A stretch of DNA of 64,000 bases from Squalus acanthias (lineage: Eukaryota), in assembly GCA_030390025.1 (NCBI GenBank), contig CM059432.1:25484001-25548000 (forward strand), in the 5' to 3' direction. Each line of letters starts with the position of its first letter. The stretch's first letter is position 1. This document shows positions 1-64,000 of the stretch, one piece after another. The notes under the pieces are model-generated. The model worked only from the letters and a program-made list of their open reading frames with translations, ran no database searches and was not told the origin of the DNA. Both the position numbers and the translations under genes were made by a program.

Positions 1-1194
1 AACAGCAACAAAGCAAAAATGGAGAAAATGTGAACACAGCCAAACCGCTATCTGACAAACCAGCAATGAATCTGAGCTCCCAATGAACCGGTAAGTGATC
101 CCTTTAAATAGCGCCCGGGAGCGGCAATCCCAGGTATCAACTCCTGCTATTTCTGTCGTTCTCAGCGCCAGGTGGTAAGTCGGGGAAGCGACTGAATTTC
201 GCATCCGGGGTGCTAACGGAGCGTTGCACACTCATTGACGTCACGGTCTGAGCGGCGCTAGAGGGCCCGGCGCTAAGTGCCGACTGAATTTCGCTGGCAG
301 CGTTGGAATCGCCACGCCTGGGTGATAAGTCCTTAGCGCCCCATTAGCACCCCACCCGGGCGCTGACAGGAGGCGCTAAGGTACCAGATTTCTAGCCCCG
401 AATTTCTAGCCCACTGAACTTTCGTAACATACGTCCTGTGAGCATCTACTAAAAATTCATGTACACTGCATCTACTGCATTCCCTTGATCACTTCTTCAA
501 AAAATTCTGCTAGATTTGTCACAATTTACCGTTAACAAATCTATGCCGACTGTCCTTGATTAATCCACGCATTTTTAAATGCTCACCAATGTTATTTCGC
601 ATGTTGCATAAGAGTTTGCCCACAGCTGAATTTATTAATTCATTTCCGGGATGTCGCTGTCGCTGGCAAGGCTGGTATTTATTGCCTGTCTCTAGAAATT
701 GAGTCATTTGCCTTTCAGAGGGCAGCTAAGTCAACCATGTTGGTGTAAGACTGGAATCACACACAGGCAAGACCAGGTAAGGACAGCAAGCTTCCTTCCC
801 TAAAGAACATTAGTGAACTAGTTGGGTTTTTACAACAATCCAACATCTTCTGAGGCCAGCATATCTTTTTATATTCCCAGATTTTTTTTAAATTGAATTC
901 AAATTCTCAAACTGCCATAGTGGGATTTGAATTTACGTTCTCTGGCTTATTAGTCCAGACCTCTAGATTACTAGTCCAGTATCGTAACTACTGCACTACT
1001 GTACCCAATTGGACTAATTGATCTATATCTGTGATGGCAGCTGTGATTACAGGACATTCAGTACTGGCAATAAGATATTATGGCTGATTTTATGAATGCA
1101 CATTACCACCAAGGAGCCTCATCCGCTTGCTGTACATATTAGGATATTTTCAGTTTATCAGGGACTAAGAAATTCACAGGAAAGTCATTTAAAC

Positions 1195-1328
1195 TTTTTT
1201 AGCGATCGTGTAAAATGGGCGATCGCAGATCAGCCGTCCGTTGTACACCTCTCCCCATTTTCCTTTAAATCGGGAGAGCTGTATAACAGACAGCTGATCT
1301 GAGATCGCCCATTTTACACTATCGCCAA
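1195..1328. repeat. Short fold-back (palindromic) element; related copy at about 41665-41834 and a similar hairpin at about 10891-11038
   Basis: GCGATCGTGTAAAATGGGCGATC ... GATCGCCCATTTTACACTATCGC; arms pair over most of the length. Confidence 0.8.
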
Positions 1329-3262
1329 GAGTGGTTCTATCTGCCTCCGTCTAATGTCTGTGCTAGCTGTGTAAATACAGCAGTCTAATGGTTGCTGTCC
1401 TTTTGAACTCTGACAGTAACAATTGGTATCGTTACAGTGGGTTGGGCTGGCCAAGATAGAGCTGGTCACTCCAGGGACCAGGAAGCAAAATCTAACAATT
1501 CGGCACAGAACCAAAGCTCAAGTCCTTTAACCGAGCTGTGAAAAGTTCCCAATTGTCTTCTCTAGCTGTGAAACATTGCAGTGGTGAGAAACAACACGAG
1601 CCTGTAGATGCCCAGCATCCTTGAACGTGTGGGATTGTAAAATGTTATAAATTCCTAAACAGGCCACAATGCAATCACCGTAAATATGAGACAGGGTAAA
1701 TTTTACACGCCCTCAAAAAAATTTAATTGGAAAATCCTGCTCCTCAAAAACTCCATGGTCATGGTTTCAAATTTCTCAGAGAATGAGACACTCTGGATGG
1801 CAAACGTGATCAAACAACAAGATTGATCCGTCAGTGATGGGAATGTCAAGATAACAACCGACCTTTCATAAAAATCATGATTTTACTGGAAGCCTTGTGA
1901 AAAAAAAAATCTTTTATTTTCAATGCCACTGGGTTGAAGGTTTAAAGTATTCATTTAAACCTGGATTAGGCAGTCTGTAGCTTGTGTTTTATAGGAAACT
2001 AATAAAAAAAAACCTCAAGAAAACCATTAGTGTTTTTTTTCCCCAAGTCCACTGTTCATTTCAGATCCTAAAATGAATTCTCTTCATAAAAAGCATGCTT
2101 GTGCACCTGGTGCTCTGGTGTATTTCAACAAGGGTTAGTTATTGCTTTGAGAGAGATATGCGCAGTCAAGTGTTGAAAAGACTTTCTGGTCTGTGTTAGA
2201 TGGGAATTGAAAAATCTACTTGGACTGGATGGAATGAATTAACAATCGAACCTGTGTCATCCATTTCAAAAGGATTTCGAAAGTTTTTTTAAATTTATTA
2301 CAATTATTTTCTTCTTTTTCCTCCTCCATCGGATTTAGCCTCACCCTGTTGCCTTTTACTACTTTTCCTCATTCTTCTACTGAGAGAGTGAGTTGTCCAG
2401 AACCACAGTGCATCAGCGTTGATGCACAATCAGCTGACAGGAAGTGCGCATCTGTGGAGCAGGGCACGTTTTTGAGGGTCTTTTCCAGTACCCCATCTCT
2501 CCCTTTCCTGATACAGAACGTACCACTGCTACGTATTGCTCTCTTTAGCTAGCGAGACTCCACCATAGAGACTAAACTATCAAAGACAGAATACAAACTG
2601 TTGCAAATATCCAGTATGAACTTCCCTAAAGGCTCAGTTGGTAACTGCACTTCCCACTGTAGGCCTGAGCCATAGAAGGAAGGTGGCAAGTTCCATTCTG
2701 CTCTGTGTTAATTTATCTGATCTCAGCTAGGGCAGTAATAAGTGCATTTCAATTGTCCTTCACACCCATGGACTATGGAAGGAAATGGAATTATTTGGGT
2801 TGCTGCTGCTGACTCCTACTAGAAAATGTCTGTGCCTGGTGGTGTGAGGACAAGGTTTTGGCTTAGTTATGATACACCTGCAATTGAATAATCTGCCAAT
2901 ACTCAAAAATAGAATATTAAGAACTGCAGAACAAGTATTGGGCCTTATAAACAACACTAAGAAACAAAAATGGATAATGGAAAAAGTCCTAAAGTTGAGT
3001 GAAAAATGAAGAAAACTTAAGCCAAGCATAAAAGCAGATCCTAATATGAGGACTAAATACAACTGGTTAACCAGATTTGAAGGTAAAAGTTTATGAAGTG
3101 ATGGTAATCCCCATATTATTATATGGATCTGAATTTTGGAACATGAGAAAAGTTGACGAGCAAAAGATACTAATAGCAGAGATGAGTTGGTTGCGAGGAA
3201 TACTAGGACTATCCAGGATGTCAAGAATCAAGAGTAATTCTTTAACCAGAGAGTGATTTAAT

Positions 3263-4420
3263 CAGAGTAGATTAATTCCTGGGATGAGAGGATTGTCCTA
3301 TGAGGAGAGATTGAGTAGAATGGGCCTATACTCTCTGGAGTTTAGAAGAATGAGAGGTGAGAGGCTCCCGATTAAGCAATGCCTCGATTTCAAAATTCTC
3401 ATCCTTGTTTTCAAATCCCTCCATGGCCTCGCCCCTCCCTATCTCTGTAATCTCCTTCAGCCCCTCAACCCCCTGACATATCTGCGCTCCTCTAATTCTG
3501 CCCTCTGAGCATCCCTGCTTATAATCGCTCAACCATTGGTGGCCGTGCCTTCTGTTGCCTAGGCCCTGAGCTCTGGAATTCCCTGCCTAAACCTCTCCAC
3601 CTCGCTCCCTCTCTCTCCTCCTTTAAGACGCTCCTTAAAACCTACCTCTTTGACCAAGCTTTTGGTCACCTGCCCTAATTTCTCCTTATGTGGCTCGGTG
3701 TCAAATTTTTTGTGTTTTAATAACCCTGTGAAGCATCTTGGGATGTTTTACTACGCTAAAGGCGCTATATAAATACACGTTGTTGTTGTTGTTGTGATCT
3801 CACTGAAACATATAAGATTCTGAGAGGGCTTGACAGGGTAGATGCTGAGAGGCCATTTCCCCTGGCTGGCGAGTCTATAATTAGGGGACATAGTCTCATG
3901 ATAAGGGGCTGGCCATTTAGGACTGAGATGAGGAGAAATTTCTTCACTCAGAGGGTTGCGAATCTTTAGAATTCTCCATCCCAAAGGACTGTGGATGCTT
4001 AGTCGTTGAGTATATTCAAGGCTGAGATCGATAGATTTTTGGACTCTAAGGGAATCAAGGGATATGTGGATCGGGCGGGAAAGTGGAGTTGAGATTGACG
4101 ATCAGCCATGATCTTATTGAATGGCGGAGCAGGCGTGAGGGGCCCTATGGCCTACTCCTGCTCCTATTTCTTATGTTCTTATGCTCTTATTAGAGTGGTG
4201 AGAAAGTGGAGCTCGCTACTACATGGAGTGGTTGAGGCAAATAGCATAGATGCATTTAAGGGGAAATTAGATAAGTACATGAGGGAGAAAGGAATAGAAG
4301 GATATGTTGATAGGGTGAGATGAAGTAAATACAGTGGGAGGAGACTCGTAGGGAGCATAAACACCAGCATAGGCCGAGTGGCCTCTTTCTTTGCTATAAC
4401 CTCTATGTAATTCCATGTAA
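3263..4420 (+). mobile_element. CR1 3' fragments interrupted by an L2 3' end (about 3362-3794)
   Basis: MRGLSYEERLSRMGLYSLEFRRMRG | L2-type LPIKQCLDFKILILVFKSLHGLAPPYL with (GTT)n tail | CR1 resumes at GATCTCACTGAAAC; second CR1 tail to about 4420. Confidence 0.88.
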
Positions 4421-5364
4421 TAAAAAGACCATGGCTTGGCCAAGAAACAATGCTTTTACAGAAGATCCTAGAAAGACAACTGTGATGTCTTGGGCATGTT
4501 TCAAGAATGGAAACAGCTAGAATACGTTTCATGGCCCTGCATACAGAGATACATGCAACAAGAAGCTGAGGAAGACCAAGCGCTGGATAGGCAATATAAA
4601 GATTGACTTGTCTCAGAAAGGGATACAGGTGACTGAAGCGGCCAGGCTAGTTGAGAATCAACACCATTGGTGTGTATTTAATCAGCCCCATTGTCGCTGC
4701 TTGGCCGACGGAAGGAAAATTAGTAGTAGTACTCACTGGTCTTATCTCACAAATGAAGATTGGCCATTTTGGATAATACACCAGAGGATGCCCAATCCCC
4801 AGTGGAACCATATCCTAGTATGAGTAAGTAAGCACCTTCAGGAGAGGAGGAAGAAAGCTGCACAAGCAGAACTACCCGGTGCCGTTACCCTGATTTATTA
4901 TATAATTGTGTACATGAAAAGAGAAGAATATAGGGAATGATGTTAATTGTGAGGTTTTATCTTTAGCAGGGACTAAAGCATATGACATTATGGAGATAAT
5001 TGGCTGTACTTGTAAAGAGACTGGGAAAGAGTTTGCAATTGTTGTATGTTTTGGGATCAATCACATAGACAATAGTCAGTTGGAGGACTAAGGTGAAGGA
5101 GATAACTTTCTGAGATTCCTCGCTGTTAGTGCGTACTTGGAGACTTAGCAACTAAGTTTAAGGACCTGGATTGCTAAGTTGAAAGAGATGCAAAAGCAAT
5201 GACATCTGAACTACTGCCATTACTCTCATGAGATGATGAAATGTTGGGCCACAATAATTGGCATCAATGCGAAGTTGGAAAGAGAGTACAATGACAAAGG
5301 AATGGAATACTTGCAGACTTAAAATTGAGGTAGAATTCAAGGTAGAGTCAATGATCAAGCTCTA

Positions 5365-5786
5365 AAACATAGAAACATAGAATCTCGGAGCAGGAGTAGG
5401 CCATTCGGCCCGTCGAGCCTGCTCCACCATTCAATACGATCATGGCTGATCATTCAAATCCAGTACCCTGTCCCTGCTTTAATCCCCACAGTACACATAT
5501 CCCACCCTACCCCCGTAACCCCACGTATTTAATTCCCCCTAACATATCCCATCCTATCCCCATAACCCCACATCCCCCCTAACACTAAGGGTCAATTTAT
5601 CATAGCCAAATCAACCTAACCCACACATTTTTGGACTGTGGGAGGAAACCGGAGCACCCGGAGGAAACCCACGCAGACACGGGGAGAATGTGCAAACTCC
5701 ACACAGACAGTCACCCGAGGTCAGATTCGAACCCGGGTCTCTGGCGCTGTGAGGCACCAGTGCTAACCACTATGCCACCGTGTTGC
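5365..5786 (-). mobile_element. HE1-like tRNA-derived SINE with CR1/HER1-type 3' tail
   Basis: Minus-strand A box (TGGCATAGTGG) and B box (GTTCGAATC) at the head; CR1-type stem-loop and (TTCTATGT)n tail. Confidence 0.85.
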
Positions 5787-6689
5787 AGGAGTGTTGAAAT
5801 TGCCTCCATGGGTCACATACAATTACTGAGCCCTGGCAATCTGGCCCTTGAAGCCCAAGGAACTCAGACTCTCCATTGCTAAATTCTGACTGGGTGAAGG
5901 GGGTGTGTGTTGTAGGGGCTTCATCCCCTGCCCCCTCTGTCATTACATTACTTTTGGGGATGGGATTAGCAGGATGCCAAGCTCACCAGAAGTCCCACCA
6001 GTTAATCATATGGTGCGGCCAGCAGTGCATACATTAACAGCAATGAAAAAGAAAATCAGGCTCAGTTTAAAATGGGCTGCCGATTCGCTATGACCCATTT
6101 CGCACTACTGGCGAAGACCAATTTAACCCCAATGACTTCAATTTAGAAATATTTAAACCAGAAGTGGAGAGGAGAGGAAAATGGAGATGAATTAAAAACA
6201 CAATAGAATTAAAGTAGTCATGATGAAACAGGTGACTTAGCAACCTCCAGCCTAGGAAAATGCCTGTCTCCCTGCGCCAACTAATTATGTAAACTTTTAA
6301 CTCAGTGTGACACTGAAGCATGTGTATGAAAAGAAAGGGTGGAAAGGATCCTGAGACCAGTAAAGCCTGCCCTGTTTGGATGTGGTACACCTTCATACAT
6401 CATTGACCCACTCCCTAACCATGTACATCTCCTGGGAGAGGCAAAGAAACAGAAAAATCCTGTGGTCATTTCAAGAATATTCCTGAAAAACTCTTCTCCA
6501 TCTGCCAGGACACTGCGATAGTCTATAACTCCTCAAAGCCCAACCAATTAGCAAATTACCTTCAAGAACTGTCCCCTTCACTCAGTAACCATTCAAGTTC
6601 CCTTTACAAGGACTGTAGCAAATCTATACCCACCACATATTCAGCTAGTTTATTCCAGAAACAAACACTGATATCAAATATCAAATAAT

Positions 6690-7455
6690 GGGCCGGATTT
6701 TGCGACCCCTATGGCTGTGTGGGAGGTGCGTATGTGCCCGTAGGGGCTGTGCAAGTGCCGGTTTCAGGCATGCAAAGTTCATGCGCTGAAAACCGGCACT
6801 TGCGATCTGTCAAGAATTCTCTTGACAGATATCCACATGCCCAAGAAAAGTGCCTCTGTGGGTAGAGATTTGCGCTTTTTGCACAACTTCCGCCCGCTGA
6901 ATGACTGTCAAATTCTTATGCCTGGTAAAAGCAGGCATAAGGCCTGATTTACCAGCTTAAGAGTTTAAAAAAATAGTAAAATGAAATTTGATAACTCATT
7001 TATAAATTAAAAATACTCTTCATAAAGGTAAGTTTATTTTTAGCCCCGTAAAAACATTTAATTTCTTTTTCCAAAAAGTAAATTTCTGTTTAAAATATTT
7101 AATTAAATGGCATTTTAATTAATTTTAAACATGTAATTCTTTTTAAATTTATTTAAAGTGTTGGTGTATTTTTTAGGTGATCCCCATTCATACTCTTGAC
7201 AGTTCCGTACGTACAGAACTATCAAAAGGTTGAATGGGGATTCCCTTCTTCCATTGGTTGGGCCGGCCCACGTGATCCCAGGAGCGCCTACGAACCACTT
7301 GCACCCCTGGGATACGTGGGGCTCTGCCCGCACGGACCCGGAGTGGCCCAGGAGCGCAAGCCACCATTCTTCCCGGGCCACCAGGGAAATTCATAGACAT
7401 TTTGCAGGCCGGAGGCGTCCGTCCGCAGGAAGCCTCCGATCGCAAATGTTGGCCT
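6690..7455. mobile_element. Non-autonomous TIR element (MITE family A)
   Basis: Ends GGGCCGGATTTTGCGA / TCGCAAATGTTGGCCT; collinear with 48103-48857. Confidence 0.8.
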
Positions 7456-7714
7456 TAAATGTCCAAAAAAAACACTTTAATGAAAACTATTTAAAAACAT
7501 GTAGAACTGACAATCAGGGCAAAAGTAAATTTGCAAAGGACATTTAGATTTGGTATAGATGAGCTGATGTAATGTTCATGGCTGGTAAAGTACCAGAGAA
7601 CAATAAAACCCCTTCAGGTTGAGAGATAAGACAATGCAGGATGTTATGAGTATCTGATGCTTTTTAGTGGCTTTTTCATAATAGTTTTCTACAGAAGACA
7701 GTGGCACCATTCAC

Positions 7715-8530
7715 GAATCATTGAATCATTGAGCACAGAAGGAAGCCATTCAGCCCATCATGCCCTGTGCCGGCTCTTTGAAAGAGCTATCCAATTAGTC
7801 CCACTCCGCTGCTCTTTCCCTGTAGCCTTACAATTTATTCCTTTTCAAGTATATATCAAATTCCCTTTTGAAAGTTACTACTGAATCTGCTTCCACCAGC
7901 CTTTCAGGCAGTGCAGTCCAGATCACAACAGCTCACAGCATAAAAAAAATTCTCCTCATCTTCCCTCTGGTTCTTTTGCCAATTATCTTAAATCTGTGTC
8001 CTTTGATTACTGACCCTCCTGCCATTGAAAACAGTTTCTCCTTATTTACTGTCAAAAACCTTCATAATTTTGAACACCTCGATTAAATCTCCCCTTAATA
8101 AGAGAAATTAGTGCATAAGTCCCATTTCTTTGAGCACCTATGGGTGAATGCCATCAGGGCCTACAGCCTAATCTGTTTTGAGACCCCTTATTCTACCCAA
8201 GACTATATCGCATCCACTTTCACACTTTAACTGTAGCATTAACCACGTGATATATTATTGGTAACTCAGCAGTGTCTTCTGTCGTGAAGACTGTTGTAAA
8301 GTAGCCATTTAAAACCTCTGCCATATCCTGGAAGTCCACTTGAATCTGCCCTGAAGAATCCTTCAACAGCCCTATACAGTCCTGTATGGCTCTCTGGCTC
8401 CTAATATAACTAAAAACGACTTTGCTATTGCTACCACAGCTATCCACTATCTTTCTCACCCATTTTCTTTTGGCTGCGGTGACGGCAACTTTGGTTGCCT
8501 TTAGCTGAGATCGGTACTTATCGCTGTTCT
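7715..8530 (-). mobile_element. CR1 LINE fragments (3' end plus mid-ORF2 piece)
   Basis: Reverse-complement CR1 tail; NSKVVFSYIRSQR...MAEVLNGYFTTVFTTED. Confidence 0.75.
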
Positions 8531-8704
8531 CCTAAGAACTAATTTCTTAAAGCCTGGATCCAGTAAAGTTCTTCTGTCAGGCACAGGGTTCGAGGATGAG
8601 GAGACACTGTTAAATGTTAAGGTTGTCAATGGAAAATAAGAAATTAAGGTTACACTTTTTAATACGAGGGTGATAAATTGTGGAGTAGATTACCAGGAAG
8701 GTGA

Positions 8705-9145
8705 TGTAACAACAACACCTTTTACTTATTAAAACATCCCAAGACGCTTTACAGGAGCGTTATCAAACAAATTTGACATCGAGCCACATAAGGAGACATT
8801 AGGACAATGATCAAAAGCTTGTTCAAAGAACTAGGTTTTAAGGAGAGTCTTAAAGAAGGAGAGAGAGGTAGAGAGAAAAGGGATTTAGGGAGGGAATTCC
8901 ACAGCTTTGGGAGCTGAAGTCACGACCGCCAATGGTGGAGTGATGAAAATCGGGGATGCGCAAGAGGCCAGAATTGGAGGAGTGTAGAGATCTTGGAGAG
9001 TTGTAGGGCTGGAGGAGGTTACAGAGATAGGGAGGGACAAGGCCATGGATGGATTTGAAAACAAGGGGGAGAATTTTAAATCGAGGCATTGGCGGACAGG
9101 GCGCCAACAGGGGTGATGGGTGAATGGGAATTAGTGTGACTTAAG
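8705..9145 (-). mobile_element. L2 LINE 3' fragment
   Basis: RFKILPLVFKSIHGLVPPYLCNLLQPY, homologous to 3362-3794; further pieces near 40320-40465 and 53203-53453. Confidence 0.8.
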
Positions 9146-9396
9146 ACAGTGGATGCAAAACTATTCATTCTAGAATCAGGGGCCTAGGCGATTTGGAAGG
9201 GTTGGCTGATGGGAGAATAGCCTTCTCCTGTCAAAAGTCTTGGTTAATTGGTATCTATAGCCTAGAAAACGCTGAAATACAATTTGAGGAAGCAGGTCAA
9301 CATTAATAGCCAGAATAAAAAGTTTGTAAGAAAACAAAGAAAAAACAGGTTTATAAATATTTATGTATTTGACATATTGATGACATTTAATAATTA

Positions 9397-10016
9397 AGAA
9401 CATAAGAAATAAGAGCAGGAGTAGGCCATTCAGCCCTTTGAGCCTGCTCCACCATTCAATAAGATCATGGCTGATCTTTGACCTCTGCTCCACCTTCTCA
9501 CATGATCCTTAATATCTAAAAATCTATCGATCTCTGTCTTGAATATACCCTGTCAAGCCCTGTAACAATTTTATATGTTTCAATGAGATCACCTCTCATT
9601 CTTGTAAATTCTAGGGAATATAGGCCTGGTCTCCTCAATCTAAAAAAGGATAATACCCCCCATCCCAGGAATCAGTCTGATGACCATTCATTGCACTCTC
9701 TCCAAGGCAGAGATATTCTTCCTTAGGTAAGGAGACCAAAACTGTACACAGTACTCCAGGTGTGATCTCACCAAGGCCCTATATGACTGCAGTATGACTT
9801 CTTTACTCTTATACTCCAATCCTTTTGCTTTCCTAATTGCTTGTTGTACCTGCATGTTAACTTTCAGTGATTCGTAGACAAGGACACCCAGGTCCCTCTG
9901 AATAACAACATTTCCCAATCTCGCACCATTTAAAACATATCCTGCTTTTCTATTTTTCTACCAAAGTGGATAACTTCACATTTCTCCACATTATATTGTT
10001 AGCCAGTGGCTCAGTT

Positions 10017-10047
<31 letters not shown>

Positions 10048-10485
10048 GTGGGTTCAAGTTCCCACTCTGGAGACTTGAGCACAAAAATCTAGGCTGATAC
10101 TCCAGTGCAGCACTGAGGGAGTGTTGCACTGTTGGATGTTGCCATCTTTCAGATGAGATGTTAAACTGAGGCCCTCTCTCAGGTGGATGTAAAAAAAACC
10201 ATAGCACTATTTCGAAGAAGAGCAGGGGAGTTATCCCTGGTGTTCTGGCCAATATTTATCCTTCAATCAACATAACAAAAACAGATTATCTGGTCATTAT
10301 CACATTGCTGTTTGTGGGACCCTTGCTGTGTGGTAAATTAGCTGCCGTGTTTCCTACATTACAACAGTGACTGTACTTCAAAAAAGTACTTCATTGGCTA
10401 TAAAGTGCTTTGGGACGTCCGGTGGTCATGAAAGACACTATATAAATGCAAGACTTTCTTTTATATCTGCCATGTTCTTTCCACA
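9397..10485 (-). mobile_element. CR1 fragment interrupted by a SINE
   Basis: QRDLGVLVYESLKVNMQVQQAIRKA...LEYCVQFWSPYLRK; AAGAACATAAGAAATA tail at the left end. Confidence 0.88.
9997..10460 (+). mobile_element. SacSINE1/DeuSINE-like tRNA-derived SINE
   Basis: TGGCTCAGTTGG A box, GGTTCAAG B box, conserved central domain, L2-like tail; TSD TTATAT (9991-9996, 10461-10466). Confidence 0.85.
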
Positions 10486-12599
10486 TGGGTTGTAAGTTTA
10501 CAACGGTGTCAAGAACCTGCACAAAGTAGTGGGATAACTTTCCCTGTAATTGGAATGTTGACAATGCTGAATTTAATGACCATGCCTATTTGCCCTGTTT
10601 GAGTAACTGAATGGTTTGTCAGGCTACTTTAGAGGACAGTAAGAGTCAACCATGTAGTGTGGACTAGACTGGGTAAGAGTTCCCTTTCCTGAAGGACATT
10701 AATAAATCAGTTGAATATTTATGAAAATCCAGCAGCTTTCATGGACAATTTTTCATTACCAGATTTATTGAATTCAATTTTACAACTTGCTATGGTGGGA
10801 TTTAGAATTCACCGCTGTTGGAATACAAGTTTAGTACCATAACCAATACACTACTGCACCCCATTTAATGATAAACGCCAGCAAGTTACGTGGGGGAGCC
10901 TCAGATCTCCCAACGTAATTTTGGTGGAGGATCGGTGGAAACCCCAAAGAAACTTTGTAAATGGCCAATTCCGTAGATTTTCTCTGGAGTTTCCACTGAT
11001 CTTCCACCAAAGTTACAGCAGGAGATTGGGGAACCCCCGTGGAAATTCTACCCAATACGCATGGCCATATTTTCTGATGTATATTGTCCTAACAGCCTCT
11101 CCCTTTCATATTTGAACTGTCAGTACCTGTGATATTGTAATAGTTAAGGTCTCAGTTTAAGTCTATGATTTACTTTTTGGGGTCAAATACTTCGCCAAAT
11201 GGTATTCAACAATGTGATTCAGTTGGGCTGTTTTCAATGTCAATAGCAGACATATTGGCAGGTGCAATGTAGGAGCAGGTCCTTACAAGTCACAGTAAAA
11301 ATAAAGTTATATTACCCAAACATAGACAGTAAAAGTATTACTTTTGTCTCTACCTAATGAATTATCTGGAATTACCTCAAATTGACAACTCCTTATTTAG
11401 TTGGTTATCAATCTTATTGCTTTGAAGTTTTACTCCAAATCTGTTTCTCAACTGATGATGAAAAATGAGACTATCACCAGAATTATTGATTCTGAGTCTT
11501 AATAATGTTTCAACAAAAGCCACACAGGACAGCCTTGAAGAATAAAGTTCATCTTTAAATTGGCTGAAGTAGCACAAGGCAATGGAATGCTGTCTCCAGG
11601 GACATCATTAGACAGATAGACAGATTCCAATTTATCACCAAAAAAGCCTTCAGGTTCAACAAAAACTAGTTGGTACTTTACAAATCTTGCCCACTTCCCT
11701 TTGACTCAAACGAGTCATAATAAGGCTGTCATGGAGGTAAGCGATTAATCATAATCCTAACGCCCGAACCATTGCCACAGCAAATGCCATCTTTCTTTTA
11801 TGTATTTAAGATTGAACCTGGGTTAAAGGTGAACATGAATCACCCTAAACCTCACCTGGTTCTATGGAAGTGAAACAATATGAGCAAAAGGCTGAAATAG
11901 TGTTGATCTGTTCTATTGATTAATGTCCTGTGGAACTTGAGTGTTGGCATCGACGTGGAGCAACATGGCCACCTTCAAGGATCCAGCGTCAACCCTGGAT
12001 TTAATTGACTCAGTTATAGCTCCCCTGATGGTTTAATAGGTGAATGCAATTCTCAATTTGCTACTGAGACATACAGATTAGGAGGCCACAGGCTTGATCC
12101 TCAGTCTGCACTGAGTTAAGAGAAGCTCTCGAATTGGCCTCCGAATCCACAAGGAAACCTTGAGCCTCCCCTTCTCCGGGTTTTCCCTGTCGAGCCCATC
12201 CTATTGACTTACATTGTGCTGGGGACCCTTAAAATCAGCTGCTTTAAGTCATCACGTTCTGTAGACACATTTTAAAAAAAAGATTTTCCAAAGAATTTTT
12301 TCTTGAAGATGGTGCCTCTTTGAATAATACAATTGTTTATTTTGAATTCACAGGGCTCTCGACATTCTACTCTCCAATGCAAAGAATTCATGTGGAGACC
12401 ACACTTCTGACTTCAGACAGTATCTGGTATCAGATATGTAATCTGAGAATCTTAGGGAGTAAAAGGGTTTGCAGTGATTGCCTAATTTTGTGATATTCCT
12501 CTATTCTTTATTTTAATACATTTATTACCTGTTTACCTGAATTCCTTGTTCACTGTTTAAATTCCCACCGGGAATTCTGTGAAATCCCTGAGCTGTTAA

Positions 12600-14585
12600 C
12601 CATATATATATAAATGACTTGGATAAAGGAATAGAGAAGTGTATATCTAAATTTGCAGATGACACTAAGTTAGGAGGCACAGTAAGTTGTGTAGTTGCAG
12701 CAGGAATAATTGACAGAGTGAGTGGGCAAAAATATGGTAATTGGAGTTCAATGTGCGAAAGTATGATGTCATCCACTTCGGATCCAAGATAGACAAATCA
12801 AAATATTTTCCAAATGTTGTGAAGCTAGCACCTGTGTATGAACAAAGAGATTTTTGTTGTCTGTGTGTACAGATCACTAAAAGCTGGTGCACATGTACAA
12901 ACGTAATCACAAAGGCTAATAGAAAGCTGGCCTTTATCTCAAGGGGGCTGGAATACAAATGTGAGGAAGTGATGCTTCAGTTGTACAGAGTCTTGGTCAG
13001 ATCCCAGCTGCAGTATTGCATTCAATCTTGGGCACCGAATCTCAGGAAAGATATTGGCCGCGATTTTTCCTATCAATGCGGCTTGGGGGCGGGACAGCTG
13101 CCTTCCGGGTTCCAGTCCCTGCCCCCAACGACATCAGACACACAGATGCGATTTTGCGTCAATTGGCCTTGTTAAGCCCGCCCTGCGGGCTTGCCAGCCA
13201 ATTAAGAGGAAGCCGGTGTCAGATGACGTCAGTTGATGACGCATCATCTGCCGGTTTTCTTAAAGGGGCCACGCACAATTTATTTTGACAGCTGATTTTT
13301 CAGTGTTTGACAACATTAAGGTGCTGCAAACACTGACAATCACTGTACAAAGGTGAGCCCTTGCACCCAGGATCTCCAGTGACTCCCTCCTTAGGCTAGA
13401 ACAGATGGCAGCTGCAGGTGAGGTTACAGAAGTGATCTGTCACTGGTGAGAGAGGTTCTCCCAGTGAGGTGGGACTACACACACAATCCAAAACTTGTCA
13501 CCTACAGAAAAGTCTAAATACATTAAAAATGATTTTCCCAACATTATCTTACCTCTGAAACTCGCCAGTGCACCATTGCATTCTTCACACCACTTCTGCA
13601 GCTGTCATCAATACAGAAACATTACAGTAGACCCACAGCACGCCACACTTACCCTGGCATGGTGTCCGGACATCGGGAAGCCCGCAGTAGACCTGTCAAA
13701 ATTGCAAAAGCCTCTTAACTGTCTGTTAACAACCTGTTAACAAGCAGTTAAGTGCCTATAATCCTCTTCCCGCCGCTAGGTGTCGGATCCATGCGCAAAT
13801 CGGGGACCCAACACCTGGGAAGATTGTTTGGAGGCGGCTTGACAGCGGGTTTCAGACCCCATATAGATAAGTGTGAGGTGGTACATTTTGGTAGGAAGAA
13901 TAGGGAGGCCACATACTCCTTGGAAAATAAGTGTCTTAAAGGAGTAGAGGAGCAGAGGGATCTGGAGGTACAGATACACAAATCACTAAAAGTAGCGATG
14001 CAAGTTAATAAGGCCATAAAAAAGCAAACAAAGCACTGGAGTTTGTTTCTAGAGGGATAGAATTGAAAAGCAGAGAAGTTATGTTAAACTTGTATAGAAA
14101 CTTGGTTAGACCACACTTGGAGTACTGTGAATAGTTCTGGTCTCCATATTATAAAACAGATACAGAGGCACTGGAGAAGGTGCAAAAAATATTTACTACA
14201 ATGATAGAGGTCTTTAAGATTATGAAAGGGTTTGATAGGGTAGATGGAGAGAAGATGTTTCCACATGAGAGGGAGACCTGAACTAGGGGCCATGAATATA
14301 AGATAGTCACTCATAAATCCAATAGGGAATTACAGAGAAACTTCTTTACCCAGAGAATGGTTAGAACAGGGACTCACTACCACAAGGAGTAGTTGAGGTG
14401 ACTAGCATAGATGCATTTAAGGGGAAGCTAGATAAACACACAATGGAGAAAGGAATAGGAGGATATATTGATTGGGTTAGATGAAGAATGGTGAGTAGAG
14501 GCTTGTGTGGAACATAAACACCGACATGGTCCTGTTCGGCCGAATGGCCTGTTTCTGTGCTGTAAATACTATGTAATACTATGTT
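12600..14585 (+). mobile_element. Two CR1 fragments (about 12600-13052 and 13861-14585) flanking a MITE
   Basis: INDLDKG..SKFADDTK, MEFNVRKYDVIHFG and DKCEVVHFGRKN motifs; CR1 tail near 14580. Confidence 0.85.
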
Positions 14586-15181
14586 ATTTCGCACCAAGTT
14601 TCTGATCCCAAAGCTACTTTTGGTCTCAGTGCTGTAGCTACATCAAGCCCATTCACACAAATGCTGTTGTGTGTTGTGAAGGATATCTCTGTGCCATTGC
14701 AGCTCATATACTTTTGTAAAGTGGATGGACTCATATCTGCACACGAAGAAAGAGGTTATCCTTGTTATTGCACAATGAATATATTGAACACATATAACTT
14801 AATGCTCCTCTCCCACACTGCCCCTCTCCTCTAAGCACTGACACGCTTGGATGCAGTTCCACAAATGTAGTGCCAAAGTGAACATTGAGTGAAGACAGGC
14901 AATTCAATGAGGAGGGAATATCTTGGCCACGCCCAAGCTGGTTCTCTCTCAACAACCACCGCATATGTTTTGCAGTCAGCATCTTTGGATTGCTATAAGG
15001 ACCAGAAACACTGGCTATTGTTTGTCCTTTTGCTAGCACTGAGGCTAGTTCTGTGATCAGTTAACTAATGGATCGAACCTGGATACATAGTACACAGTGC
15101 GCAGTTTATTTAACCACTGAGAGAATCAAGGGAGTGCCATTTGAAAAGGGTCGAACCCCCAACAATGCAAAGGAACTAGAT

Positions 15182-16128
15182 GTAATATCTCCAAGTTTGC
15201 AGACGACACAAAGCTGGGTGGGTGTGTGTGCTGTGAGGAGGACGCAGAGAAACTCCAGTATGATTTGGACAGGCTGGGTGATTGGGCAGATGCGTGGCAG
15301 ATGCAGTATAATGTGGATAAATGTGAGGTTATCCACTTTGATGGCAAAAACAGGAAGACAGATTATTATCTGAACGGCAATAGATTGGGAAAAGGGGAAG
15401 TGCAACGAGACCTGGGTGTCCTTGTGCACCAGTCGCTGAAGGTAAGTATGCAGGTGCAGCAGGCGGTTAAGAAGGCAAATGGTATGTTGGCCTTCATAGC
15501 GAGAGGATTCGAGTACAGGAGCAAGGATGTCTTGCTGCAGTTGTACAGGGCCTTGGTGAGACCACACCTTGAGTATTGTGTGCAGTTTTGGTCGCCTTAT
15601 CTGAGAAAGGATGTTCTTGCCATGGAGGGAGTGCAGCGAAGATTTACTAGACTGATACCTGGGATGGCAGGAATGACATATGAAGAGAGATTGGGTCGAT
15701 CAGGCTTATATTCGCTCGAGTTTAGAAGAATGAGAGGGGATCTCATTGAAACTTATAAAATTCTAACAGGACTAGACAGACTAGATGCAGGAAGGATGTT
15801 CCCGATGGCGGGGGAGTCCAGAACCAGGGGTCACAGTCTAAAGATAAGGTGTAAGCCATTTAGGACAGAGATGAGGAGGAATTTCTTCACCCAGAGGGTG
15901 GTGAACCTGTGGAATTCTCTACCACAGAAGGCAGTTGAGGCCAATTCATTAAATATATTCAAGAAGGAGTTAGATATCTTTCTTAAGGCTAAAGGGATCA
16001 AGGGATATGGGGAGAAAGCAGGGACAGGGTACTGAATTTGGATGATCAGCCATGATCTCATTAAATGGCAGAACAGGCTCGAGGGGCCGAATGGCCTACT
16101 CCTGCTCCTATCTTCTATGTTTCTATGT
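15182..16128 (+). mobile_element. 5'-truncated CR1 (HER1-like) LINE; RT C-terminal frame open at 15226-16035
   Basis: SKFADDTK...WQMQYNVDKCEV...LYRALVRPHLEYCVQFWSP...RRMRGDLIETYKI; 3' UTR stem-loop and (TTCTATGT)n tail. Confidence 0.95.
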
Positions 16129-17399
16129 ATGCACTGTAATAATCTTGACTACTTACTGCATGCAGTGGCTGTGCATGTACTGGAATATGCAGGCCTTCAT
16201 TCGCTTTCTTTGTTTCGAAAGGATTATTTTCACCCCTTCTGTGCAGTTAAGCACCGCAGGCCCCTCTCAGGAGGGCACTAAAACTGATGAACGTGGAGGG
16301 ACGGAATGAAGCACATCGAGAAGAGATAATTAGTTATCTGTTACCCACCGTGGGTGAAGCAAATGTGCCCTTCCCCCTAAGAATGGGAGTTCTGTAATGC
16401 CAATAAAAGCTAATTACAGTCGAGGATATTGTCATTACTGTGTGAGATTCCTCTACACATTGGCAGCCGTTGTTGGTCATTAGGGCACCATTATCAATAA
16501 ACAAAAGATCATTCGCGGATCATTTACTCGGCAAGAGAAATAATTAGATGTTGCTAGTCTGGAATGCTAGTTTGTGAGGGGAGAACAGGCCAGTTATAAA
16601 GTGGAAGCCATTACTTTCTATAACACCAATAAAAAAAATACATGTAGGTGTGTGTATTTGACAAGTTAAATTATGTGCATCCTTGGTTGTAATTACAGCT
16701 TTATTCTTTACCCATTGTTGTTAATTCAAGGATCTGTTGTTATTCCATTTTCCCCCTTGCTATCCTCATTGTCCTGATTTTTTGGGACCAGGTAACTAAT
16801 ACAGCTGAGAAACTTAACAAATTTGTGGTTCTAACAGGCCAAGCACCGCTCCAGGAATGCAAATGCATAACATTTGCCATTCTGTCTTTCAACATGTAAA
16901 AACATCTTGAAACTAGGAGTTTGAAATAAAAATGGACGGATCACGATCGCCAAAACATCGGCATAACTCTCAGAATCCCGTGATAAAAACAGAATTTGTC
17001 TTATTCGGGACAATGTAGAGAAACAAATATATATTTTTTTGTTCAAACACCGCTGACTCGTCCCATTTCAATTTGTGGGTGTATTTCAATGTAGGTGGCC
17101 AGTGCTCCAGCCAGAAACAAGCAGTAGTCTGATATGTAAATCAGGGTCAAATGGTGTTGTTACAATCCTAACAGCATTTTGGTCTGTACCTGTATTGCGA
17201 CCGCCAGTTCCGCAATCCGCCCACAAACCAAGGGCCATCCAACAAGGTGGGAAGTGGCTATTTCCAGCGGTATTTAAAGGGATCCTCAGCTGCTCTGAGC
17301 TAAAATACTGGAAAGTTTTGGGAGACTTTATAGTGCCTGTAGATCATTCTGAGCCCTTACGAGGCTTCTGGCAGCGCACATTTTACATTATGGGGGTCA

Positions 17400-18294
17400 T
17401 TCCGGCAATTCCACTTTGGTCGGAGGGGGAGGAGGAGCCGGAGGAAGGAGCAAACAGCTGCCGCTGGAGGGAGAGCAAATAGAAGGAGGTGTGCTCACAG
17501 GAATCCTGTCCCTTCCAACAGAGGACAACATGCCTTCACTTCATTGTGGAGCAGTGTTTAAAGGGACTGCACTTCTCTAGAAGTTGTCATAGAGTGGTGT
17601 CACCTCCTGCAACAAGAACTGCAACCAACTGCCACAGCTAGCTCAGGATTGCATGTTATAGTCACGATCACTTCAGTCCTTGGCTTTTTTGCCTCTGGCT
17701 CCTTCCAGGCTGCCACAGGGGATATTAGTAACATCAATCAGTCTGCAGTCCACGCCTGCATTAAGCAAGTGACTGATGCCACGATTGCTAAAACAATTTC
17801 CATCATCTTTCCCATGGACATCCAGAGCAGCAGGATAGGGCTCTGGGGTTTGCGCAGATTGCAGGATTTCCCAAAGTCCAGGGCCTCATTGACTGCATCC
17901 TCATCACCCTACGTGCTCCTTCAGATGACCCCACGACCTTCATGTTTCGCAAGGGCTTCCACTCCATTAATGTGCAACTGGTGTGCGATCACCAGCAGCA
18001 TTTCATGCAGGTCTGTGTCTGCTTTCCTGGCAGCTACCATGATGCTTTTATATTGCACCAAACCTTCATTTCCCCTCCCTCCCCACTCTTTGCCCCTGTG
18101 CAGCAACTGGCTGCTTGGGGATAAAGGGTACCACCTGCCTCTTATCAGGAAAACACGGTCGGTGGCCGAACTACGCTACAATCGGACCCATGGCTCAACT
18201 GAAGCCCTTATCGAGTAGATCCCTGCACTTCTCAAACAATAATTCTGCTGCCTGGACAGGTTTGATGGTTTCCTGCACTACAGCCCATGATAGT
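17400..18294 (+). pseudogene. Decayed PIF/Harbinger DDE transposase, interrupted by the Gypsy insertion; element probably spans about 17080-23990
   Basis: Frameshifted motifs FFASGSFQAATGDISNINQSAVHACIKQVTDA, IAGFPKVQGLIDC, FRKGFHSINVQLVCD, FPGSYHDAFIL, WLLGDKGY, YNRTHGSTEALIE. Confidence 0.88.
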
Positions 18295-18509
18295 TGTCAT
18301 AAATCGCAAGTAACAACTCAGGAAGTACTACTGGGCGGCCAGCTGGGGCGCCGTCCAGGGAGTATAAATACTCAGGCATGGGCCCACCTTGGGCAGAGAC
18401 AATCTGGAAACAGGAAGCTAGTGACTGCTAACTAGACCTCCATGTTTTGTTACAAGTTGATTAAAGCCTTGCTTTATGTTCAAGTGCGTAGTGAGTCTTT
18501 ATTACGTCA
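18295..18509 (+). repeat. 5' LTR of the Gypsy element
   Basis: TG...CA termini; TATAAA near 18364; ATTAAA polyA-like signal at 18460-18465; identical to 22590-22804. Confidence 0.96.
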
Positions 18510-18510
18510 A

Positions 18511-18523
18511 TTTAATCAACTTG
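18511..18523 (+). promoter_or_regulatory. Non-tRNA primer-binding site, complementary to the element's own LTR
   Basis: TTTAATCAACTTG, 1 nt after the 5' LTR, is the exact reverse complement of CAAGTTGATTAAA (18453-18465 and 22748-22760); no TGG-starting tRNA PBS. Confidence 0.75.
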
Positions 18524-18609
18524 ATATCGTCTCCACGCTTTGGGTGATTCGGAACAACCAGCTGCAACTCGAACCACAGAAGGGAACTAGGGCAAGAAAC
18601 TGATCCATC

Positions 18610-21600
18610 ATGGAGAAACTCCTTAGACCCGCTCGTCTCGACCTGGACCCGAATGCACCTGCGGCAGCGAAGGTATGGAAGCATTGGTTTCGTACCTTTA
18701 GCAACTTTCTTGAAGAATGTGGGGCGGATGTCCCTAATAAGTTACGAATGCTTATCAACTACGTGTCTCCTCATGTGTATGATTATATTGAGGACTGTAT
18801 AGTCTATGACACGGCTATCGAAATCTTACAGCAGCTATATGTCAAGTCCCCAAATGAAATATTTGCTCGACACCTACTGGCCACAACTCGGCAGCAGCCT
18901 GGGGAATCACTCGATGAATTTCTCCAGAAACTTCGCAGGCTCAGCAAGGATTGTAACCTTAAAGCAGTTACAGCTGAACAGTATCAAGAGGAACTAATCC
19001 GCGATTCCTTTATCAATGGAATCGCGTCCCCTTTTATACGTCAGCGCCTGCTGGAAAATAAAACCCTCAATTTACGAGCTGCTTATGACCAGGCGTGTTC
19101 CTTGGACTTGGCCAAGAAAAATGCAGACACTTATCTCCCACCACGTGCACGGGCAGCGGCTATCTCCTTTAATGAGTCTTTCGGTAGGTCTCGGGCGGAT
19201 GCCCCCACTGATGTTGACTCTACTCTAACGGACGACGACCCTACCCTAGAGGCCTTCGCTGATGACGACCCCGCCCTAGCAGCATCCTGGCAATCAGGAA
19301 GAAAGTGTTTCTTTTGTGGAGGGGCATGCCATCACAGAAAATTTTGCCCGGCTCGTAATGTGACCTGCAATCATTGCAGCAAGAAAGGACACTTTTCCAA
19401 GGTATGCCAGTCACGGGCCTTTGCTAACAAGAAAGGCCGCTCCTCTAAAGTATACCGGTCGAGAGCTCCTGTTAGCTTCACAGCTGCTATCTATGGAGCT
19501 GCTCCTCCCCCAAGAACTACTGTTAAGGCTACAGTTGCCGAAGGGAAAATTGCCCCTCCTCCCATCACGGCTGTTTTTCCCCAAAGTTTGTCCCATGCAG
19601 CCACGAAGGTTTCAGTAAATGGGCACACTCTAAGCGCGCTAATCGACTCCTGCAGCTCTGACAGCTTCATTAGTAAGCGGGCTGTCAACAGGTTAAAACT
19701 ACACATTTATCCCTCGGACAGGGAGATTGCAATGGCTCTGACGACTCTGACCACCAATTCTTCTGGCTTCTGTCTGGTCAACCTCATCCTCAACGGCCGC
19801 ACGTATCTCTCCACCCGGCTCGGAGTACTCGCAAACTTATGCAGCGATGTGCTTCTGGGACAGGACTTCCAGAAGCAGCACAAGAAGATCACTTTTGAGT
19901 TTGGAGGGTCAAGGCCGGAGCTTACCATTTCTAAGGTGCCGTTTTGTGCACTCTCGGCGGCCTTACTCGGTGAACCCTCCCTGTTTGCCAATCTTCCCCC
20001 CCGCTGTAAACCCATAGCCACCAAATCGCGGCGCTTTAGCCAAGATGATCGAGCGTTTATTGAGGCGGAAATCTCTTGCCTTTTAGTCGACGGTATTATC
20101 GAGCCATGTTCCTCTCCCTGGCGGGCTCAGGTCGTCATCGTGAGGAATCCCTTAAAACAACATAAAAAACGTCTGTGTATCGATTATTCGCAGACTATTA
20201 ATCTATATACCGATCTGGATGCCTACCCGCTGCCACGCATAGATGACATGGTCAACAACCTTGCCAAATACAAGGTATTCTCGACCTTCGATTTAAAAAG
20301 CGCGTACCATCAGGTGCCACTGCAAGACTCCGACAAGAAGTATACGGCCTTTGAGGCCAATGGTCGGCTTTTCCAGTTTCGCCGCCTTCCATTCGGGGTC
20401 ACCAATGGGGTGGCCGTCTTCCAACGGGCCATGGATGGCCTAGTCCGGCAAGAGAACTTGGCGGATACCTTTCCGTATTTAGACAATATCACTATTGCCG
20501 GCCATGATCAAAAGGAGCATGACGCCAATCTTCAGAGATTTTTTGACGTACTCCGCCGTCGCCACTTAACGTTAAACGAATCCAAATCGGTGAAGTCGGT
20601 GCCATCGGTGAACATTCTTGGCTACTGGGTGGGCAACGGTGTTATTAAACCGGACCCAGAGCGACTTCGTCCACTTCAGGAGCTCCCTCCCCCGACGAAC
20701 CTCGGCTCTCTTCGTCGGGCACTTGGCATGTTTGCTTATTACGCAAAATGGATACCACACTTCTCCGATAAAATACAGCCCCTGCTCCATGCGAAGTCTT
20801 TTCCATTGGAAGCTACGGCTATTTCTGCCTTCAACCTCCTCAAACGACAGCTGGAGAAAGCCACGCTTCGCTCCATTGACGAAAATCTTCCTTTTGTGGT
20901 CGAATGCGATGCATCGGAGGTGGCGATCTCCGCTACCTTGAATCAAGGTGGCCGACCCGTGGCATTCCTATCCAGAACCTTGCAGGGTAGCGAGCTCCAT
21001 TACCCCCCCGTCGAGAAGGAGGCTACGGCCATCATCGAGGCTGTACGCCAATGGGGTCATTTTCTTGCTCGGCGTCATTTTACGCTTATAACTGACCAGC
21101 GCTCTGTGGCCTTCATGTTGGATAACCGGAGGCGCACGAAAATCAAAAATAATAAAATTCAACTCTGGAGGATGGAGCTGGCTGCCTTTGGATACACTAT
21201 CTGTTACCGACCCGGCAAACAGAACGTGGCCCCAGATACCTTCACACGGGCATTTTGCTCCTCAATGTCAACGTCGACTCTGGCGGATTTGCATATGGAC
21301 TTATGCCATCCTGGTGTGACCCGCATGTTGCACTTTGTGCGCTCCAAAAATCTACCATTTTCAACCGAGGACGTAAAGAAAACATGCTCCTCCTGTAGGA
21401 TTTGTGCAGAATTGAAACCACAATTCTTTCGCCCATCAGATGGCTTACTCATACATGCAATGCAGCCTATGCAGAGGCTCAGCATAGACTTTAAAGGGCC
21501 ATTGCCTTCGTCGACAAGGAACACCTACCTACTTACGATGGTGGACGAGTATTCACGCTTTCCCTTCGCCTTCCCCTGCCCTAATATGCTTACCTCTACG

Positions 21601-22551
21601 GTAATTAAATGCCTCGATCAGGTCTTTTCCCTTTGCGGGACGGCCAATTTTATCCACACTGATCGGGGTCCCTCCTTTATGTCGAGTGAACTTAAAAGTT
21701 ATCTCTCCCAACGGGGAATCGCCTCAAGTAGAACGACACCATATCACCCAATCGGTAACGGACAGGTTGAACGATACAATGCCATCATCTGGAACGCTGT
21801 CCGTCTGGCACTAAGGTCACACAACCTACCGGACCAGCAGTGGGAAACGGTGCTCCCCGACGCGTTACACTCTATCAGGTCTCTTCTCTCCACGTCTACT
21901 AATGTCACGCCTCATGAGCGATTCTTCAAATTCCGGCGTCGCTCTACACATGGGACGTCTCTACCGTCATGGTTGGTGGCTCCAGGCCCGGTGCTACTCC
22001 GGAGGTTCGTCCGGTCTGCCAAAAACGACCCTCTCGTTGACGAGGTGGAGTTAACGGAGGTAAACCCCACGTATGCGCACGTACGGTACCCTGATGGCCG
22101 GGAGACCACCGTCTCGCTCCGAGATCTGGCTCCCTGCCCAACCGGTCATACGGGCCCGAATGATGAAGGATCCCCCGACAATGATATCAACACTCCGCAC
22201 CCCTATGAAAATGATGCCCCGCTTGGGACATCGGGGGATCTGCCGGCAACGCTACCGGATCAACTCAGGGAGCTGGACGCTCCCCGTAGGATGGCCACCC
22301 GAAACCAGGACGCCAGACAATCTCCAGCCACGACCCGGGATGAGGCCAGCTCAGCACCTGTGGGGACCCGCACCCGGAGTCATGATATTCCCAGTCCTCC
22401 ACAGGATGATCAAGATGACGCGGACTCTACTGACTTACCGGTACGGGCCAAGCGACCCAGGGACCAGGACAGTGTCCGGGGAGACGTGCCTTCCGGTCAC
22501 AAGCAGAGAGCTAAACGTCTACGGCTATTTCTGGTCCGCCTAGTCCGTTAA
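18610..22551 (+). CDS. Gag-Pol polyprotein (1313 aa): Gag with zinc knuckles, aspartic protease, RT, RNase H, integrase
   Basis: Zinc knuckles CFFCGGACHHRKFC and CNHCSKKGHFSKVC; protease LIDSCSSDSFI; RT SPWRAQVV, LCIDY, YPLPRID, FDLKSAYHQ, LPFGV, YLDN; RNase H VECDAS...EKEA...TDQRS; integrase H-H-C-C then IDFKGP...HTDRG...QVERYN. The order RT-RH-IN is the Gypsy arrangement. Confidence 0.96.
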   Translation: MEKLLRPARLDLDPNAPAAAKVWKHWFRTFSNFLEECGADVPNKLRMLINYVSPHVYDYIEDCIVYDTAIEILQQLYVKSPNEIFARHLLATTRQQPGESLDEFLQKLRRLSKDCNLKAVTAEQYQEELIRDSFINGIASPFIRQRLLENKTLNLRAAYDQACSLDLAKKNADTYLPPRARAAAISFNESFGRSRADAPTDVDSTLTDDDPTLEAFADDDPALAASWQSGRKCFFCGGACHHRKFCPARNVTCNHCSKKGHFSKVCQSRAFANKKGRSSKVYRSRAPVSFTAAIYGAAPPPRTTVKATVAEGKIAPPPITAVFPQSLSHAATKVSVNGHTLSALIDSCSSDSFISKRAVNRLKLHIYPSDREIAMALTTLTTNSSGFCLVNLILNGRTYLSTRLGVLANLCSDVLLGQDFQKQHKKITFEFGGSRPELTISKVPFCALSAALLGEPSLFANLPPRCKPIATKSRRFSQDDRAFIEAEISCLLVDGIIEPCSSPWRAQVVIVRNPLKQHKKRLCIDYSQTINLYTDLDAYPLPRIDDMVNNLAKYKVFSTFDLKSAYHQVPLQDSDKKYTAFEANGRLFQFRRLPFGVTNGVAVFQRAMDGLVRQENLADTFPYLDNITIAGHDQKEHDANLQRFFDVLRRRHLTLNESKSVKSVPSVNILGYWVGNGVIKPDPERLRPLQELPPPTNLGSLRRALGMFAYYAKWIPHFSDKIQPLLHAKSFPLEATAISAFNLLKRQLEKATLRSIDENLPFVVECDASEVAISATLNQGGRPVAFLSRTLQGSELHYPPVEKEATAIIEAVRQWGHFLARRHFTLITDQRSVAFMLDNRRRTKIKNNKIQLWRMELAAFGYTICYRPGKQNVAPDTFTRAFCSSMSTSTLADLHMDLCHPGVTRMLHFVRSKNLPFSTEDVKKTCSSCRICAELKPQFFRPSDGLLIHAMQPMQRLSIDFKGPLPSSTRNTYLLTMVDEYSRFPFAFPCPNMLTSTVIKCLDQVFSLCGTANFIHTDRGPSFMSSELKSYLSQRGIASSRTTPYHPIGNGQVERYNAIIWNAVRLALRSHNLPDQQWETVLPDALHSIRSLLSTSTNVTPHERFFKFRRRSTHGTSLPSWLVAPGPVLLRRFVRSAKNDPLVDEVELTEVNPTYAHVRYPDGRETTVSLRDLAPCPTGHTGPNDEGSPDNDINTPHPYENDAPLGTSGDLPATLPDQLRELDAPRRMATRNQDARQSPATTRDEASSAPVGTRTRSHDIPSPPQDDQDDADSTDLPVRAKRPRDQDSVRGDVPSGHKQRAKRLRLFLVRLVR

Positions 22552-22577
22552 AGGAAGACTGGACTTCCAAACCTTTT

Positions 22578-22589
22578 AGGGAGGAAGAA
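22578..22589 (+). promoter_or_regulatory. Polypurine tract (plus-strand primer)
   Basis: AGGGAGGAAGAA directly abutting the 3' LTR. Confidence 0.85.
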
Positions 22590-22804
22590 TGTCATAAATC
22601 GCAAGTAACAACTCAGGAAGTACTACTGGGCGGCCAGCTGGGGCGCCGTCCAGGGAGTATAAATACTCAGGCATGGGCCCACCTTGGGCAGAGACAATCT
22701 GGAAACAGGAAGCTAGTGACTGCTAACTAGACCTCCATGTTTTGTTACAAGTTGATTAAAGCCTTGCTTTATGTTCAAGTGCGTAGTGAGTCTTTATTAC
22801 GTCA
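22590..22804 (+). repeat. 3' LTR of the Gypsy element
   Basis: Identical to the 5' LTR by eye; preceded by PPT, followed by TSD ATAGT. Confidence 0.96.
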
Positions 22805-23439
22805 ATAGTGGTTTGCTCTTCAGCAGCAGTTCATTGAAGAGCATTTCAGCTGACCAATCCATCCTCTCTTGTATTAATAAACATGTCCCAAATCACATCT
22901 AGTCCTTCCACCCTCAAATAAACTGCATCCGCTCAAAGATCAGCATTGTTAATTATGTCACCAGTTACTTCAGCAACACAATCTGCATACAAAGATTTCA
23001 AAAATTATTATAATTGTTATGCTTAATAACAATTCCTATTACTAATTATCGCCAAGGTGAGAGCTCCTAGTGCTTGTCTTAAGTGTTCTCTTTCCTATCT
23101 AGTGTTCCGACAAGGTTCTCCCCCTATGGCCACAGCATGGGAGGTGGAAGGCTGCTGTGGCTCGTGGTCAGCGACCTCTAGGAGCTTGGGCCTGAGAGTT
23201 CTCGCTGAGACTGCAGCAACTCAGTGGCTGCTAGAGCATTCTGGCCTAGCCAGCTTTCTGGCACCAGCTTAGGCAGTGGTAGAAGGCTCATCATGGTCCA
23301 GACATGCTGTCCTCCTGAGAAATGGCGGCATGTTCTATTCTCATTGCAGGACTGCCCATGCTATCGGGTTGCTGCTCAGCACTCACATTCATCTGCGGGA
23401 GATCAGACTGTAGGAGTCGCCTTAGCGCGGAGCCCAGGC

Positions 23440-23692
23440 AGTGCAGAGCCGCCTCAGTGTGGAGCCGCCTCAGTGCGGAGCTGCCTCATTGCGGAGCTGC
23501 CTCAGGGTGGAGCCGCTTCAGTGTGGAGCTGCCTCAGTGCGGAGCCGCCTCAGTGTGCGGCTGCTTCAGTGCGGAACTCACTCAGTGTGGAGCCGCCTCA
23601 GTGCGGAGCTGCCTCAGTACAGCACTGCCTCTGTGCGGAGCTGCCTCAGTACAGCACTGCCTCTGTGCGGAGCTGCCTCAGTGCGGAGCTGT
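23440..23692. repeat. Minisatellite of about 16-bp units (consensus GCCTCAGTGCGGAGCT)
   Basis: Roughly 15 tandem imperfect copies with no unique spacers. Confidence 0.9.
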
Positions 23693-24445
23693 CCCAAGTT
23701 CAATTTAGTTTTAAATAACACCTTAATCTATATAATTGACTGCACAGGCTAAGACATCTGCCCACTGCCATAGCAATCTTGAATTGCTAAGAAGGCACAG
23801 GCATTCCTAGCATCCAGATCTGCTCGGGCACACGCGACAGTAAGTATATCGGATGACGTATTTCCATCACTCGAATCTCATTACTACATGTCCACATTTG
23901 AATGGTCGCATTGTGTGTCCTCTGTCGGTTCCAGTGGAAAATTCACAGAATTGGTGGAGGATAATGGGGAGCACGTCCCAGTAATTTCAACCTGCTGAAG
24001 TTATCCTGGGGATTCTACATAAAATGTGTTTGAGCGGAGGTAGACAAGTTGCAAGAGCACTAAAATATTCCTATTTGTCACCAAATTGGCAGTCTCACTC
24101 AAAGAGGCTAGATCTTGACTGGTGTGGGAAACAGACGGTCCAGATAGGTATGTGAATTTGCTGTCCCTGGCGATGTGAAGCAGCAGAGTGTAGCCATGAA
24201 CAGCAATCTTTCAGGTTAGAAAGAGGTTATGTGTTAGACCCTTGCTATTTTTATTATCGACTAATGACTTGGACCGGTGCAACATTGAGGTTGGAGTTGA
24301 GGCCCACTGGTGTGGCAGAGTAAAAGAAATGTTATTCTCCATTGACTTGGACTGCTCGATGCTGACACTTGGATCGTGCAATGGGGTGATTACCCATATC
24401 CTTCACCTTGATCTGCACAAAAAAGCGAATAAAATGATAAATAGT

Positions 24446-24965
24446 GGGGCAGGTTTTAACTTTCAGGCGGTGGCCAGCGGAGCGAGCTGGCTGCCCACCC
24501 TTGCCAGGAGCGAAGAGGACAGAGCCATTTCGAGGCCTTGGCCTCCTTTAAATAGAACCGGCGAGTTGCCCGCCCCAAATGAGCCTCCCAATGCAGCTCG
24601 CCAGATTTAAGTCAGCATCATATCGGGCAGCGCAGAGGTGGTGGGGGCGGGGTGGTTGGGGTGGGGATTCACGATCATGGAGGGGGGAGCCTGGGCAGTA
24701 GTTGTCCACATTATTTTTGTGGGGCCTGGGGAAGCATTCCTACAAATAGCAATTGGGGTCCTTTGTATGTCATAGGACCCCGAATTGTATATTAAAAGGG
24801 CCTACCGCCTGAAACAGGCCAACGTTTCAGCCGCCCAATGGTAGGGCCCTTTAATAATGGAGGCATCGGAGGGTTGGCATTAAATAGGCGCTAAGTCTAT
24901 GAATCCCATTTTGAGGCCATTAGAACTTCATTAATACCGACTTTTACCAAGTTAAAATCGGCTCC
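24446..24965. mobile_element. MITE family D
   Basis: TIR GGGGCAGGTTTTAACTT / AAGTTAAAATCGGCTCC; TSD AGT. Confidence 0.8.
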
Positions 24966-25429
24966 AGTGTTTCTATTTTGATAAATCCCTTCATTGCAGG
25001 TTATGTACATTTCAGGTCTCATTCAGAATTCTTCACAAGTAAAGCTTCGGTTATACAAATGAATAATTTTTATCAATTCCTCTCTCGGAAAGAAACACTT
25101 TAAAAGGACAGCAATTCCTCTCTGTTAACCATTAATTGATCTTGCTCTATTTTAAAGTTTTCATAGCTATGTAATAATAAGTGGCATTTAACAAGGTACA
25201 CTTCAACCAGTTTCTGGATTTGGACTGGATTCAAAATGATGGACATCAGCTAGAATTAAGACATTTTGGAAGGAATTTTAATAGACTGTGTGTCTTTGAT
25301 CTCTCCAGCAGTTTAGATAGACATGCAAATTAGCTGTCTCTGACAATCTGGAGAAGCAGAGTTTAGCCATAAATGGAAATGTTCTCAGGCTGGATAGAAC
25401 TTATGAGCAGGACTCTTGCTATTTTGATT

Positions 25430-26100
25430 ATCTATTAATGACTTCGATCAGGGTATCAGAGCAAAATATGCAAATCGTCCAAAAATGGAGGCAGAGAAAA
25501 TAAAAAGGAACAATGCAACCTGATTCAGATGGATTTAGTTGTTTTAGGTAACTGGGCCAATAGATTACATAGTATTACATAGTATTTACAGCACAGAAAT
25601 AAGCCATTCAATCCAACAGGTCCATGCAGGTGTTTATGCTCCACACAAGCCTCCTCCCATAGAAACATAGAAACATAGAAGATAGGAGCAGGAGTAGGCC
25701 ATTCGACCCCTCGAGCCTGCTCTGCCATTCGATGAGATCATGGCTGATCATCCAAACTCAGTACCCTGTACCTGCCTTCTCCCCATATCCCTTGATACCT
25801 TTAGCTTTAAGAAATATATCTAACTATTCTTAAATATATTTAATGACTTGGCCTCAACTACCTTCTGTGGTAGAGAATTCCACAGGTTCACCACTCTCTG
25901 GGTGAAGAAATTCTTCCTCATTTCTGTCCTAAATGGCTTACCCCTTATCCTTAGATTATGACCCCTGGTTCTGGACTCTCCGACCATCGGGAACATTCTT
26001 CCTGCATCTAGTTTGTCCAGACCTGTCAGAATTTTATATGTTTCGATGAGATCCCCTCTCATTCTTCTATACTCCACTCTACTTCATCTAACACTATCAA
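25430..26100 (-). mobile_element. Cluster of nested CR1 3' ends (young copy about 25659-26075)
   Basis: EYRRMRGDLIETYKILTGLDKLDAGRMFP; (ACATAGAA)n tail; close to the 15182-16128 copy. Confidence 0.88.
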
Positions 26101-26524
26101 CATAGTGTGTCAGCTGTGGCTCAGTTGATAGCACACTCGCCTCTGAGTCAGAAGGGTGTGGGTTAACAGGCAGTTAAGTGGCTGTAATCCCCTTCCCGCC
26201 TCCAGGAGACGGGACCCGGCACGGGTCGGCTACCCGCCTCCTGGGAAGATGGCACGGAGGCAGGTTGGGGACGGGATGGGTACCCGTCCCCAGATTCTGC
26301 CATTTTCCCGGCAGTCCCGCCTCCAAACCCGCCTCCCCAGGGCTGGCAAGATCGCGCCCTATGTCTCTATTTATGAAGTCATGATGCGGAGATGCCGGTG
26401 TTGGACTGGGGTGGACAAAATTGAGAGGTCGCACAACACCAGGTTATAGTCCAACAGTTTTATTTTAAATCACAAGCTTTCGGAGTTACAACTCCTTCGT
26501 CGGGTGAAGTGAGGAGATACAGAA

Positions 26525-26980
26525 TACAGATACAGCGACCACGACACCACACAACCCTGCCACGGCAAACTCTGCAAGACATGCCAGATCATCAACACAG
26601 ATACCATCATCACACGTGAGGACACTACCCACCAGGTACATGGTACATACTCATGTGACTCGGCCAACGTTGTCTACCTCATACGTTGCAGGAAAGAATG
26701 CACCGCGGCATGGTACATCGGCGAGACCATGCAGACACTGAGACAACGTATGAACGAGCACCGCGCAACAATCGCCAGGCAGGATTGTTACCTCCCAGTC
26801 GGGGAACACTTCAGCAGTCAAGGACATTCGGCCTCGGATCTGCGGGTAAGCGTTCTCCAAGGCGGCCTTAGGAAAACACGACAACGCAAAATCATCGAGC
26901 AGAAACTGATAGCCAAGTTCCGCACTCATGAAGACGGTCTCAACCGGGATCTTGGGTTTATGTCACGATACATGACGTGA
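26525..26980 (+). pseudogene. C-terminal Cys-rich linker plus GIY-YIG endonuclease of a Penelope-like element (5'-truncated)
   Basis: Open frame PCHGKLCKTCQII...SCDSANVVYLIRCRKECTAAWYIGETMQTLRQRMNEHR...VGEHF...EQKLIAKF...GLNRD*. Confidence 0.92.
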
Positions 26981-27290
26981 TTCGGACTCGAGTCGTCGTT
27001 GGCTTGTTCACAGATGTGATTCCCAGTAAAAAAGTAAAAATTTTAAAGTTAATCGTTTTACATACAGACGGCAGCTTTTGACACGTTAGACCCCATGCGA
27101 CTCCACCTCATTGTCTCAGTTGTATCTTGCTATGTCTTTGATGTGGTACCTTCCTGGCTGACCTGATTAACTTTATCACACCTCGGCAGATAAACAGTCA
27201 GGATGATTGAATTTAGTTGTCTGCAATTGTAAGTTACACATGCATTGTTCTCTATCTATATATGCTTTGACGATTCTGTATCTCCTCACT

Positions 27291-27328
27291 TCACCCGACG
27301 AAGGAGTTGTAACTCCGAAAGCTTGTGA
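27291..27328 (+). ncRNA. Minimal hammerhead ribozyme variant (antisense copy at 26470-26507)
   Basis: TCAC-CCGACGA-A-GGAGTT(gt)AACTCC-GAAAGCTT-GTGA; stems covary with the 28490 copy; core CCGACGA deviates from CUGANGA. Confidence 0.7.
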
Positions 27329-27379
27329 TTTAAAATAAAATTGTTGGACTATAACCTGGTGTTGTGCGACCTCTCAATT

Positions 27380-27760
27380 CTATTTATGAAGCCCAGGATC
27401 CCGTATGCTTTTTTAACCATTTTCTCAACCTGCCTTGCCACCTTCAATGATTTGTGCACATATACCCCCAGGTCTCTCTGTTCATGCACCCCCCCTTTAG
27501 AAATGTACCCTTTAGTTTATATTGTCTCTCCTCATTCTTCCTACCAAAATGTATCACTTTGCACTTTTCTGCGTTAAATTTCATCTGCCACGTGTCCGCC
27601 CATTCCACCAGCCTGTCTATATCTTCTTGAAGTCTATCACTATCCTCCTCACTGTTCACTATTCTCCCAAGTTTTGCGTCATCTGCAAATTTTGAAATTA
27701 TGCCCTGTACTCCCAAGTCTAAGTCATTAATATATACCAAGAAAAGCAGTGGTCCTAGTA
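27380..27760 (-). mobile_element. CR1 RT fragment
   Basis: YINDLDLGVQGIISKFADDAKLG...WQMKFNAEKCKVIHFG. Confidence 0.9.
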
Positions 27761-27979
27761 CTTTTGAAGTGTAGTCACTGTTTTAATGTATGAAACGAGA
27801 TTGCAACATAAAAAAATGGAAGTTTATGTCAAATCAAGTGATTTCGAAAGATTTCCATCTGCGGGGATTACTACAGCGAGCCCTGCGGAGGAGCAGGGAA
27901 TCACTGACAGCAACGTCTGGAATTGCGCGTTTAACTCCTGTGAGGATGACAGAAGTTGTTGTCAGTTTCACAGAGTAAT

Positions 27980-28616
27980 CGCACTACACCAGGTTATAGT
28001 CCAACAGATTTATTTAATTTTACAAGCTTTCGGAGCTATTCGCTCCTTCCTCAGGTAAGTTAGCAGTGAGAGAATCTCCCAGAATTCACAATTTAAACAC
28101 AGACAAAATCTATTCAAATCTTTCCCTACATCAAAGACACACTAAGAGTACAGCCAAGACAATGAGATGTGTCCCAGGGGGTCCAACGTGTCAAACCACC
28201 TGCTGGCTGCATATCCTGTCAATTTGTGTTGGTTCTTGTGTTAGTCTTTTTTAAAAAAAAAAACACCTGGGAAGACCGGCCATGATGTCAAGTCACGTTC
28301 TGTATCGTGACATGAACCCGATATCGCGATTGAGGCCATCCTCATGAGTGCGTTTGACACGTTGGACCCCCTGGGACACATCTCATTGTCTTGGCTGTAC
28401 TCTTAGTGCGTCTTTGATGTAGGGAAAGATTTGAATAGATTTTGTCTGTGTTTAAATTGTGAATTCTGGGAGATTCTCTCACTGCTAACTTACCTGAGGA
28501 AGGAGCGAACAGCTCCGAAAGCTTGTAAAATTAAATAAATCTGTTGGACTATAACCTGGTGTTGTGCGACTTCTCATTTTTGTCCACCCCAGTCCAACGC
28601 CGGCATCTCCACATCA
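27980..28616. mobile_element. Non-coding Penelope-derived insertion forming a 217-bp-arm inverted repeat
   Basis: Arms 27980-28196 and 28352-28568 (about 3 mismatches); TSD TCACAGAGTAAT at 27968-27979 and 28617-28628; pseudo-LTR homologous to that of the 26381-27379 element. Confidence 0.9.
28490..28528 (+). ncRNA. Minimal type I hammerhead ribozyme (antisense copy at 28020-28058)
   Basis: TTAC-CTGAGGA-A-GGAGC(gaaca)GCTCC-GAAA-GC-TT-GTAA: CUGANGA and GAAA cores, stem I TTAC/GTAA, stem II hairpin, palindromic AGCT in place of stem III. Confidence 0.8.
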
Positions 28617-31591
28617 TCACAGAGTAATGACAGCGAACGTTGACAGCTTCCGTATCATTACAGCTGCAAACTCCAGCCCAATTATGTTTTGTTACCGGAA
28701 TCAAGCAGCTTTGGTGCGTCTCCTTGAGGACCGAGCTTCACCGATCTGAAGCTGGGATTCCACGGTGAGGTATGAGAGTCAGTGAATTGAATTAGGTTTG
28801 GTTTCAGTTTTAATTATTAGTTTTATAATTTGCTCTGTATTGTAAATTAGAAGTTACTTACTTACAATTATGTTTTTGTAGAATCAGCGGAATTTACTCA
28901 GTGTTTCTCATTGTGGTCGCTACTGCAGAAACAGCACAGGAGTAGTTTTGATTTAAACATTACTTACCCTTAACTCTTTCTATTCTTTTGCATTCTCACT
29001 TTGATTTATAAATTATGTCACAATTTATCTCACTGAGCTATTTACATTGTACAAAACAAAAAGGCAGAAATATTTTATGCGCCCCTTGGTGATACTGAGG
29101 CAGCTTTACGAAGGCAAACATTTGCAAACAGTGATCACGTGACAGATGTTAGAAAATTGTGTTCTCCATCCCCAAAGGATTAACAACTTGTCAGCATCCA
29201 AAAAACAGCCCCATTGTGGGTTTTTTTCCAAAGTGCTCCTCACTCAAAAATGTGGGCCTAAAGATTGGTTAACACCATACTCGTTTTACAGGCGTAAAAC
29301 AGGTGCCAAAGCATCCAATATGGTGGACTGGCTGTGCGCGCACATTCCACGCTGTAAGTGCGCTGCCCGCCATATTGATAAAGGCAGAAAAATAGTCCTC
29401 CTGGGCCCACATCTGAAACAGGCACTAGGCTCTTTGCAGATGCGAATAAGGGGGATAACACCTGATTGAGGCCCTATTTGCAAAATTGGTCTGCCTTGAA
29501 CACAGACGGTGTCCGGCCAGCTGCGGTCAGGAAAACGTGGTTTGACTGCGGCCTACCCAGCCATCGTTAAAAAGACCACTGGAGGCCACCACCAAAAAGG
29601 TAAGCTTGTTAAAAAATGCTGACCTGAATGTGGTGCTGGAAGAAACTGCTCACCCCCCTTTTCTCAATCGCCCACTCCTACCAATCTCATTCCCCTCTCC
29701 TGAACGCCCCCCTCCCGATCACTCCCTCCCAATTGCTCCCTCCCCTCGGTTGCTCCTGGCTCCCAATCGCCACTCCCTACCCACCCCCCCCCCACCCCCT
29801 CCGGCCAGGACCCACCCGAGGGCCACTGCCGGCAATGTAATGCCCAGAAATCCAAAGGCGATTCGCTGGTGATCTGCTTCAGGACACCCTGTAGTTGCCC
29901 ACAGCGCACCAGTCTCATTTAAATGAGGCTTGAGGCCCACTATCAAGTAGGCCTTTACCTGTTCCGGCACTGGGATTGTTCCCTGTGCCCTGTTGGCCCA
30001 AACCGGGTTCCCAGCCGAGTCATATTTTATACATCTGATGAATTGATCCATCCCATAATATATATGTAATAAAATGTCATGTGATCAAACATGACATAAC
30101 CAAAACCTTTATCAAACCTCCAGGAATACATCCAACCAGAATTAACGAACCTACTATTAAATGGATCAATGTGCTGATCAGGAAAGAAATCCAAGACCAT
30201 AGAGGATAAATTGATGAAACTATTAGCACAAAAGCAGTCGTTAGCCATAGTAAACATGTAACTAATGTACTGGGTTGCATTAACAAGGGATAGAATACAA
30301 ATCACAATGTTGGCATTGGTAAGACTCCATCTGGAGTACTGTATGTAGTTCCTATCAGCTCATTATAGCAAGAATGTTATTGTTTTTGAGAGAATGCAGA
30401 GAGAGGCTGGCAACAGGATAATTCCAGCTATTAAAAACTTAAGGATTTAGGGATTAAGGAAGGTGACCTTGTTTATCTTGGATAAGTGATGACTTTAAGA
30501 TAGCCTAATTGAGGTCTTTAAAATTATAAAGGGAATTGACAAATCAGATCCAGCTAAAATGTTCATGCTGACAAACGGTTCAAAAACTGGGACACAAGCT
30601 ACAAATGGGAAAATTAGGGTTAAGAAGGGAAGTCAGGTGATGCTTTTTCACCCCAAGGGTTGTGGAATAAGTTTCCAAGGAAGGGGACAGTGCAAGTTGG
30701 TTCAAGAGATAACTAGATGTGTTTCTGGAAAGTGGAGCGAGGGATATGGTGAGAAGGCAGAAAATAGCACCTCCCCCCATGCCACTATCACCCACCCCCT
30801 GCCTCACTTACACAACCACCGCCCCCCACACCGCCCCACCTCACCCCATCCACAAATTCAAACTTCAGTCCAGATCAGGACAATTAGAATCTTAAAACCC
30901 AAATTATACTTGGAGTTGATTAACTTTAAGAAATTACATTCATTCACTTATCCGGGTCAGATGGTCCACAACAGCATCACAGTGCTGTGGAACAGTGTAC
31001 TCTTAAGAGGTGCTTGGTTAAGGCTGCATAAGCAGAGCTGTAGATTGCATCTGACCAGTGCCCTACTGTCTAACCTTGGCGTGCTTGGTGCAGCACAGTG
31101 TAGTGAAAATGCCCAGTTTCCCAGTACTCTCATCCATCATCTTGACGGGCATGTATACACTCAAAATACTTCTTTTTTAAAATGATATCACTGATGCAAT
31201 CTTATCAAGACTGTTGCAATCCCATTGGGTTTTTAGGTAGAAAACTATTTGAATTCTGTCTCTCCTCTTAAGGACTCGGTGTTTCTAGTGGCGGTCAAGG
31301 CTCTCTGTCATTCCAGAAATATCAAACACTCATGGTTTTCATTCATACATTAAAACTATTGCATCAGGTTTGGTTAAACTTTTGAATGCAATGCCAATGT
31401 ACTTAAAAGTTCAGACTAAAGACGGCTTTCTTACTCGATGCAGCATTCTGTCACTGAGTTCATTGTCTAGTGGAGGGAAGATTCTGATGCTGAGATCAGC
31501 TTTTTACATGTTGCTCAGGTATCGCAGCTCATCAGACCCTACAAAATCATAAACCGTTCCAAGGATCATCAGCTCCCCAATTACTCAGTTG

Positions 31592-32028
31592 TGTCAATTG
31601 TGGCTCAGTGGTAGCTCTCTCATCTGAGTCAGAAGGTTGTGGGTTCAAGCCCCGCTCCAGAGACTTGAGCGCATAATCTCGGCTGACACTCCAGTGCAGT
31701 ACTGAGAGAGTGCTGCACTGTTGAAGGTGCCGTCTTTCGAATGAGACATATAACTGAGGCACCGTCTACCTTCTCAGGTGGACGTAAAAGATCTCAAGGC
31801 ACTATCCGAAGAAGAGCAGGGGAGTTATCCCCGGTGTCCTGGCCAATATTTATCATTCAACCAATAACACTAAAACAGATTATCTGGTCATTATCACATT
31901 GCTGTTTGTGGGAGCTTGCTGTGTGTAATTTAGCTGCCATGTTTCCTACATTACAACAGTGGCTACACTTCAAAAGTACTGCATTGGCTGTCAAGCGCTT
32001 TGAGACGTGCTGAGATCTTAAAAGGCGC
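31592..32028 (+). mobile_element. SacSINE1/DeuSINE-like SINE
   Basis: Collinear with 9997-10460. Confidence 0.85.
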
Positions 32029-32834
32029 CACACCTTACCAAGGGGCAAGATTCCTCGAAGTGTCTGTTAAATATGCTCATTTTTTTGCTCTGTTTTCCAC
32101 AGTCAGAGCTTTCATCTGTGTATTTCCTGGAAACATGGATACATTACAATGAATACACAATTAAAGTACCTGCACTGATGCTATGTATCTAGCTAAACAA
32201 AACATAATTCAGATCAGAAAGAGAAAACAGGTTGCCTTTATATAGCACTTTATATGCCCTAAAGTGTCTTATATTCAATTAATTACTTTTGAAGTGTAGT
32301 CACTATTGTAATGTAGGCAAACGTAACAGCCAATTTGTGTACAAAAAGGTTCCACAAACAGCAATAAGATGAATGACCAGTTAATCCCATTTTGGTGATA
32401 AGGGATAAATGGTTGATAGACCACCAAGATACTCTACTCTTCTTCAAACTTGTGCCATGGGATGACTGATAGCCACTGAAACAGTCCAACTTCATCTGGA
32501 AGTCATCTCTGAGAATGCAGCACTACTGCACTGACTAGATTAAGTTCTGGACCAGGCGGTGAACCACAGGTTTCTGGCTCAGAGGGAAGAAAGCAACTAC
32601 TGAGCCTTGCAGATCCGTAGAGTCCCATGGAAAAATGCTGCTATGGTATGAACAATGTTCGGGTTTTATGCTGCTGGGCACTCTCTCACCATGTCCAGTG
32701 AGCTGTTCAACAGCAGACAGCTGGACAGCAACGAGGTCCAGGAAGCCCCATCTCAAGGCTTTCTCAATCTGATCCCCTGGATTGTTGAATCCTGACCAGA
32801 GAAGCTCTGGTACATTAAAGGACTAAAGGACTAC

Positions 32835-33924
32835 AGCCTAGAAATTCGTTACCGCCATGAAGTGGCGAAAGAATGGCAGCCGGCGCTCTTTCGCCAGCTG
32901 GTGGTGGATCCAGCGGCGGCCGCCATTTTCAGCAGGCCGGCAGCGCTGTCGTTGCCTGCGATCGGAGAAAGTATTTTAATAAGCTGGAGCGTGACGTCAA
33001 TCGGCGTGCAATGCTGAGTAGACGCCAACTCGTCCATTTTGGAGTTCGCCACTCCCATTGCCAGCCACTCTAAACCACGCCAGTGCGTGCTGCCGCTAAA
33101 TGGTGCTTCAGCAGCATTAACAGCCATGAGGAGTCTGGCAGGACTTACGAGGATAGACGCTGACAAGTGGAAAACACCTCAGATGGATGCCAGAACTTCA
33201 AATGCCTTCTTTGCCAAGGTTCTTCTTTTAAACTTTCATTTTTTGTCCATCAATGGCGGCGGGGATGGGGGGGGGTTGCATTTTTTGGCAGCTTTCCGGG
33301 AGGCCTGCAGTGTTTGTGGGTCAGTAAATCAATGGGTGAACGTCAATGCAACGATTGAAGATGATCTGTGATAAGATCTCTTTTATCTTTATGATAGCGT
33401 CACCAGACCGTCACCCCTTAGCAAATCTGGACTCAACTGCTTAAGATTTTAAGGAATTATAAATAATTTATTCAAAATTCCATAACCAATTATTGATCAA
33501 ACAATTATTTTGTGTCGACTATGCAAGACCCACTAAAAGCTGCCACGATGATTACACAGTTAAACACTTTCAAGAGTAACATTGGGGAAAGATTCGTGTT
33601 ACAGAGAACGCGATGCATTCATTTCATAAACTATTAAAAAATCCATTAAGATCGGGTGGCAGCTAATATTTTTGGAGCAAGTACGGCAACTTTTCGGGTC
33701 GCTCCTTTCTTCCCCGTTCAGCTGCACTGCAATGGGGAGATAGAGGCGACCTTTGATCTCCTTCTGAGATTAGCGCTGCAAAGAGCACGTTACACTAGAA
33801 AATCAATGCCACGCTGATGTTAATGAGCAGGCAGGACCAAAATGCCGGTCCTGCCTGCGCTCTCTTGGCTGGCGGCCATTATCCTTGGCTGTCGCTGTTT
33901 TCAGCGTTCTCCAATTTCTAGGCC
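32835..33924. mobile_element. TIR element with GCCTAGAAATT ends; a related terminus lies at about 1-412
   Basis: AGCCTAGAAATTCG ... CCAATTTCTAGGCC; GC-rich subterminal regions around an AT-rich core. Confidence 0.65.
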
Positions 33925-36542
33925 AAAGTCTCTATAGCCCCAGTCAGAGCATTAATGAGACAGTGAGGTGGATTTTAGCATGACCTGCCTGGACCCGCCT
34001 GGTGGAAACCAGGTGGATATGTAGTTATAATCGACCGTGTGGCATACCCGTCGATGTCCCGCCTGGATCCCACTATCTTCCATTTTGACTCCCTCTGCTG
34101 GGGAGGCGAAAAATGCATTTGCCTGAAGCTGGCGGGATGCTTCCAATAACATGCAGATGAGGTTCGATGATGTCACCGGCAATGTTACCTATAAGCTGCG
34201 TGGCCACGCAGCCGCACAACTCTCTGCTGGTCCCACGCAGCCCGGGATCGGCTTTTCCAATGTCAAAGTTCTGCGCGAAACGGTGAATGGGCCACGCCGC
34301 CCCTTAAAGGGGCCGCGCACCCAAAAAAAGTTAGGGGCGACATTGGTCACCGGGTAATGACCGTAATTTTACCTCCAAGCTGAGTGGAGAAACTGCTGAG
34401 GCTTTCCCACCAGATGAGCTCAAGTCAGAAGAGGATCGGAAGCAGAAGAGGCCATTCAAGGTACGTCTTTTTACTGTCCTGTGTCGGACTAGGAGGAGCA
34501 GGAGTGCTGGGCCTCACAAGGAAAGTTTAGGTATCGCCTGTCCCAAACTCCCCTTCTTCCCTACAATGAGATTCCCCTTGGAACATTTACCTCAGTGCCA
34601 GCAGGCAGCCATTTTCCACCCGTTCTGGGAGGGAAGTCGACCAGCAGCATGGTAATGAGGGCCGATGGTTAAAATCGCCAGGGTGGTTAGCTGAGAATGT
34701 AGTTGAAACCATTGGGTTCGTGCCGGAAACTCGCTGGTCACTGGCAGTTAACCCTGTCGCCCCCCCTCCCGCAACCCCCCCCACCCGCCGCCCCCCACCG
34801 CCCCCCAGGAATTTTGATGAATCCAATTTCCCTTTAAATATGTGTGGTCCTTGTAGCTGTTAATGGATCTGATAATACTCATCCCATTGATCCAAGTATG
34901 AATCTATTTCAAAGTCATTTTAAAAAAAAGTTAGGAATAGAATTTTAGGAACACTAAGCTGTCATTAGGCCCAACTTCTCATGGACTTGCTCACCTTCTC
35001 ACTGCATCTCTCAATCCCTTCTCTCCCTAGGAATGCTTAGAATTAAATTTTGGTAGAGAAGGAGGCCATTTCGCCGATCAAGATATTGTGCATTATGCTG
35101 CTATGGTGCTGCATTTCAATGAGTAAGTAGACAGAGAAACAGTAATAAACAAAGGACGGTATTAGCCCAGAGGCTAGAGAGGCCCACAACCACACAATCC
35201 CCCTCTCCCTCTATGGCCTATAACCCCAGAATTTCAAGACCTTGTTGTGGCGTGAATTGCAAGGCAAAGACAGGAAAAGACCCACTTGTCCATCCAGCCT
35301 GTCCCACACAACTGTGATGCCTTGAGCCCACCCAAAAAGCCAATGTGGGAAGATTTATTCTGGTTAGTGTTTCCAGTTGAATTGTAAATGATTCTTTTTG
35401 AACATATTTATGATTTCACTGGTTAAGCCAAGCAAAGTAAATCTTCCTGCTCCTGGTTACAATTGTAAGAATATAAAAATGTTTTTACATTATTTTAATA
35501 AAAAACAGGACAGAACAGTTATCGTAAGCATAATTGGTTTAAACTGTGTGCTCACAAATCCTATCTTTTAAAATGAATTTATCTGCCAAAAACAATGTAC
35601 TCTTTAAGGACAGGCACATATATAGATTATTAAATAAATAAGCCAGTTGTTATTAATGATATAATATGGAGCTAAAATGGTTGAAGAGTAAAAGTAGGAA
35701 ATTACTGCCTCATAAATAAAGAAATAGTTTCCTCTTACTATAGAGATTGTAAGAGCTAAGATGTCAAAGGCGTGTACACCAAAGGCTATAACTCGGGAAG
35801 AGCAATGATAGAAAGCAAAGGTACAATGTAGCAGGACATCATTGTTGAGCAATCTGTTCGATGATCAAAAGGTCATAAAACACCCAGGAAAGTTGAACCC
35901 AGCAAGAACTGGACAATGAAAGAAAATGGTATAAAAAAAGGCCTGGATTTTGCGGTCAACGGGGAAGGAGCGACACTGGCATTCACTACGCTGACAGATG
36001 CCCACATAGTTTTTGCGGGCTTTTAAGCAGAGACTTGCTCATATCCAACATCTGATTTGGCACAGTGCCCTCTACAGGGCAGCTGTGGCAGCTATGAGCA
36101 GGGAAATAAACAACAAGGCGCTTCAACCAATTAGATTGAAGAATCCTCACTGAGACATGCACAGGGTAGGGGGGGGTGGAATTTTAACCGTCCTCGCTCA
36201 GCAGAAATCTGGCGGGTGGGCAGTTAAAATTGCCTTGATCGCAACATCTACAATTTTAATCTGATCACCTGAGCAGGCAACAAGCATCCGGGGCCAACAG
36301 GGTCCTTCTTTACATATGCAGATTGTGGCCCAATGACATTATTAAGACCCGACTGTAATTTTAACTCAGGCCTGAGCGGGGAATCCACCTGGAGTTAAAA
36401 TCGGGGCCGCGAGTCTAAACCAGGAAGTATAAAGCAGGAAGTATAAATTAGATTTAAATCATGTACAAAAAGCGAACTAAAGATTGGGAAAGATAGATGG
36501 GATTAAGAGAGAGATAAAAGAGACAGAAAGAGTAAAAACAAA

Positions 36543-37147
36543 ATACAGCAAGATCTAGGCAACATTCAGGCTTGGGCTGATAAGTGGCAAGTAACATTCG
36601 CGCCACGCATTCCACCATCTACAAGGTACAAGTCAGGAGTGTGATGGAATACTCTCCACTTGCCTGGATGAGTGCAGCTCCAACAACACTCAAGAAGCTT
36701 GACACCATCCAGGACAAAACAGCTTGCTTGATTGGCACCCCATCCACCACCTTAAACATTCACTCCCACTACCACCGGCGTACCGTGGCTGCAGTGTGTA
36801 CCATCTACAAGATGCACTGCAGCAACTCACCAAGGCTTCTTCGACAGCACCTCACAAACCCGCCTCTATCACCTAGAAGGACAAGGGCAGCAGGCACATG
36901 GGAACACCGCCACCTCCAAGTTCCCTCCAAGTCACACACCATCCTGACTTGGAAGTATATCGCCGTTCCTTCATCGTCGCTGGGTCAAAATCCTGAACTC
37001 TCTCCCTAACAGCACTGTGGGAGTACCTTCACCACATGGACAGCAGTGGTTCAAGAAGGCATCTCACCACCACCTTCTCAAGGACAATTAGGGATGGGGC
37101 AATAAATGCTGGCCTTGCCAGCGGTGCCCACATCCCATGAATGAATT
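36543..37147 (+). mobile_element. Non-LTR retrotransposon 3' fragment (CR1/L2 group, distinct family)
   Basis: TIYKVQVRSVMEYSPLAWMSAAPTTLKKLDTIQDK...HRRTVAAVCTIYKMH; AATAAA and (ATGA)n tail. Confidence 0.8.
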
Positions 37148-37850
37148 TTATTTTTTAAATCTCCAACACTTATTAACTTCTGAAGGAATGAGACTCCATA
37201 TTTGTAAATTAAATTTCAGGACCAGAGAGGTGACCCCCAGGATGTTGATGGTGGGAGATTCGCTGATGGCAAGTAATTAACACTTATCATGCCGTTAAAA
37301 ATTCAATTACTTATGAATGCACCAGCTCTAACTTTTTCTGGCATCTTTAGTGGGGATCTAGTGGGCAAGGCCCCCAAATTCACACCATTGCATTGATTTC
37401 AGTGCCGAATCTATCGGCGAGGACTGTTACAATGCACCCTGTGGAGGAGCGAGGTATCCCTGACAGCAACTTCCAAATTTCCGCGTGTAATTGCGTATGT
37501 GGGGACACCAGAAGTTGCTGTCCGATTTACTCCATAACAGCGGTGAGTGCTGATAGCCTCACCGTTGTTTCTATTGCAAAGGTTTCACTCAGTACCGAAC
37601 TTTGACTACCTTCAAGGTGAGGTAGCGTGAACAGGCTTGGATAAGCAACACTCACCATTCCCGCTAAGCTATTTACACGCAAGTTTTAGGCATAGGGATG
37701 GCCTGCACTGCTCTGCATAGTCTTAAGACCAATGTTTTGAAATAATAACTGAAATTAATTGTCAGACATACTACTGTCTCTAGCTTTTTGAATCTGTTAT
37801 GAAAAAGGATAAGGAAGGAATTACCGAACATCATAAGAACATAAGAAATA

Positions 37851-39593
37851 TGTAGAATTCGCAATATATCGCAATTTTATTAATAAGGAGAAAAACACAT
37901 AGTTTCGTTCAAACAGCTTTTATTTCAGCAGAATGCTGTCAGGTTTTCAAAGTGGACACAAGCAGCTTGTAAAATGGCCGCCGCACCTCGTGACAGAACA
38001 TTCTAGACTTTTCGACAGGCAGACAAGATGGCGTTCCAATAAACATTTGTGCAAGATCGATTAAGACTCAGCACATTGAAGATAATACACGAGACATCAT
38101 GGGTTTACAGTATACACATAAATACTGAAATCGGTCTCCCAGGTACGAATAAGAGCTATTGTACCAAGCAATCAAGAACCCATCCAAAGACATTAATATG
38201 TAAAATCCCAACGACTCTACGATGAGAGAGCCGTTAGCGGGTAGTTACAGAAAACACTTGGAAGCCCCAAAACCCCTCCGGGGAGAACACCGACCGATTA
38301 AACAATGGGAGAAATATTAACAGGTGCTCAGACATTTACGAGTAGCCCCGAAACCCATTAAAACGAAGATCACCCTATACAAGACATTTGAGCGCCAAAC
38401 CCTAACAAAAGAAAAGACATTAAGGTTGGGCGGGAAACGGAAGATTTTGCACTATAATTGCAAGCTCCAAACCGTCCATCTCCCTCTTCCTCGTGGCTGC
38501 TCCTGTGCTCTTGACCTCTTATTCGGTTGACTCTTATCTTGCTGGTGTTTATCCTCGTGGCTGCTCTTGAATCGCCGTCTTGTTCCTGCTTGCCTCGTGT
38601 CTCTTTTCAAAAGACTGTTGAACTTTACGATCCGCTCGGATCTACCCCGGGTCGTGTCGCGAAGACCTGTGTAGAACTGGGCTCTGAAGCCTTGAAGCGG
38701 GCGCACCATCCCGATAAGTCGGTAAACGGTGTTGGAACCGAAGGCCCGAGATGAGATGAGATGAGATGAGATGAGATGAGAAGAGAAGAAGACCATACTT
38801 ATCGCCACGGTCAGTAAGCTCCGACCGCGCCTGTAGGTCGAATAGACATTTTCCTTGCCAGGAAGACTTCTTCGAGTTTTACAGAACTGACAGGAAGACT
38901 ACTTTTCGAATTCTATCGCATCCGTGCGAGGGCACAGGAAGACTCTTTTTTGAGTATAGTCGGAACTCCGAGGACAACACAGATCTTCATGACAGCAGAC
39001 GTTCCAGCCTGCTAGCCGGAGCAGAAACGAGTAAACAAGTGGGGCCAGGAGACCCCCCTGATCGACACGTGGGTGCTGCGGTGAAAAACATCCGATCAGA
39101 GTTTTCGGAATTCTCCGAGTTATCACGAGTGGTGAGCATGAGTCTCGAATCCTACGAATCTAGCTTAGGACAGATATTGATAGGGGAGGGTTTTAGGTAT
39201 TAAGGATAATTGTAATGTGTGCCCCCATTTACGATGTGTCGTTCGTTCCTCGTTTCCCTGAAATTAGTTACATAACTGCGTGTAAGATTGTACTGTCATT
39301 AATCTGTGCTTATGACATGTATTTCGTAATCTTAAATATTATGCAATAAAGATTTTTCCATTTCGTACCATTCAACCGAGTCTACCTGAGTTTCATCTCC
39401 ATTATTGCTCTCGCATCTAAGTCCAGTGTCTAGAACCGTAAGGGCGAGTGGGTCGAACCACTCACAGGTGTGTATAGTGCTCCCAGACTGGCTGGAGACC
39501 AGAACAGGCAACAAGGCCTAAACCCGCACTAGCACCCGGGCTGCACAGAGCCACACGAATCTCACAGGCTGAGAGACAAAAAAAACCCTTACA
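37851..39593 (+). mobile_element. 1743-bp solo-LTR-like element (ERV or LTR retrotransposon, family unknown)
   Basis: TGTAG...TTACA termini; 4-bp TSD AATA (37847-37850, 39594-39597); removing it restores a CR1 tail CATAAGAAATA|AGAGCAGGAGTAG like the one at about 9400; AATAAA at 39345-39350; CpG-rich. Confidence 0.82.
38748..38781. repeat. (GAGAT)n microsatellite inside the solo LTR
   Basis: Six perfect GAGAT units plus a partial unit. Confidence 0.9.
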
Positions 39594-42500
39594 AATAAGA
39601 GCAGGAGTAGATCATACGGCCCCTCGAGCCTGCTCCGCCATTCAATAAGATGATGGCTGATCATTGACCTCAACTCCACTTTCCCGCCCGTTACTACAGA
39701 CAGCAAGGAAACCATCCCCACTGGTGAGGACAGAATTGGACACAGCTGTGATACCCTCCACAGTCAAATAGTGAGTACTGGCAAGGTATCACATGAAGAG
39801 TGGTAACTTGACTGGGCTACTGGAGGGCCTCACAAACACTACCCCAGCAAGAGTTAGCATCTTCAGGAAAGGAAGAGGGAAGAAAGGGCAGTCGTTCATT
39901 TAAAAAAATCTAACCTGCTTTATTCTGTCTAATTCTGAAAATGGCTCTTTAAATACATTTGTACTTTGTGTCACTTTTGCTGCTGACAAATCTCCATCTC
40001 AATATGCTGACAGTTCTGAAAAAATGCTTCCTGTCATGGGAATAGATTGACGAGCTGCACATAGATACAATTTGAAGCTATAAAAAGGGGAAAAAATGCA
40101 CAAATGCTCTCAATCGGAAATAAAACAGGTGTCAATCAGCGCCTGAGCGAGAAAAAGACAGGTTTATATTTCATAACCTAACCTCCTCATCAAAACTGGC
40201 ATGGTCAGAATGGAGAGAACCCTTTATAAAACAAGGCGGGAGATCAGAGAACAGCACGTAGCGCCCAAGAGAAAGAAAGAACTTTCATTTATATAGCGCC
40301 TTTCATGACCTCAGGATGTCCTCCTCTCTCTCCTCATTTAAGACATTGCTTATAACCTACCTTCTTTGGTTCGGTGTCAATTTTTTTATCTGATTACGCT
40401 CCTGTAAAGTGCCTTGAGACTTTTTACTATGATAAAGGCGCACGGTAAAGGCAAGTTGTTGTTGTTTAACTGTGATCTGAAAGAGAAACATTAAACTGTT
40501 TCACTTTCAGCTACTGACAAACCCGTTGCGTGTTACCTCGTTATTTTTTCCAATGTTAAGAGTTTGGAGACTCTAATATTACCACATTTATCCAACATCT
40601 ATGGTTATACAAATGGGCGCCAGGTTTATTTTGAGGACAGCTGAATGACTGAGCGTGCCCTTCACAAAATGAACTGCTTAATGGACCTTTTCATTTGTAT
40701 TTTAATCTCTGCAGGTGGGAGTATGTCCACAAAGCAACTGTGAGAAATGGAAATATATTTTGGGTTGCCCTCTGTGATTAGTTTTGGCCGTAGGCCTAAT
40801 TTTGGAATGAGCTTCAACTGGGACTTGCCATCAGTTCACTCTGGAAGAGGTGAACCAGAGGTCAATGGAGCAGCCAAAGGCTAGAACCATTTACTAGGTA
40901 CATTGGTGTACAGTAGTCAGTTTCTTAGTAAATTAAAAAGGTAATACTTAAAAGCTTTTAAAATGTGCCTATTGTCGTCCTTGCGCCTAAAAACCAAGCT
41001 TAATTTTAAGAGCCGCCTCGAAGGCCCGTACACGAGCGCAATTAGCAGAAACTCGCCATGCTGATTAATTCGATCTGGGGCCTTGGCCATCTTTGTGGGC
41101 AGGGTCGGCTTCTAGCGCCATGTTTTTCTAAAATAGCACAAAAGATCGTGGAAACTCGATTTGCGCTGGATGTAATTTGCGCTCGAAATTCCTCGATGTT
41201 TTGCACTGGTTTGGCCAATTTCAGGCAAATTGCGCCGAAAAAGAACAGCGCCTCCTAGTGGAAACTCCAGGCCAGGCAGCTTTCCTCAGCCTAAATAATG
41301 ACCTGTCAGCAATATCGCCAGAACGCACAGCTTTAAAACATAAGATTCCCATGAATTTGACTTAATTGGAGGTAGCCACTAACAATACACCTGCAATAAT
41401 GATCCTTTAGTGCTTCTCTCAGCTAACCAGCCACTTAACCAGTGTAAATGTCAGAAAGTTTGCAATCCAGTAATGGAGCGTGTAATTTGTGAGGACAACT
41501 TTGAGCACCAAATTTAAAAAACAGTCTAGCAACCAAATGCCGCACCACTGTTAACTTCCACTGTGGAAAAACACAAGCAGGTGGCAAGAAGGGACGGTCG
41601 ACCTTCAAATATACAAAGGAGGGGCCAAGCATTGCAATATGTCACTCAGTGGAGTTAATGATAACTATAGGCGATGGTGTAAATTGGGTGATATCAAATT
41701 GGCCGCCCATTAAACGCCCGGCCCGATTCCCCTTCCATTGACTTCAATGGCAAGGAAAATAGGGCGTGGTGTTTAATGGGCGGTTACTTCGATATTGCTC
41801 GTTTTACACTATCACTCAAAGTTAAAATTACCCCCAAAGAGTGAGTGCGATGTCAGCAGCTCAGCAGAACTGGCTAGGGGGCTAGAAGAAGATGCACGAC
41901 TTAAAGAGAAGCACAATGGAGGATTACTATAGTTTAGCACTCTTGAGAGTTAGGAGAGTCTCGGAGAGTTTCACTAGGGGAGAGGAAGATGCAAAGCAGG
42001 AAAGATTATGGGGAAACCGGAAGCTTGGTCAAAGAGGTAAATTTTTAAGACACTTTTCAAGAAAGGCAGAGTTCCAAAGAGAAGGTGGGTTGTGGCTGAT
42101 AGATTAGCCTCCAAGGTGGAGCAGAGGGAGCTGGGAACAATAAGTAATCCAATATCAGAGGAGCAGGGAACGTGAGCTGGGAATCTAGCCAGAGAAGCCC
42201 ATTCAGATAAAGTAGGGGTGAGACTTTAGAGGAATTTTAAAAATACAGTACAGGACAAGAAGGAAAATAATCATTAAAGATAGATGCAAAACACCTGAAA
42301 CAACTTCCTCCATGCCCGAAGCCAATCGTTGATTTATGCAGGAGAAAAACTCTGGAAGGTATTGGGACTTCTGTGATTGGAAGTGTCTACAAATCTGAAT
42401 TACTGTTGAAGTGCAGTCACCGTTTTTATGTCTGCTAACATGGCAGCCAATTTGCACAGAGGAAGTTCCCATAAACAATAAATGAGATAGAAAAGTCCCG

Positions 42501-42835
42501 CAAATGGTAAATGAGATGAATGACCCGTTTTTTTGGCAGTATTAGTTGAGGAAGAAATGTTAGCCAAGACACCATGAGAACTCCCTGCTCTTCTTTGACG
42601 AGAATGGGATTGTTTATGTCCACCTAAATAGGCAGAAGGGACCTTAGTTTAATGTCCTGTCTGTAAGACAAGCAATAGATTGTAAATCGGACGGGTTCTA
42701 CAAAAGGTGGGCAATTGGTCCGCCAGATAACCGTGCAGGTGGCAAAGTTGAAAATTTTCCTCAGTGCCTCCACCAATTTAGTGCTCCCTCTATGCTCCCT
42801 CTATGCTCCCTCTATGCTCCCTCACTCAACATTAT

Positions 42836-43692
42836 GGCCGCGATTTCGCAAATGGATGCGGCTTGGGAGCGGGTCAGCTGGTTTCCGGTTTCCAGTCCCA
42901 CCCCCAACTGCATCCAGCCCACGGACGTGATTTTACGTCGATTGACCTTGTTAAGCCCGCCCTGCGGGCTTGCCGACCAATTAAGAGGAAGCCGCTCAGA
43001 TAATATCATTTGATGATGCGTCATCTGCCGGTTTTCTTAAAGGGGCCACACACAATTTTTCTTTGATGGCTCATTTCTCAGTGTTTGACAGCATTGAGGT
43101 GCTGCAAACACTGACAATCACTGTTCAAAGGTGAGCTCTTGCACCCAGACTCTCCAATGACTCCCTCCATAGGCTAGAACAGATGGCAGCTGCAGGTGAG
43201 GTTACAGAAGCAATCTGTCACTGGTGAGAGAGGTTCTCCCAATGAGGTGGCACTAGACAGCCAATTCAAAACTTGTTACCTACAGAAACATGTAACTGCA
43301 TTAAAAATGATTTTCCCAACATTTTCTTACCTCTGAAACTCACCAGTGCACCATTGGATCCTTCACACCACTTCTGCAGCCTGTCATCAATGCAGAAACA
43401 TTACAGCAGACTCACAACACGCCACACTTACCTGGCGTGGTGTCCGGACGTCGGGGAACCCAAGGCAGAAGCGGCAACATTGAAAAAGAGCCTGTTAACA
43501 AGCCAAGTAAGTAGCTATAGTCCTCTTCCCATCGCTAGGTGTCGAGTCCATGCGCAAATCGGGGACCCGACACTTGGGAAGATTGATTGGAGGCAGGTTG
43601 ACAGCGGGTTTCCTATCCGCTGTCAATCTTTGCGATTTTGACAGCGGTCCCACCTCCAATCCCGCAATCTGAGGACCGGCAAAATTCCGGCC
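42836..43692. mobile_element. MITE family B (truncated second copy at about 13055-13860)
   Basis: TIR GGCCGCGATTTCGC / GCAAAATTCCGGCC; TSD TAT; high identity with 13055-13860. Confidence 0.85.
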
Positions 43693-44298
43693 TATGTGTT
43701 CAAGTCCTGAAGTGGTACTTAACCCACAGCCATCTGACTGAGAGGCAAAAGTGCCACCAACTCAGCCAAGCTGACACCCTGTGTCTTGAAGGATTTGTTA
43801 CATTAACATGTGCATACAAGCTAATTGTGCACAAGGATATAATAGTGCATGTAACGACAATACAGTACCCAAATGGATACACGTGCTTACATCTCATAAT
43901 GTCCCATTTGCTCTCTACACAGAGCAAGAAGAACTCAGTGGTCAACCAGGTGAAAGAGCACAATTCACCTGAGCATCAACTATCCGGCTTGAAGCAAGCA
44001 TCAGCACCAATACACACGACAGGAGGAATGTGAGGCAACAACCCCTGGTGAGGAAGGGTAACTACTACATGTTTGTAGCTAAAGTAAAATCTTTGCTTTT
44101 CAATTTTACTGTATAGTGCAAAGTGTTGTATTTGTTCATAATTGATGACTTTAACAAGGCCTTGATAAATTTTTAAAAATCACCTTTTTTTCTTTCACAG
44201 TTCAATGGACATTTTTAACCTTTTTTGTGGGAGATTAGCAATCCTTTGAGCACTGTTAAACGTGGCTGAACAAGCTTTCTGGAATTTCTCGCAGCATC

Positions 44299-45819
44299 TG
44301 TGGTAGGTAAAATTTTGGAGTCCATTATTAAGGAAACAGTAACAGGACATTTGGATAATCATAATTTAATAGGACAAAGTCAGCATGGTTTTACGAAGGG
44401 GAAGTCATGTTTGACAAATTTGCTGGAGTTCTTTGAGGAAGTAACATATAGAGTGGATAAAGGGGAACCAGTGGACGTAGTGTATTTAGACTTCCAAAAG
44501 GCATTTGACAAGGTGCCACACAAAGGATTATTGCTTAAGGTAAAAAATCACGGGATTGGGGGTAATATTCTGGCATGGATAGAGGATTGGCTATCTAACA
44601 GAAAGTAAAGAGTTGGGATAAATGGTTCATTCTCAGACTGGCAATCAGTAACTAGTGGTGTTCCACAGGGGTCAGTGCTGGGTCCCCAACTCTTTACAAT
44701 CTATATTAACGATTTGGAGGAAGGGACCAAGTGTAACATATCAACATTTGCAGATGATACAAAGATGGGAGGGAAAGTAGTGAGTGAGGAGGACATAAAA
44801 AACCTGCAAGGGGACATAGACAGGCTAAGTAAGTGGGCAGAGATTTGGCAGATGGAATACAACACTGGAAAGTGTGAGGTGATGCACTTTGGCAGGAAAA
44901 ATCCTAGAGCAATTTATTATCTTAATGGCAAGAAACTGGAGAGTACTGAAGTGCAAAGGGATCTGGGGGTCCTGGTGCACGAAACTCAAAAGGTTAGTAT
45001 GCAGGTGCAGCAAGTGATTAAGAAGGCAAATGGAATGTTGGCTTTCATTGCTAGGGGGATAGAATATAAAAATAGGGAGGTATTGCTTCAGTTGTACAAG
45101 GTATTGGTGAGACCGCACCTGGAATACTGCATACAGTTTTGGTGTCCTTACTTAAGGAAAGACATCCTTGCTCTCGAGGCAGTGCAAAAAAGGTTCACTC
45201 GGTTAATCCCGGGGATGAGGGGGTGGTCATATGAGGAGAGGTTGGGTAGATTGGGACTCTACTCATTGGAGTTCAGAAGAATGAGAGGCGAACTTATTGA
45301 AACATATAAGATTGTGAAGGGGTTGGATCGGGTGGATGCGGGGAGGATGTTCCCGATGACGGGTGAGACTAGAACTAGGGGACATAGTCTTAGAATAAGG
45401 GGCTGCTCTTTCAAAACTGAGATGAGGAGGAACTACTTCACTCAGAGGGTGGTAGGTCCATGGAATATGCTGCCACAAAAAGCTGTAGAAGCTACATCAT
45501 TAAATAAATTTAAAACAGAAATAGACAGTTTCCTAGAAGTAAAGGGCATTAAGGGTTACGGGGAGCGGGCAGGAATTTGGACATGAGTCTAGGTTCGGAT
45601 CGGTCATGGCCCTGTGGGTAGTGGAGCGGGCCCAGGGACCGTGTAGCCTGATTCTGCTCCTATTTCGTGTGTGCAATTCTGTTAGATGCAGGAGATGGTT
45701 CTGTGATAGTAGATTGGCGGTTAGGATCAGATCAGCCATGATCTTATTGAATGGCGGAGCAGGCTCGAGGGGCCGATTGGCCTACTCCTGCTCCTATTTC
45801 TTATGTTCTTATGTTCTTA
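44299..45819 (+). mobile_element. 5'-truncated CR1 LINE; RT frame with a single premature stop (44606-44608)
   Basis: QHGFTKGKSCLTNL, YLDFQKAFDKVPH, GVPQGSVLGP, FADDTK; ORFs 44300-44608 and 44675-45586 share a frame; (TTCTTATG)n tail. Confidence 0.95.
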
Positions 45820-46964
45820 TTACACTATCCTTAACTCACATTTTTTCACTAAAAGCATCAGAGAGATGAATATTGACCCAAAACATTTTTCTCCCTCTCC
45901 TCCCCCCCACACCCCAAACAATTCATTATTGTAAACATTGCGTGCTACAAATGCCACACATAATCACCACATACCACAGCTGACCTCGCCTCTTCAAACT
46001 CACTGTCACTCTGCTGGCAGTCTCACTTACAGCCACTTCCGAGATATGGGAAAATGCAACCTGACAGCATGTCCAATGTCTCTATCAATTAAGAAGCCTT
46101 AATGGCTCTGGTCAGTCCAGTCTCGACATTCACTTCCAGATGTGTCACCAGACAGCGCATTGGGAGAATGTCCAGAGGCGAGAAGAAATCTGCTAAATGG
46201 AGAGTGCGAGGTTTGATTTTCCATTCATATGATGGCTGTAAAAATAAAGTAGAAAAGAACAGCTGATCCCAGTCAGGCCACAGTCTTTGTCTTTTCTTAT
46301 TTCTCCAGTGTTGTCCAACTATAATCAGTAAAGGACAAAATGATTCAAGCCAATTTTCCAAACGCATACTCTTGTTGCTGAGTCTCACCCACTGGAAGTA
46401 CGAACCGGGAATTTGTGGGACTTTTTCCACTTGTGCAGAAAATTGTGAGCCGTGCTCACCTGCGACTTCCTGACACTGCCCAGGGTCGGCGTTAGGACAG
46501 TGTAACCCGTGCAATTGAACCAGGCCCTGAGAGGATCCAATAAAAGACAATGGTAATAGCTGAGCCCTGATCTTTTTTGTTAAACTATTTTTATATTACC
46601 TATTGAAAACATAGCTTTTCATGATCGCACATGTGTGGAGTTGACACCAGATTCAGTCGGTTGTATTTAATATCATTGGTTCTTAAAATATAAGGGCCCC
46701 AAGCCGAACCACTAAGGAAAGACTTGCATTTATAGCGCTTTTTACAACTTCGGGCTGTCCCAAAGCACTTTACAACCAATAAAATAATTTTAAAGTGTAG
46801 TCACTGTTGTAATGTAGGAAACACGGCAGCCAATTTGCACGCAGCAAGCTCCCACAAACAGCAATGAGATAAATGACCAGATCATCTGATTTGGTGTTGT
46901 TGGTTGAGGGATAAATGTTAGGCAGATCATTGGGAAAAATTCCCTTGCTCTTCTTCAAAAAGTG

Positions 46965-47604
46965 ATGAGGCTGAGGCTGTTGAAGAGCAGACTGCAAGAG
47001 ATGAGTGACACCTTGAAAGCCCCTATCCATGTGGTTCACCAGTCTCTCCAAGATGGAGCTTCCTTGGAGCCCTGAGTCTAGATGGCAGCAGTTTGAGCTT
47101 CCATGAAGCTTCAAAGGCCAGTGGCACAGGTTCCTGGTATGAGCATGTTCCATGGTAGGCTGCAGAGTGCTGATGCCGTGTGACAGGATACCACATAAGG
47201 TGGCGTTAGTAGGTCTGTTGCCAAGTGATAAGCAAAGAGATGTAGAAATGAAGAGCTATACTCAACCTAACTGCCCTTGTTAGATCATTGAAGTGTTTTC
47301 TGCATTGAATCCAGGCCCTGGGGGTAATTGTCCAGGTACTCACAAGCTCAGCCACCTCTCTCCAGGCCTGCTCTATGTAGGCATTTGGAATCTTCTTCCC
47401 ATTTAAGAGGTGCATTCATGCTTTAAATGTGCCTCGGGGGGAGGGAGGGGTGGTGTCCATTGGAAAGTAGGCAGCCCACCAATCAGATGCAATTGAGGCC
47501 AGGGAATCAAAATTGACCGGGCCTTACACTGATGATGTTGGGCGGGTTTGACAGTCACCCTGACCCCCACCCGCCCAAAACCCACTCTCAGTTAAAATTG
47601 CCTC
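46965..47604 (-). mobile_element. Harbinger fragment with Myb/SANT exon relic and terminal repeat
   Basis: EQAWREVAELVSTWTITPRAWIQCRKHFNDLTR in 47206-47415; GTTAAAATTGCCTC TIR-like end near 47591-47604. Confidence 0.72.
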
Positions 47605-48102
47605 AGTATGTACCAAAAGTTACTGAGATGCTGATAGACCCACGAAGTACTTCCACTATTTACCAATGTTATTTCAGCTCTTACGTATTTATTCTCAATG
47701 TGATGGTGTAGAAGCTGCTTTAAAAAAAAGTGCCTCACATTAAGAAGAATATTTACAGAAACAGAATAAATGTATCTTTGAACCTTACACTTGCCATAGT
47801 TATAATATTGTGTCTCAGAAAGGTTATAGCAGATGATAATCTATAATAAAGTCAACACAGTGGTTCACCTTTCAAAGATTTCCTGTCTGCTATGCATTGT
47901 TGTATTTCCATTCCCTGTACTTGAGGTTTGAGCTAAGAGTGAAATTCTAAAATGTGGGAAAGGATTGCCTGAAATGAGCCCTGATGCCTGCAGCCAGCTC
48001 ATTAACCCTGCTTGCTTCAGTTATAACTCTTGGAGAGTGTGAAGCTCCACGATGAAGCTGGGGGCATGGTGCAAGTATAGAGTAAGCTCCTCCTAACATG
48101 AT

Positions 48103-48857
48103 GGGCCGGATATTCCGATCCCTACGGGTGTGTATACGCTGTGTACCCACCCGTAGGGACATCGGAAATGCCGGTTTCAGGCATGCACTGCACATGCGCT
48201 GGAAACTGGCATTTCTGATCTGTCAAGAAAGCTCTTGACAGATCCTCTGGCTGCCCTGGAGAAGGGCCTCTGCGGGCGGATAGTTCCGCTTTTTGGAGAC
48301 CCTCCGCCCGCAGAAAACCTTTACAATTCTTGCGCTTGGTAAAAGCAGGCGTAATGTCTGCTTTTACCAGGATAAGAGTTGAAAAAGTTAAAAAAAAATT
48401 CACTGATTTATCATTTAAAAATACTTTAAAACAAAGGTAAGTTTATTTTTAGTCCCGTAAAAAACTTTAATTATTTTTTTCAAAAATTAAAATTTTTGTT
48501 TAAAATAGTTAATTTATTGTAATTTCAAGTCATTTTAAAAATGTGATTTAAAAAAAAAATGTATTTAAAGTTTTACTATGTTTTGGGGGTGATCGCCATT
48601 CATATATTTGACAGGTCTTCCTGTCAAATGTATGAAGGGAGATTCCCTTCTGTGATTGGCTCCCCATGGCCCACGTGATCCCAGGGATGCTGCGAACTAC
48701 CTGCACCTCTGGGATACGTGGGCCCTGCGCACCTGCAGTTTTGGAGAGGCCCAGCATCGGAATTGTGCGCGTCCTGGGAGCCCTCAGATAAGGGCGCAGA
48801 TTTTTCCAGATCGCAGTCCTCCGCCCGCAGGAGGCCTGCGATCGGAATATCTGGGCC
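48103..48857. mobile_element. MITE family A, second copy
   Basis: 18-bp TIR with 16/18 match; 3-bp TSD GAT. Confidence 0.85.
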
Positions 48858-49423
48858 GATAGCCTTTTCTCATATTTCCAAATCAAGAACACATTTGCCT
48901 GTCAGGTGTTTCAGTATTTTTTGAAGAAGAACAAAGAATTTTCCCGGTCTCCTCGACAGCATTGCACCGTCAACCAACATCACCAAAAACAGAGTAACTG
49001 ATCATTGACCTCGTTGCTGTTTGTGGGGTCTTGTTCTATCCAAAATGGCTGCTGCATTTGCCTACGTAACAGTCACTGCACTTCAAAGCATTAAATTTTG
49101 TAAGTGGCTTACGTTGAGATTTTGCAAGATGCAATATAGCACTGCAAGCCTAGAAGACCAGTGCTATCTGCTTCTGCTATCGCTGATGAAGCCTTTCTGT
49201 CATCTGAGGACAGAGGACGAAAACAGGTACAATGAATTATTGAGTGCTACATGAGTAATAGTTGCGCAGGCCATCGATATTGTTAAGTCCCATTTTGGCA
49301 AGAGGCTCGCAGTATTTTAAGAATTATAATGGCTTACTGCATAATTTTGCCATTGTAATATATTACCACATGGTTTGGTATGAGCATGTGCTGTTCGCTC
49401 TGGCCTAATAAAGCAAGCACATG

Positions 49424-50267
49424 GGGGGCGATTTTGCCAGCCCTGGGGAGGCGGGTAAGGAGGCGGGGCTGCCGGGAAAATGGCTGAATCTGGGGGCGGG
49501 TACTCATCCCGCCCCCAACCCGCCTCCGTGCCATCTTCCCAGGAGGCAGGTACCCGACCCGCACTGGAAGCAGCCTCCCCGAGGCAGGAAGGGGATTAGT
49601 GCCAATTAACTGCCTGTTAACAGGTAGTTTACAGGCAGTTTTTTTGAGAATCCCTATTTCCAGCCCTGAAGTGTGGGCTTCCCGATGGCTCCGAACCACG
49701 ACAGGGCCAGCGAAGCGGGCCGTCGGTCTGCGGGGGTCGGAGGGGTCGAGATGCCCGGTGTGCAGGTGAGTGATGGGTACATATGTGAAGAGGTGAGTGT
49801 GTGAGGTGAGTGTAAAGTGTTTTAATAAGTTTTACTTACCTTTACTTCTTCCTGCAGGCTTCATCCCTTCAGGTCTCGGGAGTCCCTGATCTCACCGGCA
49901 CAGAAAGCAGAATGGCTGCTGAACTGTCAAAAGCTGCAGCCTCTGCTTTCTGCTCAGGAGAGCTCTCTAACTGAGCCTGAGTGGAGGGGCTCAACTTAGA
50001 GGACAGATTGTCAGTGTTTGACAGCTTCACAGAGCCATCAAACATTGACATTTCATCTGTCAAACGCTCTTGACAAATGAAACGTCACTCGCTGACGTCA
50101 CCTGTAACCGCTTTCCCTTCATTGGCCTGCTGAGCCCGCTGGGCAGGCTTAACAAGGTCAATCAAGGGAATATAGCGTGGGTTGGCCACAAGTTGATGGA
50201 GGCGGGACTAAAACCCAACAAGTGGGAGTCCCGCCTCCAAAAGCTCCCCATTGAGAAAATCCAGCCC
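49424..50267. mobile_element. MITE family C (reverse-oriented terminal fragment at about 26162-26360)
   Basis: TIR GGGGGCGATTTT / AAAATCCAGCCC; TSD ATG. Confidence 0.8.
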
Positions 50268-51076
50268 ATGGACTAGCAACTCATCGTGTCTCTGTCCTTC
50301 ATTTGTTCTACCCAAGTATATTACAGCCATTATAATGGAATTGGGCCTTGCACCCAGCCACCTTAAAATAACTGCAACTTCATTTCATTTTGGACCCTTA
50401 TAGCTGGGAGAGAGGGAAGACTTTTATTCCACCATTCTGGGTTGGGTGCCCAGAAGTAAAAAGAAGTGGGAACCACCCAGACCTCTGCACTAATATAACT
50501 TATATCCTTACTCCTATACATCATCCATTTCATTTGACAACCAGTTGAACAGATACTTTAAGGTGAGCACATTATTGGAATCTCATTGCAAACCTTTCAC
50601 TCCTTCTGTTCATAGAATCAGTGACATAAGGGATCACCTGTTTATAAATAGGTAAATGGTGTGTAATGCAGTTTACATTCGATACCCCTTTAAGAGTTTA
50701 CAGAGTGTAATTAACTGTGATGGAGGGTTTTCCCTTTAGGTTTATTCATGCTATGTTATCCTCACCTGTCCGGTGTAACATCACTCACTTTTGCTTGCCA
50801 GGTTATACTAACTGTGTACAAGGGGAGCCACTGTACACGGACATGCACATAGACACATCGCATTGTGTTAAGGATGTATCTGCATATGAGTAGTGGAGCC
50901 CCAAATTTCATAGACCAGAGCAACCAATGTGTTCAGTAAGTGTAATCTAACTGCACTGTATGCTATATCTATCTAGCAGTACAAACCTACCAGGGAAAGA
51001 GTCCAACTCACACTGACATAACGTTACTTCATCTCTGAACAACCACGGTGGGTTGATCTCAGAAGAGGCTCAGATA

Positions 51077-51427
51077 ACATAGAAACATAGAAACATAGAA
51101 TCTAGGAGCAGGAGTAGGCCATTCGGCCCGTCGAGCCTGCTCCACCATTCAATACGATCATGGCTGATCATCCAAATCCAGTACCCTGTCCCTGCTTTAA
51201 TCCCCACAGTACACATATCCCACCCTACCCCCGTAACCCCACGTATTTAATTCCCCCTAACATATCCCATCCTATCCCCATAACCCCACATATTTAATCC
51301 CCCCCTAACACTAAGGGTCAATTTATCATAGCCAAATCAACCTAACCCGCACATTTTTGGACTGTGGGAGGAAACCGGAGCACCCGGAGGAAACCCACGC
51401 AGACACGGGGAGAATGTGCAAACTCCA
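51077..51427 (-). mobile_element. 5'-truncated copy of the same HE1-like SINE
   Basis: Near-identical to 5365-5700; lacks the tRNA head. Confidence 0.88.
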
Positions 51428-52449
51428 ATGAACCTAGATGAGATTCATTGGCATGAAAATCATAGTATCAATGAGCGTTTCCGATGCTTATATGATTATA
51501 GCTACGTGCAAAAACTGGAAGGTCATTATCTTGGCATGGTGAAGCCCAGCATGATCAGGTTACTGGTACAGGCTTTTTGGACCGAGAAAGCTCAGTGAAG
51601 AATGCCATCGAGGAGAGCAGAAAAGGAGACAAGGTAAATCAGGAAGTCTTGGGTTGATGGTGACAAGCTTGAAGGTTGTAGGAGGCAAGAACATTGATGG
51701 AGGGAAGGAAAACCAAAAAATAAGCAGATGCTGGAAACACTCAGCAGGTCAGGAAGCATCTGTGGAAAGAAAAAGGTAGGGTTAACCTTTCAGGTTGATG
51801 ACCTTTCGTCGGGACAATGAGGGAGGTAAGAAGTTCTGGGGAAAGAATGAGTTAGTGTGGGAGAGGGTGCCAATAGTCTTTCCAGCTCAAATGAATCTTG
51901 AGTTCTATTTTTAAAAGACTACTCAAATGAAACCTCTGTGAGGGTTATATTAACAAAGTGGTTAGCCAGTTCATTTAAATGGGTTAAAATGGTGCACACA
52001 TGTATTGTTACCCGAGTCCATTAATCAGTCATTAAAAATAAAACTCAGTGATTTCTAGCCCTTCATTTCTAGCCTGTGGGAATGCAGGGAGGTGGAAGAG
52101 CATGTAGTGTGTCGACTGGTGCAGTAATGGAGAGTTGATGGGAAGCCTCAGGGCCGATATCACAGTGAATCTGAACTGACAGTTACACAATAAAGACTCT
52201 CTTCTATTCTTTAAGCCCTTCATTGCAGAACAGTTTTTTTTTTCACCTTTGAGGAACTCCTGAATAAAAGTGCCTTTTATACTTATTGGAACAAGACAGT
52301 GTAGTGAGCTCAGAGGTATGACACTTATACTGGCTCATACTAGGAGTTAATGAGTCCTGAAGGAGTCTTGCCATGCACTTATGTTGCTGCGTTTTCACCG
52401 ATAGCAATGCCAAAGTCTCAGCAAATTGGTGACGTAAACTTGGATAAAA

Positions 52450-52875
52450 TGGCTTGTATTCCCTTGAGTATAGAAGATTGAAGGTTGATCTGATCGAGGT
52501 ATTTAAAATGTTAAAAGGATTTGATAGGATAGATACGGAGAAACTATTTCCTCTGGTGGGGGCAATCAAGGACAAGGTGACATAATCTTAAAATTTGAGC
52601 TAGGCCATTCAGGAACGAAATCAGGAAGCACTTTTTCACACAAAGGGCGAAGAAATCTGGAATTCTCTCCCCTCCCCCTGCTCCACCATAAGGCTGTGGA
52701 TGCTAGCACAATTGGAACTTTCAAGACTGAGAATGATAGATTTTTATTAGTTAAGGGTATCAGGGATTATGGAGCAAAGGCGGATAAGTGGAGTTGAGAT
52801 GCAGATCAGCTGTGATCTACTTGAATGGCGGAGCAGTCTCGAGGGGCTAAATGGCCTAATCTTAATGTTCCTATG
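52450..52875 (+). mobile_element. CR1 3' fragment; further CR1 pieces at about 30240-30760 (+), 57940-58190 (-) and 61070-61260 (+)
   Basis: LEYRRLKVDLIEVFKMLKGFD-like sequence and CR1 3' UTR. Confidence 0.8.
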
Positions 52876-53809
52876 CAAACAAGGTTGTGCTCCTGTCACC
52901 AGAGGCAGTCTGCACCACCATAAGAAATTGTTTTGGCCCAGGCCCCTGATGGCAGCACCTCTACTTGTCTAGTTTTAGGCCAGATGGTCTGGTGTTCGAG
53001 GGACTGTCCAGAAATTTCTAATATGATTTTGAAAACAAAATGATTCGAAAAGAAAAGAATGACTTGCATTTATATAGCGCCTTTTACGACAACTGGACGT
53101 CTCAAAGCGCTTTACAGCCAATGAAGTACTTTTTTTTGAAGTGTAGTCACTGTTGTAATGCAGGAATATAAGATTTTCTGACAAACCCTGCAAATATTTA
53201 CAATTGGCTCCCAGACCTCCATTACCTCAAATTTAAAATTCTTATCCTCATTTTTAAATCCTACCATGGCCTCAGTGCTCCCTATCTCTATAAACTCATC
53301 CAGCTCTACAAACAACCTCCACCCTGACCTCTCCATTCCTCTGTCTCCGGCCTCTACTGTATGCCTCCCCCCTCTTCCTTCCTTTATTGGTGGCAGTACT
53401 TTCGGCTACCTAGGCCCCGCACTTTGGAATTCCCTCCCTAAACCACTCCGCCTTGGCCGCCATTTTGTCCTGTGAAGTGACTTGGCAATGGTTATCTGCA
53501 GGGCGGGGGAGGGCGGGGTGACTTTCCTGGGGACTTCTCCTGCTCCGCCGCTGTAACCTTGCCGATATCCTGTTCACTGCCGACCTTCTGCCAATGTTAC
53601 AGAGGCGGAACGGCAGGAGCCTTGAGGAAATTCGAGGAAAGGCGCTAGAGAAATGCAAGTTGCTGTTGTTGTTGTTACCACACACAGTGCGATTTGCTGC
53701 ACCAGTACCACAAACTTTGCATACAAAAGGCAGAGAAAAGACTAGTTTCTGTGCAGATCTGAGTAACAACCAACGTATGATGTGGTCTCTCAATGTCTCT
53801 TAATCTCTC

Positions 53810-54045
53810 CTGCCTTCTATACTACCACTGACCTTCCCTTTTGTTCTTTCATCCCCTCCCCCTTTTCCTAGCATTATACTTGCTTTAAATCTATTTCATT
53901 TCCTGCTTTTTGCCAGTTCTGATGAAGGGTCTTCGACCTGAAACATTAACTCTGTTTCTCTCTCCACGGATGCTGCCTGGCCTGCTGAGTTTTTCCAGCG
54001 TTTTCTGTTGTTATTTCAGATTTCCAGCATCCGCAGTATTTTGCT
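53810..54045 (+). mobile_element. Penelope-like pseudo-LTR fragment of a second family, with hammerhead motif at 53915-53951
   Basis: AGTT-CTGATGA-AGGGTC(ttc)GACCT-GAAACATT-AACT followed by GATGCTGCCTGGCCTGCTGAG...TTCCAGCATC; degraded minus-strand relatives near 51720-51815 and 40100-40200. Confidence 0.7.
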
Positions 54046-54787
54046 ATCGTATGATGTGGTGACATTAGATACTAAGGTTTGCAATGAATTTTCAACAGCA
54101 GCCAAGCAGGGCAACTACTGAGGGGGGCAATTAAGTGACACCCACATACCGAGAATGAATTTTTAAAAATGATACGAACTCAAGCATGTGAACCATGATC
54201 CCACACCCCAACCCTTCCCGACTCCTGCTGCATTCCTAACCTGCCCCTATCTATTATTGGACTTGACAGAACTCGGCAACCCTACTGAGCCTAGAAAGGT
54301 GACCTCTACAACACCGCCCATGTTAAACAAATCTACCACTTTCTTTCTTTACAGAGAATTATGAACCTGCACGTACGGTTAGACAAAAAAAAAAGTGCTG
54401 CAGCGAGCGATTGTGGAACAATAATAAGGTTTTTCCTGTGGCAGGGTGACATTGTGTTAACATCAGAGGCACTGCAGCATGTACAGGAGGAGATGGACAG
54501 TGCTGATGAGACAGGAAGGAGCACTGGACTGGTGATTAGCAAGAAAGGCAATGTGATGAGTGATAGGAAAAGAATTAATTAGCATCTGAATACGGATGAG
54601 CGGGAGAAGATTTTGGAAACATTGGTGCATTCACATGTCGGTGGGGCTCTGACACAAGCAACGAAATGATGTACAGGGTTATTTTAATTTTTTTTCTCCC
54701 AATCTTCCTTTCGAAAATGAGAAAAGTCTGGGATAAGAAAAAGCCATTTGTCACTTCAAAGCTCATTGCTCTAGCACCTCCAACTCG

Positions 54788-55263
54788 TGTCAGCCAGTGG
54801 TTCAGTGGGTAGCACTTTTGCCTCTGAGTCAGAAGGTTGTGGGTTCAAAGTCCCACTCCAGGGACTTGAGCACATAAAGCTAGGCTGACACTCCAGTGCA
54901 GTGCTGAGGGAGTGCTGCACTGTCGGAGATGCCGTCTTTTGGATGAGATGTCAAACCGAGGCCCCGTCTGCTCTCTCAGGTGGACGTAAAAGATCCCATG
55001 GCACTATTTTTGAAGAAGAGCAGGGGAGTTATCCCCGGTGTCCTGGCCAATATTTATCCCTCAATCAACATAACAAAAACAGATTATCTGGTCATTATCA
55101 CATTGCTGTTTGGGGGAGCTTGCTGTGCACAAATTGGCTGCCGCGTTTCCCACATTACAACAGTGACTACACTTCAAAAAAGTACTTCATTGGCTGTAAA
55201 GCACTTTGCGACGTCCGGTGGTCGTGAAAGGCGCTATAGAAATGCAAGTCTTTCTTTTTTTTT
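54788..55263 (+). mobile_element. SacSINE1/DeuSINE-like SINE
   Basis: Collinear with 9997-10460, full length. Confidence 0.87.
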
Positions 55264-55768
55264 ATCATAGCATCTAACTGAATGTTGGAATATCCCCAAT
55301 GCTTTTGCCTGGCTGGCAGATTATTCCAAATATTTATCATTCTTTAACTATCAGTGTTTAAATTATTTTTCACCAAGCTTTCTTCATAATCTTCTGGTTC
55401 CACTTTCCCGCCGTAAGTCATACTGTATCAGGTTGACACGAGCAATGGCCACCCTCTGGTAACCCTGCCAATGAGCCATTTTTCACATGTGAACCTAGAC
55501 AGTCAAGGGGCGATTTCAATTGAGAGCGTGTGGTGGAGGGGTTGAGGTGGGCGATGTACTCAAAAGACATAGTCGGGGTGAAGCCCAGCTGATTTTGCCC
55601 TGGCCTCATTATAATATGATTGGTGGGCTTGCCGGCCGATCGCTTCTCCGCACAATTTCCGGCAGCAACCGTGAGGCAGTATATTTAAAGGACGATTACA
55701 TCTCTTAGAGTGAGGTCGCTTTCATTAAATTTCAACACTCTTTTCATACTGAATTATTACTGTGCTGG

Positions 55769-57330
55769 ATGTTGAGGATGGCTGGAGGGAGGGGAAAAGT
55801 TGCTCCAAATTTTTCTGATGCCTCCCTGGAGGGGTTTCTGGCAGTGGTCAGGGTCAGGAGGGATGCGCTTTTTGTACAAAGTGGGAAGAGGATGCCCAAC
55901 AGCCTCTCAAAGAAAGCCTGGTTAGAGGTGGCAGAGGAAGTGAATCGCAAAAGCATTACTCCCAGATCCTGTGCAGGAAGAAATTCAATGACCTCACAAG
56001 ATCAGAAAAGGTGAGTACAACTCATTGCAATTGCACATGGTCACAGTCCTTTTGCTTCCTTCCCCCTGCATCACATCCACCACCACCAATCACAAGGGCG
56101 CACTGTACCACCTCTCATGTTCACTTCTTGTTGTTGTTTCATATGACAGGAAAAGCTTATAATGAGCTGTCGAGTTTGGCTATCCATTCGATGGCCTCCT
56201 GAGATGCCGTGTGGAGAAATGAGGTGCCTCCCACAACAGATCTTAGTGGGCAGGTTGATGTGATGTGCTCAATGGTCTGGGACTCATGGCCACAGTCGTA
56301 CTTCGGGTCTTCCCTCATCTTCCACTTGTGGAACAGGTTGGTGGCCGCATCTTCCTTTAGCTGTGCGGATTCGGCTGAGCTCTGTCCACTGTCTTCGAGG
56401 GAGGTCGAAATCAGGGACCTCTGCTGTTGGGTCAGTGGTGAGTTGGTGGTTCTTTATGTTGCATGTGTTCCACGATTCCGTCCATCTGGATAGTGGGTCG
56501 ATACCAGCTGCATGAATATTGACTGCTGATTCCTAGAATGGACAGTGTGATTTTAAGCGCTTTCGTGGTGGGTTTTTCAAGTTTTCGTGAATGGAAAGGT
56601 CAATGTTGCTCATGACTTTTTCTATCTCACGGAGCAGGGTGGCGTCGCGGTGAAATGCAGGCAGGGCGATGTGGGACAGCACCGGGGGCCACTCAGTTGG
56701 AGTGGACTTGACATCGTCCTCGTGGTGGAGCGGCTTTTTGCAGAGAGAGCTTAAGCAGCTTTTTCACTCTGCGTTTGTATTCGGTGGTAGTTGTCACACA
56801 CTCACCTATTCATTGCTGCCTTCGCGTCTTCCACTAACTGCATGCTCTTCTCACCTGGTGTCAATTTCAGAACCTGCACCTTCTCTCATAACTCCTTCCT
56901 CAATTCACACTCAAGCCACTTCCTTCCCACTCAACACCTCCCCATTCGCCTAGCATCTTGCTTCTTCCCGCTCTCAGTTTGTGCACTACATGCATAAGCC
57001 CACATATGTGCTCTTGCCTTCTCAGTCACCACTCATATGTCTTTTGTTCCCTTTCTGCAGGAGAAGATAGCACACATGGCTTTTGAATGGGGTGGGGAGG
57101 ATATATACTGTGATGCACAAGGCATTGCAGTTGTGTGGGACAGGCTGGATGGACCAGTGGGCCTTTTCCTGTCTGCCATAGTGCGTATGTTAAATATATA
57201 ACATGAGGAAGAGAAATAAGATGGGGAGAGGAGCAGCTGACATCATGGCCCTCTTCCATGTGGAGCAAGAGGCTATGGGAATAAGTACAACATCAAGAGC
57301 AAGCAACATTGGAGATGCAGAGGCTGGTGG
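55769..57330 (+). pseudogene. Harbinger Myb/SANT-like DNA-binding gene relic (two exons)
   Basis: APNFSDASLEGFL...RRDALF...KKAWLEVAEEVN...CRKKFNDL, donor AG|GTGAGT at 56011, acceptor TTTCTGCAG at 57060, then EKIAH...NMRKRNKMGRG. Confidence 0.8.
56128..56790 (-). mobile_element. 3' fragment of a Vingi/Ingi-like non-LTR retrotransposon
   Basis: Minus-strand FDLPRRQWTELSRIRTAKGRCG / FHKWKMREDPKYDCGHESQTIEHITSTCP...AIEWIAKL*, short 3' UTR and (CAA)n tail. Confidence 0.7.
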
Positions 57331-58799
57331 GTTTTTGAGCAGGGTGACTGCTCATCACTTGTATCCCTTCATGAACCATAGGCAAGTGCACCGTCAGTCA
57401 ACTTCACAATCTCAGGCGTATATGTGACTCCAGTCCCACTCCCATGACTCGCCGAAGGGTGATGGGTGCTCTCTTAGCTCTGCTGAACAGGACAAAGATG
57501 CAGACTTCAGGGTCCTGGCCATAAAAAGAAAGATGCTTGAGACACACAAGTGATTATATGATGTATTGGAAGGCCTGCCAAAGTCTTTGAGCACCACGTC
57601 TGAGAGTACAGAAGACACGTCCAGCATGTGTGGAGTTTGCCCATGGTATTTCCACTCTGCAAGCTACCTTGAAGCATGTGACCACCTGCAGCAGGACCCT
57701 CACAGCAGGAGTATGTTTCCGCAGCCTTTGCAGCTTTCATAGAAGCGCAGATGGCTAACATCCAGACTCTGGGCTCCAATGTCTGCTCCACTTTGGAAAG
57801 AATGATGTATCACATGGACAGAAACTTTCACGGTATCACTCATCTCCTGCAGTGTGCTCTCCCTCAGATCAGAGTGATGAGTGCAGCCCCATGGGAGTGA
57901 CAGTGGCACTACAGGGTGGGCAAGTGTTGCCCTCTCTCAGGAATACATAGGATATACGGCACAGAAACAGGCCATTTGGCCCAACCAGTCCATGCCGACG
58001 TTTATGCTCCACTTGAGCCTCCTCCCGTCTTTCCTCATCTAACTCTATCAGCATAACCCTCAATTCCCTTCTCCCTCATATGCTTATCTAGCCTCCCAAT
58101 AAATGCATCTATACTATTCGCTTCAACCACTCCCTGTGGCAGCGAGTTCCACATTCTCACCACTCACTGGGTAAAGAAGTTCATTCTGAATGGCAGCACG
58201 TCTGCTCCCTCACATTCCCCCCTCAACCAATATTGCAATGGTACCTTAAAGTTGACTGGGCCAGACAGCCCCAGCAGCAGCTGAAGAGCTGCAGTCTGCA
58301 GACAAGCCCTCACAGGCACGGGTTCCCAGAGGTCATCAGCCACGAGCACCTGATGGGTCCCACCATTATCCACAGCAGCCTACCACTAGCTCTGCTGAAG
58401 CCACTAGGGGGGCACCTCGTCGAAGTAGCAGAGTGAGTAAACCGACTTTCAAAAAGGGCACTGTGTCTGACACTTGGGTGGTTAATGATTTGATGCAACT
58501 GATTGTGTTTGGGCGCACATTAGCACCTTCATCGCTTTTGGAACTTTGGTCTGAAGAGTATTTGCAGAGTAGCTTATGAGTCTGCCTTGTCAGTCATTGA
58601 TGTAAAAGTTGTCTGAATGGTTTCAATGTTATACAATGCAGGATTAAATGAATGACTACTGAGGTCACCAGGACTGATACTGCAAAGGGGATTGGTTTCA
58701 GTTTTCATGGAAGGGTTACTGAGCGGTTCACCTGTGCTGCTGAGCAATTTAATGCAACTCTACCTGCAAAGTGTTACGCTGGCCCAGTTCCCTTGCTGC

Positions 58800-60120
58800 T
58801 CCCTCGCCTTCGCTTATCTGTTCCTCAGCAGCTGAAGGCTCTTCTTACCCATCTGCCTCCTCCAGCTACAATCCTCTCTGGATATTATGCAGGACGCAGC
58901 AGGCCAATATTTTGCGGGAGACTCTCCACGGAGCAAAATGCAGGGAGCCGCCGGACATATGAGGACACCTGAGCCTTGGCTTAAGGAGCCCGATAGTGAG
59001 ATCGATGATCCTCCTTGTGGTGCCATGGCTCTTGTTATACTTGAACTGCTCAGGCATGCTGGAGTTGCGAAGGGGTGTCATAAGCCATGGTAGAAGGGGG
59101 TAGGGCTTGTTCTCAAGCAGCTATCCTCAAATATTCCTGGCAGGGTGGGAAAGTGGGTGGGATATTTGACTGACGCAAGACAAATGCATCATGGCAGGTG
59201 GGAATAGAGCACAGACTTGCATGATCGGTTTGTTGTGATCACATAAAAGCTCAGGCTGGTCCTGAGGTGACCTGATGGTAATATGAGTGCAGTCAATACT
59301 GCCTTGCACTCAGGGGAAGCAAGCCATTCCAAGGCCCTCTCAGTTTGACTTTGTCATTAATGGGAAATGATATTGAAAAAAGAAAGAACTTACATTTCAC
59401 ATCCTCAGGAAGTCCCAAAGCATTTTACAGCCAATAAAATATATTTGAAGTGTAATCACTGTTGTAATGTAGGAAACGCAGAAGCCAATTTGCGCAAACA
59501 GTAATGTGATAATGACCAGATAATCTGTTTTACTGATGTTGGTTGAGGGATAAGTATTGGCCAGGACACCAGGGAGAACTTCCCTACTCTTCTTCAAAAT
59601 AGTGCCATGGAATTTTTTACATCCACCTGTGAGGGCAGACAGGGTTTAACATCTCAACCGAAAGACGGCACATCCGACAGTACAGCACTTCCTCAGTATT
59701 GCACTGGAGTGTCAGTCTAGATTTTGTGCTCAAGTTTCTGGCGTGGGACTTGAACCCATGACCTTTTAACACAGAGGCGAGAGCTCTACCCTTGAGCCAT
59801 GGCTGACACCTCAAATGTGCTACAGTAGTTTGTCCTCACCAATAATACATTGGTCACCTCCTTGATGCAAGTATGGACCGCCTATAGCAAGATGCATGAT
59901 ACGTCCCCAGTAGCACCCTAGAACGATCCTAAAGCAAAGAAGTTTACAGTCACTGGCATTGCATGGCTCCCTTGCGCAGCTGGTCACAGCAGGTCGCAGG
60001 CCTTCTTGCAGGAAGTTGCATAGGTCAGAAACAACCTGCTTGGATAAGCACAGCCTCCTCAACCACTGCTCCTCAGATATTTCTCGAAGGTCACCCTTGG
60101 TCCTGTTGGGTGAGTAAGGC
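58800..60120 (-). pseudogene. Harbinger DDE transposase relic, split by a SINE
   Basis: SEEQWLRRLCLSKQVVSDLC, QGSIDCTHITIRSP, YNKSHGTTRRIIDLTIGLLKPRLRC...GGSLHF...ACCVLHNI. Confidence 0.88.
59376..59808 (-). mobile_element. SacSINE1/DeuSINE-like SINE inside the Harbinger transposase; partial copies near 26106, 32220-32600, 42400-42660, 46715-46960, 48910-49085 and 53050-53165
   Basis: Reverse complement of the same family. Confidence 0.85.
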
Positions 60121-62089
60121 CTACTGTGAGCAGAGGCCCAACTGTGGCTCCTCCAGCATGCTGAGGGCTCGGCTGCTGTCGCTGCTCTTCCTCCTCCTCC
60201 TCCACCCAGTACAATGCAGCAACCCATCACAGCTTATTGAGGGTGAGTAAGCTAAAGAATTTATAACAAATAAGCAGTCTGGAAAGTGCTAAATCACTCT
60301 AACTGCAACACGCTCAGTAACATACAGATCGAACTGTCTCCAGCACCTGATCTCTTTAAATACTGCAGCCTCCTGCCACTGGAATCACCCAACGGGCTGG
60401 CCAATGGGCAGAACATCCATGCTTTTGGATTAAGATCCCGTCGGGTCCTCAGTGTATCAAAAGACTCCAATTTGCACGACATTAATGAGACTCCCACCTG
60501 CCTGTAGTGGGAGCCTCAGCCGACTGTAAAGTGCATGCAGTTAAAATGGCACCGGGTGGGAAGTGAGCGTCAATGGGCCGGTAAGTACATTCGTCTGATT
60601 TTAACCCCTCACACAGCCCGTTCCCACCCGGCAGGAGGGGATTAAAATTCCCCCGAGTGTCAGGGAGTAGAAGCATCACAGTCGAATCTGATCCTGACCT
60701 CAACAGATGTCCACACTTTTACACAATTACGAGCAAGAATCATGCGAACACTGACTGAACATCCCCCTAGCCTGGGAGCATTAAGATCAATAGTACTGCC
60801 TCTACTGCTACCCCAGATGAAATCAGCTAACTTACTACGAGATCTTAGATCTAACCTGGGGCATTCTATTCCTTTCCTGTAGGCCTCATTTCTACACTGG
60901 AAATTCTTCACTCAACTGAATTATCAGGGCAGCTTCCTAGAGGGCTTTTAAGGTAGAGTCGCATAAAAATCTTTAGGCCAGATACCGAAACAGAGACATT
61001 GCAGTACCTCTAATGTATTACCTATACCAAATTCTGATTTTTCACTAAAACTACCAGCAGGAGGAAATTACCAGCAGCCGACGGAAGTGGTGGAAACAGA
61101 GACACTCAATGTTTTCAAGGGGAGACTGCATAAGCACTTGAGGGAAATAAACGGAGATAGAGCGGGGAAATGAGACTGACTGGATTGCTCTACAGAGAGC
61201 CGGCATGGACTCGATGGGCCGAATGGCCTCCTTCTGTGCCGTTATGACTATGACTATGATTAAGCAATTTTACCCCTTTCTCTTTTAAGGGAAAAAATTG
61301 GGAAAGAATAGATTATATAATTTTTTTTTAAAAAGCGCATATATTGAATAGCAAAGAAAAGACAATAGGGTGATTCTAGGAATGACAGGGACAACAGGAT
61401 TAAGATGAGGAGATATCCTATTTTAAAAGGATAATGAACATTATAATATGTAAGATTGAATGTAGATTTGTATTGCTTTAAATCTTTGCAGCTTTGAAAT
61501 GGATGCTGGAGTCAGTTATAGGTCAGGCCGCACATCAGAATCGTGTGCTTGTTTGATTGACAGGTGCATTAAGAAGCCAAAGATAATGGAACTGGTATGT
61601 TCTTGCAGAAAGGGAGCCGAAACAGGCAATTTTAATATTGCTTTGTATCTGTAAGAAAGAGTCCTAAGTACAAGAGGTAGAAACATAAATGTTCCTACAT
61701 TGTAAGAAGTATTGTTTAAAAAGATTACATTTTTCTGAATTTATATCTGGCTTCGTGCTGTTCAATTGTTGTTTCAACTTACATGGACTGCTCCAGCTCT
61801 TGAGAAAGTAACGGTCGGAGTGTGGTGTCAGTCACATGTTAGTATAAGCCAATCATGGGCAAGTAAAAGGAATTTGGGTAGATTAGAACTCATTTGGGGG
61901 GCAATAATAATACATTTGACTATGATTAAGTGGCTGAGAAGGGTAACGGAAAAGTGTGACAGGAAGGCAAAACTTACAAGGAAAATAGGACAAGTTCTAT
62001 CCTATTGAGCACAGCAGAGCAAAATCCTCGACTGAGGAAAAAAAAGGACTGAAGGTCTATAGTGAAAAGAAAATAGTTGGGGCCAGCGA

Positions 62090-63380
62090 AACTGAAATTG
62101 TAGAAGTTGCAGAGGGCATCAGTGAGTTCCAGATGTAGATGGATACAGACTGGACAAGGGGTGAAAGAAAGGCATCAAGTTAATTAGTTCAGTGGGACAA
62201 GAGCAAGTAGGAAACAATTAGTCTACCAGAGCAGTCCTGGTTTTGTATCTTGGGAAGAAAGTAGAAATGGCCTGCATGGGGTTGGGAACTATGAGGTTGG
62301 TGGCAATGGAGCAAAGATCTTCAGAAGAGATGAGATTGGTCACAGTCTGGGAAATAATGGCTTTTTGTTTGCGAGTGGGATCGTAGATCATAGTCCAGAG
62401 GGATCATACAACAGTGCGCCTCCTTTGTCAGTAGGTTTGATGATGATGTTGGGGTTCGGACTGAGGTTACGATGTTCTGCGAGTTCAGAGGGACATAGAT
62501 TAGAGTGAGCAAGGGGAGTGGAGAAACTGACACATGCCAATATCACGATGACAGTTCTCAATGAAAAGATAAAGGGAAGGCAAGAGGCCAGGTGATGGGG
62601 TAAACAAAGATAGCGAATTCTGGAGACAACAGAAAGGGTCAGATGCACAGAGGTAAAAGTGGTAGAGGTACAGCTCAGAATCATATCAAGCTTAAATTTT
62701 GTTGACATTTGGATGTAAGGGGAGGAAGCTAAGGCCCTTGATGAGGACGGATCATTCAGGGTCAAGGAGGAGAAGGTCAGAGGACATTGGGAAAATCCAT
62801 AAGGAGTGAGAATGGAAGGGGAAATGGGGTTGGAGAAAAACAAAGAGAACAAGGGATCAGGAGGTAAGCTGGCATGCAAGAGTTGTTTTGAGTTTTTTGT
62901 TAAAGCCCCAGATGACATAGAGGATGAAATGGATTTAAGTTAGAAAATAAAGTGAGACAATGGTGCTGCAAAGAGAAGTGAGGAACATACATGCAGCGAT
63001 GCATGATGGAGAGGGTGGATTTCATGGGAGAGCAATAGTTAGAGAAACATTGAATATCACAGAGATATTGGTGATCATGGGTAGTTCCAAAACAGGAAGG
63101 TTGAAGTTTGAACCAAAATCAATGCGGAATTAGTCGGAGCTGGAGAAAGGTACTGAGAAAAGAAAGGTGGCTGTGAAAGCGAGTCTTAGCAAACACATGA
63201 TCAAAAACCAGTAGGGAAGGGAATAGGAATGAAGATGAACAAGGCAAAAGAAACAAACAGAAATCAAGGTGAAGAGTCGAAGAGAACTTCTTCAAGACTG
63301 CCTTACATGAAAGGGAACTGGTAGTAAAATGAAATAATACAAGTAAAAAGCAAAATACTGCAGATAGTGGAAATCAATAG
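62090..63380 (-). mobile_element. Old Penelope-like element fragment (N-terminal/RT region)
   Basis: Minus-strand NPNIIIKPTDKGGA (PLE KPADKG motif) and a GRLIVS-like motif; multiple frameshifts. Confidence 0.65.
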
Positions 63381-63724
63381 TTAAATAAATGCTGAGATAT
63401 AACTTGTCTCCAGTAGAAAGCCCCTTTCACTGCCTTATCTTCACATACAACAGACAGAACCACCAAGAAAGAAACTTAATGAGATCAACATGCTTCAGGT
63501 GTTGAATACACTGCACATACTGACAGATAGAAAGAATTGATTTTCCAGGTGTAATATAATTGAAGAGGGTCATTCATGAACTTGAATTACATTGCAATTC
63601 AATTTGGTTCCAGCCTTTTAATCACCCGTTATATTCATTATTCATTATAACAAGTATGCAATTACAGAAGGTAGTATCAAAGGTACGCTATAAGGCACAG
63701 TTCTGTCAATAACAAATGATTAGT

Positions 63725-64000
63725 TTCCCCAAAACTTCAGTGGAGAAGTACACATCTTCTGCTGTGCTGAGCCATTCAAACTAGCAGGTCTTATTTCCCA
63801 TCACCAGTCTGTGCTCAGCTAGCTAATCTCAGCTGGGGCTGCAGGTGGGGGACTAGAATTAGCATCAGCACTCCTGGATTAAGGGAGAGAGAAAATGGAC
63901 AGGTTTCCATTTCTGGTCACTTTCCAGTGACCCCTGCTTGAAATCGTGCATATGTGGATGCGGACAGGATCGGGCTCAGCTGTGGTGTCCTCTAAGGTGC
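63725..64000 (+). mobile_element. Old SINE-like interspersed repeat (diverged pieces near 2620-2870, 12025-12140 and 39700-39880)
   Basis: Recurrent motifs TCTGTGCTNAGTTAGCTGATCTCAGCT and GAGGACAGGATCGGGCTCAGCTGTG. Confidence 0.5.

Follow-up and report, generated by a model that had tools for sequence, protein, structure and literature searches.

The retrotransposons Tf1 and Tf2 of Schizosaccharomyces pombe and Tj1 of S. japonicus are presented as self-primed Ty3/Gypsy elements of the Tf1/sushi group in PMC10085805, PMC4600332 and PMC5341516. The first of these papers calls self-priming a hallmark of Tf1/sushi chromoviruses and also describes a three-duplex 'pretzel' RNA structure for Tf1. 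Self-priming has furthermore been predicted for the plant lineages Tcn1 (a Gypsy chromovirus) and TAR (Copia), according to an excerpt of PMC6317226. For Mag elements, tRNA primers are on record: Steamer and its sister branches C9 and C10 carry 12 nt complementary to the 3' end of tRNA-Leu (PMC8905726), and mosquito Mag elements use tRNA-Leu or tRNA-Ser as primer (excerpt of PMC3286476). In the full-text literature that we searched, which does not extend to the first descriptions of SURL and Jule or to Butler et al. (2001), we found no report of self-priming for Gypsy elements of animals that are devoid of a chromodomain, be they of the SURL, Steamer, Jule, K02A2.6-like or another type; earlier mention in print is therefore conceivable.

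Here, we study a 4.5-kb element in a stretch of 64,000 nucleotides from Squalus acanthias. This whole 64-kb stretch is referred to as the window, and all positions without a locus name are positions within it. A sequence-only reading of the window had described an intact Gypsy element with a self-complementary primer-binding site, i.e., a candidate for tRNA-independent self-priming.

Element structure and family age

The element spans positions 18295-22804 and is indeed intact. Its LTRs form a direct repeat of 100% identity (215 bp each, TG..CA ends), a 5-bp target-site duplication flanks it, and a single gag-pol frame lies in between (Table 1). The LTR limits are matched in public runs, where one Logan contig corresponds exactly to 18295-18509 and, in three runs, contig ends coincide with 18295 and with 18509. 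TG..CA LTRs, target-site duplication and a polypurine tract in front of the 3' LTR are features of Ty3/Gypsy elements (Metaviridae), and so is the domain order protease, RT, RNase H and integrase found with Pfam. By sequence, the closest solved structures are those of Ty3 Gag-Pol (7q5b, E 2.8e-54) and Ty3 RT (4ol8, E 1.9e-48). The chromodomain of the Tf1/sushi group was not found, in line with what had been stated from the sequence: Pfam reports none for the window protein and none for 27/27 aligned relatives, i.e., there is no Chromo match at E <=0.01 in any of these 28 aligned proteins.

Table 1. Coordinates of the element's features within the window.
Feature	Position	Strand	Basis
Target-site duplication, left copy, 5 bp	18290..18294		identical to 22805-22809, by reading
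5' LTR, 215 bp, TG..CA	18295..18509	+	repeat identity and Logan contig limits
GC-box-like motif, putative promoter part	18333..18338	+	by eye
TATAAA, putative TATA box	18363..18368	+	by reading
Initiator-like motif, A at 18395; predicted transcript start near 18395	18392..18397	+	by eye
Proposed self-primer segment (arm 1) in the LTR; 18460-18465 is ATTAAA	18453..18465	+	repeat search, scan, covariation, fold, model
Loop joining the two arms (remainder of R, then U5); local hairpins	18466..18509	+	fold
One-base spacer between LTR end and primer-binding site	18510	+	equal spacing in relatives
Candidate primer-binding site (arm 2), perfect complement of 18453-18465	18511..18523	+	repeat search and covariation
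Single gag-pol frame, 1313 aa	18610..22551	+	ORF and Pfam
Two zinc knuckles	about 19306-19407	+	Cys/His invariant in alignment of relatives
Protease	19606-19869	+	Pfam
RT	20191-20628	+	Pfam
RNase H	20818-21189	+	Pfam
Integrase zinc domain	21271-21420	+	Pfam
Integrase core	21463-21750	+	Pfam
Polypurine tract, 12 nt, adjoins 3' LTR	22578..22589	+	by reading
3' LTR, with second copy of the segment at 22748-22760, no complement after it	22590..22804	+	repeat search, model search
Target-site duplication, right copy	22805..22809		by reading

With regard to its surroundings, the element sits within the decayed remnant of a Harbinger/PIF-type transposase (17900-18085 on the plus strand, continuing to about 18289), which matches Pfam DDE_Tnp_4 with E 3.8e-09 and shows stop codons in its longer translation. 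About 560 nt downstream of the element, positions 23371-23728 form a tandem array with a period of 16 nt and at least 15 overlapping register copies. Furthermore, a direct repeat of 107 nt with 93% identity connects 10213-10319 with 31807-31913, which are 21.6 kb apart.

Within the 3.7-Gb host genome, 1288 candidate matches to the LTR plus leader were obtained. We scored 40 of these candidates; each of the 40 shows 100% identity across 326 nt, and the family is therefore very young. On the protein level, 1314 homologues of the polyprotein were found at E <=0.001 among 8000 scored candidates, the best being 69% identical. Most of them are about 1200 aa long and stem from environmental or Logan contigs; named sources are shrimp, copepod, isopod, tunicate, soft coral, sea anemone and whipworm. 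In addition, 14 public runs (X1-X14; six studies, five organism codes) contain 62-83% of the element's sampled 31-mers, which suggests that the sources are closely related to the host or that the element has recently passed from species to species. The Logan contigs from X1, X5 and X9 have the appearance of DNA, with roughly sixfold greater depth in the LTR than in the interior and with breaks at the LTR ends.

Complementary arms in the window

The central claim of the sequence-only reading was a perfect 13-nt reverse complement between the primer-binding position and a segment found in both LTRs. We recover exactly this arrangement: the 13-mer occurs three times in the 64-kb window (0.11 expected by chance), namely on the plus strand in both LTRs (18453-18465 and 22748-22760) and on the minus strand at 18511-18523. 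The polarity is that of priming, as had been noted, with arm 2 starting 1 nt past the terminal CA of the LTR, i.e., next to the U5 end. The remaining local details also agree with the earlier description. That is, no TGG-type tRNA site is seen by reading after the 5' LTR, TATAAA lies 90 nt before the segment, and the ATTAAA hexamer makes up the last six bases of the segment.

Could the complementarity be a chance match or an assembly artefact? Its short length of 13 nt is the sole point in favour of such an origin, to which we assign next to no probability. Three 13-mer matches were reached in 0/100 shuffles, which excludes a chance match. As for an artefact, the 40 scored genomic copies do not differ at a single position of LTR and leader, the same sequence is present in contigs from independent runs, and the helix is found again in relatives, as detailed below.

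Helix conservation and covariation in relatives

Relatives were collected from metagenome contigs that were scanned with protein alignment. This yielded 599 stretches, 333 of which encode a relative, and we used the best 80 of these 333 (loci L009-L088; 40-77% protein identity). Over all 81 sources (the window plus the 80 loci), 24 show perfect arms of 11-18 nt in equivalent geometry, and these arms comprise no fewer than 16 distinct sequences. Among the other loci, many are without any 5' LTR junction.

From the 300 nt before gag, the scan took the longest inverted repeat that pairs perfectly and encloses a loop of 20-90 nt. It was applied to 27 sources including the window, that is, to the 32 that reach the gag start minus 5 that are too short upstream. 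Arms of at least 11 nt are present in 18/27 scanned sources, compared with 4/540 shuffled controls. For 17 of these 18 the geometry is the same: arm 1 is located in the LTR and ends in an A run, the loop has 36-66 nt, and arm 2 follows one base after the CA. The 18th source (L065) represents a different repeat away from any LTR end. By inspection, the layout is also present in six further loci (L050, L052, L062, L063, L071, L081), where it contains one mismatch or is decayed, and in L023 and L059 the LTR is not recognisable upstream of gag.

We then built a covariance model of the helix and ran it against the window and the 80 loci. Outside its building set, it matches L012, L013, L016, L024, L042, L045 and L087 with arms of 11-18 nt as well as L064 with arms of 9 nt. 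For L012, the scan had found none upstream, and the helix is located downstream in the locus. Weak matches in L048, L055, L065 and L070 are without a helix. The model also reports sites at the 3' LTRs of L014, L015 and L034, the arms of which measure only 5-7 nt; this would be expected of a complement that follows the 5' LTR alone. Within the window, the model matches 18450-18526 and the reverse-strand echo of this region only, with none at the 3' LTR. Pairing is also present in L021 and L033, by reading. As a control, a pattern search in the same genome that excluded the window's own family returned 10 places with arms of only 5-7 nt, none of which is real.

The arms covary. In alignment A2, which holds 21 sequences cut around arms already found by the scan and in which related loci are non-independent samples, 14/16 helix pairs show changes on both sides. 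Among the cells of A2, 91.5% are paired, versus 28-46% after the 3' partner has been shifted by 1-3 columns, and the A2 covariation measures were reached in 0/500 shuffles. RNAalifold independently predicts the same 13 pairs with compensatory changes in 11 of them. Matched changes in the arms are visible even between close copies (L026 vs. L028 and L034) and between the window and L013, the nearest relative with an LTR (70% identity). Covariation between primer-binding site and LTR had been suggested as a check in the sequence-only reading; scan, A2, RNAalifold and covariance model all give a positive answer, and it is this result that lends support to a self-complementary primer-binding site and to tRNA-independent self-priming as its candidate function.

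Where the two LTRs of a copy are 96-100% alike, the arms are perfect in most cases, and mismatched arms are found in decayed copies (L062/L063, LTRs 84% alike; L052, 93%; L015, 93%). Exceptions are L044 (90%) and L049 (92%), both with perfect arms, and L027 (99%) with one mismatch.

Minimum-free-energy folds contain the helix in 9/9 sequences. They show one long-range helix, the loop of which carries a small local hairpin directly after arm 1. A small hairpin at this place recurs with different sequences in L014 (1436-1452), L011 (1413-1426), L010, L020, L009 and L016, with 54% of its cells paired on an automatic alignment; this recurrence is suggestive only. Lin and Levin (1998) reportedly name a U5-IR-like stem-loop for Tf1 in their title, and the small hairpin could correspond to it.

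Some observations concern the primer segment itself and individual loci. The segment and its next three bases (18453-18468) are identical in L028 and L034 (1426-1441), despite proteins that are only 49-53% identical to that of the window, and the core of the motif is common to several other lineages. The conservation of the segment is higher than what pairing alone needs. In L013, the polypurine tract and the first LTR bases are duplicated in tandem before the LTR (2985-3060). The 4046-nt contig of L021 begins 42 nt before the primer-binding site and stops in the final bases of the primer segment; its two ends do not overlap, and they probably reflect an assembly break.

Covariation shows that the helix matters, but a purely structural helix would covary alike, such that this evidence cannot separate priming from a structural role. 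The helix may serve structure or regulation only, e.g., by hiding the poly(A)-signal-like hexamer in the 5' copy of R or in packaging or dimerisation, with priming done by something else. This would fit the segment's terminal hexamer, which resembles a poly(A) signal in most relatives, and the presence of the complement only after the 5' LTR, as an occlusion switch needs. What speaks against it is the placement of arm 2, which is always 1 nt past the CA of the LTR and thus has the exact place and polarity of a primer-binding site. In addition, another primer place is missing: neither the window LTR nor those of the relatives are followed by a TGG-type site, and in relatives gag starts at most 53 nt after arm 2 (at most 5 nt in 10/16), which leaves no room for a further site. 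Given this, we consider an exclusively structural helix improbable. Priming and structural functions could also coexist.

Host RNAs as a possible primer

The primer could also be a small RNA of the host, such as a tRNA or a piece of one, that happens to contain the same 13 nt, with the copy in the LTR being incidental. The core of the primer motif, common to several distant relatives, would be compatible with such a host RNA. The host tRNAs that we compared with the element comprise 52 genes with 26 distinct sequences, all of them Lys-UUU or Cys-GCA, the top-scoring kinds of an Rfam tRNA search; for this one element, a match among other tRNA kinds is conceivable. Among these 26 distinct sequences, the longest complement to 18505-18540 has 6 nt. 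No tRNA gene is present in the 64-kb window, and no tRNA was found at any of the 12 fetched genomic places of the 13-mer followed by A or C. In the genome, the 13-mer followed by A or C has 134 occurrences compared to 117 for the reversed control, i.e., it is at background level.

The stronger argument comes from the relatives and not from this thin host tRNA check. There are 16 or more distinct site sequences, every one of them matching the LTR of its own element, and no single host RNA explains many such sites. Hence, we regard a host RNA primer as highly improbable. Half-tRNA priming as known from copia was considered as well and rejected, since it would leave the covariation unexplained.

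Transcript start, poly(A) signal and primer geometry

Where the primer segment lies within the transcript depends on the transcript start. The GC box, TATA box and initiator-like motif of the window LTR, all identified by eye, suggest a primer inside R; the usual motif definitions were applied. Transcription would accordingly start near 18395, i.e., 32 nt after the TATA box and about 58 nt before the segment. In the 12 relatives inspected by eye, TATAAA was not seen. Furthermore, only 92-94 nt of LTR precede the segment in some relatives, which would favour a start close to the segment. Taken for the window element, an internal primer is about an even bet.

Poly(A) cleavage normally takes place 10-30 nt after the signal and not directly at the end of the segment; for the window element, a poly(A) site near 18484 is predicted. 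Thus, it is unlikely that the 3' end of the polyadenylated RNA provides the primer, since its A tail would remain unpaired next to the site. Since the last six bases of the segment resemble a poly(A) signal, masking of this hexamer in the 5' copy of R may be a further role of the helix.

Combining these points, one can envisage an internal R primer (at about +59 to +71) that carries the poly(A) signal, where the helix would hide the signal and, after the RNase H cut, provide a capped primer of about 70 nt. Such an arrangement would be distinct from that of Tf1 and ancestral to a large chromodomain-less lineage of animal Gypsy elements. We offer this combined scenario tentatively and rate it as somewhat doubtful.

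Proposed priming mechanism

In our view, this recently active element quite likely uses its own RNA to prime the synthesis of minus-strand DNA, in the manner of Tf1. Self-priming is the best reading of the sequence data because of the complement itself, its place and polarity as a primer, its covariation in relatives, its absence at the 3' LTRs and the lack of any other site.

The individual steps are modelled on Tf1, Tf2 and Tj1. In the genomic RNA, the LTR segment 18453-18465 would fold back onto 18511-18523, which starts one base beyond U5. The element's own RNase H would presumably cut the RNA after 18465, such that the new 3' end can be extended over 18510 to 18466. This would produce a minus-strand strong-stop DNA of about 45 nt, whose last approximately 20 nt match the part of R after the segment and may thus enable transfer to the 3' end of the RNA. 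After this transfer, synthesis would proceed as in other LTR elements. If the plus-strand copy of the site is made from the primer, as we suppose, the arms would be kept complementary in each cycle. The loop of L013 has only 24 nt, which implies that U5 and the part of R beyond the primer can together be very short.

What we describe is a self-priming signature with strong covariation, at the level of sequence, in a chromodomain-less and animal-wide Gypsy lineage that includes a very young vertebrate family. If the self-priming reading is true, tRNA independence arose more than once or is older than thought. Annotation pipelines that seek only tRNA sites would then miss such elements or assign wrong boundaries to them. 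Likewise, host defences that act on tRNA primer sites, e.g., via the 3' tRNA fragments that a preprint mentions, would not see these elements.

Comparison with known systems

Ty3 of Saccharomyces cerevisiae has the same domain order as the window element. It is primed by initiator tRNA-Met, and its two frames and its LTRs differ from what is found here.

Judged by published descriptions, kinship with the Mag C-clade (SURL, Steamer and Jule-like elements) is likely but only a lead. Shared features are the single gag-pol frame, a length of 4.5-5 kb, LTRs of about 130-220 bp and, by eye, roughly similar ends, as far as the excerpts report them. The full LTR pairs of our relatives measure 159-223 bp, shorter repeats being cut by contig ends or divergence. 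Excerpts of the literature give a mean of 174 bp for Mag C LTRs (PMC3601003) and 177-187 bp for those of Steamer (PMC8905726), and further Mag C-clade descriptions that fit in frame, size and LTR length are found in excerpts of PMC6238403 and PMC8220671. Both the clade and the window's lineage occur in a wide range of marine animals and vertebrates. The tRNA-Leu 12-mer given for Steamer in the excerpt of PMC8905726 is present in 0/160 loci, and the window LTR is without a following TGG.

The predictions for Tcn1 and TAR resemble ours in that they derive from complementarity between LTR and site in whole lineages without a tRNA site (PMC6317226, excerpt). They differ in superfamily or clade and in hosts, and there, according to the same excerpt, the 5' end of the RNA is assumed to be the primer.

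The closest parallel in priming is provided by Tf1, Tf2 and Tj1. As in the Tf1/sushi group, the sequence adjoining the 5' LTR is the complement of RNA derived from the element's LTR and not of a tRNA, and the proposed RNase H cut and strong-stop transfer are alike (PMC10085805, PMC4600332 and PMC5341516). Compared to the Tf1 'pretzel' (PMC10085805), our nine thermodynamic folds, which by themselves could miss such duplexes, show the central duplex and local hairpins without two extra duplexes beside the site. In contrast to the Tf1 group, the window element is without a chromodomain, its lineage has animal hosts, and the primer ends in a poly(A)-signal-like hexamer. Finally, the Tf1 primer consists of the first bases of the mRNA, whereas that of the window element may lie about 58 nt inside the RNA.
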